Shown here piece after piece: positions 1 to 64,000 of a DNA stretch of 64,000 nt. Below the pieces are notes generated by a model that worked only from the letters and a program-made list of their open reading frames with translations, searched no databases and was not told where the DNA came from. How positions within the stretch are numbered: the stretch's first letter is position 1; each line of letters begins with the position of its first letter. Made by a program: the position numbers and the translations under genes. This DNA is from an uncultured Chloroflexia bacterium (GTDB lineage: Bacteria; Chloroflexota; Limnocylindria; Limnocylindrales; CSP1-4). The stretch is from contig CAWHDR010000001.1 in NCBI GenBank assembly GCA_963828165.1, positions 2,624,001-2,688,000 of the forward strand, read 5' to 3'.

Positions 1-336
1 ATCATGCTCAACAAGCTCGACATCCTGTCCGGCGTCGACCCGCTGTGCATCTGCGTCGCCTATGAGCTCGATGGCCGACGCGTCGAGACGTGGCCGTCGA
101 GCGGCGCCGCCCTCTCGCGCGCCATCCCCATCTACGAGCAGTTCCCGGGCTGGACCGAGCCGATCCACGCCGTCCGCTCGCTCGGCGACCTGCCCGAGAA
201 CGCGCGGCGCTACGTCTCGGCCATCGAGGAGCACGCCGGCGTGCCGATCGTGCTCGTATCGGTCGGTCCGGAGCGCACGCAGACCATCGAGCGGGCCTTC
301 CGGCCCATGCGCCGGCGTCCGGGCATCCCGGCATGA
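1..336 (+). CDS. purA: Adenylosuccinate synthetase, C-terminal part (5' truncated by window)
   Basis: NKLDILSG...ICVAY...PIYEQFPGW...LPENARRY...VSVGPERTQTI is the PurA C-terminus; its TGA overlaps the purD ATG. Confidence 0.93.
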   Translation: MMLNKLDILSGVDPLCICVAYELDGRRVETWPSSGAALSRAIPIYEQFPGWTEPIHAVRSLGDLPENARRYVSAIEEHAGVPIVLVSVGPERTQTIERAFRPMRRRPGIPA

Positions 337-1664
337 GCGGACGCCTGGTGATGCCGACGCGCATCCTGATCGTCGGGAGCGGCGGGCGGGAGCACGCGCT
401 GGCGTGGAAGCTGAGCGTCGAGCCCGGCGTCAACACCGTGTTCGTCGCGCCCGGCAACGACGCGATGGCTGCGGAGCCGCGGGTTCGCCGACTGCCGGAC
501 GTCGATCCACTCGATGGCGGCTCCGTCGTGGCGGCCGCACGCGCCGTCGCCGCCGAGCTCGTCGTGATCGGGCCCGAGGCGCCGCTGGCGGCCGGCGTCG
601 CCGACGCGCTCCGGGACGCCGGCATCGCGGTCTTCGGGCCGAGCGCCGCCGCGGCGCGGATCGAGTCGAGCAAGGCGTTCTGCCACGAGGTCGCCTCGGC
701 CGCCGGGGTCCCGATGGCGCGCTCAGGTGCCTTCGAGTCGGCGGCGGAGGCCGGCGCCTTCGCCCGTGGTCTCGCCGCGCAGGGTCGGGGGATCGTCGTC
801 AAGGCGGATGGGCTCGCCGCGGGCAAGGGCGTCACCGTCTGCGAGACGCCCGAAGAGGCGATGGGGGCGATCGCCGTCGCCGACGCGGCCGGCCAGGTCG
901 TCGTCGAGGAACGGCTCGACGGCCGTGAGGCCAGCCTCATCGCCCTGTGCGACGGACGCGAAGCGCTGGCCCTGCCGATCGCCCGCGATCACAAGCGGCT
1001 CCGCGATGGCGACATCGGCCCCAACACCGGCGGGATGGGCGCGTACTCGCCGTTGGCCGATCTCCCCGACGAGGCGGCGGATGACCTGATCGACCGGTTC
1101 CACCGCCCGATCCTGGCCGAGCTGGCCCGACGCGGCACCTCGTTCCGTGGCGCGCTCTACGCTGGCCTCATGCTGACGGCGGACGGCCCGGTCCTGCTCG
1201 AGTGCAACGCCCGGTTCGGCGACCCGGAGACGCAGGCGATCCTGCCGCGGATCGCGGTCCCGCTGGGTCCGTTGCTGCTGGCGGCGGCTGGCGGTCACCT
1301 GCTGGATGCAGCCCGGCCCCTGGGTCTCGAGGGTGCCCGGCTGCCGGTCCTGCCCATGGCGACGGTCGGGATCGTGCTCGCGGCGGCCGGCTACCCGGAC
1401 ACGCCACGGCCGGACGATCCGATCGAGGGTCTGGAACGTGCTCGGGGCGCCGGCGCGCTCGTCTTCCACAGTGGCACGGCCCGCGACGATTCCGGCGCCT
1501 ATCGGACGGCGGGTGGCCGGATCCTCACCGTCGTCGGACGAGGCCCGGACGTCGTGGCCGCCCGCGCCGTGGCCGAGGCGGCCGCCGACCTGGTCGCGTT
1601 CCACGGGGTCCAGCGCCGGCACGACATCGGTGCGGACGCCGTGCCGCTCGAGGCGGCTCGATGA
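333..1664 (+). CDS. purD: Phosphoribosylamine-glycine ligase
   Basis: ILIVGSGGREHALAW, KADGLAAGKGV, GPNTGGMGAY, NARFGDPETQ; ATG at 333 (alternative 351). Confidence 0.96.
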   Translation: MSGRLVMPTRILIVGSGGREHALAWKLSVEPGVNTVFVAPGNDAMAAEPRVRRLPDVDPLDGGSVVAAARAVAAELVVIGPEAPLAAGVADALRDAGIAVFGPSAAAARIESSKAFCHEVASAAGVPMARSGAFESAAEAGAFARGLAAQGRGIVVKADGLAAGKGVTVCETPEEAMGAIAVADAAGQVVVEERLDGREASLIALCDGREALALPIARDHKRLRDGDIGPNTGGMGAYSPLADLPDEAADDLIDRFHRPILAELARRGTSFRGALYAGLMLTADGPVLLECNARFGDPETQAILPRIAVPLGPLLLAAAGGHLLDAARPLGLEGARLPVLPMATVGIVLAAAGYPDTPRPDDPIEGLERARGAGALVFHSGTARDDSGAYRTAGGRILTVVGRGPDVVAARAVAEAAADLVAFHGVQRRHDIGADAVPLEAAR

Positions 1665-3049
1665 TCCGCCGCTACACGCTCGCCGAGATGGGGGCCATCT
1701 GGTCAGAAAGCGCCCGCTTCGAGCAGATGCTCCGGGTCGAGCTCGCGGTCACCAGGGCGCAGACCGCGCGTGGCCTGGTCCCGGCCGCGGCCCTCGAGGC
1801 CATCGAGGCTCGCGCCAGCATCGACGTCGACCGGATCGCCGAGATCGAGCGCACCACGGACCACGACATCATCGCATTCGTGTCGCAGGTCGCCGAGAAG
1901 GTGGGTCCGGAAGGTCGCTATCTCCACCTCGGCCTGACGAGCAGCGACGTCGTCGACACCGGTCTCGCGCTGCAGCTCCGCGCGGCCGGCGAGCGGCTCC
2001 TCGGCGACTGCGACCGGCTCCTGGCCGTGCTCGTCATGCGGGCCCGCGCCGAGGCCGACACGACGATGATGGGCCGCACCCACTCCGTCCACGCGGAGCC
2101 GACGACGTTCGGGCTGAAGCTGGCAGGGTGGGCATTCGAGGTCGACCGCGGCCGCATGCGGCTGGCCACCGCCGTGGACGAGATCGGCACGGGCAAGATC
2201 TCCGGGCCGGTCGGGACGTACAGCCACCTCGATCCCGACATCGAGACCGAGGTCCTCGCCGAGCTCGGCCTCCACGCCGACCCCGTCAGCACGCAGATCG
2301 TCCAGCGCGACCGGCATGCGGCCCTGTTGGCCGCGATCGCCATCCTGGGCGGGACCCTGGAGCGCATCGCGACCGAGATCCGCAACCTCCAGCACACCGA
2401 GATCGGCGAGGTCCAGGAGCCCTTCAAGACCGGCCAGAAGGGCTCGTCGGCGATGCCCCACAAGCGCAATCCGATCGTCTCGGAGCGTATCTCCGGGCTG
2501 GCCCGGCTACTGCGCGGCTACGCCCACACGGCGCTCGAGAACCAGCCACTCTGGCACGAGCGTGACATCAGCCATTCGAGCGCGGAACGCGTGATCCTGC
2601 CGGACGCGACGATCCTGCTCGACTACATGCTCGTGCGCACGACCGGCTTGCTGGAGGGCCTCGTCGTTCGCTCAGAGCGGATGCGCGAGAACATCTCGCG
2701 CGGTCTCGGCCTGCACGCGAGCAGCCGGGTCCTCGTGGCGCTCGTCGAGAAGGCCGGGATCGGTCGCGAGGCGGCCTACGCGATCGTCCAGCGCGCGGCC
2801 CTGCGCGCCGCCGACGAGCGGGCGCCCCTCCGCGACCTGCTGGCGCTCGACCCGGTCGTCGCCCAGCGACTGTCTCTGGCGGACCTCGATGCGTGCTTCG
2901 ACGAGGGCACGTTTCTGCGCAACGTGCACACGGTCATCGCGCGGCTCGACACCATCGCGGCGTCCGCGCCGCTCCCGCCATCCGTTCCGCCGGCACGGAT
3001 CAGCTCCGACGCGCCGGCTGCTGCGGAGGTCCCCGATGCTGACCGCTGA
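1661..3049 (+). CDS. purB: Adenylosuccinate lyase
   Basis: MIRRY start, HLGLTSSDVVDT, GRTHSVHAEPTTFG, GSSAMPHKRNP, LWHERDISHSSAER. Confidence 0.97.
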   Translation: MIRRYTLAEMGAIWSESARFEQMLRVELAVTRAQTARGLVPAAALEAIEARASIDVDRIAEIERTTDHDIIAFVSQVAEKVGPEGRYLHLGLTSSDVVDTGLALQLRAAGERLLGDCDRLLAVLVMRARAEADTTMMGRTHSVHAEPTTFGLKLAGWAFEVDRGRMRLATAVDEIGTGKISGPVGTYSHLDPDIETEVLAELGLHADPVSTQIVQRDRHAALLAAIAILGGTLERIATEIRNLQHTEIGEVQEPFKTGQKGSSAMPHKRNPIVSERISGLARLLRGYAHTALENQPLWHERDISHSSAERVILPDATILLDYMLVRTTGLLEGLVVRSERMRENISRGLGLHASSRVLVALVEKAGIGREAAYAIVQRAALRAADERAPLRDLLALDPVVAQRLSLADLDACFDEGTFLRNVHTVIARLDTIAASAPLPPSVPPARISSDAPAAAEVPDADR

Positions 3050-4130
3050 CCACTTCCTCCGCTCGGGCAAGGTCCGCGACCTGTACGAGCTGCCTGATGG
3101 GCGGATGGTGCTGGTCGCGTCGGACCGGATCAGTGCGTTCGATGTCGTCCTGCCGACAGAGATCGCCGACAAGGGCCGCGTGCTCACCGGCATGTCGCGG
3201 TTCTGGTTCGTCGAGACGGCCGGGATCGTGCCCAATCACCTGCTCGATACGGATCCCGCGGTCATCCGCGATGCGTTCGATGGCGCGGTGGTCGATCGAC
3301 CGGACGACGCGCCGGCAGGGCCCCCGGGGATCGGGTCGCTCGAGGACCTGAGCGGCCGCGTGATGATCTGCGAGCGTGCCGCGGTCGTGCCGGTGGAGGC
3401 GGTGGTGCGCGGGTACCTCGCGGGCTCGGGCTGGAAGGAGTATCGCGACCGAGGGACCGTCTGCGGCATCGCGCTCCCGACCGGCCTGCGCGAAAGCGAC
3501 AAGCTCCCCGAGCCGATCTTCACGCCGGCGACCAAGGCCGAGCAGGGCGAGCACGACGAGAACATCGACTTCGATGCCATGGTCGAACACATCGGCCGGG
3601 ATGACCTGTTCGACCCCGACATCGCCGGTGGTGTCGCGGAGGTGGTCCGTGACCGTGCGATCGCCCTGTACCGGTATGCCGCTGCCATCGCAGCGCGCGC
3701 CGGGATCCTGCTTGCGGACACGAAGTTCGAGTTCGGATACGGGTTGACCGCGGACCTCGATGCCGATCGTGTCGGGCCGGCCGCGGAACAGATCGAGCGG
3801 CGCACGCGGCCGCCGACGGGACGACGCCCAGGCGATCGGAAGGGCCAGCCGATCGAGGACCAGCTGATGCTGGTCGATGAGGCCCTGACCCCCGATTCGT
3901 CCCGGTTCTGGGATGCCGCCACCTACGAGCCCGGTCGCCCGCAGGCCAGCTTCGACAAGCAGTTCGTGCGCGACTGGCTCGAAGCGCAGCCATGGGACAA
4001 GACCGCACCCGGCCCGGCACTCCCCGATGACGTCGCCGCGGGCACGCGGGCCCGTTACATCGAGGCGTTCGAGCGGATCACGGGCGCCAGCTTCGACCGA
4101 TACCTCGCGGAGGACGTCATCGCCCGATGA
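3036..4130 (+). CDS. purC: SAICAR synthetase
   Basis: SGKVRDLY, ASDRISAFDVV, IFTPATKA, ADTKFEFG, DEALTPDSSRFW, SFDKQFVRDWL. Confidence 0.96.
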   Translation: MLTADHFLRSGKVRDLYELPDGRMVLVASDRISAFDVVLPTEIADKGRVLTGMSRFWFVETAGIVPNHLLDTDPAVIRDAFDGAVVDRPDDAPAGPPGIGSLEDLSGRVMICERAAVVPVEAVVRGYLAGSGWKEYRDRGTVCGIALPTGLRESDKLPEPIFTPATKAEQGEHDENIDFDAMVEHIGRDDLFDPDIAGGVAEVVRDRAIALYRYAAAIAARAGILLADTKFEFGYGLTADLDADRVGPAAEQIERRTRPPTGRRPGDRKGQPIEDQLMLVDEALTPDSSRFWDAATYEPGRPQASFDKQFVRDWLEAQPWDKTAPGPALPDDVAAGTRARYIEAFERITGASFDRYLAEDVIAR

Positions 4131-4444
4131 GCACCCATCGATACGCCGTCAATGTCACGCCCAAGCCGGGCATCCTCGACCCGCAGGGACGGGCTGTCGA
4201 GGGCAGCCTCGACCACCTCGGGATCAGCGGGATCAGTGCCGTGCGCGTCGGGCGGCGAGTCGAATTGACGGTCGATGCGGCGGACGAGCCCGCGGCCCGC
4301 GCCGTCGTCGAGCGGCTCGCCGGCGAGCTGCTCGCCAACCCCTTGATCGAGGCCTACGCCATCGAGTCGATCGCGGGGGCGTCATCGACGACCGCGTCGA
4401 CGGCCCCGTCGCCCCCAGCCCCCGCCGGGGAGCAGCGCGCATGA
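4127..4444 (+). CDS. purS: FGAM synthase subunit PurS
   Basis: VTPKPGILDPQGRAV...LLANPLIE; position between purC and purQ. Confidence 0.94.
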   Translation: MSTHRYAVNVTPKPGILDPQGRAVEGSLDHLGISGISAVRVGRRVELTVDAADEPAARAVVERLAGELLANPLIEAYAIESIAGASSTTASTAPSPPAPAGEQRA

Positions 4445-5185
4445 CGGTCCGCGTCGGCGTCGTCGTCTTTCCTGGTAGCAACTGCGATCGCGACACGGTG
4501 CACGCCCTGGCTCAGGCCGGCGCCGAACCCGTCGAGCTGTGGCACGAGGAGGCCTCGCTCGGGGGCGTCGCCGCGGTGATCCTGCCCGGGCGGTTTCGCG
4601 TACGGGGACTACCTGCGGGCGGGCGTCATCGCGCGATTCAGCCCGGTCATGCGCTCCGTCGCCGAGTTCGCCGCCGGCGGCGGCCTCGTGCTCGGCATCT
4701 GCAACGGCTTCCAGGTCCTGGCGGAGGCCGGGTTGGTGCCCGGGGCCCTGCTGCGCAACCGGGACGTGCGGTTCCTGGGGCGCGAGGTCTCGATCGCCGC
4801 CGAGCGACTCGATACGCCCTTCACCCACGCGCTCGACTCCGCCGGCCCGCTGCGCATGCCGATCGCACACGGCGAGGGCTGCTACTTCGCCGATGCGGCC
4901 ACGCTGGACGCACTCGAAGCCGACGGCGGCGTCTTGTTCCGCTACGTCGACGAGGCCGGGAGCCCCGCGACAGAGGACGATCGCGCCGCCAACCCGAACG
5001 GCTCGCTGCGGGCCATCGCCGGCGTGATCAATGCCGCGGGCAACGTGGCCGGGCTGATGCCCCACCCCGAGCGTGCATCGGAGGTCATCCTTGGCTCCGA
5101 GGACGGCGCCGGGATCGTCCGCTCCCTCGTCGACAGCGCGGCCATGGCCGTCGGCGAGCGTCGCGTCACGGTGGGTATTCGATGA
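4441..5185 (+). CDS. purQ: FGAM synthase glutaminase subunit PurQ; one +1 frameshift at about 4588-4590 (probable sequence error)
   Basis: N-terminal [12 protein letters not shown] in one frame; [35 protein letters not shown] in the next; removing one G from CCCGGGCGGTTTC restores [11 protein letters not shown]. Confidence 0.92.
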
Positions 5186-7506
5186 CCGTGGCGGAGCGCC
5201 CCGTGGAGCCACTCCATCGGCGCCTCGGCGTCACCGACGAGGAGCTCGACGCGATCCGCGACCGGCTCGGCGGCCGCGACCCGAACGACCTCGAGCTCGC
5301 GATGTTCTCGGTGATGTGGAGCGAGCACTGCTCGTACAAGAGCTCGAAACCGCTGCTCAAGACGTTGCCGACCACGGGCGATGGCGTCGTCGCCGGTCCG
5401 GGCGAGAACGCCGGGGTGATCTCGATCGGGGATGGCCAGGCGGTCGCCTTCAAGATCGAGTCGCACAACCATCCTTCGGCCGTCGAGCCCTACCAGGGTG
5501 CCGCGACCGGCGTCGGCGGGATCCTGCGCGACATCTTCACGATGGGGGCCCGGCCGATCGCGGTGCTCGACGCGCTGCGGTTCGGCGATCCTGCCGATGC
5601 CCGCACGCGGCACCTGGTCGACGGCGTCGTCCGGGGGGTCGGCGGGTACGGCAATTGCGTGGGCGTGCCGACGGTCGGTGGCGAGCTCGTCTTCGACCCG
5701 ACCTACACGGGCAACCCGCTCGTCAACGTCATGGCCATCGGCCTGCTCGAGGAGCGGCAGCTCACGCTCGCGGCCGCACCGGGGCCCGGCAATCTCGTCG
5801 TGCTGTTCGGGTCCACGACCGGGCGCGATGGGATCGGTGGCGCATCGGTCCTGGCCAGCGCGACGTTCGGGGACGACGACCCGTCCAAGCGCCCATCCGT
5901 CCAGGTCGGCGATCCGTTCGCCGAGAAGCTGCTGATCGAGGCCAGCCTCGAACTCATCGAGCGCGGCCTGGTGGAGGGCCTCCAGGACCTGGGGGCCGGT
6001 GGCATCACCTGTGCGACCTCGGAGACGGCCGACCGGGCCGGGACGGGCATCGTCGTCGACCTGGACGCCATCCCGCGACGCGAGCCGGGCATGGAGCCCT
6101 TCGAGGTGATGATCTCGGAGTCGCAGGAGCGGATGTGCGCCGCGGTGCTGCCCGACCGCTGGGAGGCCGTGCGCGATGTCTGCGAGCGCTGGGGACTGCC
6201 GGTGGCGGTCATCGGACGGGTCACGGACGATGGCGACATCACGGTCGTGGAGGGTGGGCTGGACGATGGCGGCCAGGCCCGAGCGGGGGCGCGCGAGATC
6301 GCGCGGATGCCGGCTGCGGCCCTGACCAGTGCCGCGATCGTCCACGATCGGCTGGCCACCGCGCCACAACACCGGCGGGCGGCACCGGCTCCCGGTGCCC
6401 CGATCGACCCCAGCGACCGCCTCCCGGAGCGGGGCATGGACCCGGGCGCCGTCCTGCTGGGCCTCCTCGGCACGGCGAACCTGTCCTCGCGTCGCGCCGT
6501 CTTCGAGCAGTACGACTCCACGGTCGGGGCGGACACGGTGGCGGGCCCCGGGCGTGGCGCCGCCGTGCTGCGCGTCAAGAACACGCAGAAGGCCCTGGTC
6601 GCGTCCACCGACGGCAACCAGGCGGTCGGTGCCCTGGATCCGTATCTGGGAGCCGCCCTCAGCGTCGCCGAGGCCACCCGCAATGTCGCCATCACCGGCG
6701 CCCGCCCGCTGGGCGTCACGAACTGCCTCAACTACGGCGACCCGACCCGCCCGGAGGCGTTCTGGCAGCTCAGTGAAGGCGTCCGCGGCCTCGGCGATGC
6801 GTGTCGGGCGCTCGGGCTGCCGGTCACGGGCGGCAACGTCTCGCTCTTCAACGAGTCGCCGGACGGCCCGATCGCTCCCACGCCCGTGATCGGCGTGGTC
6901 GGCCTGCTCGAGGACATCGGCCGGCTCGTGGGGCCGGCATTCGTGACCGATGGTGACCCCATCCTGCTCGTCGGCGAGTCGACGCCGGGCATGTCCGGGT
7001 CCGCCTACGCGGCACTGGCCGGCACGGCCGTGGAGGACGGGCCGCCGGCGCTCGACCTGGCGCGCGAGGCGGCGCTCCAGGCGTTCATCCGCGAGGCGAT
7101 CGCACGGGAGCTCGTGGCGAGTGCCCAGGACGTATCGGGCGGTGGCCTGGCCGTCGCCCTCGCCGAGGGCGCCATGTGGAGTGGGCTGGGCGCGCAGGTC
7201 CGGGTCGCCGTCGCCACGTCGCCCGCAGTGGAGCTGTTTGGCGAGAGCCCGTCGCGCATCGTCCTGACGGCCCGTCCCCGGTTCGCCCCGGCCCTGATGC
7301 TGCTCGCCCTGCAGCACGGCCTGCCGATCGAGGAGCTGGGCGTCGTGGGCGGTGACCGCCTCGTGATCGAGCTGATCGGATCTGGAGCCACGGGTGCCAG
7401 CGAAGAGCGGGGGAGCCGGATCGCCGACGCCCTCGAGGTCCCGATCGCGGACCTGCGTCACGCCTGGGACCACGGCCTGGCCCGCGCCCTCGGCTGGGAG
7501 GGCTGA
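5182..7506 (+). CDS. purL: FGAM synthase subunit PurL (small-type)
   Basis: [58 protein letters not shown]. Confidence 0.97.
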
Positions 7507-7510
7507 GGAG

Positions 7511-8983
7511 ATGTGCGGCGTCTTCGGCGCGGTCACCCCGGGCGCCGAGCCCACGGAAGCGGCCGCGATCGCGACCCTCGGCCTGTTTGCGCTCCAGCAT
7601 CGCGGGCAGGAGTCGGCCGGCGTCGCCGTCAGCGACGGCGAGCAGCTGATGCTCTACAAGGACCTCGGGATGATCAGCACGGTGCTCGACGAGCGGCATC
7701 TGCCGAGCCTGCGCGGCACCCTGGCCATCGCCCATTGTCGCTACTCGACCACGGGCTCCACGATCTGGGAGAACGCCCAGCCCACGTACCGCCAGGGGCC
7801 CAGGCGCTCGATCGCCATCGGCCACAACGGCAATCTCGTGAACACGCGCGAGCTGTTGGAGCAGCTCCGCGGCGGCCGGTCGCGGCTCCCCGCCTCCACC
7901 GACACGGAGCTGTTGACCGCGCTGCTTGCCGACGAGCCCGCCGAGGACACGGTCGCGGCGTTGCTGCAGGTCCTCCCGCGTGTCCGAGGCGCGTTCACCC
8001 TGGTCATCCTCGACCAGAAACGGGTCATCGGCGTGCGCGATCCGCACGGGTTCCGCCCGCTCGTCCTGGGCCGGCTGCCGGCCAGCGCCCGAGCCGTCGG
8101 CGGCCCGAACGACGGCACGCTCTGGGACGACGAGGCGCAGGGGGGCTGGTGCCTCTCATCGGAGACCGCCGCCCTCGACATCGTCGGAGCCGAGTTCATC
8201 CGCGACGTGGAACCCGGCGAGATCGTGGTCCTGGAACCCGGCCGGCCGCCGCGGTCGATCCGCTACGCCGAGGCGAACCCGAAGCTGTGCGTCTTCGAGC
8301 TCATCTACTTCGCCCGGCCCGACTCCTACATGGAGGGGCGCAACCTGTACGAGGTGCGCCGGCGGATGGGCGAGCAACTGGCCATCGAGCATGCGATCGA
8401 CGCGGACCTGGTCATGCCGGTCCCGGACACCGGCGCTCCTGCCGCCGCCGGCTATGCCGAGGCGAGCGGCCTGCCCTACCGCGAAGGGATGTACCGGAAC
8501 CGCTATGCCGGGCGCACGTTCATCCAGCCGTCGGCCGGGCTGCGGCACCGGGGCGTGACGATCAAGCTCAACCCATTGCGCGAGGTCGTCGCCGGCAAGC
8601 GCCTGATCGTGGTGGACGACTCGATCGTGCGGGGCACGACGACCAAGAAGATCGTCGAGCTGCTGCGCAAGGCCGGGGCGAAGGAAGTCCACGTCCGGAT
8701 CAGCGCGCCACCGATCTATCACCCGTGCTTCTACGGGATCGACACGTCGATCGAGACGGAGCTCATCGCCTCCACGAAGACCGAGCCCGAGATCCGCGAG
8801 TTCATCGGCGCCGACACGCTCGGCTATCTCTCGATCCGTGGCGTCCTGGCGGCGCTGGACCTGCCGTACGAGCGGTTCTGCTTCGCCTGCTTCGACGGCA
8901 ACTACCCCGAGCCGGTCCCGTACGACGCCGCGAGCCGCAAGTTCATCCTCGAGGAACCGGTGAGTGCCGCCGACCGTGCCTGA
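7511..8983 (+). CDS. purF: Amidophosphoribosyltransferase
   Basis: MCGVFG N-terminus, LQHRGQESAG, HCRYST, VDDSIVRGTT, PCFYGID, CFACF; GAGGAG directly upstream. Confidence 0.97.
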   Translation: MCGVFGAVTPGAEPTEAAAIATLGLFALQHRGQESAGVAVSDGEQLMLYKDLGMISTVLDERHLPSLRGTLAIAHCRYSTTGSTIWENAQPTYRQGPRRSIAIGHNGNLVNTRELLEQLRGGRSRLPASTDTELLTALLADEPAEDTVAALLQVLPRVRGAFTLVILDQKRVIGVRDPHGFRPLVLGRLPASARAVGGPNDGTLWDDEAQGGWCLSSETAALDIVGAEFIRDVEPGEIVVLEPGRPPRSIRYAEANPKLCVFELIYFARPDSYMEGRNLYEVRRRMGEQLAIEHAIDADLVMPVPDTGAPAAAGYAEASGLPYREGMYRNRYAGRTFIQPSAGLRHRGVTIKLNPLREVVAGKRLIVVDDSIVRGTTTKKIVELLRKAGAKEVHVRISAPPIYHPCFYGIDTSIETELIASTKTEPEIREFIGADTLGYLSIRGVLAALDLPYERFCFACFDGNYPEPVPYDAASRKFILEEPVSAADRA

Positions 8984-10115
8984 GTCCCGCTCCGCCTACC
9001 GGGAATCGGGCGTGGACGTCGAGGCGGGCGAGCGCGCCGTCGAGCTCATGCGCAAGCACGTCGACTCGACCCGCCGTCCCGAGTCGGTCGGCGGGCTGGG
9101 TGGCTTCGGCGGCGCCTTCTCGATCCCCGCGGGCTACCGCGAGCCGCTGATGATGGCCTCGACCGACGGCGTCGGGACCAAGACCGTGATCGCCGCCGCC
9201 GTCCGGCGGTTCGACACCATCGGTATCGACCTCGTCGCGATGTGCGCCGATGACGTCGTGTGCACTGGTGCCGAGCCGCTCGCCTTCCTCGATTACCTCG
9301 CCGTCGGGTTGCTCGACCCGGTCGACGTCGCGGAGCTCGTCGGTGGGGTGGCGGCCGGTTGTCGCGAAGCCGGAGCCGCGCTGGTCGGCGGCGAGACGGC
9401 CGAGCACCCGGGCGTCATGGAGGTGAACGAGTTCGACCTGGCCGGATGCTGCATCGGCGTCGTCGAGCGGTCGCGGGTCATCGACGGCAGCGCGGTCGTC
9501 GCCGGCGACGTCATCCTGGGCCTCGCCTCGTCCGGACTGCACGCGAACGGCTTCTCGCTCGTTCGCGGGTTGGTCGCCCAATGGGACCTTGACGTTGGTG
9601 AGCCGTACCAGGTCCGCCTGCGACGGACGCTCGGGGATGTCGCGACGGACGATGCGATCGCGGCGGCGCCCCACGAGACGCTGGCGACGCTCGGGGAGGT
9701 GCTCCTCACCCCGACCCGGATCTACGCGCGGTCGGTGCTTGCGGCGCGGGCCGCGGTCGTCGACGCCGGCCACGATCTCCATGGCCTCGCGCACATCACG
9801 GGCGGGGGGTTGCCAGGAAACGTGCCGCGAGCGCTCCCCGACGGGCTCAGCGCCCGTCTTGATCCGGCGCGCTGGCGGTTGCCGTCGGTCATGCGCCTGA
9901 TCGGCGCCCTTGGCGGCCTCGAGGACGACGAGTTGCGGGCGACGTTCAACGGCGGGCTCGGCATGATCGCGGTCCTGCCGCACGCGGCAGCCGGCACGGC
10001 AATGGCGGCGTTCGCCGAGCACGGCATCGAGAGCGCGATCGTCGGCGAGGTGCTCGCGGCCGAATCGGTGGATGGCGCCCGATATGTGGAAGGTGCGCTG
10101 GAGTCGATCGCGTGA
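8964..10115 (+). CDS. purM: AIR synthetase
   Basis: YRESGVDV, STDGVGTK, GGETAEHPG, SSGLHANGFSL, HITGGG, TFNGGLGM; start 8964 or 8976. Confidence 0.96.
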   Translation: MPPTVPESRSAYRESGVDVEAGERAVELMRKHVDSTRRPESVGGLGGFGGAFSIPAGYREPLMMASTDGVGTKTVIAAAVRRFDTIGIDLVAMCADDVVCTGAEPLAFLDYLAVGLLDPVDVAELVGGVAAGCREAGAALVGGETAEHPGVMEVNEFDLAGCCIGVVERSRVIDGSAVVAGDVILGLASSGLHANGFSLVRGLVAQWDLDVGEPYQVRLRRTLGDVATDDAIAAAPHETLATLGEVLLTPTRIYARSVLAARAAVVDAGHDLHGLAHITGGGLPGNVPRALPDGLSARLDPARWRLPSVMRLIGALGGLEDDELRATFNGGLGMIAVLPHAAAGTAMAAFAEHGIESAIVGEVLAAESVDGARYVEGALESIA

Positions 10116-12341
10116 ACGGCGGGCGGATCGCAGTCGGCGTTTCCGGCGCCGGTTCCAACCTGCGCGCCCTGGAGGCGGCCGCCACCCGGGGAGAGCTGGG
10201 CGGCGAGATCGTCCTGGTCTTCGCCGACCGGGCGTGCCGGGCCCTTGACTGGGCCGCCGAGGAGGGGATCGACACCGCCCTGATCGCAGACGGCGACGAC
10301 GCGACACTCGTCGATGCGCTCGAAGCCGCGAGCCCCGATGTCGTGGTCCTGGCCGGCTACATGCGGATCCTTGGCCCCGCGGTGCTGGGCGCCTACGAGG
10401 GCCGGATCCTCAACACGCATCCATCACTGCTGCCGGCATTTCCGGGCGCGCACGCCGTCCGGGACGCCCTCGCGCACGGTGTCGCGGTCACGGGCGTGAC
10501 GGTCCACCTCGTCGACGCCACGCTCGACGGCGGCCCGATCGTGACGCAGGAGGCGGTCCCGATCCTCCCCGGTGACGACGAGGCATCCCTGCACGACCGG
10601 ATCCGGGGGGTGGAGCATCGACTGCTGCCGCGGGCCGTGAGCCTGCTCCTGGCCGGCTCCCTGCGGGTCGATGCCGACGGCCGGCACGTGACGATCGATC
10701 TGGAACGCGCCGACGCGCGCGTGCCGATGCCGCGCCGCGCGCTCCTGTCCGTCTCGGACAAGACGGGTCTCGCGGACCTGGGTCGCGGGCTGGTCGCACG
10801 CGGCTTCGAGCTCGTCTCGACCGGCGGCACGGCGCGGGCGCTTCGAGACGCCGGCTTGCCGGTGACCGATGTCGCGGCCGTGACCGGCAGCCCGGAGATG
10901 CTCGACGGCCGGGTGAAGACCCTGCACCCACGCGTGCACGGGGGGCTGCTCGCCGATCGGCGGCTCGACGACCACCGACGCCAACTGCTGGGCGCCGGCA
11001 TCGCGCCGTTCGAGCTGGTCGTGGTGAACCTGTACCCGTTCGCGGCTGCCCTCGAGCGTCCGGGCATCACCATCGACGAGCTCATCGAGGAGATCGACAT
11101 CGGCGGCCCATCCATGGTCCGGGCGGCGGCGAAGAACCACGCGAACGTGGCGATCGTGACCTCGCCGGATCGCTACCCCGCGGTGCTCGAGGCGCTTGAC
11201 GGCAAGACCGGGCTCGACGACGCGTTCCGGCGTGAGCTGGCGATCGAAGCGTTCGCCCACACCGCGGCCTACGACGCGCGGATCGCGGCCGAGCTGCCGG
11301 GACGGTTCGTGGACGCCGGCCTGCTGCCGGCCCCGGACGACCCTTACCCGCCGACGCTGACGATCGCGCTCGAGAAGGTCGAGACGCTGCGCTACGGCGA
11401 GAACCCGCACCAGCCGGCGGCCCGCTACCGCCGGTCCGGGCACCGACCTGGATGACGGCCTTTTCGGGGTCGAGCGGACGCCCCTTCAGGGCAAGGCGCT
11501 CTCGTACAACAACGTCTTGGACGCGGCAGCAGCGTCCGGGCTCGGTCGGGCGCTGCGCGGCCCCGGTGTCGTCATCGTCAAGCACACGAACCCGTGTGGC
11601 GCCGCCGAGCGGGCCACGCTGCTCGGAGGCCTGGGAGGCGGCGCTCGAGGCGGACCCGGTCAGCGCGTTCGGCGGGGTGGTGGCGCTGACCCGCGAGGTC
11701 GATCGCGTCCGTGGCCGAGGCGCTCACCTCGATCTTCCTCGAGATCGTCGTCGCTCCCGCCTACACACCAGACGCGCTCGAGATCCTGGCGAAGAAGCCT
11801 AACCTGCGCGTGCTCGTCGACGAGCGCCTGGCGTCCGACGACGCGGTCGCAGCCGAGCGCCGCCTCGCCAGTCGGCTCGATCCGGACGGCCGGCGGCGCC
11901 GTTCTCGTGACCACCCCCGACATCGTCACGGATGCTCCTGCGACATGGACGTGCGCCACGCGCCGCCCGCCGACCGACGAGGAGCAGCTCGATCTGGACC
12001 TCGCGTGGCGCCTGGTCCGCGGCGTGACTTCGAACGCGATCGTCCTCGTGCGCGAGCGCCGGCTCGTCGGGATGGGCAGCGGCCAGACCTCTCGCGTGGA
12101 CGCGGCGCGACAGGCCGTCGCCAAGGCGCACGCGATGCTTGGCGTCGCCTCCACGGCGGGGGCCGCGTGCGCATCGGACGCGTTCTTCCCGTTCCCCGAC
12201 GCCGTCGAGCTGTGCCTGGCGGCCGGCGTCCGGGCCTTCGCCCAGCCGGGCGGCTCCATGCGCGACGCCGAGGCCGTGTCCGCGGTCGATGCCGCCGGGG
12301 GCACCATGCTCATCACCGGGACGCGCCACTTCCGACACTGA
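10112..12341 (+). CDS. purN/purH: Fused PurN (GAR transformylase)-PurH (IMP cyclohydrolase/AICAR transformylase); four +1 frameshifts near 11450, 11625, 11710 and 11860
   Basis: VSGAGSNL, LAGYMRIL, NTHPSLLPAFPG (PurN) run in frame into RALLSVSDKTG, GRVKTLHP, IDIGGPSM, LRYGENPHQ; then LSYNN, KHTNPCG, DPVSAFGG, GQTSRVD, SDAFFPF, TGTRHFRH in successive frames. Confidence 0.92.
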
Positions 12342-12395
12342 GCGGCGGACACCGACGCGCGGCGGATGGCGGAGGGCGGAGGGCCGGACGGGGGC

Positions 12396-12590
12396 TATCA
12401 TCGCGCGACCGTCCTGGCACCTGACCGGCTGGCAGGCATTCGAATCGATGGTCGAGACGTCTGGCGCCGAACCGCCCCGTGCTTGACCGGGCGTCGAGGC
12501 GTCCCCCATCATCGGGCCATGGTTCGACTCGGGAGCTCGATGGTGATGCCCGGGCGGCCCCGCTCCGGACGATCCTGACCCAGGATCCGC
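12396..12590 (+). promoter_or_regulatory. Putative -10 (TATCAT) and multi-hairpin structured leader of metG
   Basis: Stems 12406-12413/12447-12454, 12456-12462/12497-12503, 12507-12517/12535-12545, 12571-12577/12581-12587. Confidence 0.45.
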
Positions 12591-12662
12591 GCCGGCGGCC
12601 GGCCGCCGTGTCCGCCCCCGCCCAGCGCCGCGCGCACGAGTCCCCGAACCAGGAAGCCACCC

Positions 12663-14318
12663 ATGCCTGACCGTCCCCGTTACTACCTGACAACGGCCAT
12701 CGCGTACGCCAACAACAAGCCGGGTCTGCACACCCTGTACGAAGTGATCGGCGCGGACGTGATCGCCCGCTGGCACCGGATGAAGGGCGACGAGACGCGG
12801 TTCCTGACGGGCACCGACGAGCATTCGATCAACATCGCCCAGGCCGCGGTCGACGAGGGACGCCCCGCGCGCGAGTTCGTCGACGAGAAGGTCGAGTACT
12901 TCAGGGCCGCCGAGGACGCCCTGCTCATCAGCCCCGATCGATTCATCCGCACGACCGACCCCGACCACATCCGTGCGGCGCAGGAGATGGTCCGGCGCGC
13001 CCACGCGAACGGCGACATCTACCTCGGCACGTACGAGGGCTGGTACTGCCCGAACGAGGGCTTTCGCAACGCTACGGACGTCGTCGAAACGGCGCGCGGG
13101 ACGATCTGCCCGAACCACCCCGACGTGCCGCTCCAATGGCTCACCGAGAAGAACTGGTTCTTCCGGCTGTCGGCCTACCAGGAGCGGCTCGAGCGCTACT
13201 TCGACGACCACCCGGACTTCGTCCAGCCCGACTTCCGGCGCAACGAGATGCTGGGGTTCATCCGGGGCGGGCTCGAGGATTTCTCGATCTCCCGTGAGCG
13301 CACACCGGGCGACTGGGGCATCCCGTTCCCCATCGCCGAGAACGGTGAGACCGCCCTCCGCGAGGACGGCACGTGGGATCCGGAGGCCGGCAAGATCTAC
13401 GTCTGGTACGACGCGCTGATCAACTACATCACGGGAGCCGGCTTCCCGGACGACATGGACGCCTTCGTGACGTGGTGGCCGGCCGATCTCCACGTCATCG
13501 GCAAGGACATCGCCCGGTTCCACACGGTCTTCTGGCCAGCGATGCTCTGGAGCGCGGGTCTCGAGGCGCCCCGCCACGTCTGGATCCACGGCTGGCTGCT
13601 GGCGGCCGGCGGGGAGCGCATGAGCAAGAGCCGCGGCAACTTCCTGGACCCCAACGACTTCGTGGCCGCCTTCGGTGCCGACGGGGCGCGCTACGTCGTG
13701 CTGCGAGAGGTGCCGTTCGATCGCGATGCCGAGGTGTCGTGGGATTCGTTCGTGCGGCGCTTCAACGCCGATCTGGCCAACGACTTCGGCAACCTGCTGA
13801 ACCGGACCGTGTCGATGACGAACCGCTACCTCGATGGGGAGCGGCCGGCGCCGCGGCCGGTCGGAGAAACGCCCTTCGGGGAGGGCTGGAACGAATTCCT
13901 CCTTCGGTCCTACGGTGACCACATCGAGCGCTGCATGCTGCACGTCGCCCTGAGCGAGCTGTGGACGCTGGTGGATGCCGCGAACAAGGTCGTCGATGCC
14001 GAAAAGCCATGGGTGCTCGCCAAGGCGGCCAAAGAGGGCGACGAGGCTGCCGCCACCCAGCTCCGCGGCGTACTCGGCGACCTGCTGGAGGCGTGCCGGC
14101 TGATCGGCCTGGCCGTGGCCCCGTTCATGCCGACCGTCGCGCCCCGTGTGCTCGCGCAGCTCGGCTACGGGTACGAATACGGTGCGGACGGGAACGGCGG
14201 GCCGCCCATCCTCGAGCAGTTGGCCTGGGGCGCGCGGGCAGGGGAGCCGGGCCACGTGACGGCGCCGGAGCCGCTCTTTCCGCGCCTCGATCTGGACGCC
14301 GATATCGAGAGGCCTTGA
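12663..14318 (+). CDS. metG: Methionine-tRNA ligase (short form, variant signature motifs)
   Basis: YYLTTAIAY, FLTGTDEH, YEGWYC, YVWYDALINY, IGKDIARFH, RMSKSRGN, NADLANDFGNL, LFPR. Confidence 0.95.
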   Translation: MPDRPRYYLTTAIAYANNKPGLHTLYEVIGADVIARWHRMKGDETRFLTGTDEHSINIAQAAVDEGRPAREFVDEKVEYFRAAEDALLISPDRFIRTTDPDHIRAAQEMVRRAHANGDIYLGTYEGWYCPNEGFRNATDVVETARGTICPNHPDVPLQWLTEKNWFFRLSAYQERLERYFDDHPDFVQPDFRRNEMLGFIRGGLEDFSISRERTPGDWGIPFPIAENGETALREDGTWDPEAGKIYVWYDALINYITGAGFPDDMDAFVTWWPADLHVIGKDIARFHTVFWPAMLWSAGLEAPRHVWIHGWLLAAGGERMSKSRGNFLDPNDFVAAFGADGARYVVLREVPFDRDAEVSWDSFVRRFNADLANDFGNLLNRTVSMTNRYLDGERPAPRPVGETPFGEGWNEFLLRSYGDHIERCMLHVALSELWTLVDAANKVVDAEKPWVLAKAAKEGDEAAATQLRGVLGDLLEACRLIGLAVAPFMPTVAPRVLAQLGYGYEYGADGNGGPPILEQLAWGARAGEPGHVTAPEPLFPRLDLDADIERP

Positions 14319-14320
14319 GC

Positions 14321-14517
14321 GCTCCGGGCCGGATTCACTGACGCTGAACGTTGGCATGGCCAAGACTCCTTGGAACCACGATCGGTGTTCTGTTCCGGTA
14401 CGGCTATTCGCTGGCACAGAACGGGCGGTTTCGAGCGACGGCCACGATCGGCGCTTCGAGACGTTGACCGCTCGAACGTTCCCCAGCAGTGAATCCGCTG
14501 GGCCGTGAACCCGGAGC
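14321..14517. repeat. Branched palindromic element (MITE/REP-like or ncRNA)
   Basis: Nested inverted repeats GCTCCGGG/CCCGGAGC, CGGATTCACTG/CAGTGAATCCG, GAACGTT/AACGTTC enclosing three hairpins; CCACGATCGG occurs twice. Confidence 0.6.
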
Positions 14518-14540
14518 ACAGCGCCGCCTACCATGCCCCG

Positions 14541-15371
14541 ATGCGCCTCGTCGACTCGCATTGCCACCTCAACGCCGACCGCTTCGAGCGCGACGCTGAG
14601 GAGGTTCTGGGCGCTGCCCGCCTCGCGGGCGTCGAGCGGATCCTCGTCCCAGGCTGGAATCTCGCCTCGAGTCGTCGCGCCCTCGACCTCGTCGAGCGCT
14701 TCACGTGGCTGGATGCTGCGGTCGGCGTCCATCCGCACGACGCGGCCAAGGCCGACGACGCCGCCTGGGCCCAGATCGTCGCCTGGGCCAGCGACGAACG
14801 CGTGGTCGCGATCGGTGAGACCGGCCTCGACTATGACCGTGTCTTCAGCCCGATCCCGGACCAGCTGACGAACCTGCGGCGCAACCTCGCCCTGTGCGTC
14901 GAGACCGGCAAGCCCGCGATCCTGCACTGCCGCTCCGCGGCCGGGCAGCGCGACGCCCAGGACGCCCTCCTCGCCGAGCTTCGAGCCGCCGGCGTCGGCA
15001 CGGCCGCATGGGCCGCCGCGTTCGGAGACAGGCCCCCGGTCGTGATCCATTCCTTCTCCGGACCGATGGACTACGCCCGGGCCATGCTGGACCTGGGCGC
15101 GGCGATCAGCTTCTCCGGTCTCGTCTTCCGAAAGGGCGAAGAGGCGTCGGCGGAGGTCGCCGCGATCGTTCCCGCCGAGCGGCTCCTGGTCGAGACGGAT
15201 TCGCCGTTCCTGGCGCCGCCGGGCGCGCCCCGTTCGCGCAACGAACCCGAGTACGTGCGCATCACGGCGGCCTGGGTGGCGGAGCGGCGCGGGGTCCCCA
15301 CGGACGACCTCGAAGCGACGCTTGTCGTGGCGTACGAGCGAACGTTCCCACGGATACGCCGCTCGGGTTGA
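14541..15371 (+). CDS. tatD: TatD family hydrolase
   Basis: LVDSHCHL, AVGVHPH, AIGETGLDY, IHSFSG, LLVETDSPFLAP, RNEP; usual position after metG. Confidence 0.93.
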   Translation: MRLVDSHCHLNADRFERDAEEVLGAARLAGVERILVPGWNLASSRRALDLVERFTWLDAAVGVHPHDAAKADDAAWAQIVAWASDERVVAIGETGLDYDRVFSPIPDQLTNLRRNLALCVETGKPAILHCRSAAGQRDAQDALLAELRAAGVGTAAWAAAFGDRPPVVIHSFSGPMDYARAMLDLGAAISFSGLVFRKGEEASAEVAAIVPAERLLVETDSPFLAPPGAPRSRNEPEYVRITAAWVAERRGVPTDDLEATLVVAYERTFPRIRRSG

Positions 15372-15397
15372 CAGGGTCACGGTCCGTTCGGTACGCT
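15368..15397 (+). promoter_or_regulatory. sigma70/sigmaA promoter of groES-groEL
   Basis: TTGACA(15368)-18 bp-TACGCT(15392), just upstream of CIRCE. Confidence 0.75.
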
Positions 15398-15402
15398 GCG
15401 CA

Positions 15403-15429
15403 TTGGCACTCTGACACAGAGAGTGCTAA
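15403..15429. promoter_or_regulatory. CIRCE operator (HrcA)
   Basis: TTGGCACTC-N9-GAGTGCTAA, one mismatch to TTAGCACTC-N9-GAGTGCTAA, upstream of groES. Confidence 0.95.
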
Positions 15430-15605
15430 TGCATCGCCGACCCCCCTGGACGAGGGCCGAGAACCACTCGGCGGGAGATGTCAGGGACGCGTCCGAGCGG
15501 TGCGACAGATGAGGGACCGGCAGACCACGCCCCGTTCCGGCGGGTCGCTGCTCCGAGAAGCCATGCCTGACGGTCGGCCCTGGCCGTCACAGGAGGAACT
15601 GCACG

Positions 15606-15926
15606 TTGGCCAAAGCCACTGCCACTGCCACCGCTACGAAGTTGCGCCCACTCGGTGACCGCGTCGTGATCGAGCCGATCCCGCGCGAGGACATGACCAA
15701 GAGCGGCATCGTCCTTCCGGACACCGCCAAGGAGAAGCCCCAGGAGGGCAAGGTCATCGCCGTCGGACCGGGCGCCTTCGACAACGACGGCAAGCGCATC
15801 ACGATCGACGTCTCGACCGGCGACAAGGTCCTGTACGCGAAGTACGCCGGGACCGAATTCAAGCTCGACGGCGAGGACCTCCTCATCGTCGCGGCGAAGG
15901 ACATCCTGGCGATCGTCGAGGGCTGA
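15606..15926 (+). CDS. groES: Co-chaperonin GroES (TTG start)
   Basis: [41 protein letters not shown]; AGGAGG RBS. Confidence 0.98.
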
Positions 15927-17615
<1,689 letters not shown>

Positions 17616-17625
17616 GGGTCCTTCC

Positions 17626-17697
17626 GCGTCCGGTGAATCGGACGCACGCACGAAACGCGCTCAGAGGCGGGCGTCCCAGCCGGGATGCCCGCCTCTG
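17626..17697 (+). terminator. Tandem hairpins after groEL (probable terminator)
   Basis: GCGTCCG/CGGACGC (17626-17645) and a 16-bp stem CAGAGGCGGGCGTCCC/GGGATGCCCGCCTCTG (17662-17697); weak U-tract. Confidence 0.65.
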
Positions 17698-17773
17698 TCC
17701 GTACCCGGGACGGCTTCCAGCAGATGGGCGTCATCGGAACGTGAACCGTGCCGCAGACACGAGGAGCCCCACG

Positions 17774-17933
17774 GTGCCTGAAGATGACCTGACGATCCGT
17801 GCGCTCCGCGGACCCGAAGACCTCGACCTGTTCCGCTCGAACGACGGATGCGGGCAACCGGCCGATGGCCCAGGCCTTCGCGCGAGCAGGCTACGCAACC
17901 TTCGAGCGCCAGCTGGATATGACCTGGGGCTGA
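17774..17933 (+). pseudogene. Internally deleted GNAT acetyltransferase remnant
   Basis: RBS GAGGAG + GTG, VPEDDLTIRALRGPEDLDLF joined (one frame change) to TTDAGNRPMAQAFARAGYATFERQLDMTWG*, resembling the GNAT C-terminal N-x-x-M/A-x-x-x-F-x-R/K-x-G-Y/F motif. Confidence 0.6.
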
Positions 17934-18155
17934 CCGCACCAGGGAGGGGTCGGAGCGTCCGATCGGCGCGGGCAGCGCAAGGGCCACCGCAAGGTTCGCG
18001 GCGGATACTGGGGGCGAATCAGGCCCTCGGGGTGGGGGACTCGTCGCCCAGTCGACGTGAACAGCCCGAGGGTCTGTTCATGTCCCGCACATTGCGCTGC
18101 GACGCATACTCGGCGCGAACCGGCACCGGCCGGGCGAACCAGGGGAGGACACCGC

Positions 18156-18554
18156 ATGTTCCGGATCCGTCGTTTCGGTGTCATGAAGACCGCCACCGTC
18201 GTCGCGGTCATGTACATGGTCATCGTCGCCATCTTCGTGGTGCCCTTCGCGTTGCTCGTCGCGATCGCCGGCACCAGCACCGGCACCGGCGATGGCGTCC
18301 AGGGCGGCCTCGGAGCGGCACTCGTGCTGGGGGTCGTGGCGATCTTCGGGTACGGGCTCATCGGCTGGGTGTTCACGGCGCTCGCATGCCTGATCTACAA
18401 CCTGGTCGCCGGCTGGGTCGGTGGGATCGAAGTCCAGGTGGAGACCGTCGCGCCGCCGCCGACCCTGCCGGACTGGGGTACCACCCCGCAACCACCGCCA
18501 GCGGCCCCGCCAAACCCGCCTGCCCCATCGCAGCCACCGTCCTCGAGCGTTTGA
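18156..18554 (+). CDS. Small two-TM membrane protein with Pro-rich tail (DUF3566-like)
   Basis: GGAGG RBS; two hydrophobic helices; IYNLVAGWVGGIEV motif. Confidence 0.7.
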   Translation: MFRIRRFGVMKTATVVAVMYMVIVAIFVVPFALLVAIAGTSTGTGDGVQGGLGAALVLGVVAIFGYGLIGWVFTALACLIYNLVAGWVGGIEVQVETVAPPPTLPDWGTTPQPPPAAPPNPPAPSQPPSSSV

Positions 18555-18630
18555 CACATCCGGCCATCACGACGAGCCTGTCCTGGCGCGTCCTTAGGGC
18601 GCACGTCCATCGTCCCGACTGCCAGAGGCC

Positions 18631-19446
18631 CTGATCATCCGCGTCCCGCAGGCACGATCCTTCGCGCTCGTCATCGCTGTTGCTATCGCCGTCGGTGCAT
18701 GCCAGAGCGCCCCGTCTCTCCCGACCCTGACCGACCCCCGTGAGATCCTGGCCGCAGCGGTCACGACCGCGAGCACCGCTAAGACCGTCCGCATCGACGG
18801 GTCCGCGGATGGCACGATCGGCCTCGATCTGGCAGCGTCCGGGGCGCCGGCGGCGTTCGAGCTGACCGGGACGAGCTTCTCCGCCGACCTCGACCTGGCG
18901 AACGGCGATGCCCGCGCGACGTTCTCGGCACCCGGCCTGCTCGGTCTCACCGGGGAGGTCATCGCCATCGACGGTACGGCCTATCTGAAGTCGACGCTGA
19001 CCGGGTCCCTGTACCGGGAGCTGTCCATCGGCGCGGACCTCCCGGAGCCCTCCGCGGCCGCGCGCGCCAACATCCTCAAGACGCTCACCGACCTCCTTGC
19101 GAGCCCCGAGCTCGACCCGGTCAAGGCCGAGGACATTGCCTGCGGCGGGGCGACCTGCTACCAGGTCGAGATCACGATGACGCCCGCCGACCTCAAGGCC
19201 CTGGGTGCCGGCGATGTCGAGCCGATCGACATGTTCGCGATCCCCGTCCCTCTCCCGGACCTCGCGGCGGCGACGGTCGATCTGACCGTACTCGTCGCCA
19301 AGGACACGACGCGACTCGCCGGCATGACGGCCGATGCGGACTCGGGCGCCAATGGTGCAGCCGTCCTGGACCTGACGTTCTCGAAATGGGATGAGGCCGT
19401 GTCGATCAGCGCCCCGCCGCCCGATCAGGTCGCGCCCGCGAACTGA
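18631..19446 (+). CDS. LppX/LprAFG-like (LolA-fold) lipoprotein; start codon non-canonical or uncertain
   Basis: Signal peptide with lipobox-like VGAC; IAIDGTAYLK, CGGATCYQV, LTFSKWDEAVSISAPP; no ATG/GTG/TTG in frame before the lipobox. Confidence 0.7.
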   Translation: MIIRVPQARSFALVIAVAIAVGACQSAPSLPTLTDPREILAAAVTTASTAKTVRIDGSADGTIGLDLAASGAPAAFELTGTSFSADLDLANGDARATFSAPGLLGLTGEVIAIDGTAYLKSTLTGSLYRELSIGADLPEPSAAARANILKTLTDLLASPELDPVKAEDIACGGATCYQVEITMTPADLKALGAGDVEPIDMFAIPVPLPDLAAATVDLTVLVAKDTTRLAGMTADADSGANGAAVLDLTFSKWDEAVSISAPPPDQVAPAN

Positions 19447-19493
19447 CGCCCGCCACGAAGGCTCCGATGCGCGCCGCCACCTAGAATGCGGAG

Positions 19494-22184
19494 GTGAGTC
19501 CCACCTCCCGGCGGCGCCGCGGGCAGCCCACGCTCGACGAGGCCGCGGCCGTCGCCGGCACACGCTTCGCGGACGCCGCGGAAGCGGACGCGCCGCCCAG
19601 CCCGGACGAGCCCGATTGGCTGCGCGACGCCCCGCCCCCGGGTCAGGACCCGACCGCTCCGCCAGCCGCGCCTCCCGACCCCGCGGTCATCGATCGCCGC
19701 CGCGCCGAACGCGCGGAGCAGATCGTCAAGGCGCTGAACCCCGAGCAGGCCCGCGCCGTGACGACCACGGAGGGTCCGCTTCTCATCCTTGCCGGGGCCG
19801 GCTCCGGCAAGACCCGCGTGCTCGCCCACCGGATCGCCTATCTGGTGGGCGTCAAGAACGTGCCGCCGTGGCGGATCCTGGCGGTCACCTTCACGAACAA
19901 GGCCGCGTCCGAGCTGCGCGACCGGATCATCAGCCTCGTCGGCGAGGGCGGTCGAGAGGTCCAGGCGGGCACCTTCCATTCGCTGTGTGCTCGCGTGCTT
20001 CGCCAGGAAGGGACCGCGATCGGGATCGACCGCCGGTTCGTGATCTACGACACGGACGACCAGCAGGCGCTGATGAAGCAGGTCCTGCGCGAGGAAGACC
20101 TCCCGCTGACGGGCGAATTCCGCCCGAGTGCGGTGCTCGGCGCCATCAGTCGCGCCAAGAACGAGATGCTGGACCCCACCTTCCTCAGCGAGAACGCCGC
20201 GAACCACCGCGAACGGACGATCGCCCGCCTCGCGACCCGCTACCAGGAGCGTCTTCGGATCGCCCGCGCGCTCGACTTCGACGACCTCCTGCTCGAGGCG
20301 GTCCGGCTGTTCGACGAAGCGCCTGACGTCCTCGCCAAGTACCAGGAGCGCTGGCGGTATCTCCATGTCGACGAATACCAGGACACGAACCGCGCGCAGT
20401 ACCTGTGGGTCAAGGCCCTCGCCACCAAGTACGGGAACCTGGCGGTCGTCGGCGACGACGATCAGTCGATCTACTCCTGGCGCGGCGCCGATCTGCGCAA
20501 CATCCTGGACTTCGAGCGCGACTGGCCGAACACCGCGGTCGTCAAGCTCGAACGCAATTACCGCTCGACCCAGCTGATCCTCGACGCCGCCCACGCGGTC
20601 GTCTCGCGCAACACCGCGCGCAAGGACAAGAAGCTGTGGACCGAGAACGCCGGCGGCCTGAAGATCCAGCGCTTCGAGGCGTACAACGAGGACGAAGAGG
20701 CCGAGTGGATCGCCCGTCAGGTCGAGGGCCTGATCGGCGGTCGCGGAACGGCCCTGACGCGACGCGCTGACGAGGACGAGCGGGACACGAAGTTCCGCGC
20801 TCGCGAGATCGCGGTCATGTACCGGATGAACGCCCAGTCCCGGGCCATCGAGGAATCGTTCCTGCGCTATGGCATCCGCTACCAGCTCATCGGCGGGACG
20901 CGGTTCTACGCCCGTCGTGAGGTCAAGGACGCCCTCGCGTACCTGCGGATCCTGCGCTCGGACACCGACAGCGTCAGCTTCGAGCGGATCATCAACGTTC
21001 CGGCGCGCGCGATCGGCGACAAGACGATCGAGGCCCTGCGCGCCGGCGCGTCCGCGATCGATCCCGAGACCGGCGAGCCGTCGACGACATGGAGCGCGAT
21101 CGAGCGCGGGGGGCGCGGCGAGCTGCAGAGCCTGGCCCCGCGCACCCGCACGGCCCTCGCCGAGTTCGCCGCGCTGGTGCGCCGGCTCCGATCCCGGGTC
21201 GCTGTCCTGCCGCTCCCGGAGCTGCTCGACGAGGTCCTCGAGGTGTCCGGCTACCGGGCGATGCTCGCCGACGGCTCCGAGGAGGGGGAGGAACGCTGGG
21301 CGAACCTGCTCGAGCTGCGCTCGGTGACGACGCGCTACGACGATCTCGACCCGGAGGACGCGCTCGATCGGCTGCTCGAGGAGACCGCACTGGTCGCCGA
21401 CCAGGATTCCTACGAGGGCGACGCGGATGCGGTGACGCTGATCACCCTGCATGCGGCGAAGGGCCTCGAGTTCCCGGTCGTGTTCATCGCGGGGCTCGAG
21501 GAAGGGCTCTTCCCGCACAGCCGCGCGCTGGAGGACGAGCGCCAGCTCGAGGAGGAGCGACGACTCGCCTACGTCGGGATCACCCGGGCGAAGCGCCGGC
21601 TGTACCTGTCCCACGCGTGGCGCCGGGCGACGTGGGGGATGGGCCAGGCCGCCGTACCGTCACGGTTCCTGCTCGAGATCCCGGCCGAGCTGATGATCGG
21701 CCCGCGGCTGGGCGGCCTCGACGAGCCCGAACGCGACCTCGACCTCGACCTGGTCTTCGGTTCGCGCCGCACGACCCGCTTCAACACCCCGGTCCGTGGC
21801 GGCGGGCCGGCCTACCGGCAGGGGAGCGGCCGGCCGGGTGCCCCGGCAGCCGGCGAGTCGTTCCGGCCGTCGCGCGACCTGACCGCGCGTCGCGAGGCCT
21901 TCGCCGACGGGGCCCCGTCGGGGACGCTCGGGACCGGGGACGGCGAGGACGGGTCGACCGTACCGACGAGCCCGGTCGCATCTCGCCCGCCCCGGCCCAT
22001 CATCCCGGGCGAGCGCCAGTTCCGCGATGGCGACCGGGTTCGCCACGGCCGTTGGGGCGACGGGATCGTGGTGACGTCCAAGCTGACCCGGAGCGACGAA
22101 GAGATCACCGTGGCCTTCAAGGACCCGACGATCGGTCGCAAGACGATGCTGGCGAGTCTCGCCAACCTCGACGTCGTGGGCTAG
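19494..22184 (+). CDS. pcrA: ATP-dependent DNA helicase UvrD/PcrA
   Basis: LNPEQ, AGAGSGKT, VDEYQDTN, VGDDDQSIY, LERNYRST, TLHAAKGLEFP, EERRLAYVGITRA; C-terminal Tudor-like GDRVRH...WGDG. Confidence 0.96.
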   Translation: MSPTSRRRRGQPTLDEAAAVAGTRFADAAEADAPPSPDEPDWLRDAPPPGQDPTAPPAAPPDPAVIDRRRAERAEQIVKALNPEQARAVTTTEGPLLILAGAGSGKTRVLAHRIAYLVGVKNVPPWRILAVTFTNKAASELRDRIISLVGEGGREVQAGTFHSLCARVLRQEGTAIGIDRRFVIYDTDDQQALMKQVLREEDLPLTGEFRPSAVLGAISRAKNEMLDPTFLSENAANHRERTIARLATRYQERLRIARALDFDDLLLEAVRLFDEAPDVLAKYQERWRYLHVDEYQDTNRAQYLWVKALATKYGNLAVVGDDDQSIYSWRGADLRNILDFERDWPNTAVVKLERNYRSTQLILDAAHAVVSRNTARKDKKLWTENAGGLKIQRFEAYNEDEEAEWIARQVEGLIGGRGTALTRRADEDERDTKFRAREIAVMYRMNAQSRAIEESFLRYGIRYQLIGGTRFYARREVKDALAYLRILRSDTDSVSFERIINVPARAIGDKTIEALRAGASAIDPETGEPSTTWSAIERGGRGELQSLAPRTRTALAEFAALVRRLRSRVAVLPLPELLDEVLEVSGYRAMLADGSEEGEERWANLLELRSVTTRYDDLDPEDALDRLLEETALVADQDSYEGDADAVTLITLHAAKGLEFPVVFIAGLEEGLFPHSRALEDERQLEEERRLAYVGITRAKRRLYLSHAWRRATWGMGQAAVPSRFLLEIPAELMIGPRLGGLDEPERDLDLDLVFGSRRTTRFNTPVRGGGPAYRQGSGRPGAPAAGESFRPSRDLTARREAFADGAPSGTLGTGDGEDGSTVPTSPVASRPPRPIIPGERQFRDGDRVRHGRWGDGIVVTSKLTRSDEEITVAFKDPTIGRKTMLASLANLDVVG

Positions 22185-25481
<3,297 letters not shown>

Positions 25482-25489
25482 GAGCCCAC

Positions 25490-25891
25490 GTGGTCCACCC
25501 GAACATCGAGTTCATGCGTCGCTATTCCGCGGCCTTGCAGGCGGGCCAGGCGGCCGACGCGCTCCCGTTCTACGCGGAGGACCTGGTCCTCCACATGCCG
25601 GGCCGTGGTCCGCATTCGGGGACGACCCAGGGGCAGGATGCGGTCCTTGCCTACTACACGGCGGTCTTCCAGGCGACGGACGGCCGATTCGAGGTCGTCG
25701 GCGTCGACGACATCCTCGCCAGCGACGACCACGCTGCCAGCCTCGTGCGCTGGCGCCTGCACCGTGGCGAGCGCACGCTCGACGTCGATCGCGTCGTGGT
25801 CTATCGGATCGTGGACGAGAAGATCAAGGAGATCTGGGTCCGCGACTGGGACCAGTACGCCTACGACGAGTTCTTCGCCGACGGCGCCTGA
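25490..25891 (+). CDS. SnoaL-like/NTF2 family protein
   Basis: YAEDLVLHMPG..SG..QGQDAV; DW DQYAYDEFF-type C-terminus; AGGAG RBS. Confidence 0.8.
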   Translation: MVHPNIEFMRRYSAALQAGQAADALPFYAEDLVLHMPGRGPHSGTTQGQDAVLAYYTAVFQATDGRFEVVGVDDILASDDHAASLVRWRLHRGERTLDVDRVVVYRIVDEKIKEIWVRDWDQYAYDEFFADGA

Positions 25892-25900
25892 CCGGGTTTC

Positions 25901-26410
25901 CTAGCGGCGACCCTGGGCGTAGCGCTCCATGAGCTCGCTGACCGCGCCCCGCGCCGCCTCCCACTCCGGCTGGTCGCCGAAGATCGTGGCGTTGGCGCCG
26001 AACCGGTTGATCTGGGTCATCGCGGTCACGATCATGTCGTGGGCGAGCTTGCGGTTGCGGCCCGCGTCGACCTGGCCGGTCACCAGGTAGCGGCGAACCG
26101 TCTCGAATGGCGCCGTCCAGCGTCCCCAGCGGAGCTTGTCGCCCTCGCGCAGGGTCTCGAGCCACTCGTCGTCGCCCACGGGATGACGATCGTGCTCGCC
26201 CATGTGGCGGCGAAGGTCCACGCGCAGGCCGGGCAGGTCGAGGCTGTTCGTGCGCCCGTCATCGTCCACGGTGAGGTAGCAGACCGGGCACGAGGGGAGC
26301 TCGACGTCGGCCCGTGGGGCGTCCCCGTACGGCAGCCCGCAGCGCCGGCAGAAGGTGGCATCGTCCCGGACCGCGGGCGTGCCGCATTGAAGACAGCTGA
26401 CGGCGATCAT
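25901..26410 (-). CDS. Hypothetical zinc-binding protein (double zinc ribbon plus CxxC...HxxxH)
   Basis: CLQC, CRRC, CPVC...HMGEH; start overlaps the upstream stop (ATGA). Confidence 0.75.
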   Translation of the reverse strand: MIAVSCLQCGTPAVRDDATFCRRCGLPYGDAPRADVELPSCPVCYLTVDDDGRTNSLDLPGLRVDLRRHMGEHDRHPVGDDEWLETLREGDKLRWGRWTAPFETVRRYLVTGQVDAGRNRKLAHDMIVTAMTQINRFGANATIFGDQPEWEAARGAVSELMERYAQGRR

Positions 26411-26889
26411 GCGGCAAATACCCCTTCCCGGATGGCTCGGCGGATGGCGGTTTCAACGATCGGATCGGTGGCGGTCAGACCGATTTCCCAGCCTTCGGGC
26501 GTGTAGAGGCCGGCGGGCCGGCGCGCGACCCGGGTCTGTCCGGTCGCACCCAGGCCGGCGATCGCCTCGGTCAGGGCCGCTTCGAGGAGGTCGGGCGTGT
26601 CGAGTCGGGCGGATCTACCGCCCAGGACGGTCTGCAGGGCGGCGCCCAGGCGATCGACCTCGGGGCGCCCGATGGCGATGACGACTTCGCCCGCCGGTTG
26701 CGTGCCCAGGTCGAAACCGATCGCCTCGTCCGCGGCCGAGGAGGCAGGCACGAGTGGGCGCTCTGCGTCGGCGCGCAGGATGCGCCGACGTGTTCGCTGG
26801 AGCGTGGACCACATGCGCTGGACGACCCTTTCTGGCACGACGTGACGGGGAACTGGACCAGCATCGGCGCGCGATGGCTGCACGACCAT
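26407..26889 (-). CDS. Hypothetical protein
   Basis: ORF coupled by ATGA to the zinc-ribbon gene; start uncertain (26889 or 26931). Confidence 0.6.
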   Translation of the reverse strand: MVVQPSRADAGPVPRHVVPERVVQRMWSTLQRTRRRILRADAERPLVPASSAADEAIGFDLGTQPAGEVVIAIGRPEVDRLGAALQTVLGGRSARLDTPDLLEAALTEAIAGLGATGQTRVARRPAGLYTPEGWEIGLTATDPIVETAIRRAIREGVFAA

Positions 26890-26973
26890 TCCCCATCCGT
26901 CCGGCCCCGGTCCACAGGACTGTTGGGCCATCCGGCCCTGCGCACGACGCCGTAGCGCCCCGGGCGTGGCGCG

Positions 26974-27822
26974 TTAGCCGAGGGCGTGGTTGAACTGGCC
27001 CCAGATGTGCTCGGGATGCCAGTCGAGCGGGTCCCCGCGGATCAGGCGCGGGGCTCGCCATGCCTCGGTCCAGCCATCGGCCGCGAGGGCTGCGGCGCCG
27101 GCATCGTTGTCGAGGAGGATCCCGGCCCGGACTCGGCGATCAGGCCCGGCCGCGACGCGACGGGCGCGCAGGAGCGCGAGCGCATCGGCGGCGCGGGGGG
27201 CGATGGTGGCGCCGCCGCCCCACGGCGCCCGAATGACGTAGCCGAGCGGTGCTTCCGCCCCCGCGGCGACGACCCGGGCCGTGTCCGGGGTAGCGAACGC
27301 AGCCAGCAGGTGGCGGCGGTCCTCGCCGGTCGCCTCCCGATCGAGCGCCGCCATCGCCTCGAGATCATCGGGCCGGAAAGCCCGGACTTCGGCCTCGCCC
27401 GGGTCGCCGGGGGCCGTCGCCAGCCCGGGTGCCTCCATCGTGCGGTACCACGTCTGGACGGTGAATCCGAGTCGCTCGTACAGCGGCTGGCCGGCGTCCG
27501 TGGCCACGAGGACCAGCGTTCGGCATCCGGCCGCCTGCGCTGCATCGATCGGCGCTTCCGTGAGCGCACGTCCCAGGCCTCGCCCGCGCGCCGAGGGCGC
27601 GACCCAGATCGTCCCGATCCAGGCCACGGGTCCGTTGATCGTCACGATCCCGGTGCCGGCGATCGCCCCATCGTCGTCCTCGGCCACGAACGCACGACAC
27701 TCCGGCTGTCCGACGGCGAACTCGAACCAGGCTCGCCGGTCTCCCCAGTCGTCGGCGAGGATGGCCGCTACGGCCGGCTCGATGTCGGCGGTGGTCATCG
27801 GTCGAAGGCGCGGTGTCGGCAT
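26974..27822 (-). CDS. Tandem GNAT acetyltransferase (YitH-like)
   Basis: WIGTIWVAPSARGRGLGRAL, LVATDAGQPLYERLGF; second domain LDREATGEDRRHLL. Confidence 0.85.
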   Translation of the reverse strand: MPTPRLRPMTTADIEPAVAAILADDWGDRRAWFEFAVGQPECRAFVAEDDDGAIAGTGIVTINGPVAWIGTIWVAPSARGRGLGRALTEAPIDAAQAAGCRTLVLVATDAGQPLYERLGFTVQTWYRTMEAPGLATAPGDPGEAEVRAFRPDDLEAMAALDREATGEDRRHLLAAFATPDTARVVAAGAEAPLGYVIRAPWGGGATIAPRAADALALLRARRVAAGPDRRVRAGILLDNDAGAAALAADGWTEAWRAPRLIRGDPLDWHPEHIWGQFNHALG

Positions 27823-27843
27823 GTCCCGGCTATCATCGGGCGC

Positions 27844-28143
27844 ATGGCCACCCTCTCGCGCGACGACGTCGAGCATGTCGCGCATCTTGCCCGACTCGGG
27901 CTCAGCGACGGCGAGCTCGCTCGGCTCGAGGGACAGCTGAACCACATCCTGGAGCAGTACGAGATCCTCGCCAGCGTCCCGACCGACCACATCGCCCCGA
28001 CCGCGCAGACCATCGAGCTCGAGAACATCCTGCGCGACGACATCGCTCAGCCGTCGATGGACCCCGAGGCCGTGCTCGCCAACGCGCCTGCGCGCGACGG
28101 AGCGTTCTTCGTCGTGCCCGCGATCCTCGGCGAGCGTGACTGA
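27844..28143 (+). CDS. gatC: Asp/Glu-tRNA amidotransferase subunit C
   Basis: LSRDDVEHVAHLARL...LRDD...NAPARDGAFFVVPAIL. Confidence 0.96.
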   Translation: MATLSRDDVEHVAHLARLGLSDGELARLEGQLNHILEQYEILASVPTDHIAPTAQTIELENILRDDIAQPSMDPEAVLANAPARDGAFFVVPAILGERD

Positions 28144-28182
28144 CGCCGCGACAGCGCGATCGACCGACGACGGCCCATCCCG

Positions 28183-29775
28183 ATGACGACTGACCTCACC
28201 CGCCTCCACGCCCACCACATGGCCGCCAGGCTCCGGGCGGGCGAGTTGACCGCGCGCGAGCTGACGGAAGCGCATCTCGACCTTGCCGAGGCCCAGGACC
28301 ACGGCCTCCACGCCTGGCTGTCCATCGATCGCGAGCGCGCCCTGGCCGAGGCGGATGCCGCGGACGTCCGCCTGGCCGCGGCTCAGGGTGAGGGCCGCGA
28401 GGCGCTGCGGGCGCTTCACCCGCTGTTGGGTATCCCGGTCGGCCTCAAGGACCTCGTGTCCGTGAAGGGCGGTCAGGCTACCGCGGGCTCGCGCATCCTC
28501 GAGGGATATCTCGCCCCGTACGACGCCCACATCACCGAGCGCCTGCGGGATGCCGGCGCGGTGATCCTCGGCAAGACGAACATGGACGAGTTCGCGATGG
28601 GCTCATCGACCGAGCACTCCGCGTACGGCCCGACGGCCAATCCGTGGGGGCTCGATCGCGTGCCGGGCGGCAGCAGCGGCGGGTCCGCCGCGGCCGTGTC
28701 GGCCTACCACGTGCCCCTGTCCATCGGGACGGACACGGGCGGCTCCATCCGCCAGCCAGCCGCGCTCACGGGGATCGTCGGGCTCAAACCCACGTACGGG
28801 CGGGTCAGCCGGTACGGGATCATCGCCTTCGCGAGCTCCCTCGACCAGATCGGGCCGTTCGCCCGAGACGTGCGGGGAGCGGCGGCACTGCTGCATGCCG
28901 TGGCCGGTCGCGACGAACGAGATTCGACCTCATCGCCGCAACCGGTCCCGGACGAGCTGCTGACGCTCGCCCACAGCGACGACGAGGCGGCGGGATCGCT
29001 GCGCGGCAAGCGCCTTGGCCTCCCGAAGGAGTACTTCGTCGCGGGCATGGAGCCGGGCGTCGAGGCTCGCGTGCGCGAGGGGGTGGCCGCGCTGGAGGCC
29101 GCCGGCGCCATCGTCGAAGAAGTGTCGCTGCCGCATACGGAGTACGGCCTCGCGACCTACTACATCGTGGCCCCGGCCGAGGCGTCTGCGAACCTCGCGC
29201 GCTACGACGGCATCCGGTATGGCCCGCGACTTGGCGAAGGCCGCGACGTCCTGGCCGATTACCTGGCGACCCGTGGCCAGCTCTTCGGTCCGGAGGTGAA
29301 GCGCCGGATCATGCTCGGGACCTATGCGCTCTCGGCGGGCTACTACGACGCCTACTACCTCAAGGCGCAGAAGGTCCGGACCCTGATCAAGGGCGACTTC
29401 GACGCGTTGTGGGCGGGGGGCTTCGATGCACTCGTTGCCCCGACGTCCCCGACCGTGGCCTTCCGGTTCGGGGCCCGGCTCGACGATCCGGTCTCGATGT
29501 ACCTGTCCGATGCGTGCACGCTTCCGGTGAACATGGCCGGGCTGCCGGGCATCTCGATCCCGGCCGGGCTGTCGGAGGGATTGCCGGTCGGGTTGCAGCT
29601 CATCGGCGCCCCGTGGTCGGAGCTCGAGCTGTTCCGGCTTGCGCGCGGCTACGAGGCGATCACCGCCGACGCCGACTGGCGCACATTGGAGCCCGCTGAC
29701 CTCCCAGCGCTGGCCGATCCGTCAACACCCACGCCGGCGGAGCGGATGGCCGCCATGTCGATCGTGGACCGATGA
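28183..29775 (+). CDS. gatA: Asp/Glu-tRNA amidotransferase subunit A
   Basis: GKTNMDEFAMGSSTE, PGGSSGGS, GTDTGGSIRQPA, EVKRRIMLGT. Confidence 0.97.
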   Translation: MTTDLTRLHAHHMAARLRAGELTARELTEAHLDLAEAQDHGLHAWLSIDRERALAEADAADVRLAAAQGEGREALRALHPLLGIPVGLKDLVSVKGGQATAGSRILEGYLAPYDAHITERLRDAGAVILGKTNMDEFAMGSSTEHSAYGPTANPWGLDRVPGGSSGGSAAAVSAYHVPLSIGTDTGGSIRQPAALTGIVGLKPTYGRVSRYGIIAFASSLDQIGPFARDVRGAAALLHAVAGRDERDSTSSPQPVPDELLTLAHSDDEAAGSLRGKRLGLPKEYFVAGMEPGVEARVREGVAALEAAGAIVEEVSLPHTEYGLATYYIVAPAEASANLARYDGIRYGPRLGEGRDVLADYLATRGQLFGPEVKRRIMLGTYALSAGYYDAYYLKAQKVRTLIKGDFDALWAGGFDALVAPTSPTVAFRFGARLDDPVSMYLSDACTLPVNMAGLPGISIPAGLSEGLPVGLQLIGAPWSELELFRLARGYEAITADADWRTLEPADLPALADPSTPTPAERMAAMSIVDR

Positions 29776-30145
29776 TCGGCCGGCCGCCGCTGGCCGTGGC
29801 CGGACCCATGACACCAGCAACCACGGGACCATCGAGCTGCGCCGCGCGCTCGCCGACCACCAGGAGCGTCGCTACGACGTCCGTTACGACCCGGCGACCG
29901 AGATCCTCGTCACGGTCGGTGCCTCCGAGGCGCTGGACCTCGCGCTGCGCGCGACCTGCGACCCCGGTGATGAGGGTCATCCTGCACGGGCCGTCCTGGC
30001 GGAGGAGCGCGTGGCCGTCGTGCCGGGGCGCGCCTTCGGGCCATCGGGCGAGGGACACGTCCGCATGTGCTACGCGACGTCGTCCGCCGGGCTCGAGACG
30101 GCGCTCGAGCGGATCGGCCGGTTCGTGGAGCGTGCCCGCGCCTGA
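29772..30145 (+). pseudogene. Class I/II PLP aminotransferase remnant with large internal deletions
   Basis: TSNHGTIELRRAL...EILVTVGASEALDLALRATCDPGDE joined to EERVAVVPGRAFGPSGEGHVRMCYA...ALERI; the PLP-lysine region is absent. Confidence 0.8.
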
Positions 30146-30160
30146 CGGCCGCCGCCCGGG

Positions 30161-32548
30161 CTAGCGATCGATCGACCCCCGCCGAAGCGCTTCCTCGATC
30201 GCCCAGATGGCCAGCGGCCGCAGGTAGATCGAGGCACGGAAGTTGCCGTCGCGGTCGTACGCCTCGGGCGTCCGGAACCACAGGCCTCGCTCGTACGTGA
30301 CGGCCGCCACCCCGCGGGCCGTCTCCCAGCCCTCGGCCAGCAACCCGCGCCCGATCATGAACGCGGCCAGCGCGTAGGAGGTGCCGACCCAGACCTCGGC
30401 GCTCTGCTCGCTCGAGCCGTCGATCGAGCCATCGGGGCGCGTGCCGTTGACGGCCCCCATCCGCCCAGCGGCGAACCCGCGCACGTTGCGGGCATGGATC
30501 GTTCGCAACGCGGTCTCCACGCGATCGTCGGGGAGCAGGGGACCGAGGCCCGTCGCGTCGGCATACCACTGACCGGCCAGTTGATCGGCCATGAGACTGT
30601 CCGAGCTCGGGCCGCCCCCATCGTCGTACGCGTAGTGGTCGCCACGCCACAGCCGGACGTCGAAGGCGACCTGTGCCCGTTCGAACCAGCCGCTCCACCG
30701 ACCCTCCGCCTCGCGATCGCCGAGCCGGCGGGCCATCGCCTCGGCAGCCGCGGTGGCGGCCAGCCACAGGGAGCCGCCGTACGCCGATGGGCCGCGCATC
30801 GGCCAGGTGTCGTAGGTCTGGTCCGGGATCCCATCGTGCTCGGGCAGCCCATCGCCGTCGCGGTCGCTCGCCCCGAGCCCGGTGAGGACCCGCTCGACGG
30901 TGGGAAAGGCGTCGCGGATGAGCGCATCGCCTTCCTCCGGACCCGCCGCGACCGCGTCGCGCCAGACCTGGAGCACGAACTTGGGGCCGAGGTCCTTCCA
31001 CAGGCTCACGTCCTGGAAGCGGTACCAGTTGGGCCGGTGGAACGGGTCGTCTGCCGGGCCGCCGAGATCGTGGGGTACGGTCCAGCCGACCTTCCGAGGC
31101 GCCTGCACTCCGGACGCCTGGATCGTCCAGCGCCCGGGATCGTCCGCGGGCACGGCGGCCAGCAGGTCGCGGATGCCGCGCAGCTCGAGCTCGGGATACA
31201 GCTCCAGCAGGGCGAACGACGCGTAGAAATCCACGTCGACCGTGTCGTAGAACGGATAGTCCAGGCACTCGAGGAGGCCGAAGCGACCGGCGTCGCCCGC
31301 CGCTGGTTCGGCGCCCCCGACCTCGCCGGCCTCCCAGAACGTGCCGCCATCGACCAGGAAGTACAGCTCGTTGAACAGGGCCATCGTGTACCAATCGGGG
31401 CGTGCCGGATCGTCCAGGATCGGGGCCTGCCATGCCTCGATCGCGGTGCGCCAGGCCGGTGCCTGGTCCAGGGCGTGGTTCGCGAGGTCCCAGGCCCGCT
31501 CGCCCGTTCGGCCCCAGGCGCCCGTGTAGCGCTTCCACCAGCGCCGGCCGCTGCCGAACTCGACGATCGGCAGGTCCCAGGCGAGCGCGAACCGGACCGA
31601 TCGCCGCTCCCCGGGCGCCAGTTCCGTGGTGGCGGCGACGGCGGCACCCTCTGGACCGTTGGGCGGCGCCTCGGCCGACGGATGCGGGTCGTCGTCCAGC
31701 CGCCCGTCCATGGCGAAGTCGGCCCACATGGCGGTGTCGCCGACCGGATCGAACGTGGCACGCGCCGAGAGGGACCATCCGTCCGTTTCGAGCGCCGCGA
31801 TCGCGAGGGTGCCACGCAGGGCGGAGGGCGCGTCCGGCCCCGGGTCGAGGAGCGTCACGCCGAGGGCACCCTCAGACCGGATGACGTGGTGCCGCCGTCC
31901 CGGCGCGGGACCGGAGGCCGGGCCGCCCGGCGGGTCGGCCCAGGTGAACAGGAGCCCGACCGTCAACGGGTCGGGCCCGGGATTCTCCACCCACCACTCA
32001 AAGACCCCGACGGGCAGCGCACTCCGCTCGAGGTCGCCGGCGATCACCGGGGAGAGCTGCTCGCCCGTGAGGCGCACCGGGAGGCCGAGACCGTCGGGCT
32101 CGAAGGTCTGCCAGGCGCGTGGGAACAGCGCGTGGTAGGTGCCGCCGTCCACGGGCAGGTCCCATCCCCAGGCCGGCAGGTGCTCGGGCCGGTGCGCGGA
32201 CAGCACGATCGCGCGGCCGCCGCGATCCGCGTCGCCTACCCGTTCCGCGTCGCCCGCCGGCGCGACGTAGAGCGAGAAGCCATCGGCCGCAACGGGCTCG
32301 AATCGGTGCTGCCCGACATCGAGATGCCACCGCGCCACATCGCCACGGAACGTCCGCCCGATGCTCCCCGTTCCCAGACCGCCGATCGGAATCCCGGCCC
32401 ATTCGCCGTCATCCACCATCGGCCCCTCGACGCGCGGGTGCCCGACGTCCGGGCAGGGGACGCCGATCCCGCGACGCCACGCCTGGCGCGGGATGCTGGG
32501 CCACCCGAGATCCGCCCCGGGTCCAGCCGGGCGGATCGTGCTCGTCAC
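30161..32548 (-). CDS. GH116 beta-glucosidase/glucosylceramidase (GBA2-like)
   Basis: GIPIGGLGTGSIGR, LFNELYFL, LECLDYPFYDTVDVDFY, WKDL, PDQTYDTW, EVWVG, FRTPEAY, YLRPLAIW. Confidence 0.92.
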   Translation of the reverse strand: MTSTIRPAGPGADLGWPSIPRQAWRRGIGVPCPDVGHPRVEGPMVDDGEWAGIPIGGLGTGSIGRTFRGDVARWHLDVGQHRFEPVAADGFSLYVAPAGDAERVGDADRGGRAIVLSAHRPEHLPAWGWDLPVDGGTYHALFPRAWQTFEPDGLGLPVRLTGEQLSPVIAGDLERSALPVGVFEWWVENPGPDPLTVGLLFTWADPPGGPASGPAPGRRHHVIRSEGALGVTLLDPGPDAPSALRGTLAIAALETDGWSLSARATFDPVGDTAMWADFAMDGRLDDDPHPSAEAPPNGPEGAAVAATTELAPGERRSVRFALAWDLPIVEFGSGRRWWKRYTGAWGRTGERAWDLANHALDQAPAWRTAIEAWQAPILDDPARPDWYTMALFNELYFLVDGGTFWEAGEVGGAEPAAGDAGRFGLLECLDYPFYDTVDVDFYASFALLELYPELELRGIRDLLAAVPADDPGRWTIQASGVQAPRKVGWTVPHDLGGPADDPFHRPNWYRFQDVSLWKDLGPKFVLQVWRDAVAAGPEEGDALIRDAFPTVERVLTGLGASDRDGDGLPEHDGIPDQTYDTWPMRGPSAYGGSLWLAATAAAEAMARRLGDREAEGRWSGWFERAQVAFDVRLWRGDHYAYDDGGGPSSDSLMADQLAGQWYADATGLGPLLPDDRVETALRTIHARNVRGFAAGRMGAVNGTRPDGSIDGSSEQSAEVWVGTSYALAAFMIGRGLLAEGWETARGVAAVTYERGLWFRTPEAYDRDGNFRASIYLRPLAIWAIEEALRRGSIDR

Positions 32549-33624
32549 TTGTCGACGCCGGTGACGACGACCCCGCGCATGAAGGCACGCTGCGAGAGGA
32601 AGAACACGACGACCGGGACCGCGATCGCCAGGATCGCGCTCGCCTGGACCAACGGCGGCCGGGTCACGTACAGCGAGGCGAACTTCTGCATGCCGAGCGA
32701 CAGCGGCCACAGGTCCGGGTTGCCGCCGACGTACACGAGGGACAGCAGGAACTCGTTCCAGGCGAAGAAGAAGTGGAACAGCGTGACGGCCACGATGGCC
32801 GGGATCGCCTGGGGAACGATGACCGAGCGCAGGATCCGGAACGGGCCCGCGCCGTCGATCATCGCGGCCTCGTCCAGGTCGCGCGGGATCGTCAGGAAGT
32901 ACTGGCGGAGCAGGAAGACGTTGTAGGCGTTGGCGAAGAAGTGCGGGACGATCAGGGGCAGCCAGGTGTCGGTCCAGCCGATCCGGGTGAACAGGATGTA
33001 CGTCGGCACCAGCGTGACCTGCGAGCTGAGCATGATCGTGGCCAGCAGGATCAGGAACAGCGGGCCACGACCGGGGAACCGGAACCGGCTGAAGCCGTAG
33101 GCAACGGCGATCGCGGATCCGACCGCACCGATCGTGCTCACGACCGCGATGATCGCGGTGTTCCGGAGCAGCTTCGGGAACTCGATCTGCTCCCAGGCCA
33201 GCGCGAAGTTCTCGACCTTCGGGTCGAAGTCCCAGGCGGGGGTGAGGGTGCGCCAGCGGCCCTGCCACACGAACGTCCCGGCGCCCGGATCGGCGGGATC
33301 GATCATGAGCGACGACTCCCGCCCCTTCTCGACGATCGCCAGCTGGCGTGTCGTGCCATCGATCGGCACGGCGTAGATCGGCAGCGCCTCGCCCCCGTGC
33401 TCGAAGGTGCGTGGCGACGCCGGGTAGAGCGGCGCGCCCGGGTCTGCGACCTGGGCCTGGTCCTTGAACGCCGTGAGGGTCATGTAGGCGAGCGGCATCA
33501 GGAACGCCGACAGGAGGGCCACGGCCACGAGGAACATCCCGGCCCGGCCCGTGAAGCCACGCATCGAACGGCGAAGCGGCCCGGCCGTCGCGTAGGTGGT
33601 GCGAGGGGCTGCCGTCGCGGTCAT
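32545..33624 (-). CDS. Carbohydrate ABC transporter permease (MalG-like)
   Basis: EAA loop IPRDLDEAAMIDGA; multiple TM helices; ends GVDK. Confidence 0.93.
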   Translation of the reverse strand: MTATAAPRTTYATAGPLRRSMRGFTGRAGMFLVAVALLSAFLMPLAYMTLTAFKDQAQVADPGAPLYPASPRTFEHGGEALPIYAVPIDGTTRQLAIVEKGRESSLMIDPADPGAGTFVWQGRWRTLTPAWDFDPKVENFALAWEQIEFPKLLRNTAIIAVVSTIGAVGSAIAVAYGFSRFRFPGRGPLFLILLATIMLSSQVTLVPTYILFTRIGWTDTWLPLIVPHFFANAYNVFLLRQYFLTIPRDLDEAAMIDGAGPFRILRSVIVPQAIPAIVAVTLFHFFFAWNEFLLSLVYVGGNPDLWPLSLGMQKFASLYVTRPPLVQASAILAIAVPVVVFFLSQRAFMRGVVVTGVDK

Positions 33625-34577
33625 CGCCGCTCACCCGCGTAGAACACCCAGCGGCTCGATGACCAGAACAGCACCATCGCGAGCGCGAGGACGATCAGGA
33701 AGAGGACCCATGCGAGTGCGGATGCATAGCCGAGCTGGTTGAACGAGAAGGCTTCGCGGTAGAGGTTGACGTTGTAGAAGAGCGTCGAATCGTCCGGCTG
33801 GCCGTTCTTGAGCACATAGGCCTGGATGAAGTACTGCGACACGCCGACGCAGCTGATGAGCAGGCTGTAGAACAGGACCGGGCTGAGGAGCGGCAGGGTG
33901 ATCCGTCGGAAGGTGGTCCAGTGGCCCGCTCCGTCGACCTTCGCCGCGTCGTACAGCTCGGTGGGGACGCTCTGGAGGCCCGCCAGCGCGATGAGCATCA
34001 GGGCGCCGATCCCCCACAGGCCGATGACCCCCAGGGAGGGGAGGACCCAGAACGGATCCTGGAGCCAGTCCGGACCCGCGACGCCCACGGCCCCGAGGAT
34101 GCCGTTCATCCAGCCGGTCTCCGCGTTCAGGACGCCGGCCCAGATCAGGGTGCTCGCCACGAGCGGGATCTGGGTGGGCATGTAGAACAGGGTGCGGAAG
34201 CCGCGGCGACCGGTGAGTCGGGGCGAATTGAGGAGGACGGCCAGGCCCACCGACAGGGCGATGGTCGCGGGGACGGTCAGGATGGCGAAGCGCAGCGTGA
34301 CGCCGATCGACTCGGCGACGTGTGGATCGCTGAGCATCCTGACGTAGTTGTCCAGGCCGACGAACCGCACCGCTTCGGGTCGGCGCAGGTCGAAATCCGT
34401 CAGGCTGAAGTAGAGGGCCAAGGCCATCGGGATCATCGTGAACAGGACGAACCCGACGATCCACGGCGAGATGAAGGTGTAGCCCCAGGCGGCCTCGCGC
34501 CGGGCGGCGGTCCAGCGCCAGCGCGGCTGCGGGATGGCGGTCTCGGGGAGCGCTGAGGCGTCGGGCCGGCCGGTCAT
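33621..34577 (-). CDS. Carbohydrate ABC transporter permease (MalF-like)
   Basis: FVGLDNY, VPTELYDAAKVDGA, GYASALAWVLF. Confidence 0.93.
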   Translation of the reverse strand: MTGRPDASALPETAIPQPRWRWTAARREAAWGYTFISPWIVGFVLFTMIPMALALYFSLTDFDLRRPEAVRFVGLDNYVRMLSDPHVAESIGVTLRFAILTVPATIALSVGLAVLLNSPRLTGRRGFRTLFYMPTQIPLVASTLIWAGVLNAETGWMNGILGAVGVAGPDWLQDPFWVLPSLGVIGLWGIGALMLIALAGLQSVPTELYDAAKVDGAGHWTTFRRITLPLLSPVLFYSLLISCVGVSQYFIQAYVLKNGQPDDSTLFYNVNLYREAFSFNQLGYASALAWVLFLIVLALAMVLFWSSSRWVFYAGERR

Positions 34578-34606
34578 CTGGGGCCTCGCAGGTCGTCTGA
34601 GTGAGT

Positions 34607-34639
34607 GGGAGCGCGCCGGAGGAGATGCGGCGCGCTCCC
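34607..34639 (-). terminator. Intercistronic stem-loop after the binding-protein gene
   Basis: 12-bp perfect stem GGGAGCGCGCCG/CGGCGCGCTCCC; typical mRNA stabilising or attenuating position. Confidence 0.6.
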
Positions 34640-34656
34640 GGGTGTTCTCGGGGTGG

Positions 34657-36129
34657 CTACGGTGCCTGGTCGTACAGGCCTTGCAGCTCTGCCTGGAAGT
34701 TCTGGGCTTCGGCGGCCACGTCGAGGTCGCCGCTGCCGATGAGCGTGGCTTGCAGAGCCTTCACGGCCGCATCCGACTTGAGGAAGTTCGGCATGTCGGC
34801 TTCATGGCTTGGTACGTCGGGATACGCCAGCATGTCGAGCGCGACCTGCCAGTCGATCTTGTTCGGTGCGAATCGCTCGTCGAGCGCCGCGAAGAACGCA
34901 TCCTGCTTGCTCTTGACCGCGGGGAGTGCCCCGTAGCGTGCGATGAGCGTGTCGTTACCCAGCAGGTACTGCATGACCTCGAAGGCCTCGTCTGGATGGG
35001 CGGTCGACTTCATGATCCCGAAGGTGTCTGAATGGAGCTTGGCGGTCGTCGTCCCGTCATTGGACGGCGGGACCGCGATGTCGAAGTTCTTCGCCTGCGG
35101 TTCGCCATCTGCCGGCCACGCGCAGCACGTGTACCAGAGATGGACGAAGCTCATCGCGAGGTTACCGGACTGGAACGCGTTGTCGCTGTTCAGCAGCTCG
35201 GACGTGTTCTCGGCGCCGGACGGGATGAAGCCGTCCTTCCACATGCCGTCGTAGTACCACTGCCAGGCCGACACCCAGTTCTCGGGGACCTGAGCCTTGC
35301 CGTCATCGGCGACGAGCGATCCCGGCCCGAACTGCGTGCCCCAACCCCGCGGGTCGGTCCACTGCATGTAGTAGCCCCACTGTTCGGTGTTGTCCGCATC
35401 GAACGAGGCGCTGGTGGCGTCGTTGCCGCCCTTGTCCACGGTCAGCTTCTTGGCGAGCTCCGTCAGGGTCTCCCAGGTCCAGTCCTTGCCGTCGTACTGC
35501 TCACCGACCTTGTGCGGCGGCTCCGGCACCCCGGCCTCCTTGAAGAGGTCCTTGTTGTAGTAGATGAACGAGGGGTAGATCGCGAAGGGGATGCCGACCT
35601 GGCCGCCGAAGCCCTCGTTGTACGCGGACAGGATCGCCGGATCGATGTCGCTCAGGTCGTAGTTCGTCTTCTCGATGAACGGCTGCAGGTCGAGCAGCTG
35701 GTCGCCGTACGAGTAGAACCCGCGGAAACCCACCGGTCCGATGATGTCGGGCGGGTTGCCGGCCGCGATCTGCGTGCTGAGGATGTCGTAGGCGGTCGTG
35801 TTCTGGTAGATCTCGAGGCTGAGGGTGATCTTGTCCTGGGACTCGTTGAATGCCGTGACGACCGCCTGCTCGTCCGCGATCTGGTCCGGCTGGGCGCCCG
35901 TGCCCAGGCCGACGAACCAGCGGATCAGGACCTTGCCGTCGGCCGTGAGGCCGCCCTCACCGGTCGCGACGGGTTCCGGTGTGACGGCGACGACGCTGGG
36001 GGCCGCCGAGGCGGCGGGCGCCACGCTGCTGGGGGCTGACGGCGTGGCGCCGCCGCAGGCGGCTGCGATGAGACTGATCACGCTCGCCAACACGGCGAGC
36101 CGCCCAGATCGGGCCTGGCGAGGATCCAT
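34657..36129 (-). CDS. Sugar ABC transporter substrate-binding lipoprotein
   Basis: Lipobox AAAC-G, AAGNPPDI, IYYNKDLF; GGAGGAGG RBS. Confidence 0.92.
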   Translation of the reverse strand: MDPRQARSGRLAVLASVISLIAAACGGATPSAPSSVAPAASAAPSVVAVTPEPVATGEGGLTADGKVLIRWFVGLGTGAQPDQIADEQAVVTAFNESQDKITLSLEIYQNTTAYDILSTQIAAGNPPDIIGPVGFRGFYSYGDQLLDLQPFIEKTNYDLSDIDPAILSAYNEGFGGQVGIPFAIYPSFIYYNKDLFKEAGVPEPPHKVGEQYDGKDWTWETLTELAKKLTVDKGGNDATSASFDADNTEQWGYYMQWTDPRGWGTQFGPGSLVADDGKAQVPENWVSAWQWYYDGMWKDGFIPSGAENTSELLNSDNAFQSGNLAMSFVHLWYTCCAWPADGEPQAKNFDIAVPPSNDGTTTAKLHSDTFGIMKSTAHPDEAFEVMQYLLGNDTLIARYGALPAVKSKQDAFFAALDERFAPNKIDWQVALDMLAYPDVPSHEADMPNFLKSDAAVKALQATLIGSGDLDVAAEAQNFQAELQGLYDQAP

Positions 36130-36203
36130 CAAACGTTCCTCCTCCGGAATCTTTCGATCATCGGTTCCTTCATCATCGAATCGCTCGTTGCACACCGAGT
36201 CCC

Positions 36204-37256
36204 TCAGGGCATGGCCCTCCTCCCGCTCGAGGCGCGCCTGATCAGCTCGGTTGCCAGGACGATGTGGCGAGGGACGCGCTGTGCGTGCTCCACGTTCTCG
36301 GCGAGGAGATTGACCATCTCGCGACCCATCTCTTCGATCGGCTGGCGGATGCTGGTGAGGGCGGGACGTGTGGCCGTGGCGATCGGCGAGTCGTCGTACC
36401 CGACGACGGCGACGTCTTCCGGGACACGACGACCAGCCGACTGGAGGACACCGAGTGCGCCCACGGCCATCAGGTCCGATGCGCAGAAGACCGCGTCGAG
36501 GTCCGACGTGGTGGCGAGGAGCTGCTCCATCGCGCGCTCACCGCCGGCCTGGGTGAAGTCCCCGGTCGCGATGAGCGCCTCGTCGATCGGCATCTGCGCA
36601 TCGGCAAGACCATCGCGATAGCCAGCGAGCCGGTCGATGCCGGCGACCATGTCCCGCGGGCCGGTGATCGTGGCGATCCTCGTGCGGCCACTTTCGGCGA
36701 GATGGGCCGTCGCGCGCCGCGCCCCGTCCCGGTTGTCGGCGTCGACGTAGTTGACATCCACGCCCTTCGGCGGACGCGCCAGCACGACCAGGGGCACATT
36801 CCGGCTGGCGAGCTGCGTCGGGAGGGGGTCGTCGCCGTGGAGACTGACGAGGATGACGCCGTCCACGTGGCCGGCCGTCAGATATCGGACGGTGCGGCGC
36901 TCGTCGACCTCGTCGTCGGGCATCAGGAGGACGAGCTGCAGATCCCGAGCGGACAGTGCCGCGCTGACGCCGCGGATGAGGCGGGGAAAGAATGGATCGT
37001 TGAAGAGCCGGTGCGCCGGTTCCGTGATGACCACGGCGATCGACTCGCTGCGACGGGTGACGAGGCTGCGGGCCGCCCGGTTCGGGACGTACCCGAGTCG
37101 ATCGATGGCCTTCTCGACCGAGCGGCGAACGTCGGCGCTCACCTTGGGAGACCCGTTGACGACGCGCGAGACGGTGGCCCGGGACACGCCCGCCACCCGC
37201 GCGACCTCTTCCAGTGTCGCGACAGAGCGGGGGGTGGTGGTCTCGAGTTGCGTCAT
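36204..37256 (-). CDS. LacI family transcriptional regulator (CelR/CebR-like)
   Basis: TLEEVARVAGVSRATVSRVVN, YVPNRAARSL, VPEDVAVVGYDD, LTSIRQP. Confidence 0.95.
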   Translation of the reverse strand: MTQLETTTPRSVATLEEVARVAGVSRATVSRVVNGSPKVSADVRRSVEKAIDRLGYVPNRAARSLVTRRSESIAVVITEPAHRLFNDPFFPRLIRGVSAALSARDLQLVLLMPDDEVDERRTVRYLTAGHVDGVILVSLHGDDPLPTQLASRNVPLVVLARPPKGVDVNYVDADNRDGARRATAHLAESGRTRIATITGPRDMVAGIDRLAGYRDGLADAQMPIDEALIATGDFTQAGGERAMEQLLATTSDLDAVFCASDLMAVGALGVLQSAGRRVPEDVAVVGYDDSPIATATRPALTSIRQPIEEMGREMVNLLAENVEHAQRVPRHIVLATELIRRASSGRRAMP

Positions 37257-37283
37257 CGTCAATCAGCTCGTTCGGTCGGGGTT

Positions 37284-37344
37284 GTGAGAGCGCTCTCACG
37301 TTCCGAGACGCACCATAACACCCATTGTCAAGAGAGCGCTTACA
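37284..37344. promoter_or_regulatory. Two LacI-type operators flanking a minus-strand extended -10
   Basis: Perfect palindrome GTGAGAGCGCTCTCAC (37284-37299) and imperfect AGAGAGCGCTTACA (37331-37344); TGtTATGGT on the minus strand between them. Confidence 0.8.
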
Positions 37345-37430
37345 ACTCGCGCCGGACCGCGTGCAGCCCTCTGGTGGTCGTGGGTGCGACCGCCCACGCG
37401 CGGCCGGCGGCCGTATGCGAGACTCCCCCC

Positions 37431-38927
37431 ATGGCCATCGGGACAACCACGGGCGAGGCCGCTGCGGTGGCGCGTGACCGTTACGAAGCCGTCATCGGCA
37501 TCGAGGTCCACTGCCAGCTGCGGACGGCCTCGAAGATGTTCTGCCCCTGCTCGACGGCGTACGACGGCGCTGCCCCGAACAGCCACGTCTGCCCGGTCTG
37601 CCTGGGCCTGCCGGGCGCGCTGCCGGTCATCAACCGCCGGGCCGTGGAGCATGTCCTGGCGACCGGCCTCGCGATCGAGGCCACGACGCCGGACGCCACG
37701 CGCTGGGACCGCAAGAACTACTTCTATCCGGACCTGCCCAAGGGCTACCAGATCAGCCAGTACGACCTGCCGCTCGCCTCGGCCGGCCGTCTGGCGATCG
37801 AGACGTCGGCGGGCGCGTTCACCGTCGGGATCACGCGCGCGCACCTCGAGGAGGACACCGCGAAGCTCGTCCACGCCACGGATGCGGACGGACGCAAGGT
37901 GAGCCTCGTCGACTTCAACCGGTCCGGCGCGCCGCTGATGGAGATCGTGACCGATCCCGATATCCGCACGGCCGAGCAGGCCCGACGCTACGCCGAGGAG
38001 CTGCAGCTGCTCCTGCGTACGATCGGCGCGTCGGACGCCGACATGGAACGGGGCCAGCTGCGGGTCGAGGCGAACGTGTCGCTGCGCGAGCGCGGCACGG
38101 AGGCATTCGGGACCCGGGTCGAGGTCAAGAACATGAACTCGTTCCGTTCGGTCGAGCGGGCGATCGAATACGAGATCGACCGTCAGGCGGCCGCGCTCGA
38201 TGCCTCGGAGTCACTCGCTCAGGAGACGCGCGGCTGGTCCGACGACCGCGGCGAGACGTACCGGATGCGCTCGAAGGAGACCTCCGACGACTACCGCTAC
38301 TTCCCCGAGCCGGACCTCCCGCCCCTCCACGTGGATCCGTCCTGGCTGGAGGAACTGCGGGCTGGCCTGCCGGAGTTGCCGGCGGCGCGCCGGACCCGGT
38401 ACGGGGCGTCGTTGGGCCTCGGGCCGTATGACGCCGGGGTCCTCACGTCCGATCGCGATGCGACGGCGCTGTTCGAAGCGACCCTGGCCGCCGATCCGTC
38501 ACTCCCGGCCAAGTCGGTCGCGAACTGGGTCACGGGGGAGTACCTGCGTCTGCGCAACACCGCTGTCGCGGACGCCACCGTGCACGTCGCCGCGGCCGAG
38601 CTCGCGGCGATCGTGCGGGCCGTCGAAGCGGGCACGATCTCCCGCGCGAACGCCAAGGAGGTGTTCGAAGCCCACGTCGGTACCGGCGAGGCGGCGGCGG
38701 CCATCATCGCGGACCGCGGGTTCCGCCAGATCACCGACACGGATGCCGTCGGCGCGGCCGTGGACGACGTCATCGCGGCCAACCCGGCCGCGGTCGCCGA
38801 CTACCGGGCCGGCAAGGTCCAGGCGGTCGGCTTCCTCGTGGGCCAGGTGATGAAGGCGACGCGTGGCCAGGCCAACGCGGGCCTGGTCCAGGCCGCCGTC
38901 CGAGAGCGCCTCGACCGCACGGAGTAG
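37431..38927 (+). CDS. gatB: Asp/Glu-tRNA amidotransferase subunit B
   Basis: VIGIEVHCQL, DRKNYFYPDLPKGYQISQ, HLEEDT, EVKNMNSF, DYRYFPEPDL, FLVGQVMK. Confidence 0.98.
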   Translation: MAIGTTTGEAAAVARDRYEAVIGIEVHCQLRTASKMFCPCSTAYDGAAPNSHVCPVCLGLPGALPVINRRAVEHVLATGLAIEATTPDATRWDRKNYFYPDLPKGYQISQYDLPLASAGRLAIETSAGAFTVGITRAHLEEDTAKLVHATDADGRKVSLVDFNRSGAPLMEIVTDPDIRTAEQARRYAEELQLLLRTIGASDADMERGQLRVEANVSLRERGTEAFGTRVEVKNMNSFRSVERAIEYEIDRQAAALDASESLAQETRGWSDDRGETYRMRSKETSDDYRYFPEPDLPPLHVDPSWLEELRAGLPELPAARRTRYGASLGLGPYDAGVLTSDRDATALFEATLAADPSLPAKSVANWVTGEYLRLRNTAVADATVHVAAAELAAIVRAVEAGTISRANAKEVFEAHVGTGEAAAAIIADRGFRQITDTDAVGAAVDDVIAANPAAVADYRAGKVQAVGFLVGQVMKATRGQANAGLVQAAVRERLDRTE

Positions 38928-38935
38928 GGGAGCGC

Positions 38936-39208
38936 ATGGGACCCATCAACCTGCTCCTGTGGGGCGCCGGCGTCGCGCTCGTGGCGATCGGCTACACGCG
39001 CGCCCGGGGACCATGGTCGCGCTATCAGGCGCTCAAGGCCCAGGATGAGAACGTGGCCCGCTACGAATCGTGGCGTGGCGGCCTCCGCAACCACGAGACG
39101 ACCGGGGCGGACGTGGCGATGGCCATGCTGCGGCGCCAGGCCCAGATGGCGGGAGCCATCGCGATCGTCGGGGTCGTGCTGATCTTCCTGGGGTTCTTCA
39201 TCCGCTGA
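38936..39208 (+). CDS. Small two-TM hypothetical membrane protein
   Basis: GGAG RBS; hydrophobic ends; NVARYESWRGG central segment. Confidence 0.7.
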   Translation: MGPINLLLWGAGVALVAIGYTRARGPWSRYQALKAQDENVARYESWRGGLRNHETTGADVAMAMLRRQAQMAGAIAIVGVVLIFLGFFIR

Positions 39209-39373
39209 GAGAGCGCGTGCCCGGCGACATCCGTCCGTGATCGGGCTGGTTTTCGCGTCGCGACTCGGGCTGACGTCAGTCGATGCCTCGCTAGAATGGG
39301 TACGGGTCGACGGCCCTGGCCGCCAGCTGGCAGCCGCCCGCGACCACTCATCGGGATGGACTGGAGTGGGCGC

Positions 39374-40144
39374 GTGAGCACGATCGTCGACAAGAGCAGC
39401 ATCGGGCTGGGTGGCCGGCAGTTCCACATCGGGGTGGCCCCGGGCGAGGTCAGCACGGTCGTCCTGATGCCCGGCGACCCGTTCCGTGTCCCGCTGGTGG
39501 CCGAGTATCTGGACGACCCGGTCGATGTCGCGCACAAGCGGGAACACCGCACGATGAAGGGGACGTACCAGGGGCGCATGATCACGGTCACGTCCACGGG
39601 CATGGGCTGTCCGTCCACGGCCATCGCGGTCGAGGAGCTCGCCCGCGTCGGGGTCACCAGCTTCATCCGGGTGGGCAGCACGGGCGCCCTGCAGGAGGGC
39701 ATGGAGCCGGGTGACCTCGTCATCAGCCAGGGATCCTTTCGAAACGATGGCACGACCGATGCCTACGTGCCGAAGGGCTACCCGGCCGTGCCCGATCTCG
39801 AGATCACGCTCGAACTGGAGCGGGTCGCCCGGGAGCGCGCCCCGGCCCACGATCTCGCCGTCCACGTGGGACTCAACATCACCGACGACGCGTTCTACGC
39901 CGAGTCGCCGGAGTGGACCCAGCAGATGTCCGGTCTGGGCCTGCTCAACGTCGAGATGGAGTCGGCCGCGATGTTCGTCGTGGCGCGCCAGCGAGGGCTG
40001 CGCGCCGCGATGATCTGTGCGGTCTCGAGCAATCTCGTCGCCGGGACGAGCGTCTACGCCGAATCCGCGCACGAGCGCCTGGCCGTCGGCTGGCGCGCGA
40101 GTATCGAGACGGCGCTCGAGACGGCCGTCCGTCTCTCGCTCTAG
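39374..40144 (+). CDS. Nucleoside phosphorylase (uridine phosphorylase-like, PNP_UDP_1)
   Basis: LMPGDPFRV, STGMGCPS, IRVGSTG, NVEMESA. Confidence 0.9.
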   Translation: MSTIVDKSSIGLGGRQFHIGVAPGEVSTVVLMPGDPFRVPLVAEYLDDPVDVAHKREHRTMKGTYQGRMITVTSTGMGCPSTAIAVEELARVGVTSFIRVGSTGALQEGMEPGDLVISQGSFRNDGTTDAYVPKGYPAVPDLEITLELERVARERAPAHDLAVHVGLNITDDAFYAESPEWTQQMSGLGLLNVEMESAAMFVVARQRGLRAAMICAVSSNLVAGTSVYAESAHERLAVGWRASIETALETAVRLSL

Positions 40145-40193
40145 CCGCTCCACCGCCCGTCACCGCCCGCACCGATCGGAGGAGAGACGCCCC

Positions 40194-41162
40194 GTGGGCC
40201 TGAATCTGCACACGCATCTCGAGGGCTGGGTCCGACCGGCGACCGCGGCGGAGCTCGCCCGCGAGGCCGGTGTCGCGGAGCCCGCCGGAGGGTGGGACCG
40301 CGCCTTGCGCATGGTGTCTCCCGCGGACCTGACGGTCTACCTCGCCCACGTGGCGGCCGCCTACCCGGTCCTCGGATCGGCCGGGGGCCTGCGGCGCGTG
40401 GCGCGCGAGGCCGTGGAGGACGCCGCGGCCGACGGCTGCGACTACCTCGAGATCCGCTTCGGACCGTCCACGCACCAACGGTCCGGCTTCGACCTTGCGG
40501 CCGTCATCGCGGCGACCTGCGAAGGCCTCGCCGATGGGAGTCGCGCCACCGGCCTCCCGAGCGGACTCGTCGTCTGCCTGCTGCGCCACGACGACGACGA
40601 AACGAACCTGGCGGTCGCGCGGGCCGCCGCCGCTGCCGCCGGAGCCGGCGTCGTAGGCCTCGATGTCGCCGGCGACGAGCTCGTGTTCCCGTCGATCGCC
40701 CCGTATCGAGCGCCGTTCGCGGTCGCCGCGGCCGCCGGTCTGGGGCTGACCGCCCACGCAGCGGAGGCGGGTCCGGCGGAGAGCGTCATCGAAGCGGTCG
40801 AGGGACTCGGCGTGACCCGGATCGGGCATGGCTCGCGCGCGGCCGACGATCCGGCCATCCTGGCCTGGGCTGCCGATCACGGCGTCACCTTCGAGGTCTG
40901 CCCGACCTCGAACGTGCTCACCGGGGCGGCGCGGTCGGTTCGTGAGCATCCACTCCACGCCTTCCTGGCGGCGGGCTGCCAGGTCGTGCTGGGCGATGAC
41001 GATCCGGTCACGACCGGAAGCACGCTCGCGGCCGAGGCGCGTCTCCTCATGACGGATGGTGGCCTGAGCGACGAGCAGGTCAGCGCCATGCACCGCACGG
41101 CGTGCGAGGTCGTGTTCACTGACGCCTCGACGCGGGAGCTCCTGCGCGGACGGTTCGCCTAG
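40194..41162 (+). CDS. Adenosine/adenine deaminase family protein
   Basis: LHTHLEG, YLEIRFGP, GLDVAGDE, HAAE, RIGHG, EVCPTSN, GDDDP. Confidence 0.88.
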   Translation: MGLNLHTHLEGWVRPATAAELAREAGVAEPAGGWDRALRMVSPADLTVYLAHVAAAYPVLGSAGGLRRVAREAVEDAAADGCDYLEIRFGPSTHQRSGFDLAAVIAATCEGLADGSRATGLPSGLVVCLLRHDDDETNLAVARAAAAAAGAGVVGLDVAGDELVFPSIAPYRAPFAVAAAAGLGLTAHAAEAGPAESVIEAVEGLGVTRIGHGSRAADDPAILAWAADHGVTFEVCPTSNVLTGAARSVREHPLHAFLAAGCQVVLGDDDPVTTGSTLAAEARLLMTDGGLSDEQVSAMHRTACEVVFTDASTRELLRGRFA

Positions 41163-41632
41163 CGGCGTCCGGCGAGGCGTCGCCACTCGATCGCGGTACA
41201 GCGGTCCATCACGACCGACAGGCCGGCGTTCGCGCCGATCGCGGCCGCCTCCCAGTTCACGACGCCGAGCTGGAGCCAGAGACACGACGCGCCCGCCTCG
41301 ACGGCCTCCTTGGCGTGCGGCACGCACAGCTCCGAGCGGCGGAACACATCGACCATGTCGAACGGGCCCGTGGCCTCGACCGCCGCGGCGAGTGTCTCGA
41401 ACGCGCGAACTCCGAGGACGTCGCGTTCGTTCGGGTTCACCGGTACGCAGTCGAAATCGTTGTCGAGCAAGTAGCGGAACACCCCGAATGACGGTCGGCC
41501 GGGGTCGGACGAGGCGCCGATCACGGCGATCCGGCGGGTCGCTCGCAGGACGACCTCGATGCCGGCGTCGTCGAGGAGCCGGACGGAGCCGCGTCCTTCC
41601 TGCAGGTCGAGGAACGCCCGCGTCCTGGCCAT
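41159..41632 (-). CDS. CoA-binding protein (YccU-like)
   Basis: IAVIGASSDPGRPS, PVNP, DMVDVFR, LWLQLG, VVMDRC. Confidence 0.9.
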   Translation of the reverse strand: MARTRAFLDLQEGRGSVRLLDDAGIEVVLRATRRIAVIGASSDPGRPSFGVFRYLLDNDFDCVPVNPNERDVLGVRAFETLAAAVEATGPFDMVDVFRRSELCVPHAKEAVEAGASCLWLQLGVVNWEAAAIGANAGLSVVMDRCTAIEWRRLAGRR

Positions 41633-41655
41633 CGCCAGCGGATCCTTGCTGCTCG

Positions 41656-42744
41656 TCAGGAGGCGCCTTCCTTGACATAGGGCCGGCCAACGGCGGCCGG
41701 AGCCACGCTCCGTCCCACGACCCCGGCCAGCACGATGAGCGTGAGCAGGTACGGCATCGCCCCGAACGCATTGTTGTAGAGACTCGGGTACGCCGCCTGG
41801 ATGCCGGTCAGGAAGACGCCCAGGTCTCCCGCCGGGGGGTTGGAACGGATGGCGATGCCGAGGGCTTCGGAGAACATGAACAGCAGCGCGCCGCCGAACG
41901 CCCCGATCGGCGTCCACCGCCCGAAGATGACCGCGGCCAACGCGATGAACCCGCGGTTGGCGGTCATCCCGTTCTGGAACGACTGGTTGAACTCGAGGGT
42001 GAGCCAGGCGCCGGCCAGGCCAGCGAAGATGCCGCCCAGGATGACGTTGCGGTAGCGCAGCTTGAGGACATCGATGCCGACCGTGTCCGCTGCCCGCGGG
42101 TGCTCGCCCACGGCCCGGGTCCGCAAGCCCCATCGTGACCGGAAGAGCAGGATCTGCAGGATGATCACGAAGACGATCACCGACATCGTGATCGGCCCGA
42201 CGGCGAGGAACATCCGGAAGATCCAGCCGATGACCGGCAGGTCCACGAGGAAATCGGGCGGGCGGAAGGGATCGAGGGTGCCGGCGCTCCCGGTCGGCTT
42301 GATGAGGCGGTTGAGGTAGCCCGTCAGTCCGAGCGCGATGATGTTGATGACGGTGCCACTGATGATCTGGTCGGCGCGGACCGTGACGCACAGCCACGCA
42401 TGGAGCGCCGAGACGAGCATGCCCGCGCCGATGGCGGCCAGGATGCCGATGACCAGCGCCGGGGTGAACCCGAAGAGCGCGGTCGGCACGCTTTCGGGCA
42501 TCGCCTCATGGACGAGCATCGCCACCATGAAGCCGACGAACGCGGCCGTCAGCATCATGCCCTCGATCCCGATGTTCACGATGCCGCTTCGCTCGTTCAT
42601 GATCCCGCACAGGGCGCCGAGGGCGATCGGGGTCGCGAGCTGCAGGGTCTGGGGTGCCAGGTTCGTCGTGGTGACCGCTTCGATCAGGTAGGCGATGAAC
42701 TGCAGCACGAACCCGAGGACCGGGATGTCGAACAGGACCTCCAT
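41656..42744 (-). CDS. Nucleoside ABC transporter permease (NupC-like)
   Basis: ERSGIVNIGIEGMML, RAVGEHPRAADTVGI, GFIALAAVIFGRW, PYLLT. Confidence 0.92.
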   Translation of the reverse strand: MEVLFDIPVLGFVLQFIAYLIEAVTTTNLAPQTLQLATPIALGALCGIMNERSGIVNIGIEGMMLTAAFVGFMVAMLVHEAMPESVPTALFGFTPALVIGILAAIGAGMLVSALHAWLCVTVRADQIISGTVINIIALGLTGYLNRLIKPTGSAGTLDPFRPPDFLVDLPVIGWIFRMFLAVGPITMSVIVFVIILQILLFRSRWGLRTRAVGEHPRAADTVGIDVLKLRYRNVILGGIFAGLAGAWLTLEFNQSFQNGMTANRGFIALAAVIFGRWTPIGAFGGALLFMFSEALGIAIRSNPPAGDLGVFLTGIQAAYPSLYNNAFGAMPYLLTLIVLAGVVGRSVAPAAVGRPYVKEGAS

Positions 42745-43918
42745 CAGACCGTGCCCTCGCCGTAGGTCTTGGCCACGGTCCCGAGCTCACCGGGGGTGAC
42801 CCGCTCGGCGCGGATCCGGAACGTCCGCCGGATGACGACCTCGGCGGCGAGGAACAGCAGGATCAGCCCCTGGATGACGTCGATGATCTCGATCGGGATG
42901 TTCGCGGTGATCTGCATCGATGGCGCGCCGGCGCGCATGCCGCCGAGCAGGAGCGCCGCCAGCAGGATGCCGACCGGATGCGCCCGACCCAACAGCGCGA
43001 CGGTGATACCCGCGAACCCGATCGACGTGCCGAACACTGCCGGGTAGTAGCCGAGCGTCAGGATCTCGATCGATCCGGCCAGGCCGGCGAACAGCCCGCA
43101 CAGGCTCATCGTGAGGATGATCAGTCGGCGCGGGCTCATCCCGGCGTACCGCGCGGCGCTCGGATTGGCGCCGACCGTTCGGATCTCGAAGCCGAGCGTG
43201 GTGCGATAGATGAGGAACCAGGTGATGGGGACGGTCGCCAACGCGATCAGGATGCCGAGGCTGCCATTCCGGCCGAACAGGATCGGCAGGGCCGCATTGC
43301 CGACGTCGGCCGTGCGCGAGAAGCTCGGGCCGGTGATCTTGAAGATGTCGTTGACCAGGCCGACGATGATGAAGAACGCCAGCGAGTTGAGCATGATCGT
43401 CGACACCACCTCGTGGGCACCCGTGAACGCCTTGAGCGCGCCGGGGATGAACCCGTAGAGCGCCCCGCCGAGGGCGCCGGCTACCAGCGCCACGGTGACC
43501 GCGATGGGTACCGGCTGATCACCGACGGCGGCGCCGACGAGCGCGGCAACGAACGCGCCGACGAGCACCTGACCCGTCCCGCCGATGTTGAACAGCCCGG
43601 CCTTGAACCCGACCCCGACCGCGAGACCGGTCAGCACCAGGGGCGCGGCGGCTGCGACGGTACTGGTGAGGGCGCGGGCAGCGCGGTCCGGGTCGATCGA
43701 GAACGCGAGGCTGGGCACGTCCGCTGCGCTCACGTCGAGCAGCGACAGCCCAGTGGCCCCCTCGAGGAGGCTCTCGTAGGCGACGAGCGGCAGGAGCAGG
43801 TTCAGGGACTCACCGATGGCCAGGCTCGAGGCGATGATGAGGAGCGAGCCGAGCAGCAACGCGAGGATGATCGAGATGATCGGGATGATGGCCAGCGCCC
43901 ACAGCCGACGAAGCGTGG

Positions 43919-43922
<4 letters not shown>
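42744..43922 (-). CDS. Nucleoside ABC transporter permease (NupB-like)
   Basis: GLFNIGGTGQ, HEVVSTIMLN, VGANPSAARYAG, GITVALLGR. Confidence 0.92.
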
Positions 43923-45508
<1,586 letters not shown>

Positions 45509-45589
45509 GGCGTCCTCAGCTTCGACTCGGCGGTCAGGACGGAAGGTGCGGGCCCGGGGTGGAGCGCATGATAAACGTCCGTTGGAACG

Positions 45590-45621
45590 CCGGAGAGGCG
45601 GTCTTGCGACCGCCTCTCCGG
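45590..45621 (-). terminator. Intercistronic stem-loop after the BMP gene
   Basis: 14-bp perfect stem CCGGAGAGGCGGTC/GACCGCCTCTCCGG with a 4-nt loop. Confidence 0.65.
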
Positions 45622-45649
45622 GAGTTGCGCTGGGAACGGAGAGCGGAGA

Positions 45650-46825
45650 CTAGGTGCCGCTCACCGTGCACTTGGTCGGGGCGCACGGGTCGAGCGTCCC
45701 GGCCTTCAGGCCTTCGAGCGCCGTGTCGAGCAGGGCCTGGATCTCAGGCGTGATCAACGCGGCGTTGTCGTGGTAATCGGACAGGCCGATCGCCGGCGGG
45801 GTGGACGCCGCGTCATACAGGACGGTGCCCGCCTGGAAGGTGTCACTGGCCACGCTCGTGACGACGGCCTGGACGGTGTCCTTGAGCTTCTTCTCGGCGC
45901 TGGTGACGATGCACTTCGCGAGATTCGGCAGGCTCACGGCCTGGTCGACGTCGACGCCGATGCCCACGAGGTCCGCATCGCAGGCGGCCTCGAGCACGCC
46001 CACGCCGGTCAGACCGGCGACCTGGAACAGCACGTCGGCATCCTGGCCGATGAACTGACCCGCGATGGCGCGGCCCTTGGCCTGGTCGTTGAAGCCGACT
46101 GCGGGGTTCGGGTCGGTCTCCTGGTAGAGGACCTTGATGTCCGCGTTGACCGACTTGGCGCCGTTCTCATAGCCGCGCCAGTAGTTGACGACCGCCGGGA
46201 CGTTGGTCCCGCCGACGGCACCGATCGTGCCGGTCTTGCTGAGGCTGGCGGCGACGATGCCGGCGAGGTAGCCGGGCTGCGCCTCGGCGAAGACGATGCC
46301 CTGATAGTTCGGGATCAGGGTCGCGGCATCACCGGCACAGGCGAACGTCGGATCCGGCACGCCCTCGGCGTCAACGCAGACGCCCTGGTCGACACCGACG
46401 AACTTGATGTCCGGGTTCGCCTTGGCGGCGATGGCCGTGTCCGTCCCGATGAGGAACCCGACGGTCACGATGACGTCGAAGTCGGCATCGATGAGCGTCT
46501 GGATGTTCGCCGCATAGTCGCCGATCGCCTGGGTGACGATGACGTCGTGGGAACCGCCGGTGGCCTCGGCCGCGGCGAGCGCCCCTTCGTTCGACGACTG
46601 GTTGAAGGACTTGTCCTCGAGCTGCCCGACGTCGGTGACGACACCGACCTTCAGCGGCGTCAGCGCCGCCGACGGCTCCGCGGATGGGGCCTCGGACGCC
46701 GCTTCGCTTGGCGGCGGAGCGACGGACGCGGGAGCACTCGGTGCGGTCGATGCCGCGCCGGGGCCGCATGCCGCGACGAGGATGGCCATACCTGCGAACA
46801 GGGTCAGGCCGAAGCGCTTCTGCAT
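45650..46825 (-). CDS. BMP family nucleoside-binding lipoprotein
   Basis: Lipobox VAAC-G, DKSFNQ, GYLAG, AGLTGVG, IGVDVDQ, TSAEK. Confidence 0.93.
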   Translation of the reverse strand: MQKRFGLTLFAGMAILVAACGPGAASTAPSAPASVAPPPSEAASEAPSAEPSAALTPLKVGVVTDVGQLEDKSFNQSSNEGALAAAEATGGSHDVIVTQAIGDYAANIQTLIDADFDVIVTVGFLIGTDTAIAAKANPDIKFVGVDQGVCVDAEGVPDPTFACAGDAATLIPNYQGIVFAEAQPGYLAGIVAASLSKTGTIGAVGGTNVPAVVNYWRGYENGAKSVNADIKVLYQETDPNPAVGFNDQAKGRAIAGQFIGQDADVLFQVAGLTGVGVLEAACDADLVGIGVDVDQAVSLPNLAKCIVTSAEKKLKDTVQAVVTSVASDTFQAGTVLYDAASTPPAIGLSDYHDNAALITPEIQALLDTALEGLKAGTLDPCAPTKCTVSGT

Positions 46826-47023
46826 GTGTTCTCCTCCTAGCCGGGTCCCCCGCGGCCCTGACGGGCGCGCCCGGGGGCGACCCGGATCCGAACCGACCGC
46901 TTCTCCCCGGACGGCATCGATTGCGCATCCTACCCCATGGTGACCCTGTGGGCATACTGCAAAGGTGAGCCAGCGGTGCCGATTCCTTCACGTTCCCGGG
47001 CAGGCTCACGAGGGCCGAAGTTC

Positions 47024-47716
47024 ATGCTGCGAAGTGACCTGGCGATCGCGGCCATGGCCGTCGTCTTCGGGCTGGGGGGTTGTGCCGTGACGCCGTCACC
47101 GCCGGGCCGTCCGGACGGCCTGCGCTACGTGGCGCTTGGTGATTCGTACACGATCGGGACGTCGGTGGAGCCAGCGGAGCGCTTCCCTGACCAGCTCGTG
47201 GCGGCCCTGGGTACGACGGCGCCGACCCTGCAGCTGGCCGCCAACCTCGCGGTCAACGGCTACACGTCGGCCGACGTCGTGCGCGAGGAGCTGCCCGCCC
47301 TCGCCGGTCTCGAGCCCGAGTTCGTGACCGTCCTGATCGGGGTCAACGACGTCGTGCAGGGCGTCCCGATCGAGACGTACGAGAGCACCGTCGCGACCAT
47401 CCTCGACGCGCTCCTCGCCCGCCTCCCGGCGGAGCGCATCGTCGCCGTCGCCATCCCGGATTACACGGCCACCCCCGCAGGTGCCGACTATGGCGACCCG
47501 ACCCAGCAGCACGACGCGATCGTGGCGAGCAACGCCGTCATGGAGCGGCTTGCCGGGGCGCGGGGCATCGCCTTTGTCGACATCTTCGACCTGTCACTCC
47601 GCGCCGCCGACGACCGCTCGCTCGTGGCTGGCGACGGCCTCCACCCGAGTGGCACGCAGTACGCGCTGTGGGTCGAGCGGCTCCAGCCGGTCGTGGAGCG
47701 GCTGCTCGGCCGCTAG
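47024..47716 (+). CDS. SGNH/GDSL hydrolase, probably a lipoprotein
   Basis: YVALGDSYT, LIGVND, DGLHP; N-terminal LGGC. Confidence 0.9.
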   Translation: MLRSDLAIAAMAVVFGLGGCAVTPSPPGRPDGLRYVALGDSYTIGTSVEPAERFPDQLVAALGTTAPTLQLAANLAVNGYTSADVVREELPALAGLEPEFVTVLIGVNDVVQGVPIETYESTVATILDALLARLPAERIVAVAIPDYTATPAGADYGDPTQQHDAIVASNAVMERLAGARGIAFVDIFDLSLRAADDRSLVAGDGLHPSGTQYALWVERLQPVVERLLGR

Positions 47717-47770
47717 TCTGCCGGTCCTGGCGCGGCCGCCGGGACTGATCGACCCGCCGTGAGCGAAGGA

Positions 47771-48154
47771 TCAGCGGCCGTCTCGCAGCTCGTGGAGGCG
47801 CGCGTCGCTGATCCCGAAGTGGTGGGCGATCTCGTGATAGACCGTGTCGGTGACCGCTGCCGCGAGCCGTGCCGGCGTCCGATTCGCGCGGGTCAGCGGT
47901 CCGCGGAAGATCGTGATCTTGCTGGGGTAGCTGACGCCATCGGCCGCCCAGGCCGTCCGGGGCACACCCTGGTAGAGCCCGTACAGACCGTGCGCTCGAA
48001 CCGATGCCAGCTGCTCGGGCGTGGGCTCGTCTTCGATGACGATGGCGACCGATCCGAGACGGTCCCGGAACGGCGCCGGCAGCCGTTCCAGCGCATCGAC
48101 CACGATGGTCTCGATCTCGGAGTCGCCCGCGGTCTGTTCGATATCGATGTTCAC
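47771..48154 (-). CDS. Zincin-like metallopeptidase (Zincin_1)
   Basis: LYGLYQGVP, ITIFRGP, TVYHEIAHHFGISD. Confidence 0.9.
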   Translation of the reverse strand: MNIDIEQTAGDSEIETIVVDALERLPAPFRDRLGSVAIVIEDEPTPEQLASVRAHGLYGLYQGVPRTAWAADGVSYPSKITIFRGPLTRANRTPARLAAAVTDTVYHEIAHHFGISDARLHELRDGR

Positions 48155-48323
48155 GCTCGGGAGCGTAGTCGGTCACGGTCACATCCGCCGAAGCCATCCG
48201 TGGCGGAAGGCCTGTCGAGGCCCCTCAGCCACCCTCGGATCAGCGCGCGGCGCACGACCGACACCATAATGCTGGCCTGCACCGCGAGCAGGAACGCTCG
48301 GGGTTTCATCGACGGAGGGTCAC

Positions 48324-49748
48324 GTGACAGCTGTGCAGATCACAGGTCTGACGGGCGAGACTCGGGATATCCCGGGAGAAGCCCTCGACACGCTGGCGGC
48401 CGATCTGGACGGCCCCGTGGTCTACCCGGACGACGAGCCGTTTGCCGAAGCGACGGCCATCTGGAACGGGATGATCAAGAAGCGGCCGGCCGTGGTGGTG
48501 CGCCCGGCAACCGTGGGGGACGTCGTACGAACCCTCCAGTTCGTCCGCGAGCACGGGCTTCAGGTGTCCATCAAGGGCGGGGGGCACAACATCGCCGGCC
48601 TGGCGCTCTGTGACGGCGGTGTCACCCTTGACATGTCGACGATGAACGACGTGACGGTCGACCCCGAGACGCGGCTGGTGCGGGTCGGCCCGGGCTGCAA
48701 CCTGGGCGATGTCGATCGAGCGACCCAGGAGCACGGTCTGGCCACCACGCTCGGATTCGTCTCCGCGACCGGTGTGGCCGGGCTCACCCTGGGTGGAGGG
48801 TTCGGCTACCTGACCCGTCGATTCGGATGGACGGTGGATGATCTCGAGGAGGTCGAGATCGTCACCGCCGACGGGACGGTCCGGCGCGCCTCCCGCACCG
48901 AGAACGAGGACCTCTTCTGGGCGCTCCGGGGCGGCGGCGGCAACTTCGGGATCGTCACCGAGTTCGTGTTCCGACTGCATGAGGTCGGGCCGCAGGTGAC
49001 CGCCGGCGTCATCGCCTGGCCGGCGTCCGAGGCCGATGCGGTCCTGGCTCTCTATCGGACCGTCGCGGAGTCGTCCCCACGAGAGCTGACCTCTGTCGTG
49101 GTGCGCCGGAATGCGCCGCCCGCGCCGTGGCTTCCCGAGTCCGCGCACGGCACCCCGGTGATCATGGTGATCGTGTGCCACTCAGGGTCCCTGGAGCAGG
49201 CACAGGCCGACCTGGCCCCGATCAAGGCGCATGGCGAGCCCCTGGCCGACCTGATCGTGGTCAAGGACTACGTCGCCCAACAGACCCTCCTCGACGCGAC
49301 CCAGCCAAAGGGCATGCACTACTACTGGAAGTCTGAATTCGTCGGGGGCCTGAGCGACGAACTCTTCGCTGCCTACAACGCGCAGTTCGTCGGCCTGACG
49401 GCGCCGGCGAACCAGATGGTGCTCTTCCAGATCGCCGGCGCGCTCAACGAGCATCCCGAGGATGACGGAGCCATGGGCAACCGGGAGGCCGCATTCGCCT
49501 GCGTGATCCAGGCGATGTGGAAACCCGACTCCGGGGCCGACGACGCCAATCGCGAGTGGGTGCGGAACGCGTGGCACGCGATCCGGCCATATTCCACGGG
49601 CGGCAACTACGTGAACTTCCAGACCGAAGACGAGGCCGATGAGCGCACGGTGGCGTCGTACCGGGACAACTACGCGCGCCTCGAGACGATCAAGGCGACG
49701 TACGACCCGTCCAATGTCTTCCGGGTGAACCGAAACATTCGACCCTAG
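48324..49748 (+). CDS. FAD-linked oxidoreductase (BBE-like)
   Basis: KGGGHN, TGVAGLTLGGG, LFWALRGGGGNFGIVT, YVNF, KATYDPSNVF. Confidence 0.93.
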   Translation: MTAVQITGLTGETRDIPGEALDTLAADLDGPVVYPDDEPFAEATAIWNGMIKKRPAVVVRPATVGDVVRTLQFVREHGLQVSIKGGGHNIAGLALCDGGVTLDMSTMNDVTVDPETRLVRVGPGCNLGDVDRATQEHGLATTLGFVSATGVAGLTLGGGFGYLTRRFGWTVDDLEEVEIVTADGTVRRASRTENEDLFWALRGGGGNFGIVTEFVFRLHEVGPQVTAGVIAWPASEADAVLALYRTVAESSPRELTSVVVRRNAPPAPWLPESAHGTPVIMVIVCHSGSLEQAQADLAPIKAHGEPLADLIVVKDYVAQQTLLDATQPKGMHYYWKSEFVGGLSDELFAAYNAQFVGLTAPANQMVLFQIAGALNEHPEDDGAMGNREAAFACVIQAMWKPDSGADDANREWVRNAWHAIRPYSTGGNYVNFQTEDEADERTVASYRDNYARLETIKATYDPSNVFRVNRNIRP

Positions 49749-49807
49749 CGTCCCGGCGACGATCGCCGGCACCTGAGTCACGGTCGGACCGCTACCATGG
49801 ATCCTCC

Positions 49808-52800
49808 GTGACGACCCTGGCTCCCAACGACTTCACGCACCTCCACGCCCATTCCGAATTCAGCCTGCTCGACGGACTCGGCCGGATCACGGAGCTGGTC
49901 GACGCGGCGGCCGCCCAGGGCATGGATTCGATGGCCATCACGGACCACGGCGCCCTCTACGGCGCGGTCGCCTTCTACCAGGCCGCGAAGAACAAGGGCA
50001 TCAAGCCGATCATCGGCGTCGAGACCTACGTCGCTCGCCGCTCCATGACCGACAAGGAGGGCAAGGCCGACAGCCAGCCGTTCCACCTCATCCTCCTGGC
50101 CAGGGACTACCGCGGCTACCAGAACCTCTGCCGCCTCGTCACCGACGCCCACATCGACGGCTACTACTACAAGCCGCGCATCGATCGCGAGCATCTCGCG
50201 AAATACAGCGAGGGCCTCATCGGACTGAGCGCCTGTCTCGGTGGCGAGGTCGCCAAGGCGCTCGAGGTCGAGGACTGGGAGCTGGCCCGCCACGTCGCGG
50301 GTGAGTACAAGGAGATCTTCGGCAAGGACGGCTTCTTCCTGGAGCTGCAGGACCACGGCGTCCCGGAGCAGGCTCGGCTCAACGGCCAGCTGCTCCGGCT
50401 GGCCCCGGAGATCGGCCTCCCGCTGGTCGTCACCAACGACCTCCACTACGTCCGTCAGGAGCAGTCCGAGGCGCATGACGTCCTGCTGTGCGTGGGCACC
50501 GGCAACAACCTCGACACGCCGGGCCGGCTGAAGTTCGAGACCCACGAGTTCTATGTCAAGTCGGCGGCCCAGATGGCGGCGCTCTTCCCGGACCAGCCCG
50601 AGGCGATCCTGAACAGCCGCCGCATCGCCGAGATGACAGACATCGAGCTGCCGCTGGGGCAGCTGCGCATCCCGCACTTCCCGGTGCCGGAGGGCCACAC
50701 GGTCGAAAGCTGGCTGCGCGCTGAGTGCGAGGCGGGCCTCGAGCGCCGCTATGGGACCGTCACGCCCGCCCTCCAGGAACGGCTCGACTACGAGCTGGGC
50801 GTCATCATCCAGATGGGCTACGCAGCCTATTTCCTGATCGTCGCGGACTTCATCGCATTCGCCCGGCGGGAGGGCATCCAGACGACCTGCCGCGGCAGCG
50901 CCCCGGGCAGCATCGTCACGTATACGCTCGGGATCACGCCGGTGGACCCGATCCTCTACCAGCTCCCGTTCGAGCGCTTCCTGAACCCCGACCGCGTGAC
51001 GATGCCCGACATCGACGTGGACTTCGAGGACGGCCGGCGCGACGAGGTCATCGCCTACGTCGGGCGCAAGTACGGGCAGGATCACGTCGCGCAGATCATC
51101 ACGTTCGGCACGATGCTCGCCCGGGCCGCCATCCGCGACGTCGGTCGCGTGCTCGGCCACTCGTACGGCGAGGTCGACCGCATCGCGAAGGCCGTCCCGA
51201 ACCAGCTCGGGATCACGCTCGATGAGGCCATCCGGACCGCCCCCGCGCTGCGCGAGCAGGTCGAGGCGGACCCCTCGATCAAGCGGATCACCGACTTCGC
51301 GCGGCATCTCGAAGGCGTCGCCCGGAACGCCAGCACGCACGCCGCCGGCGTCGTCATCAGCCGCGAGCCGCTGACCGAGCTCATGCCACTCCAGAAGGCG
51401 ACGAACTCGGACTCGCTGATGACCCAGTACGAGATGCACGCCATCGAGGCGATGGGCCTGCTCAAGTTCGACTTCCTGGGGCTGTCGAACCTGACGATCC
51501 TCCGCCAGGCGGTCGATTTCGTGCGGGAACACCGCGGAATCGCGATCGACCTCGACACGATCCCGCTCGACGACGCGAAGACCTTCGACCTGCTGGCGTC
51601 GGGCGAGACGACGGGCATCTTCCAGCTCGAGTCCGCGGGCATGCGCCGCTACATCCGCGAGCTTCGACCGACCTCGGTCCACGATCTTGCGGCGATGGTC
51701 GCGCTGTACCGCCCCGGGCCGATGGACAACATCCCGGCCTACATCCGCCGCAAGCACGGTCAGGAGCCGGTCACCTACCTCCATCCGCTGCTCGAGCCGT
51801 ACCTGGAGAAGACCTACGGGATCTTCGTCTACCAGGAGGACATCATGTCCGCGGCCGTCGCTCTCGGCGGTTTCACCGGCCCCGAGGCGGACACGCTGGG
51901 CTATGCGATCCGGAAGAAGAAGTCGTCCGTCCTGCGCGCCCAGAAGGAGCGATTCGTCACCCAGGCCGCCGAGCGCGGAGTCGACGCCGGCGTCATCGAT
52001 GCCGTCTTCCATGCGTTCGAGCCATTCGAGCGCTACGGCTTCAACAAGGCCCACGCCACCTGCTACGGGCTGATCGCGTACCAGACCGCGTACCTCAAGG
52101 CCAACCACACCGTGGACTACATGACCGCGGTCCTCACGGCCTTCAGGGCAAGCGAGGAGAAGGTGGCGGCCGCGGTCGCCGAGTGTCGCCGGATGGGTAT
52201 CGAGGTATTGCCACCGGACGTCCATGCGAGCCACCTGGAGTTCACCGTCGAAGGCGATGCGATCCGGTTCGGCTTGCTGGCCGTCAAGAACGTCGGCCAG
52301 GGGGCGATCGAATCGATCATCGCGGCGCGCGCCGAGGGCGGGCCGTTTCGCTCGCTGACGGACCTGTGCACCCGCATCGACCTGCGCCTCGCGAACCGCA
52401 AGGTGCTCGAGGCCCTCATCAAGGTCGGGGCCATGCGCGAGTTCGGTCATCCGGCCCAGCTCCTGCTCGGGGTCGACGATGCGATCGGGTCGGCCCAGGC
52501 GACCCAGCGCGACCGGATCACCGGCCAGACCTCGCTTTTCGATCTGGGTGCCGGCGACGCGGACGTCCTCGAGCGGCCATTGCCAGCCGCCACGGAGGTG
52601 CCGGTGCGAGAGCGGCTGCGCTGGGAGAAGGAGCTGCTCGGCCTGTACCTCTCCGAGCACCCGATGGGCGAGGTCGCCGAGCAAGTCGGCCGATACGTGA
52701 ACGCCTATTCGGGCGATCTCAAGGACGAGGCACTCGACGGCCAGCGAGTCGTCATCGGGGGGATCGTCACGGGGATCCGAACGGTCATCACGAAGCGCCA

Positions 52801-53611
52801 GGAGGCGATGGCCATCGCCACGCTGGAGGACCTGCAGGGCTCGATCGAGGTCGTGGTCTTTCCCCGCCTGTACGAGACCAGCCGCCCGACGTGGCGGGAC
52901 GGGGCGATCCTGCTGGTCGCCGGACGGGTGGATCACAAGGGCGAAGAGGTATCGCTGCTGGCCGATCTCGCAGCGGACTGGGACGACGCCTCCGCTCGCG
53001 GACCCGAGGCGTTCGCACGGGAGGTGGCGGCGGGTGATCGCTCCGGCGGACGCGGCGGCCCACGACGACCACCGGTACCGGTCGGCCCGGGGCCGGGCTG
53101 GGGGCCCGGCGGCAACGGGGTGGAGCGACCGGCCACGGTCTCTCCTCGACGGGAAGACGGCAACGGCGGGCCCCCGCCGGATGCCATGCCGCGGATCCAG
53201 CCCGCCGAACCGATCCCGGCCTACCTCGAGCCGGCCGGTGCTGTTGCGATCGCCGGCGATGCCCACGACCTTCACGAGGAACCGGCCGTGCCTGACGAGG
53301 CTCGTGCCCGGATCGTGGCCGACGCCACCGCCGACGCGCCGGTGGCAGCCGGCCCGGGCGCCATCCTGCACGTGCGGTTCGAGCACGCCGCCGCGCCCGA
53401 TCGGCTCGTCAGCGCGATGGAGGCCCTCAAGGCCCTGCTGCGTGACCGGCCGGGCGCCACGCGGGTCGTCATCCACGTGCCCGCGCCCGGTGGTGGACCG
53501 ACCCTGCCGATGGAGCTCCGGCGGGGGGTCGCCTACGACGCCGAGCTGCTCGCCGAGGTCCGCCGTCGGCTCGGCGACGGCCTCGTCGACCTCCGCCTCA
53601 TGAGCGCCTGA
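49808..53611 (+). CDS. dnaE: DNA polymerase III alpha subunit
   Basis: HLHAHSEFSLLDG (PHP), RGSAPGS, MPDIDVDF, HAAGVVI, YGFNKAHA, OB-fold. Confidence 0.98.
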   Translation: MTTLAPNDFTHLHAHSEFSLLDGLGRITELVDAAAAQGMDSMAITDHGALYGAVAFYQAAKNKGIKPIIGVETYVARRSMTDKEGKADSQPFHLILLARDYRGYQNLCRLVTDAHIDGYYYKPRIDREHLAKYSEGLIGLSACLGGEVAKALEVEDWELARHVAGEYKEIFGKDGFFLELQDHGVPEQARLNGQLLRLAPEIGLPLVVTNDLHYVRQEQSEAHDVLLCVGTGNNLDTPGRLKFETHEFYVKSAAQMAALFPDQPEAILNSRRIAEMTDIELPLGQLRIPHFPVPEGHTVESWLRAECEAGLERRYGTVTPALQERLDYELGVIIQMGYAAYFLIVADFIAFARREGIQTTCRGSAPGSIVTYTLGITPVDPILYQLPFERFLNPDRVTMPDIDVDFEDGRRDEVIAYVGRKYGQDHVAQIITFGTMLARAAIRDVGRVLGHSYGEVDRIAKAVPNQLGITLDEAIRTAPALREQVEADPSIKRITDFARHLEGVARNASTHAAGVVISREPLTELMPLQKATNSDSLMTQYEMHAIEAMGLLKFDFLGLSNLTILRQAVDFVREHRGIAIDLDTIPLDDAKTFDLLASGETTGIFQLESAGMRRYIRELRPTSVHDLAAMVALYRPGPMDNIPAYIRRKHGQEPVTYLHPLLEPYLEKTYGIFVYQEDIMSAAVALGGFTGPEADTLGYAIRKKKSSVLRAQKERFVTQAAERGVDAGVIDAVFHAFEPFERYGFNKAHATCYGLIAYQTAYLKANHTVDYMTAVLTAFRASEEKVAAAVAECRRMGIEVLPPDVHASHLEFTVEGDAIRFGLLAVKNVGQGAIESIIAARAEGGPFRSLTDLCTRIDLRLANRKVLEALIKVGAMREFGHPAQLLLGVDDAIGSAQATQRDRITGQTSLFDLGAGDADVLERPLPAATEVPVRERLRWEKELLGLYLSEHPMGEVAEQVGRYVNAYSGDLKDEALDGQRVVIGGIVTGIRTVITKRQEAMAIATLEDLQGSIEVVVFPRLYETSRPTWRDGAILLVAGRVDHKGEEVSLLADLAADWDDASARGPEAFAREVAAGDRSGGRGGPRRPPVPVGPGPGWGPGGNGVERPATVSPRREDGNGGPPPDAMPRIQPAEPIPAYLEPAGAVAIAGDAHDLHEEPAVPDEARARIVADATADAPVAAGPGAILHVRFEHAAAPDRLVSAMEALKALLRDRPGATRVVIHVPAPGGGPTLPMELRRGVAYDAELLAEVRRRLGDGLVDLRLMSA

Positions 53612-53630
53612 TCGTGGCAGGGCTCCCGCC

Positions 53631-54050
53631 TCAGGACGCCGGTTCGATCTCCACGACCCGCGCCGACCACGGACAGTAGCGGTCGCTCGTCAGCGTCCGG
53701 CTTTCGACGTCGCTCGGTTCGCCGTCGCACACCTCGGTCGTCAAGTCGGCGAACTCGAAATCGGCAGGATCGAGCGACCACGACCAGCCTTCGTTCACGC
53801 CCGTGTCGCGCACGATCCGGCCGTTCGGGATGTCCGGACCTTCGCCACCGTCAAGCAACTTGAGCGCGATGGCCTGGTCGGCCGGATCGATCAGGAGCAC
53901 GCGGAACCGTTCGCCGTCGTTGACCTCGAAGGTCACGACCATCCCCGCGGAAGGCGATGGCAACGTGATCTCGGGCTCGGAGCACCCGATCAGCGCGACC
54001 GCGACCGCGACCAGGAAGGCCAGACCGGTCGCACGCGTGCTCCCGCGCAC
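53631..54050 (-). CDS. Lipoprotein with a BP74-like domain
   Basis: Lipobox LIGC; IPNGRI...WSWSLDP...EVCDG...YCPW. Confidence 0.7.
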   Translation of the reverse strand: MRGSTRATGLAFLVAVAVALIGCSEPEITLPSPSAGMVVTFEVNDGERFRVLLIDPADQAIALKLLDGGEGPDIPNGRIVRDTGVNEGWSWSLDPADFEFADLTTEVCDGEPSDVESRTLTSDRYCPWSARVVEIEPAS

Positions 54051-54055
54051 CTGGA

Positions 54056-54634
54056 TCAGCCCTGGCCGGCGAGCCGGCGGACCTCCTGGACCGACGAAAG
54101 CCGCTCGCTGAACTCGGCCCGGATCGCGGAGATGACGTCGGTATCGAGCATGAGCTCGCTGGCGATCTGATTCACTGCCGCCGACTCTTCGGCGGAGATC
54201 GTGCCGCTGGCCGCCCCGACCGCGAAACAGGCGCGGAGCACGTTGGTCCGCTGTTCCTCGGTGGCGATGCTCGTGAATTCCCGCGTCACGACGTAGTTCT
54301 CGGTGCCTCCGACGGTGCGTGCCTGGAGCTTGGCCATCTCGGTGACCAGGACCGCGGTGGGTTCGTCGAGCGCGCCGTGAGCCTGCAGCTCACGCTCCAT
54401 GACGGCGGTCTCTTCCGCGCTGATCTCGAGATCGGCGTGCGCGGCTCGGGCCAGCGTGTACGCCGCTGAGGCCACGAGCCGCGCCTGCTCGGCGGGCATC
54501 TCCTCCAGCCGCTCCACGATCCGGCGGACGGTGGCGGTCTCTCCGGCCGTGGTCGGTGCGGCGGTCAGTGCGGCCTCGGTCTGGGCTGCGGCCTGCTCAT
54601 GCTCGGGCCCGGGCCCGAAGATCCGTCGAAACAT
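54056..54634 (-). CDS. TerB family protein
   Basis: ARAAHADLEISAEE; repeated AVGAASGTISAEE; AAGGAG RBS. Confidence 0.8.
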   Translation of the reverse strand: MFRRIFGPGPEHEQAAAQTEAALTAAPTTAGETATVRRIVERLEEMPAEQARLVASAAYTLARAAHADLEISAEETAVMERELQAHGALDEPTAVLVTEMAKLQARTVGGTENYVVTREFTSIATEEQRTNVLRACFAVGAASGTISAEESAAVNQIASELMLDTDVISAIRAEFSERLSSVQEVRRLAGQG

Positions 54635-54723
54635 GGGTCTCCTTCGAGGTGGATGCCGTCCGTCACGATACCCGTTCCGGCGCTGGAGCCCACGGTGGTG
54701 CGAGTTCCGATACGCTCCGGACC

Positions 54724-55059
54724 GTGAACGTGACCCTGACGACGACCGGCCGCCGCAGCGGCAAGCCCAGAACGGTCCCGCTGTATGCATGGGAAGACGC
54801 CGATCGTCTCGTCGTCGTCGGGTCGCAGGGCGGGAGCGCGCACGACCCGCACTGGGCTCGCAACCTGCGGGCACATCCTCGAGCGACCGTCAAGAAGGGC
54901 CGCAATGTGCTCGACGTCCGCGCCAGCGAAGTCGCTGCGGCCGAGCGCGACCGCCTCTGGCAGCTCGTCGTCGAGGCGTTCCCCTTGTATGCGACGTACC
55001 AGCGGAAGACCGAGCGGGTCATCCCGCTGTTCGTGCTCGAGACGGTGGAAGCTGCCTGA
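54724..55059 (+). CDS. F420-dependent nitroreductase/quinone reductase (Ddn-like), short form
   Basis: LTTTGRRSGKPRTVPL, VVGSQGG..HDPHWARNL, YQRKTERVIP. Confidence 0.85.
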   Translation: MNVTLTTTGRRSGKPRTVPLYAWEDADRLVVVGSQGGSAHDPHWARNLRAHPRATVKKGRNVLDVRASEVAAAERDRLWQLVVEAFPLYATYQRKTERVIPLFVLETVEAA

Positions 55060-55092
55060 GGGTCGGCGGCGCCTGAGGGTCGGTGGCGCCTG
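55054..55092. repeat. 17-bp tandem repeat between convergent genes
   Basis: GCCTGAGGGTCGGYGGC twice plus GCCTG. Confidence 0.7.
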
Positions 55093-55096
55093 GCGG

Positions 55097-55549
55097 TCAG
55101 CGGCGCAACAGCCCTGGCACACTCGGCTCCGGGCCGCGCCAGCGTTCGATCTCCTCGGTCGCGAAGCGGCCGTAGTAGTTGATGAAATGGCCGCCGTGGT
55201 CACGCAGGACCGCGATGGACGCGGCCTTACGCGCGGCATCTCCGGGCTTCGTCATCACAACGGCCTGACCATCGCGGACGGCCTGCTCGTAGGTGGCCAT
55301 ATCCACGAGCTGGTCCATGAGCGTGAAGGAGACCAGGCGCCGCAGCCGGGCGATCACTCCGTTCGCGGCACCCGTGCCGTCCAATCGGTCGGCGCCTTCA
55401 GGACCGCGCAGGATCGTGATGTCCCGGTCCCGGATCGCTGCCGAGCGTAGAGCGGCGGCCGTCGCCGCGGCGGACGCGGCGTCTGGCAGCACGGCCATGA
55501 GCGAATCCGTCGGATAGCCGATGAACCGGCGCGTGGGGCTGGCTGGCAT
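55097..55549 (-). CDS. Hypothetical protein
   Basis: 150-aa ORF with protein-like composition (FIGYPTD...HGGHFINYYGRF); TACGAT -10 upstream. Confidence 0.7.
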   Translation of the reverse strand: MPASPTRRFIGYPTDSLMAVLPDAASAAATAAALRSAAIRDRDITILRGPEGADRLDGTGAANGVIARLRRLVSFTLMDQLVDMATYEQAVRDGQAVVMTKPGDAARKAASIAVLRDHGGHFINYYGRFATEEIERWRGPEPSVPGLLRR

Positions 55550-55607
55550 GGCGGGCTCATCGTAGCGAGACAGCGAACGCGGTCGTTCGCGTCGTTGTGC
55601 GCCGGAA

Positions 55608-55625
55608 GAACATGTGTTCTAAAAT
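55608..55625 (+). promoter_or_regulatory. LexA (SOS) box abutting a -10 element
   Basis: GAAC-ATGT-GTTC (55608-55619) directly followed by TAAAAT (55620-55625). Confidence 0.7.
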
Positions 55626-55658
55626 GCCCTGAGTCGGACCCGCTATATTGTTCGTCTT

Positions 55659-55745
55659 GCGGCGGTGCTGGAATTGGCATACAGGGCAGACTCAAACTCT
55701 GCTGCCCGTGAGGGCTTGTGGGTTCGAGTCCCACCCGCCGTACCA
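55659..55745 (+). tRNA. tRNA-Leu(CAA)
   Basis: Acceptor GCGGCGG/CCGCCGT, D-loop TGGAATTGGCA, anticodon arm GCAGA-CTCAAAC-TCTGC, long variable arm, GGTTCGAGTCC, encoded CCA. Confidence 0.96.
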
Positions 55746-55752
55746 GACCTCG

Positions 55753-56387
55753 ATGACCCCGGTATCCGGTGCTGCGCTGTGCCGCGCGATGCGGCCGGAT
55801 GTGCCAATGAGCGCGACCTCGGGCCCGCATATGCGTACCTACTCGGGCTCTATCTCGGCGACGGCACGCTTTCGCCTGGCCGACGGAACGTGTGGCACCT
55901 GCGAAATCAGCCTCGACGCCCGCTATCCGCAGATCATCGCTCGGGGTCAGCAGGCTAACGGCGAGGTAGGCGGGCGCCGCGTCGGCGCCACCGCACGACC
56001 CGGATGCATCGTGATCTCGAGCTATTGGAAGCACTGGGTCTGTCTGTTCCCCCAGCACGGACCCGGCCATACGCATGAGCGCTCGATCAAGCTCGAGGGG
56101 TCGGCACGAGGAGCCTGGTCGGGACGCTTCCCAGTCATTTCGCTCGGCGGCCTGATCGAGTCAGACGGATGTCGCGTCCTCGAACCGGGTGAAGGGACAG
56201 CGCCTGACCCTCGCTACTGTCTTCGTCCAGACCTCGTCCAGACCGATATCCGCGGACTTCGTCTTGGGCCGCCGGGTTGGCTGGGTGTGGACGTGGCCCG
56301 GGCCGACGGTCCGCGAACTGTCGCCGTGTCGCGGCGGAGCGAGCGTCGCGATCCTTGATCGGCTGCGTCGGTCCAGCAAGGCGTACA
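55753..56387 (+). pseudogene. Free-standing double-motif LAGLIDADG-type protein, multiply frameshifted (decay or sequence error)
   Basis: YAYLLGLYLGDG, ISLDARYPQII, SYWKHWVCLFPQHGPG, GGLIESDGCR, PRY, DIRGL, VAVSRR, SVAILD spread over different frames. Confidence 0.75.
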
Positions 56388-56503
56388 CGGACACCCCGCG
56401 ACGGTCGGAACCTGAGCCCACGGTACCCGCGTCTCGCCGACCGATGCTAGACTCCCCCCGCCTCACGTCCGCCAGCATCGCCGTCCGGAGGGACCCCCAG
56501 ACC

Positions 56504-57112
56504 GTGGAGGACCTTCGCTCGACGACGGTCACCGACGACCCCGTCCAGCGCCGCGACCTCATCCTCATCGAGCGCGCCCGATCGGGCGACCTCGATGCAT
56601 TCAACGACCTCGTCGTGCTGTACCAGGATTCGTTGTTCGCGCTGGTGGTGCGCATGGTTCCGGATCGCGACCAGGCGTCGGACTGCGTGCAGGAAGCGTT
56701 CTTCTCCGCGTACCGCAATTTGGCCTCGTTCCGCGGCGGCAGCGTCAAGTCCTGGCTGAACCGGATCTGTGTCAACGCCGCGATGGACACCCAGCGAGCC
56801 CGGAAGCGCCGGCCCGTCCAGCCGTACCCCGAGTTCGAGGACGAGAGCTGGCAGCCACCGGCCGGGGCGGAGGCCGATCCGGAGCGCACCGCGGTCCACG
56901 CCGAGCGCAGCCGGGCGATCGCGGCGGCCCTGACCCGCATCACCGACGACCAACGAGCGGCGATCGTCCTGTACGACATCGAGGGCTACGACTACGGCGA
57001 GATCGCGGAGATGACCGGTGTCTCGCTGGGCACTGTCAAGTCGCGGATCCACCGTGGCCGCCTGGCCCTGCGGGACATCCTGTCGGAGCGGATGGAGCTC
57101 TTCCGTGGCTGA
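56504..57112 (+). CDS. ECF RNA polymerase sigma factor
   Basis: GDLDAFNDLV, DCVQEAFFSAY, KSWLNRICVN, YGEIAEMTGVSLGTVKSRIHRGR; GGAGG RBS. Confidence 0.93.
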   Translation: MEDLRSTTVTDDPVQRRDLILIERARSGDLDAFNDLVVLYQDSLFALVVRMVPDRDQASDCVQEAFFSAYRNLASFRGGSVKSWLNRICVNAAMDTQRARKRRPVQPYPEFEDESWQPPAGAEADPERTAVHAERSRAIAAALTRITDDQRAAIVLYDIEGYDYGEIAEMTGVSLGTVKSRIHRGRLALRDILSERMELFRG

Positions 57113-57695
57113 TCGGATGGGTCACGCCGGGCACGATCCCTTGCTGGTCGCCGGGGCCGCGGATCGAGGCGCACGGCTCGCCCCGGTCCTGGATCTCTGT
57201 GTGCGCTGCGTCGGGCTGTACGTCGACCTGCTCGCGGTGACGGCCGCGCTGCCCATGTCGGCGGTGCCCGTGCGTCCGCGCTCGTTCACGCTGACCGCTG
57301 GTGATGCGCGACGCCTCCGGCCGGTCGGTTGGCGGGGGTGGTGGTCTGCCGTCGGCTCTGCGCGTGACACCGTGACGCGCCCGCTCGCCGTGGGCATCAC
57401 GACACTCGGCCTCGCCGGCCTGCTTCTCACCGCCGCGCCCACGCTGTCTGTGGGCCTGGGCTGGGCCGCGACCTCGAGCGCAGCGCCTCCAGAGGTCGCC
57501 AAACTCGCAGCCACACCGATGCCGAATGACCGAACGCCGATCGCATTGGCCGGCGACAACCACGAGCACGGGACCACGGTCGAGTCGGATCCGGGTCTGT
57601 CCCCGACCCTGACGCTCTCCGTCGGGCTGCTCGTGGTCGGGGGCGGGCTGTTCGTGGCCCGCCGGCTGGCCGCCCACGGACCTCCGATGCGATGA
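57105..57695 (+). CDS. Anti-sigma-like membrane protein, paralogue 1
   Basis: HAGHDP...CVRC...RPRSFTLT; two TM helices; overlaps the sigma stop. Confidence 0.72.
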   Translation: MADRMGHAGHDPLLVAGAADRGARLAPVLDLCVRCVGLYVDLLAVTAALPMSAVPVRPRSFTLTAGDARRLRPVGWRGWWSAVGSARDTVTRPLAVGITTLGLAGLLLTAAPTLSVGLGWAATSSAAPPEVAKLAATPMPNDRTPIALAGDNHEHGTTVESDPGLSPTLTLSVGLLVVGGGLFVARRLAAHGPPMR

Positions 57696-57759
57696 TGCGG
57701 ATCGACGATCGGGCGCCATGCGGGAACCACCTGGCCGTCGAGGTCGTCTGGTGGAGGAC

Positions 57760-58506
57760 ATGACGGAAGCGAATCAGCCTGCCAACCCCGCGGATCATGC
57801 CGCCCATGACCCCACATGGATGGCTGCGCTGGCTACCCGAGAACCTGATCTGAGCCCCTCCGAGCGCCCCCGAGCGGAGGCGGCGCTCGAGTCGTGCGAC
57901 GCGTGCAGGGACCTGTTCGCCGATCTCGTCGCCCTCTCGGCGGCGATCCCCGCTGCGGCGATCCCGGCCCGACCGCGTGATTTCACCCTGACCGCCGCCG
58001 ATGCGGCGCGGCTTCGGCCGCACGGTCTGCGTCGCGTGCTCAAGGCCATCGGATCGGCCCGCGACGGCGTCACGTTCCCGCTCGCCATGGGCCTGACCAC
58101 GATGGGTATCGCCGGGATGCTGCTTGCGACCATTCCGGCAGCGTTGAGCGGCACCGGCGGAGCGGCCTCAGACAACCTGTCGGCGGTGGGGCAGGCAGCG
58201 CCGATGCCAGCACCCGCATCTGCCGCCGCGGCCGCATCTGCGGCTCCTGCGGCGGAGGCTCCGGGCGCCGAGGCGACCGACGCCTACGCGTTCAGCGCTG
58301 CCCCGACCTCCGAGACGGCCGGCGGCGAAGTGTTCTCTGGAGACGATGGCGACACGGCGCTCGAAGCCCGACTGGACGCGACCGCGACGCTGGAGGCGAT
58401 CCGCGACGACGCCACGGGACGCTCGGCGCTCCTGGTGGCCGCGGCTACGCTGCTCATCGCCGGTTTGGGGTTGTTCCTCCTCCGCTGGTCCGCCCGCCGC
58501 CTCTGA
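57760..58506 (+). CDS. Anti-sigma-like membrane protein, paralogue 2
   Basis: HAAHDP...CDAC...RPRDFTLT; two TM helices; GGAGG RBS. Confidence 0.78.
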   Translation: MTEANQPANPADHAAHDPTWMAALATREPDLSPSERPRAEAALESCDACRDLFADLVALSAAIPAAAIPARPRDFTLTAADAARLRPHGLRRVLKAIGSARDGVTFPLAMGLTTMGIAGMLLATIPAALSGTGGAASDNLSAVGQAAPMPAPASAAAAASAAPAAEAPGAEATDAYAFSAAPTSETAGGEVFSGDDGDTALEARLDATATLEAIRDDATGRSALLVAAATLLIAGLGLFLLRWSARRL

Positions 58507-58620
58507 TACGCGGCCGCCGCCCGCGGCCGCTGAGGGCCGGTGACGGTACACTCATTGGGCGCCGCCATGGTCGGGCCGCAACCGCCGCCGGCCGCCGCGA
58601 CGCCACCCTGAGGCCAAGCC

Positions 58621-61561
58621 ATGGAACGCCTGATGCTGCTCGACGGCTACGGGCTCGTCTACCGCGGCTACTACGCGCTGCCGCCGCTGACGACGTCCCG
58701 TGGCGAGCTCGTCAACGGCGTGTTCGGCTTCGCGAGCATCGTCCTGCGCGGCCTCCAGGACCTCCAGCCCGACTACCTGGCGGTCTCGTTCGATCTCCCG
58801 GGCCCAACGTTCCGCCACGAGCAGTACGCCGAGTACAAGGCCACCCGGCAGCGGATGCCGGACGACCTGCGCGACCAGTTCCCGAAGGTGCGCGAGGTCG
58901 TGAAGGCGTTGCGGATCCCGGTCTACGAGATGCCCGGGTTCGAGGCCGACGACGTCATCGGGACCATCACCAAGAAGCTCGACGGCAACGAGGGGCTCGA
59001 GACGACGATCGTCACCGTCGATCTGGACATGCTCCAGCTGGTGACGCCGCGGGTGCGGCTGATGACCACCCGGTCCGGCGTGGAGAACACGGTCATGTAC
59101 GACGTGGCTCGGATCGACGAGCGGTTCGGCCTGCGGCCCGACCAGATGGTCGACTACAAGGCGCTCAAGGGCGACCCCACCGACAACATCCCCGGCGTTC
59201 CGGGCGTGGGGGAGAAGACCGCCGCCAAGCTGATCCGCGAGTTCGGCAGCCTCGATGACATGTTCGCCCGGATCGACGAGGTCACACCGGAGAAGCTGCG
59301 CGACAAGCTGCGCGAGCACTTCGACCAGATCCAGATGGGCCGCGAGCTCTCGCGCATCGTGTGCGACCTCCCGGTCGAGCTGGATCTCGAAGCGGCGCGC
59401 CTGGGCGACTACGACCGCGACACGGTCGTCCGGCTGTTCCGTGAGTACGAGTTCCGGACGCTGATCGAGCGTCTCCCGCCGATGGCCGGCAAATCGGCGG
59501 AGCAGCGCTCAGAAAGCCTGCGGAGCGTGGTCGACAGTGGGTACGTGCCGGCGGCCCGGGTCGCGGGTCGCCCTGAAGGCTGGGGCCCCGGCCGGGCCAC
59601 CGCGCGTCCCACCGGCGGAGAGTTGCAGCTCCGGCTCGACTTCGACGCGGTGACCGGGCCTGCCTCCGGTGACGCGGCCACGGACGCGACCGAGCACGCG
59701 GCGCGACCGCTCGCTCGAGCCCGCCGACGACCTGCCCTCGGCCCTGGCGGCCGCGATCGTCGACCCGGGCCGCATCGAGGTTCGACACGCCGATCGGATC
59801 GCGGACCTTGAACCGTGGCTGGTCGCCCAGCCGGCGGTCGGCGTATCGCTCCTGCTCGACGACCCGCGGCCTCGTCGCGGCACGGCGCTGGCGCTGGCGG
59901 TCGCGGGCACGGACGGCCGGGTCGTCGCGGCCGAGGGAGCCGAAGCGGCCGATGCGCTGCGGCGGCTGCTCGAACGGCTCGGCACCCCGCTCGTCGGGCA
60001 CGAGGTCAAGCCGCTGATCGTGGCCCGCTTCGCCGACGATCCCGCGTCCACGTCGCCCGAGATCGCGTTCGACACGCAGATCGCGGCGTATGTCCTGAAC
60101 GCCGCGCTCCGCAGCCAGACGATCCCGGACGTGGTGGCCGAGAACCTCGACCAGATCCTGCCACCCGCCACGGACCTCCCGGCCACGGCGCGCGCCGGCC
60201 TCGAGGCCCTGTCGGCGATCGCGGTCCGCGAACCGCTCGAGAAGCGCCTGGCGGAGGTGGGGCTCGAGCGGCTGTTCCGCGATATCGAGCTGCCATTGAT
60301 CCCGGTGCTTGCCCGGATGGAGGCGGTGGGCGTTGCCCTCGATCTCGAGGCGCTGGCAGTCCTGGACCGGGAGTTCGCCGCCGAAACCTCCCGGCTCGAG
60401 CAGGAGATCTACGTCGACGTCGGGCACGAATTCAATCTCGGCAGCCCAAAGCAGCTCGAGCAGATCCTGTTCTTCGAGCTGAACCTGCCGAAGGGCAAGC
60501 GCACGAAGACGGGCTTCTCGACGGACGCGTCGGTGCTCGAGGAGCTGCGGCCGGCGCACCCGATGATCGACAAGCTCCTCGAATGGCGCATCTACACGAA
60601 GCTGCGCTCGACGTACGTCGAGGCCCTACCCACGTTGATGGCTGCGGACGGTCGGCTGCACACGACGTTCCACCAGGCCGTCGCCGCGACCGGCCGCCTG
60701 TCGTCGTCCGATCCCAACCTGCAGAACATCCCGATCCGCACCGAGCTCGGGCGCAAGATCCGCCGGGCGTTCGTGGCCGGTGAGCCAGACCTGGTACTCC
60801 TGGCCGCCGACTACTCGCAGATCGAGCTGCGGATCCTCGCCCACGTGTCGGGCGATGAGCACCTCAAGGATGCCTTCGCCCGCGGGGCAGACATCCATCG
60901 AGAGACCGCCGCCCGTGTACTCCACAAGGCGCCCGAGGAGATCACGAAGGACGAGCGGTCGATGGCCAAGATGGTCAACTTCGGTCTGGCCTACGGGATG
61001 AGCGACTTCGGGCTGGCATCGCGCGCGAACATCCCGCGGGGGGAGGCGCAGGAGTTCATCAACAGCTACTTCGCGGCGTACTCCGGCATCAGCTACTACA
61101 TGATGGCCATCAAGGAGCAGGCCAAGGCGCAGGGGTTCGTCGAAACGCTGCTGGGACGCAAACGGCAGATCCCCGAGCTTCGGGCATCCAACCCGGCGCT
61201 CCGCGGCGCGGGCGAGCGGATGGCCATCAACATGCCGATCCAGGGCACGGCCGCCGACATCCAGAAGATCGCGATGATCCGCGTCGCCGAGCGTCTTGCG
61301 GCCGAAGGTTCGCGCGCCCGCCTCCTGCTGTCCGTTCACGACGAGCTGCTGTTCGAGGTCCCGCGCGACCAGATCGAGCCGCTGGCCGCGCTCGTGCGCG
61401 AGACGATGGAAGGCGCGCTGCCGTTGTCCGTGCCGCTCACCGTCGACGTGAAGGTCGGCGACGACTGGGAATCGATGACGCCGCTCACCCGCGAAGACGC
61501 CATCGCCGCGGAGGCCGACGAGATGCCGCTCGAGGCGCCCATCGCGCCCCTCGTCGGCTAG
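58621..61561 (+). CDS. polA: DNA polymerase I; +1 frameshift at about 59708-59715
   Basis: LLDGYGLVYRGYY, EADDVIGT, GDPTDNIPGV; then TGRLSSSDPNLQNIP, ADYSQIELR, AKMVNFG, VHDEL in the next frame. Confidence 0.94.
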
Positions 61562-61570
61562 GTCCCGCCG

Positions 61571-62638
61571 ATGCCTGAGCTTCCCGAGGTCGAGACGGTC
61601 GCGCGCGACCTGCGGCCGCGCCTCGTCGGCGCGACCATCGTGGGCGCCCGCACGTCGTGGGCGCGGACGCTGCGTACCCACGACCCGCTTGCCTTCGCCG
61701 AGGCCGTCGCCGGGCGTACGGTCGAGTCGGTCGACCGGCGGGCCAAACAGCTGGTGATCGGTTTGAGCGGGGACGCGGCGCTCACGATCCATCTCAAGAT
61801 GACCGGTCAGCTGTTCGTCGTGCCCGCCGATGCGCCCGACGACCCGTACGTCCGGTTGGTCCTGGAGCTGGCCGACGGGCGCGAGCTGCGTTTTCGCGAT
61901 ATCCGCAAGTTCGGCAAGGTGGGCTTGTACGGTCGCGACCCGGTCTCGGGCGAGCTCGTGGCCGAGATCGGGGGCGCTGCCGTGTTCGCGGCGATCGGGC
62001 CCGAGCCGCTGGGGGACGAATTCACCGTACGCGAGTTCCGGCGCCGGCTGCGCCGGCGCAAGGGGCGTCTCAAGCCGCTCCTCCTCGATCAGTCGTTCGT
62101 CGCCGGGGTCGGGAACATCTACGCGGACGAGTCGCTGTGGCGATCGCGGCTACATCCGCTTCGGTCCGCTTCGTCCCTGCGACCACCCGACGAGCGCCGG
62201 TTGTACGAGTCGGTCCGTGCCGTGCTGGCGGAAGCGATCGAGCGCCGCGGCTCGTCGATCGACGACTACACGGCACCGGACGGCGACGGGTCGATGCAGG
62301 AGCGGCTCGACGTCTATCAACGGACCGGGGAGGCCTGCCGGCGGTGTGGCCGGCCGATCCGGCGTGTGGTCGTTGGTGCCCGGTCGACCCATTTCTGCTC
62401 GTGGTGCCAGCGCCTTCCGGCGGCCGACCGCAAGGCCGCGCGGGCCATCCTGCGGACGCTCAGCGGGGGCGAGGTCCGGCGTGGCCCGCGCTGGACCGAG
62501 CTGGCAGGGGAGGGAACCGTCGGCCTGACCCCGGGCGAGGCGGCGCGGGCCGTCGCCCGCGCCCGGACCGATCGCACGAAGCGGGCGGCGGCGACCCGGC
62601 GAGCCGCCGCACGCGCCTCCGTCGCGGGTGGCGGCTGA
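61571..62638 (+). CDS. mutM: Formamidopyrimidine-DNA glycosylase with a C-terminal extension
   Basis: PELPEVET, HLKMTG, GVGNIYADE, CRRC...CSWCQ zinc finger. Confidence 0.95.
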   Translation: MPELPEVETVARDLRPRLVGATIVGARTSWARTLRTHDPLAFAEAVAGRTVESVDRRAKQLVIGLSGDAALTIHLKMTGQLFVVPADAPDDPYVRLVLELADGRELRFRDIRKFGKVGLYGRDPVSGELVAEIGGAAVFAAIGPEPLGDEFTVREFRRRLRRRKGRLKPLLLDQSFVAGVGNIYADESLWRSRLHPLRSASSLRPPDERRLYESVRAVLAEAIERRGSSIDDYTAPDGDGSMQERLDVYQRTGEACRRCGRPIRRVVVGARSTHFCSWCQRLPAADRKAARAILRTLSGGEVRRGPRWTELAGEGTVGLTPGEAARAVARARTDRTKRAAATRRAAARASVAGGG

Positions 62639-64000
62639 TGTCCATCCTGCGGTTCGCGGCGGTCACCCGGGAGATCGGGGCGTTCGTGATCCTCGACGCG
62701 ATCGAGGGCGCGGTCGCGCTCGGGGACCGGATCGGCCTCGTCGGTCCGAACGGCGCGGGCAAGACCACCATGCTCCGACTCGCGGCCGGCAGCGACGAGC
62801 CGGACCGCGGCACGATCGTGCGCAAGCGCAACCTGTCGATCGGCCTGCTGGCGCAGGAGGCGCACTTCGACGCGGCCTTCATGGCTGCCCCCGATCTGCG
62901 CACGGCGGTCCGTACGGGGGCGGCGCACCTGGACGCCATGGCCGAGCAGCTCGCGGCGTACGAGCGTGACGGCCGGGTCGCCCAGTCCGGGTACGCCGAT
63001 CTCCAGCATCGGTTCGACGTGCTTGGCGGATACACGCTGGACCAGCGCGTCGAGGCCACGCTGAGCGGTCTCGGCTTCACGCGTGACGAGTGGGTGCGGC
63101 CGCCGACGGGGCTGTCCGGCGGCGAGCAGACCCGGGCTGCGCTCGCTCGGCTGGTCATCGCCGATCCGGACCTCCTCCTGCTCGATGAACCCACGAACCA
63201 CCTCGACCTCGACGCGCTCGAATGGCTCGAGGAGCATCTCCGTCGCCGGTCGGGGTCCCTCGTGGTCGCGTCGCACGACCGGGCCTTTCTGGATGCGACC
63301 GTCACCCGGGTCTGGGAGCTACGCGACCGACGGCTCACGGCCTTCCGCGGCGATTACAGCGCGTATCACCGGCAGCGCGAGGAACGCGACGCGCGCGCGG
63401 CCAAGGACGCCGGCACGCAGGCCGAGCAGATCGCCCGCGAACAGGAGCTCGTGCAACGGTATCGAAGCCACCGCAAGTTCTCGAAGATGCACGAGCACGA
63501 AGCGCGGCTCGAACGGCTGCAAGCGGACCGGCGAGAGGCGCCGCGCCAGTCGCGGCGGCTCGCACTGCCGCAGTCGGCGCTCGCCGGCGGAGGGCCTGCG
63601 CGATCCGGCGAGATCGCCGTCCGGATCGAGGACCTGGTGATCGGCTACCTACCGGGGCGCGGTGCGGTGCGGCCGGACGGGGACCCCGCGACCGAGCCCC
63701 AGGTGGTCGCCCGTGTGCCGTTCCTGGCCGCCCAGCGTGGTGACCGGATCGGGATCGTCGGGCCGAATGGCGCCGGAAAGACCACGCTCCTGCGGACGAT
63801 CGCCGGCGACCTGCCACCGCTTGACGGGACGCTCACGTTCGGCCACGCCGCCCAGATCGGCTATCTCGCGCAGCTTCGCGGGGCGGCGATCCCGGGCACG
63901 ACGGTGCTCGATGCGCTGCTCGACACGATCCCGGTCACGCCGGGCGAGGCGCGCGCCTATCTGGCGCGCTTCCTGTTCCGGGGCGACGATGCGTTCAAGG
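62638..64000 (+). CDS. ABC-F family ATPase (3' truncated by window)
   Basis: ATG at 62638; GPNGAGKTT, LSGGEQTR, LLDEPTNHLD, SHDRAFLD, second GPNGAGKTT; no TM segments. Confidence 0.93.
   Translation, partial: MSILRFAAVTREIGAFVILDAIEGAVALGDRIGLVGPNGAGKTTMLRLAAGSDEPDRGTIVRKRNLSIGLLAQEAHFDAAFMAAPDLRTAVRTGAAHLDAMAEQLAAYERDGRVAQSGYADLQHRFDVLGGYTLDQRVEATLSGLGFTRDEWVRPPTGLSGGEQTRAALARLVIADPDLLLLDEPTNHLDLDALEWLEEHLRRRSGSLVVASHDRAFLDATVTRVWELRDRRLTAFRGDYSAYHRQREERDARAAKDAGTQAEQIAREQELVQRYRSHRKFSKMHEHEARLERLQADRREAPRQSRRLALPQSALAGGGPARSGEIAVRIEDLVIGYLPGRGAVRPDGDPATEPQVVARVPFLAAQRGDRIGIVGPNGAGKTTLLRTIAGDLPPLDGTLTFGHAAQIGYLAQLRGAAIPGTTVLDALLDTIPVTPGEARAYLARFLFRGDDAFK

Follow-up and report, generated by a model that had tools for sequence, protein, structure and literature searches.

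Organization of the tRNA-Leu(CAA) locus

The 64,000-nucleotide stretch of chromosome analyzed here (the window) contains a tRNA-Leu(CAA) gene that is preceded by a LexA-type box and two candidate −10 elements, and that is followed directly by the remains of a LAGLIDADG endonuclease gene (Table 1). The tRNA is the sole tRNA-Leu(CAA) of the genome, which encodes 56 tRNAs in all, including five tRNA-Leu genes (one per anticodon). The endonuclease remnant fills the interval that runs from the 3′ end of this tRNA to the putative promoter of a downstream ECF sigma factor gene. On the other side of the tRNA, the start of a divergent reading frame, for which a Pfam search returned no family, lies 59 nt from the box. 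That frame, the sigma gene and the flanking dnaE gene (1267 amino acids) are all whole. Every feature position given in a preliminary description of the window, made from its letters alone, was confirmed by our analysis, as was its finding of an intact tRNA.

Table 1. Features of the locus (window coordinates).
Feature	Position	Strand	Evidence or remark
Divergent ORF, 150 aa	55097-55549	−	
Palindrome GCGAAC-N6-GTTCGC	55573-55590		Probably chance; outside the module
LexA-type box GAACATGTGTTC (AGAAC-N4-GTTCT)	55608-55619	+	Motif search; conserved in relatives
TAAAAT, −10 of distal (putative SOS) promoter, facing the tRNA	55620-55625	+	Directly abuts the box; TAnnnT alike in relatives
TATATT, proximal −10 (putative tRNA promoter)	55644-55649	+	Comparison; 9 nt upstream of tRNA 5′ end
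tRNA-Leu(CAA), intact, CCA encoded	55659-55745	+	ARAGORN; Rfam tRNA, 49.2 bits (gathering score 29)
Pseudogene of two-domain LAGLIDADG endonuclease, HTH-less Chloroflexota form	55746-56376	+	Alignment to intact relative
Motif 1, YLLGLYLGDG	55836-55865	+	Frame starting at 55746
Motif 2, LGGLIESDG	56143-56169	+	Next frame
GGAACC-N17-CGTCT, promoter-like element of ECF sigma gene; right-hand limit of insertion site	56397-56424	+	Conserved upstream of sigma gene in occupied and empty relatives

An insertion that begins exactly at the 3′ end of a tRNA might be read as what is left of an integrase-type island, with this end as its attachment site. The insert is, however, only ∼0.65 kb in length and comprises one gene, and no integrase, intein or intron is present at the locus. 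A second piece of the tRNA of at least 13 nt (E < 0.3) was found neither in the window nor at any of 31 loci from the same genus, in agreement with the earlier statement that the tRNA 3′ end is not duplicated. We consider an island scar extremely improbable.

A decayed endonuclease gene downstream of the tRNA

The two LAGLIDADG motifs that had been noticed in this tRNA-linked gene are both real, yet they share no frame, since the first is read in one frame and the second, together with the segment SYWKHWVCLFPQHGPG, in the next. Relative to its closest intact relative (the copy in genome G118), the sequence displays 83% nucleotide identity, 11 frame-breaking indels and two in-frame indels, the first of them near 55904. 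The GDG and SDG residues are both retained, in different frames; the invariant lysine of the FPQHGxGxKH segment has become a threonine; and the window copy cannot fold as a single chain. Pfam assigned no family to the three pieces of the window copy, and a tblastn search of the whole genome with all three frames identified no second copy (best non-self E-value of 0.065).

The sequence had previously been regarded as a gene in need of frame repair. In no sequencing run did the share of words recovered from a sample of positions 55400-56600 exceed 0.13, and the indels are those of the assembly. Twelve of the 13 indels are extra bases in this assembly, and the first falls within a run of A, as might be expected if the frameshifts were assembly errors in a gene that is intact in the organism. 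Such errors would nonetheless have to account for 11 frame-breaking indels within ∼630 nt and none in the neighboring 3.8-kb dnaE gene, the sigma gene or the 150-residue frame, for the additional substitution of the invariant lysine, and for the similarly split matches in the sister genomes G109, G141 and G134. We find this explanation highly improbable; as judged from the alignment, the endonuclease gene is a dead pseudogene, accompanied by an intact putative promoter and tRNA. Two open reading frames (55648-56358 and 55665-55958) are pieces of it, and their annotation as genes is unwarranted.

A family of LAGLIDADG proteins associated with tRNA-Leu genes

We identified 92 homologs of the encoded protein, and the family has at least 591 genomic copies. 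The two catalytic aspartates (in GDG and SDG) are invariant in all 20 of the family sequences that were aligned. An AlphaFold model of an intact relative (P0003; pLDDT of 89.7) contains two alpha-beta-beta-alpha-beta-beta-alpha repeats, which bears out the fold anticipated from the motifs. The top Foldseek matches to that model are an intein endonuclease, I-AniI, I-Tsp061I, I-DmoI, PI-SceI and WhiA (PDB 8dy7 and 3hyj), with E-values of about 1e-6 and TMq values of 0.5-0.65; the match probability is 1.00 for I-DmoI, I-AniI and I-Tsp061I. At the level of sequence the closest match among solved enzymes is marginal (E-value of 0.0037 to I-AniI). The Pfam family LAGLIDADG_3 scored above its cut-off in four of six relatives tested and gave no match for P0003 or P0013, and an NCBIfam search of the relatives was negative.

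Members of the family share an invariant, family-specific segment (WKHWxCxFPQHGxGxKHxR) and a pair of cysteines. Most carry an additional N-terminal HTH domain (HTH_23 in actinobacterial members), whereas the Chloroflexota form has no HTH whatever. Across 58 pairs drawn from 12 intact copies the median pairwise dN/dS is 0.18, and by this measure the intact copies are under purifying selection. The motifs, together with the predicted fold of P0003, would assign the family to the monomeric, two-domain type of LAGLIDADG homing endonuclease. No published description of a free-standing, tRNA-Leu-linked LAGLIDADG family was found in literature listings, and no family name in the libraries searched; the family is large and apparently undescribed.

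Linkage to tRNA genes was scored at the best 80 loci of the at least 591 genomic copies. A tRNA-Leu gene is present at all 80 and is the nearest tRNA at 78 of them, which bears out the association with tRNA-Leu put forward earlier for Actinobacteria; at the remaining two the nearest is tRNA-Trp. The family occurs at tRNA-Leu genes with CAA, CAG and TAG anticodons and at tRNA-Trp, and has switched between them. In a quick midpoint-rooted tree the Chloroflexota members form a clade (support of 98) nested among those of Actinomycetota.

Intact, decayed and empty states of a single site

A comparison of occupied and empty alleles, which the preliminary description had proposed, revealed that the same site is intact, decayed or vacant among relatives: the 27 readable loci of the genus comprise 10 with an intact gene, five with a broken gene, three with relics, four with only the box and five with no trace. 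The three relic loci are internal-deletion or N-terminal remnants (G065, with an E-value of 1e-10, G068 and G096). In the empty genome G024, 49 nt extend from CCA to the onset of homology in the sigma region (27 before GGAACC), while in the empty genome G093 there are 17 nt between CCA and GGAACC. Such a range of states at one site is what the gain, decay and loss of a homing endonuclease gene would produce. Synonymous divergence within the genus is about twice as high for the endonuclease gene as for the sigma gene, but only 0.75 versus 0.58 for the closest intact pair, a pattern that shows no clear conflict between the two genes and would suit vertical descent with repeated loss equally well as homing. 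Branching in the quick tree, too, accords for the most part with taxonomy. The alleles of the tRNA do not separate occupied from empty sites, and thus no resistant target allele is visible.

The family might instead comprise domesticated DNA-binding regulators resembling WhiA that act on or near tRNA-Leu genes, in which case the window would record how one lineage gave up a regulator that it could do without. WhiA, a transcription factor that Gram-positive bacteria have domesticated from the LAGLIDADG fold, is not known to retain the catalytic acidic residues and has a C-terminal HTH domain. Like WhiA, the actinobacterial members combine the LAGLIDADG fold with an HTH domain, and one Streptomyces member is labeled a ‘transcriptional regulator’ by NCBI. 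Of 151 Streptomyces genomes (one, G280, is unpublished), 107 carry the gene as a single copy at a constant locus, and both the purifying selection on the gene and a tree that largely tracks taxonomy would fit a regulatory role. Unlike WhiA, the family retains both metal-binding aspartates, places its HTH at the N-terminus or lacks it, and is patchily distributed. Its copies decay, as in the genus series above and in Streptomyces, where ∼15 copies are split, stopped or partial and three genomes carry tandem pairs, and it has moved among different tRNA genes. The invariance of the catalytic residues, and a gene that comes, decays and goes, make a regulator the less likely reading; the suggestion of one in the preliminary description now appears rather unlikely.

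A LexA-type box and two putative promoters upstream of the tRNA

By count alone the bare GAAC-N4-GTTC box is unremarkable, and its weight comes from its context: the window contains one, against 0.56 expected (at least one appeared in 39 of 100 shuffles), and the genome 67, which is not above the counts for other spacings. The genome encodes lexA, and the box is also found upstream of lexA, an imuA′-like gene, dnaE2, a radical-SAM gene, uvrA and a DEAD-box helicase gene. A composite site, in which the box is followed within 0-3 nt by TAnnnT, occurs only five times in 3.3 Mb: at lexA, the imuA′-like gene, dnaE2, the radical-SAM gene and the tRNA-Leu(CAA) site. The box was originally described as perfect and as touching its TAAAAT hexamer; this is so, and the genome's SOS genes have the same layout. 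We regard it as a predicted LexA site of the Gram-positive/Chloroflexota type, in an arrangement like that of the genome's SOS promoters.

The proximal −10 element is matched by a TATAGT-like hexamer at the same distance from the tRNA at all 29 loci of the same orientation, whether occupied or empty (TATAGT itself at 22; TATATT, TGTATT, TATGAT or TATACT at seven). A scan for consensus promoters (which requires a −35 element) and terminators across positions 55400-56600 returned none of either, and both promoter assignments consequently derive from comparison among relatives.

With one mismatch allowed, the box is found 50-57 nt upstream of the tRNA at 22 of the 27 genus loci: at 15 of 15 occupied loci and seven of 12 unoccupied ones (including all three with relics), and at none of the five without any trace. 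A one-sided Fisher test on these counts (15/0 versus 7/5) gives a value of 0.01, which overstates the association, since the genomes of the genus share kinship and are not independent. Adjacency of a LexA-type box, which the preliminary description had put forward as a check, holds throughout the occupied loci of the genus; in the wider set, a box lies beside the tRNA or the gene at 14 of 80 loci. Within the span that was scored, it was absent near tRNA-Leu from all 29 Streptomyces loci among those best 80. The main text of a study of the S. venezuelae LexA regulon (PMC9380542) does not mention LAGLIDADG proteins, tRNA or homing. Literature searches turned up no homing endonuclease described as LexA-controlled.

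The box could be unrelated to the endonuclease, and could control the divergent gene or the tRNA itself. It is located close to the start of the divergent gene, the tRNA would be the first unit transcribed from the box promoter, and at four of the 12 unoccupied loci the box is present without a recognizable relic. Its abutting −10 element, on the other hand, is oriented toward the tRNA strand, an arrangement also seen at the SOS genes of the genome. Where the upstream neighbor changes, the box is retained beside the tRNA, including eight genomes in which it lies 50-57 nt upstream and the neighbor is not this divergent gene (G028, G134, G108, G067, G154, G065, G096 and G090), while four genomes that possess the divergent gene and lack any trace of the endonuclease have no box (G024, G136, G140 and G017). 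Finally, in four of the 14 box-bearing loci of the wider set, all actinobacterial, the tRNA is inverted and thus antisense to the direction driven by the box, which remains upstream of the gene in the sense orientation. We judge independence of the box from the endonuclease to be improbable. The SOS link first suggested for this locus is supported by comparison, in that the box is directed toward both tRNA and gene, and among relatives goes together with the gene or its relics.

A second palindrome (GCGAAC-N6-GTTCGC) had been correctly placed in the preliminary description; it appears at chance level (two instances with up to one mismatch in the window against 0.52 expected, a number reached in 12 of 100 shuffles) and is not found at the corresponding place in relatives.

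Possible initiation of translation within the tRNA

Translation had been suggested to begin at an ATG (55753) located 7 nt after CCA, on a near-leaderless mRNA released by tRNA 3′ processing. That ATG and the first motif do not share a frame; the ATG arises as a by-product of two Asp codons, and the idea therefore does not fit. Among relatives, the base directly following CCA begins a codon of the reading frame at 17 of the 18 loci where the frame could be placed. The stretch that separates the tRNA from the first conserved Cys codon is 24 nt long at 14 of 17 loci (21, 39 and 23 nt at the others), and its Gly and Cys codons have undergone only synonymous changes. An in-frame ATG, GTG or TTG located after the tRNA and ahead of the first catalytic helix is missing from five of 12 intact copies, and nine of the 12 have none ahead of the conserved Cys. 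Positions 7-9 of all the 87-nt tRNAs read GTG or ATG in the same frame.

A frame that continues from the base after CCA in intact relatives, five of 12 of which lack their own start codon, suggests initiation inside the tRNA. We tentatively propose, as a possibility that we would not yet favor, that intact Chloroflexota relatives could be translated from an NUG at tRNA positions 7-9 (GTG, or ATG if base 7 is A), so that the first 27 codons would be those of the tRNA-Leu gene. The message would be a read-through transcript from the LexA-controlled distal promoter, and the tRNA precursor would come from the proximal one. If so, the protein would include the segment VLELAYRADSNS, and the locus would be an unusual instance of coding sequence that is at the same time a tRNA gene.

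Proposed mechanism and relationship to known systems

We believe the best explanation for the remnant, with a probability of roughly 65%, to be that it represents a decayed, free-standing gene for a monomeric two-domain LAGLIDADG homing endonuclease, from a family tied to tRNA-Leu genes whose intact members in this lineage would be SOS-driven through the tRNA. An intact enzyme would recognize DNA at or beside the tRNA-Leu gene in alleles that lack the endonuclease gene and cut it; the gene would be copied in through recombinational repair, and would later decay and be lost. In this lineage the gene would have no promoter of its own and would be transcribed through the tRNA from the LexA-repressed promoter 50-57 nt upstream, while the second, proximal −10 would serve the tRNA. 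Co-transcription with the tRNA had been suggested before, and no other route of expression is visible. Transcription from a LexA-repressed promoter would mean that the enzyme is made during the SOS response, when RecA is on as well. The preliminary description is supported in part (a tRNA-Leu-linked LAGLIDADG gene, an SOS-type box and co-transcription), and not in its repairable gene, leaderless ATG, N6 palindrome or regulatory option.

Homing endonucleases are typical residents of introns and inteins, with free-standing ones known mainly in phage. Hundreds of chromosomal copies in Actinomycetota and Chloroflexota would mean a new mode of persistence for such genes in bacteria, in which they stay next to essential tRNA-Leu genes and, in several lineages, are coupled to the SOS response. 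The family would also supply a natural series of long-site nucleases for conserved tRNA loci. SOS control of mobility functions is known from integron integrases and from prophage repressors such as that of GIL01. The SOS wiring proposed here would time cutting to the availability of RecA-dependent repair or the entry of foreign single-stranded DNA, much as in SOS-controlled mobile elements (PMC4551915), where a LexA box links mobility to DNA damage or to single-stranded DNA that enters the cell.

The predicted protein resembles I-DmoI, I-Tsp061I, I-AniI and the PI-SceI and TliVMA intein endonuclease domains in its modeled fold, its two acidic-ended LAGLIDADG helices and its size (∼190-210 amino acids). 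It differs from these enzymes in being encoded by a free-standing, tRNA-Leu-linked chromosomal gene of bacteria instead of from within an intron or intein, and in its added family-specific segment, Cys pair and (mostly) N-terminal HTH domain.

A parallel in genomic setting is SegB of phage T4, a GIY-YIG enzyme reported to be a free-standing homing endonuclease encoded in a tRNA gene cluster; its recognition site includes the conserved T-psi-C stem-loop motif, and flanking tRNA DNA is carried along (PMC2330249). SegB offers a model of how a tRNA-linked enzyme can find a conserved target while the tRNA stays unbroken; it differs in its nuclease fold, in its phage host, and in having no reported SOS control or fusion to a tRNA. 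The WHO elements of Torulaspora yeasts, as reported in a preprint (bioRxiv 10.64898/2026.08.13.744650), are zinc-finger LAGLIDADG genes that directly follow an essential gene of the host. They too are neither introns nor inteins, and their copy clusters may be compared with the tandem pairs of three Streptomyces genomes. Elements of the WHO/mORF type carry a replacement for part of the host gene; at the present locus no fossil, duplicated or replaced piece of the tRNA of at least 13 nt was found, and its tRNA alleles are unsorted by occupancy.

For one stretch of DNA predicted to be both a tRNA gene and a protein reading frame, a precedent exists in Alphaproteobacteria, where a tRNA-Sec gene is predicted to be nested in the selB frame (Mukai 2021, PMC8124441). 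There a housekeeping gene carries the tRNA close to its 3′ end, whereas here the tRNA would provide the start and the first 27 codons of a selfish one; both are predictions.

The tRNA-linked protein family

In the two-domain family encoded beside tRNA-Leu genes, four of the six relatives tested passed the Pfam LAGLIDADG_3 model; actinobacterial members additionally contain an N-terminal HTH_23 domain, and the nearest relatives of the window's protein are about 190–210 residues long and lack the HTH. An alignment of 20 members revealed invariant residues in both LAGLIDADG motifs (G-D-G in the first, S-D-G in the second) and in a family-specific segment, W..F-P-Q-H-G-x-G-x-K-H-x-R. AlphaFold2 modelling on this alignment (pLDDT 89.7) gave two alpha-beta-beta-alpha-beta-beta-alpha halves, and Foldseek matched the model in the PDB to an intein endonuclease, I-AniI, I-Tsp061I, I-DmoI, PI-SceI and WhiA (E about 1e-6, TMq 0.5–0.65); both analyses, performed on the intact relative P0003, agree with the LAGLIDADG fold proposed in the preliminary description. 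In a comparison of sequence only, the closest protein of solved structure is I-AniI (E 0.0037), and one Streptomyces member carries the NCBI label 'transcriptional regulator'. On the features tested, the family protein belongs to the LAGLIDADG superfamily, and it is predicted to work like I-DmoI-type enzymes.

Scanning a single genome of each species gave at least 600 stretches, of which 591 were confirmed, and the best 80 loci, which come from Chloroflexota and many Actinomycetota, were analysed. Each of these 80 contains a tRNA-Leu gene, which is the nearest tRNA in 78 (anticodon CAA in 68, CAG in 5 and TAG in 5); tRNA-Trp is nearest in two. The link to tRNA-Leu, mentioned for Actinobacteria in the preliminary description, is therefore real and general. 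The two exceptions (loci L014 and L057) form a small clade of the family (support 99) that adjoins tRNA-Trp(CCA) rather than tRNA-Leu. All four relative orientations of gene and tRNA were found among the 80 loci; in a quick, midpoint-rooted tree of 79 of them each arrangement corresponds to one or a few clades, and the Chloroflexota clade (support 98) is placed among Actinomycetota. Many metagenomic gene calls of the family open with VLELAYRADSNSAAREGLWVRVPPAVP, which is translated tRNA. The literature searched contained no published description of a tRNA-Leu-linked or LexA-controlled LAGLIDADG family, and the main text of the S. venezuelae LexA regulon paper (PMC9380542) contains no mention of such a family.

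The window locus and its endonuclease copy

The window (70% G+C) belongs to a genome of 3.31 Mb in 6 contigs. Its only tRNA, identified by ARAGORN and by Rfam (49.2 bits), is also the single tRNA-Leu(CAA) among the 56 tRNAs of the genome. On re-examination, the features and all coordinates originally described at this locus were correct. The gene order of the genus comprises the divergent 150-aa ORF, for which we found no Pfam or NCBIfam family, the tRNA-Leu(CAA), and the ECF sigma gene, for which a GGAACC-N17-CGTC element is conserved.

Features of the tRNA-Leu(CAA) locus in the window
Feature	Position	Strand	Remarks
Divergent 150-aa ORF	55097-55549	-	genus-conserved, 70-79% nt identity (blastn matches)
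LexA-type box GAACATGTGTTC	55608-55619		5' of tRNA; abutted by TAAAAT
Second hexamer, TATATT	55644-55649		9 nt 5' of tRNA
tRNA-Leu(CAA)	55659-55745		
GGAACC-N17-CGTCT element	from 56397		kept in all compared relatives
ECF sigma gene	about 56504-57112		
ORF 3' of sigma gene	57018-57695		anti-sigma-like layout with next ORF
ORF 3' of sigma gene	57718-58506		anti-sigma-like layout with preceding ORF

The sigma gene and the ORFs downstream of it look like an autoregulated ECF pair.

Immediately 3' of the tRNA, the frame from 55746 encodes ...CCAVPRDAAGCANERDLGPAYAYLLGLYLGDG, the adjacent frame encodes ISLDARYPQII...SYWKHWVCLFPQHGPGH...LGGLIESDGCRVL, and further homologous pieces are spread downstream over all three frames; the two motifs share one frame in intact relatives. 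Of 533 candidates, 92 proteins match the longest piece at E up to 1e-3. We aligned the DNA with the closest intact copy, that of genome G118; the sigma factors encoded next to the two copies are 98.5% identical as proteins. The two genes share 83% DNA identity, and the window gene differs by 13 internal indels, 11 of which are not multiples of three, beginning with an additional A near 55904. Thr also replaces the invariant Lys of FPQHGxGxKH. A generally error-ridden assembly is unlikely, because no breaks occur in the neighbouring genes, namely dnaE (1267 aa), the divergent 150-aa ORF and the sigma gene; the best sequencing run matched 0.13 of the sampled words of the stretch. No second copy of the endonuclease gene is present in the genome. 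Judged from its reading frames, the LAGLIDADG gene of the window is a pseudogene. The preliminary description identified the kind of module correctly, and probably its SOS control as well; its account of the state of the window copy and of the start codon did not hold.

A predicted SOS promoter

Taken alone, the GAAC-N4-GTTC box is not significant; in its genomic and comparative context it is. The genome encodes lexA, with the promoter TTGACA-TC-GAACGTCCGTTC-GG-TATCAT, and 20 of its 67 boxes lie outside long high-GC3 ORFs, in front of lexA, a RecA-like gene of the imuA' type, dnaE2, a radical-SAM gene, uvrA and a DEAD-box helicase gene. The 3.3 Mb contain five instances of a composite of box, 0–3 nt and TAnnnT (at lexA, the imuA'-like gene, dnaE2, the radical-SAM gene and, in the window, position 55608), each of them pointing to the downstream gene. 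At C1:1849575-1855709 of the same genome, TAGAAC-N4-GTTCTA precedes both the imuA'-type gene and dnaE2, which together look like a putative LexA-controlled mutagenesis cassette in Chloroflexota.

Within the genus, 15/15 occupied loci (those with an intact or broken endonuclease gene) have a box with no more than one mismatch, and TAnnnT after it, 50–57 nt 5' of the tRNA, and the same box is found at 7/12 unoccupied loci, including 3/3 with relics and 0/5 without a trace of the gene, the genomes compared being kin, which weakens any statistic. The box stays with the tRNA at genus loci with a different upstream neighbour. A perfect box stands beside the tRNA or gene in 14 of the best 80 loci, with about 0.5 expected by our own arithmetic from genome-wide density: it overlaps the start codon of the endonuclease gene itself in L026 and L017, lies 5' of tRNA-Leu(CAG) in L011, L040 and L067, and is upstream of an inverted tRNA, yet still 5' of the gene, in L007, L012, L015 and L076. 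No Streptomyces locus among the best 80 has a box within the scored span beside tRNA-Leu. The box is predicted to be an SOS promoter of the endonuclease, from which transcription would run through the tRNA, and the module is probably under SOS control. A proximal TATAGT-like −10 element, present 8–10 nt 5' of the tRNA at 29/29 same-orientation loci of the genus, is so near the mature 5' end that its tRNA transcript would have almost no 5' leader.

Translation start of intact copies

The ATG at 55753, formerly taken as the start, is a by-product of two Asp codons (GAT GAC) and is out of frame with the first motif. At 17 of the 18 loci where the gene frame could be placed, it is in register with the base directly following CCA; in G026, the exception, one base is missing and a GTG located further inside is used. 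From the tRNA end to the first conserved Cys codon there are 24 nt at 14/17 loci (21, 39 and 23 nt at the others), of very variable sequence. In G-I-R-C, the Gly codon is GGT, GGA, GGG or GGC and the Cys codon TGC or TGT, and all five differences between the window genome and G118 in the first 15 codons are synonymous. In five of 12 intact copies, no ATG, GTG or TTG stands in frame anywhere from the tRNA to the first catalytic helix, and in nine of 12 the stretch up to the conserved Cys is free of such codons; where starts do occur, their positions differ, and none is accompanied by a Shine-Dalgarno-like sequence. The frame is open across the entire tRNA, and positions 7–9 of every 87-nt tRNA form a GTG or ATG in that frame. 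Frame phase, scarce starts and open tRNA frame suggest that translation would begin within the tRNA gene, from transcripts that have not been processed, which we regard as a tentative and rather doubtful reading; a non-canonical start such as ATC or CTG is a possible alternative.

Occupancy in the genus and in Streptomyces

The tRNA was found in 29 of 131 genomes, and inverted in two further ones. Of those 29 loci, two end at a contig edge and 27 have readable downstream DNA. An intact gene is present in 10 (G026, G118, G106, G124, G098, G108, G067, G154, G005 and G028) and a broken one in five (the window genome; G109, G141 and G134, with split matches; G148, with fragments). Three loci hold unmistakable relics, retaining the N- and C-terminal ends in G065 (hmmsearch E 1e-10), both ends in G096 and the N-terminal 35 codons in G068. 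Four have extra spacer only, and five have no trace of an endonuclease: the distance from CCA to GGAACC is 27 nt in G024 and 17 nt in G093, and other genes occupy the site in G017, G136 and G140. The two inverted cases (L087 in G021 and L088 in G010) are diverged tRNA-Leu(CAA) genes, inverted relative to the sigma gene, with no box and no endonuclease. In G133 and G021, the spacers 3' of the tRNA contain recurring short palindromes of the type TCCCGTCCCACGGGA that resemble REP-type repeats.

The median pairwise dN/dS of 0.18 (12 intact copies, 58 pairs, with dS saturated) indicates that intact copies are maintained as proteins. Synonymous divergence (dS) of the endonuclease gene is roughly double the sigma-gene value, but in the closest intact pair the two are 0.75 and 0.58, which would suit vertical descent with repeated loss as well as homing. 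Such a pattern of intact, broken, relic and empty sites would be the expected trace of a homing endonuclease gene. We found neither a fossil tRNA piece nor occupancy-specific tRNA alleles. The closest parallels in lifestyle are the free-standing phage T4 endonuclease SegB, described as recognising a tRNA T-arm motif (PMC2330249), and the WHO elements of Torulaspora yeasts, as presented in a preprint (bioRxiv 10.64898/2026.08.13.744650).

The gene occurs in 107 of the 151 Streptomyces genomes with a completeness of 95% or more, one of them (G280) unpublished; roughly 15 copies are split, contain a stop or are partial. Three genomes (G258, G216 and G231) carry tandem pairs of full-length copies, head to tail and 44–48 nt apart, reminiscent of WHO element clusters.
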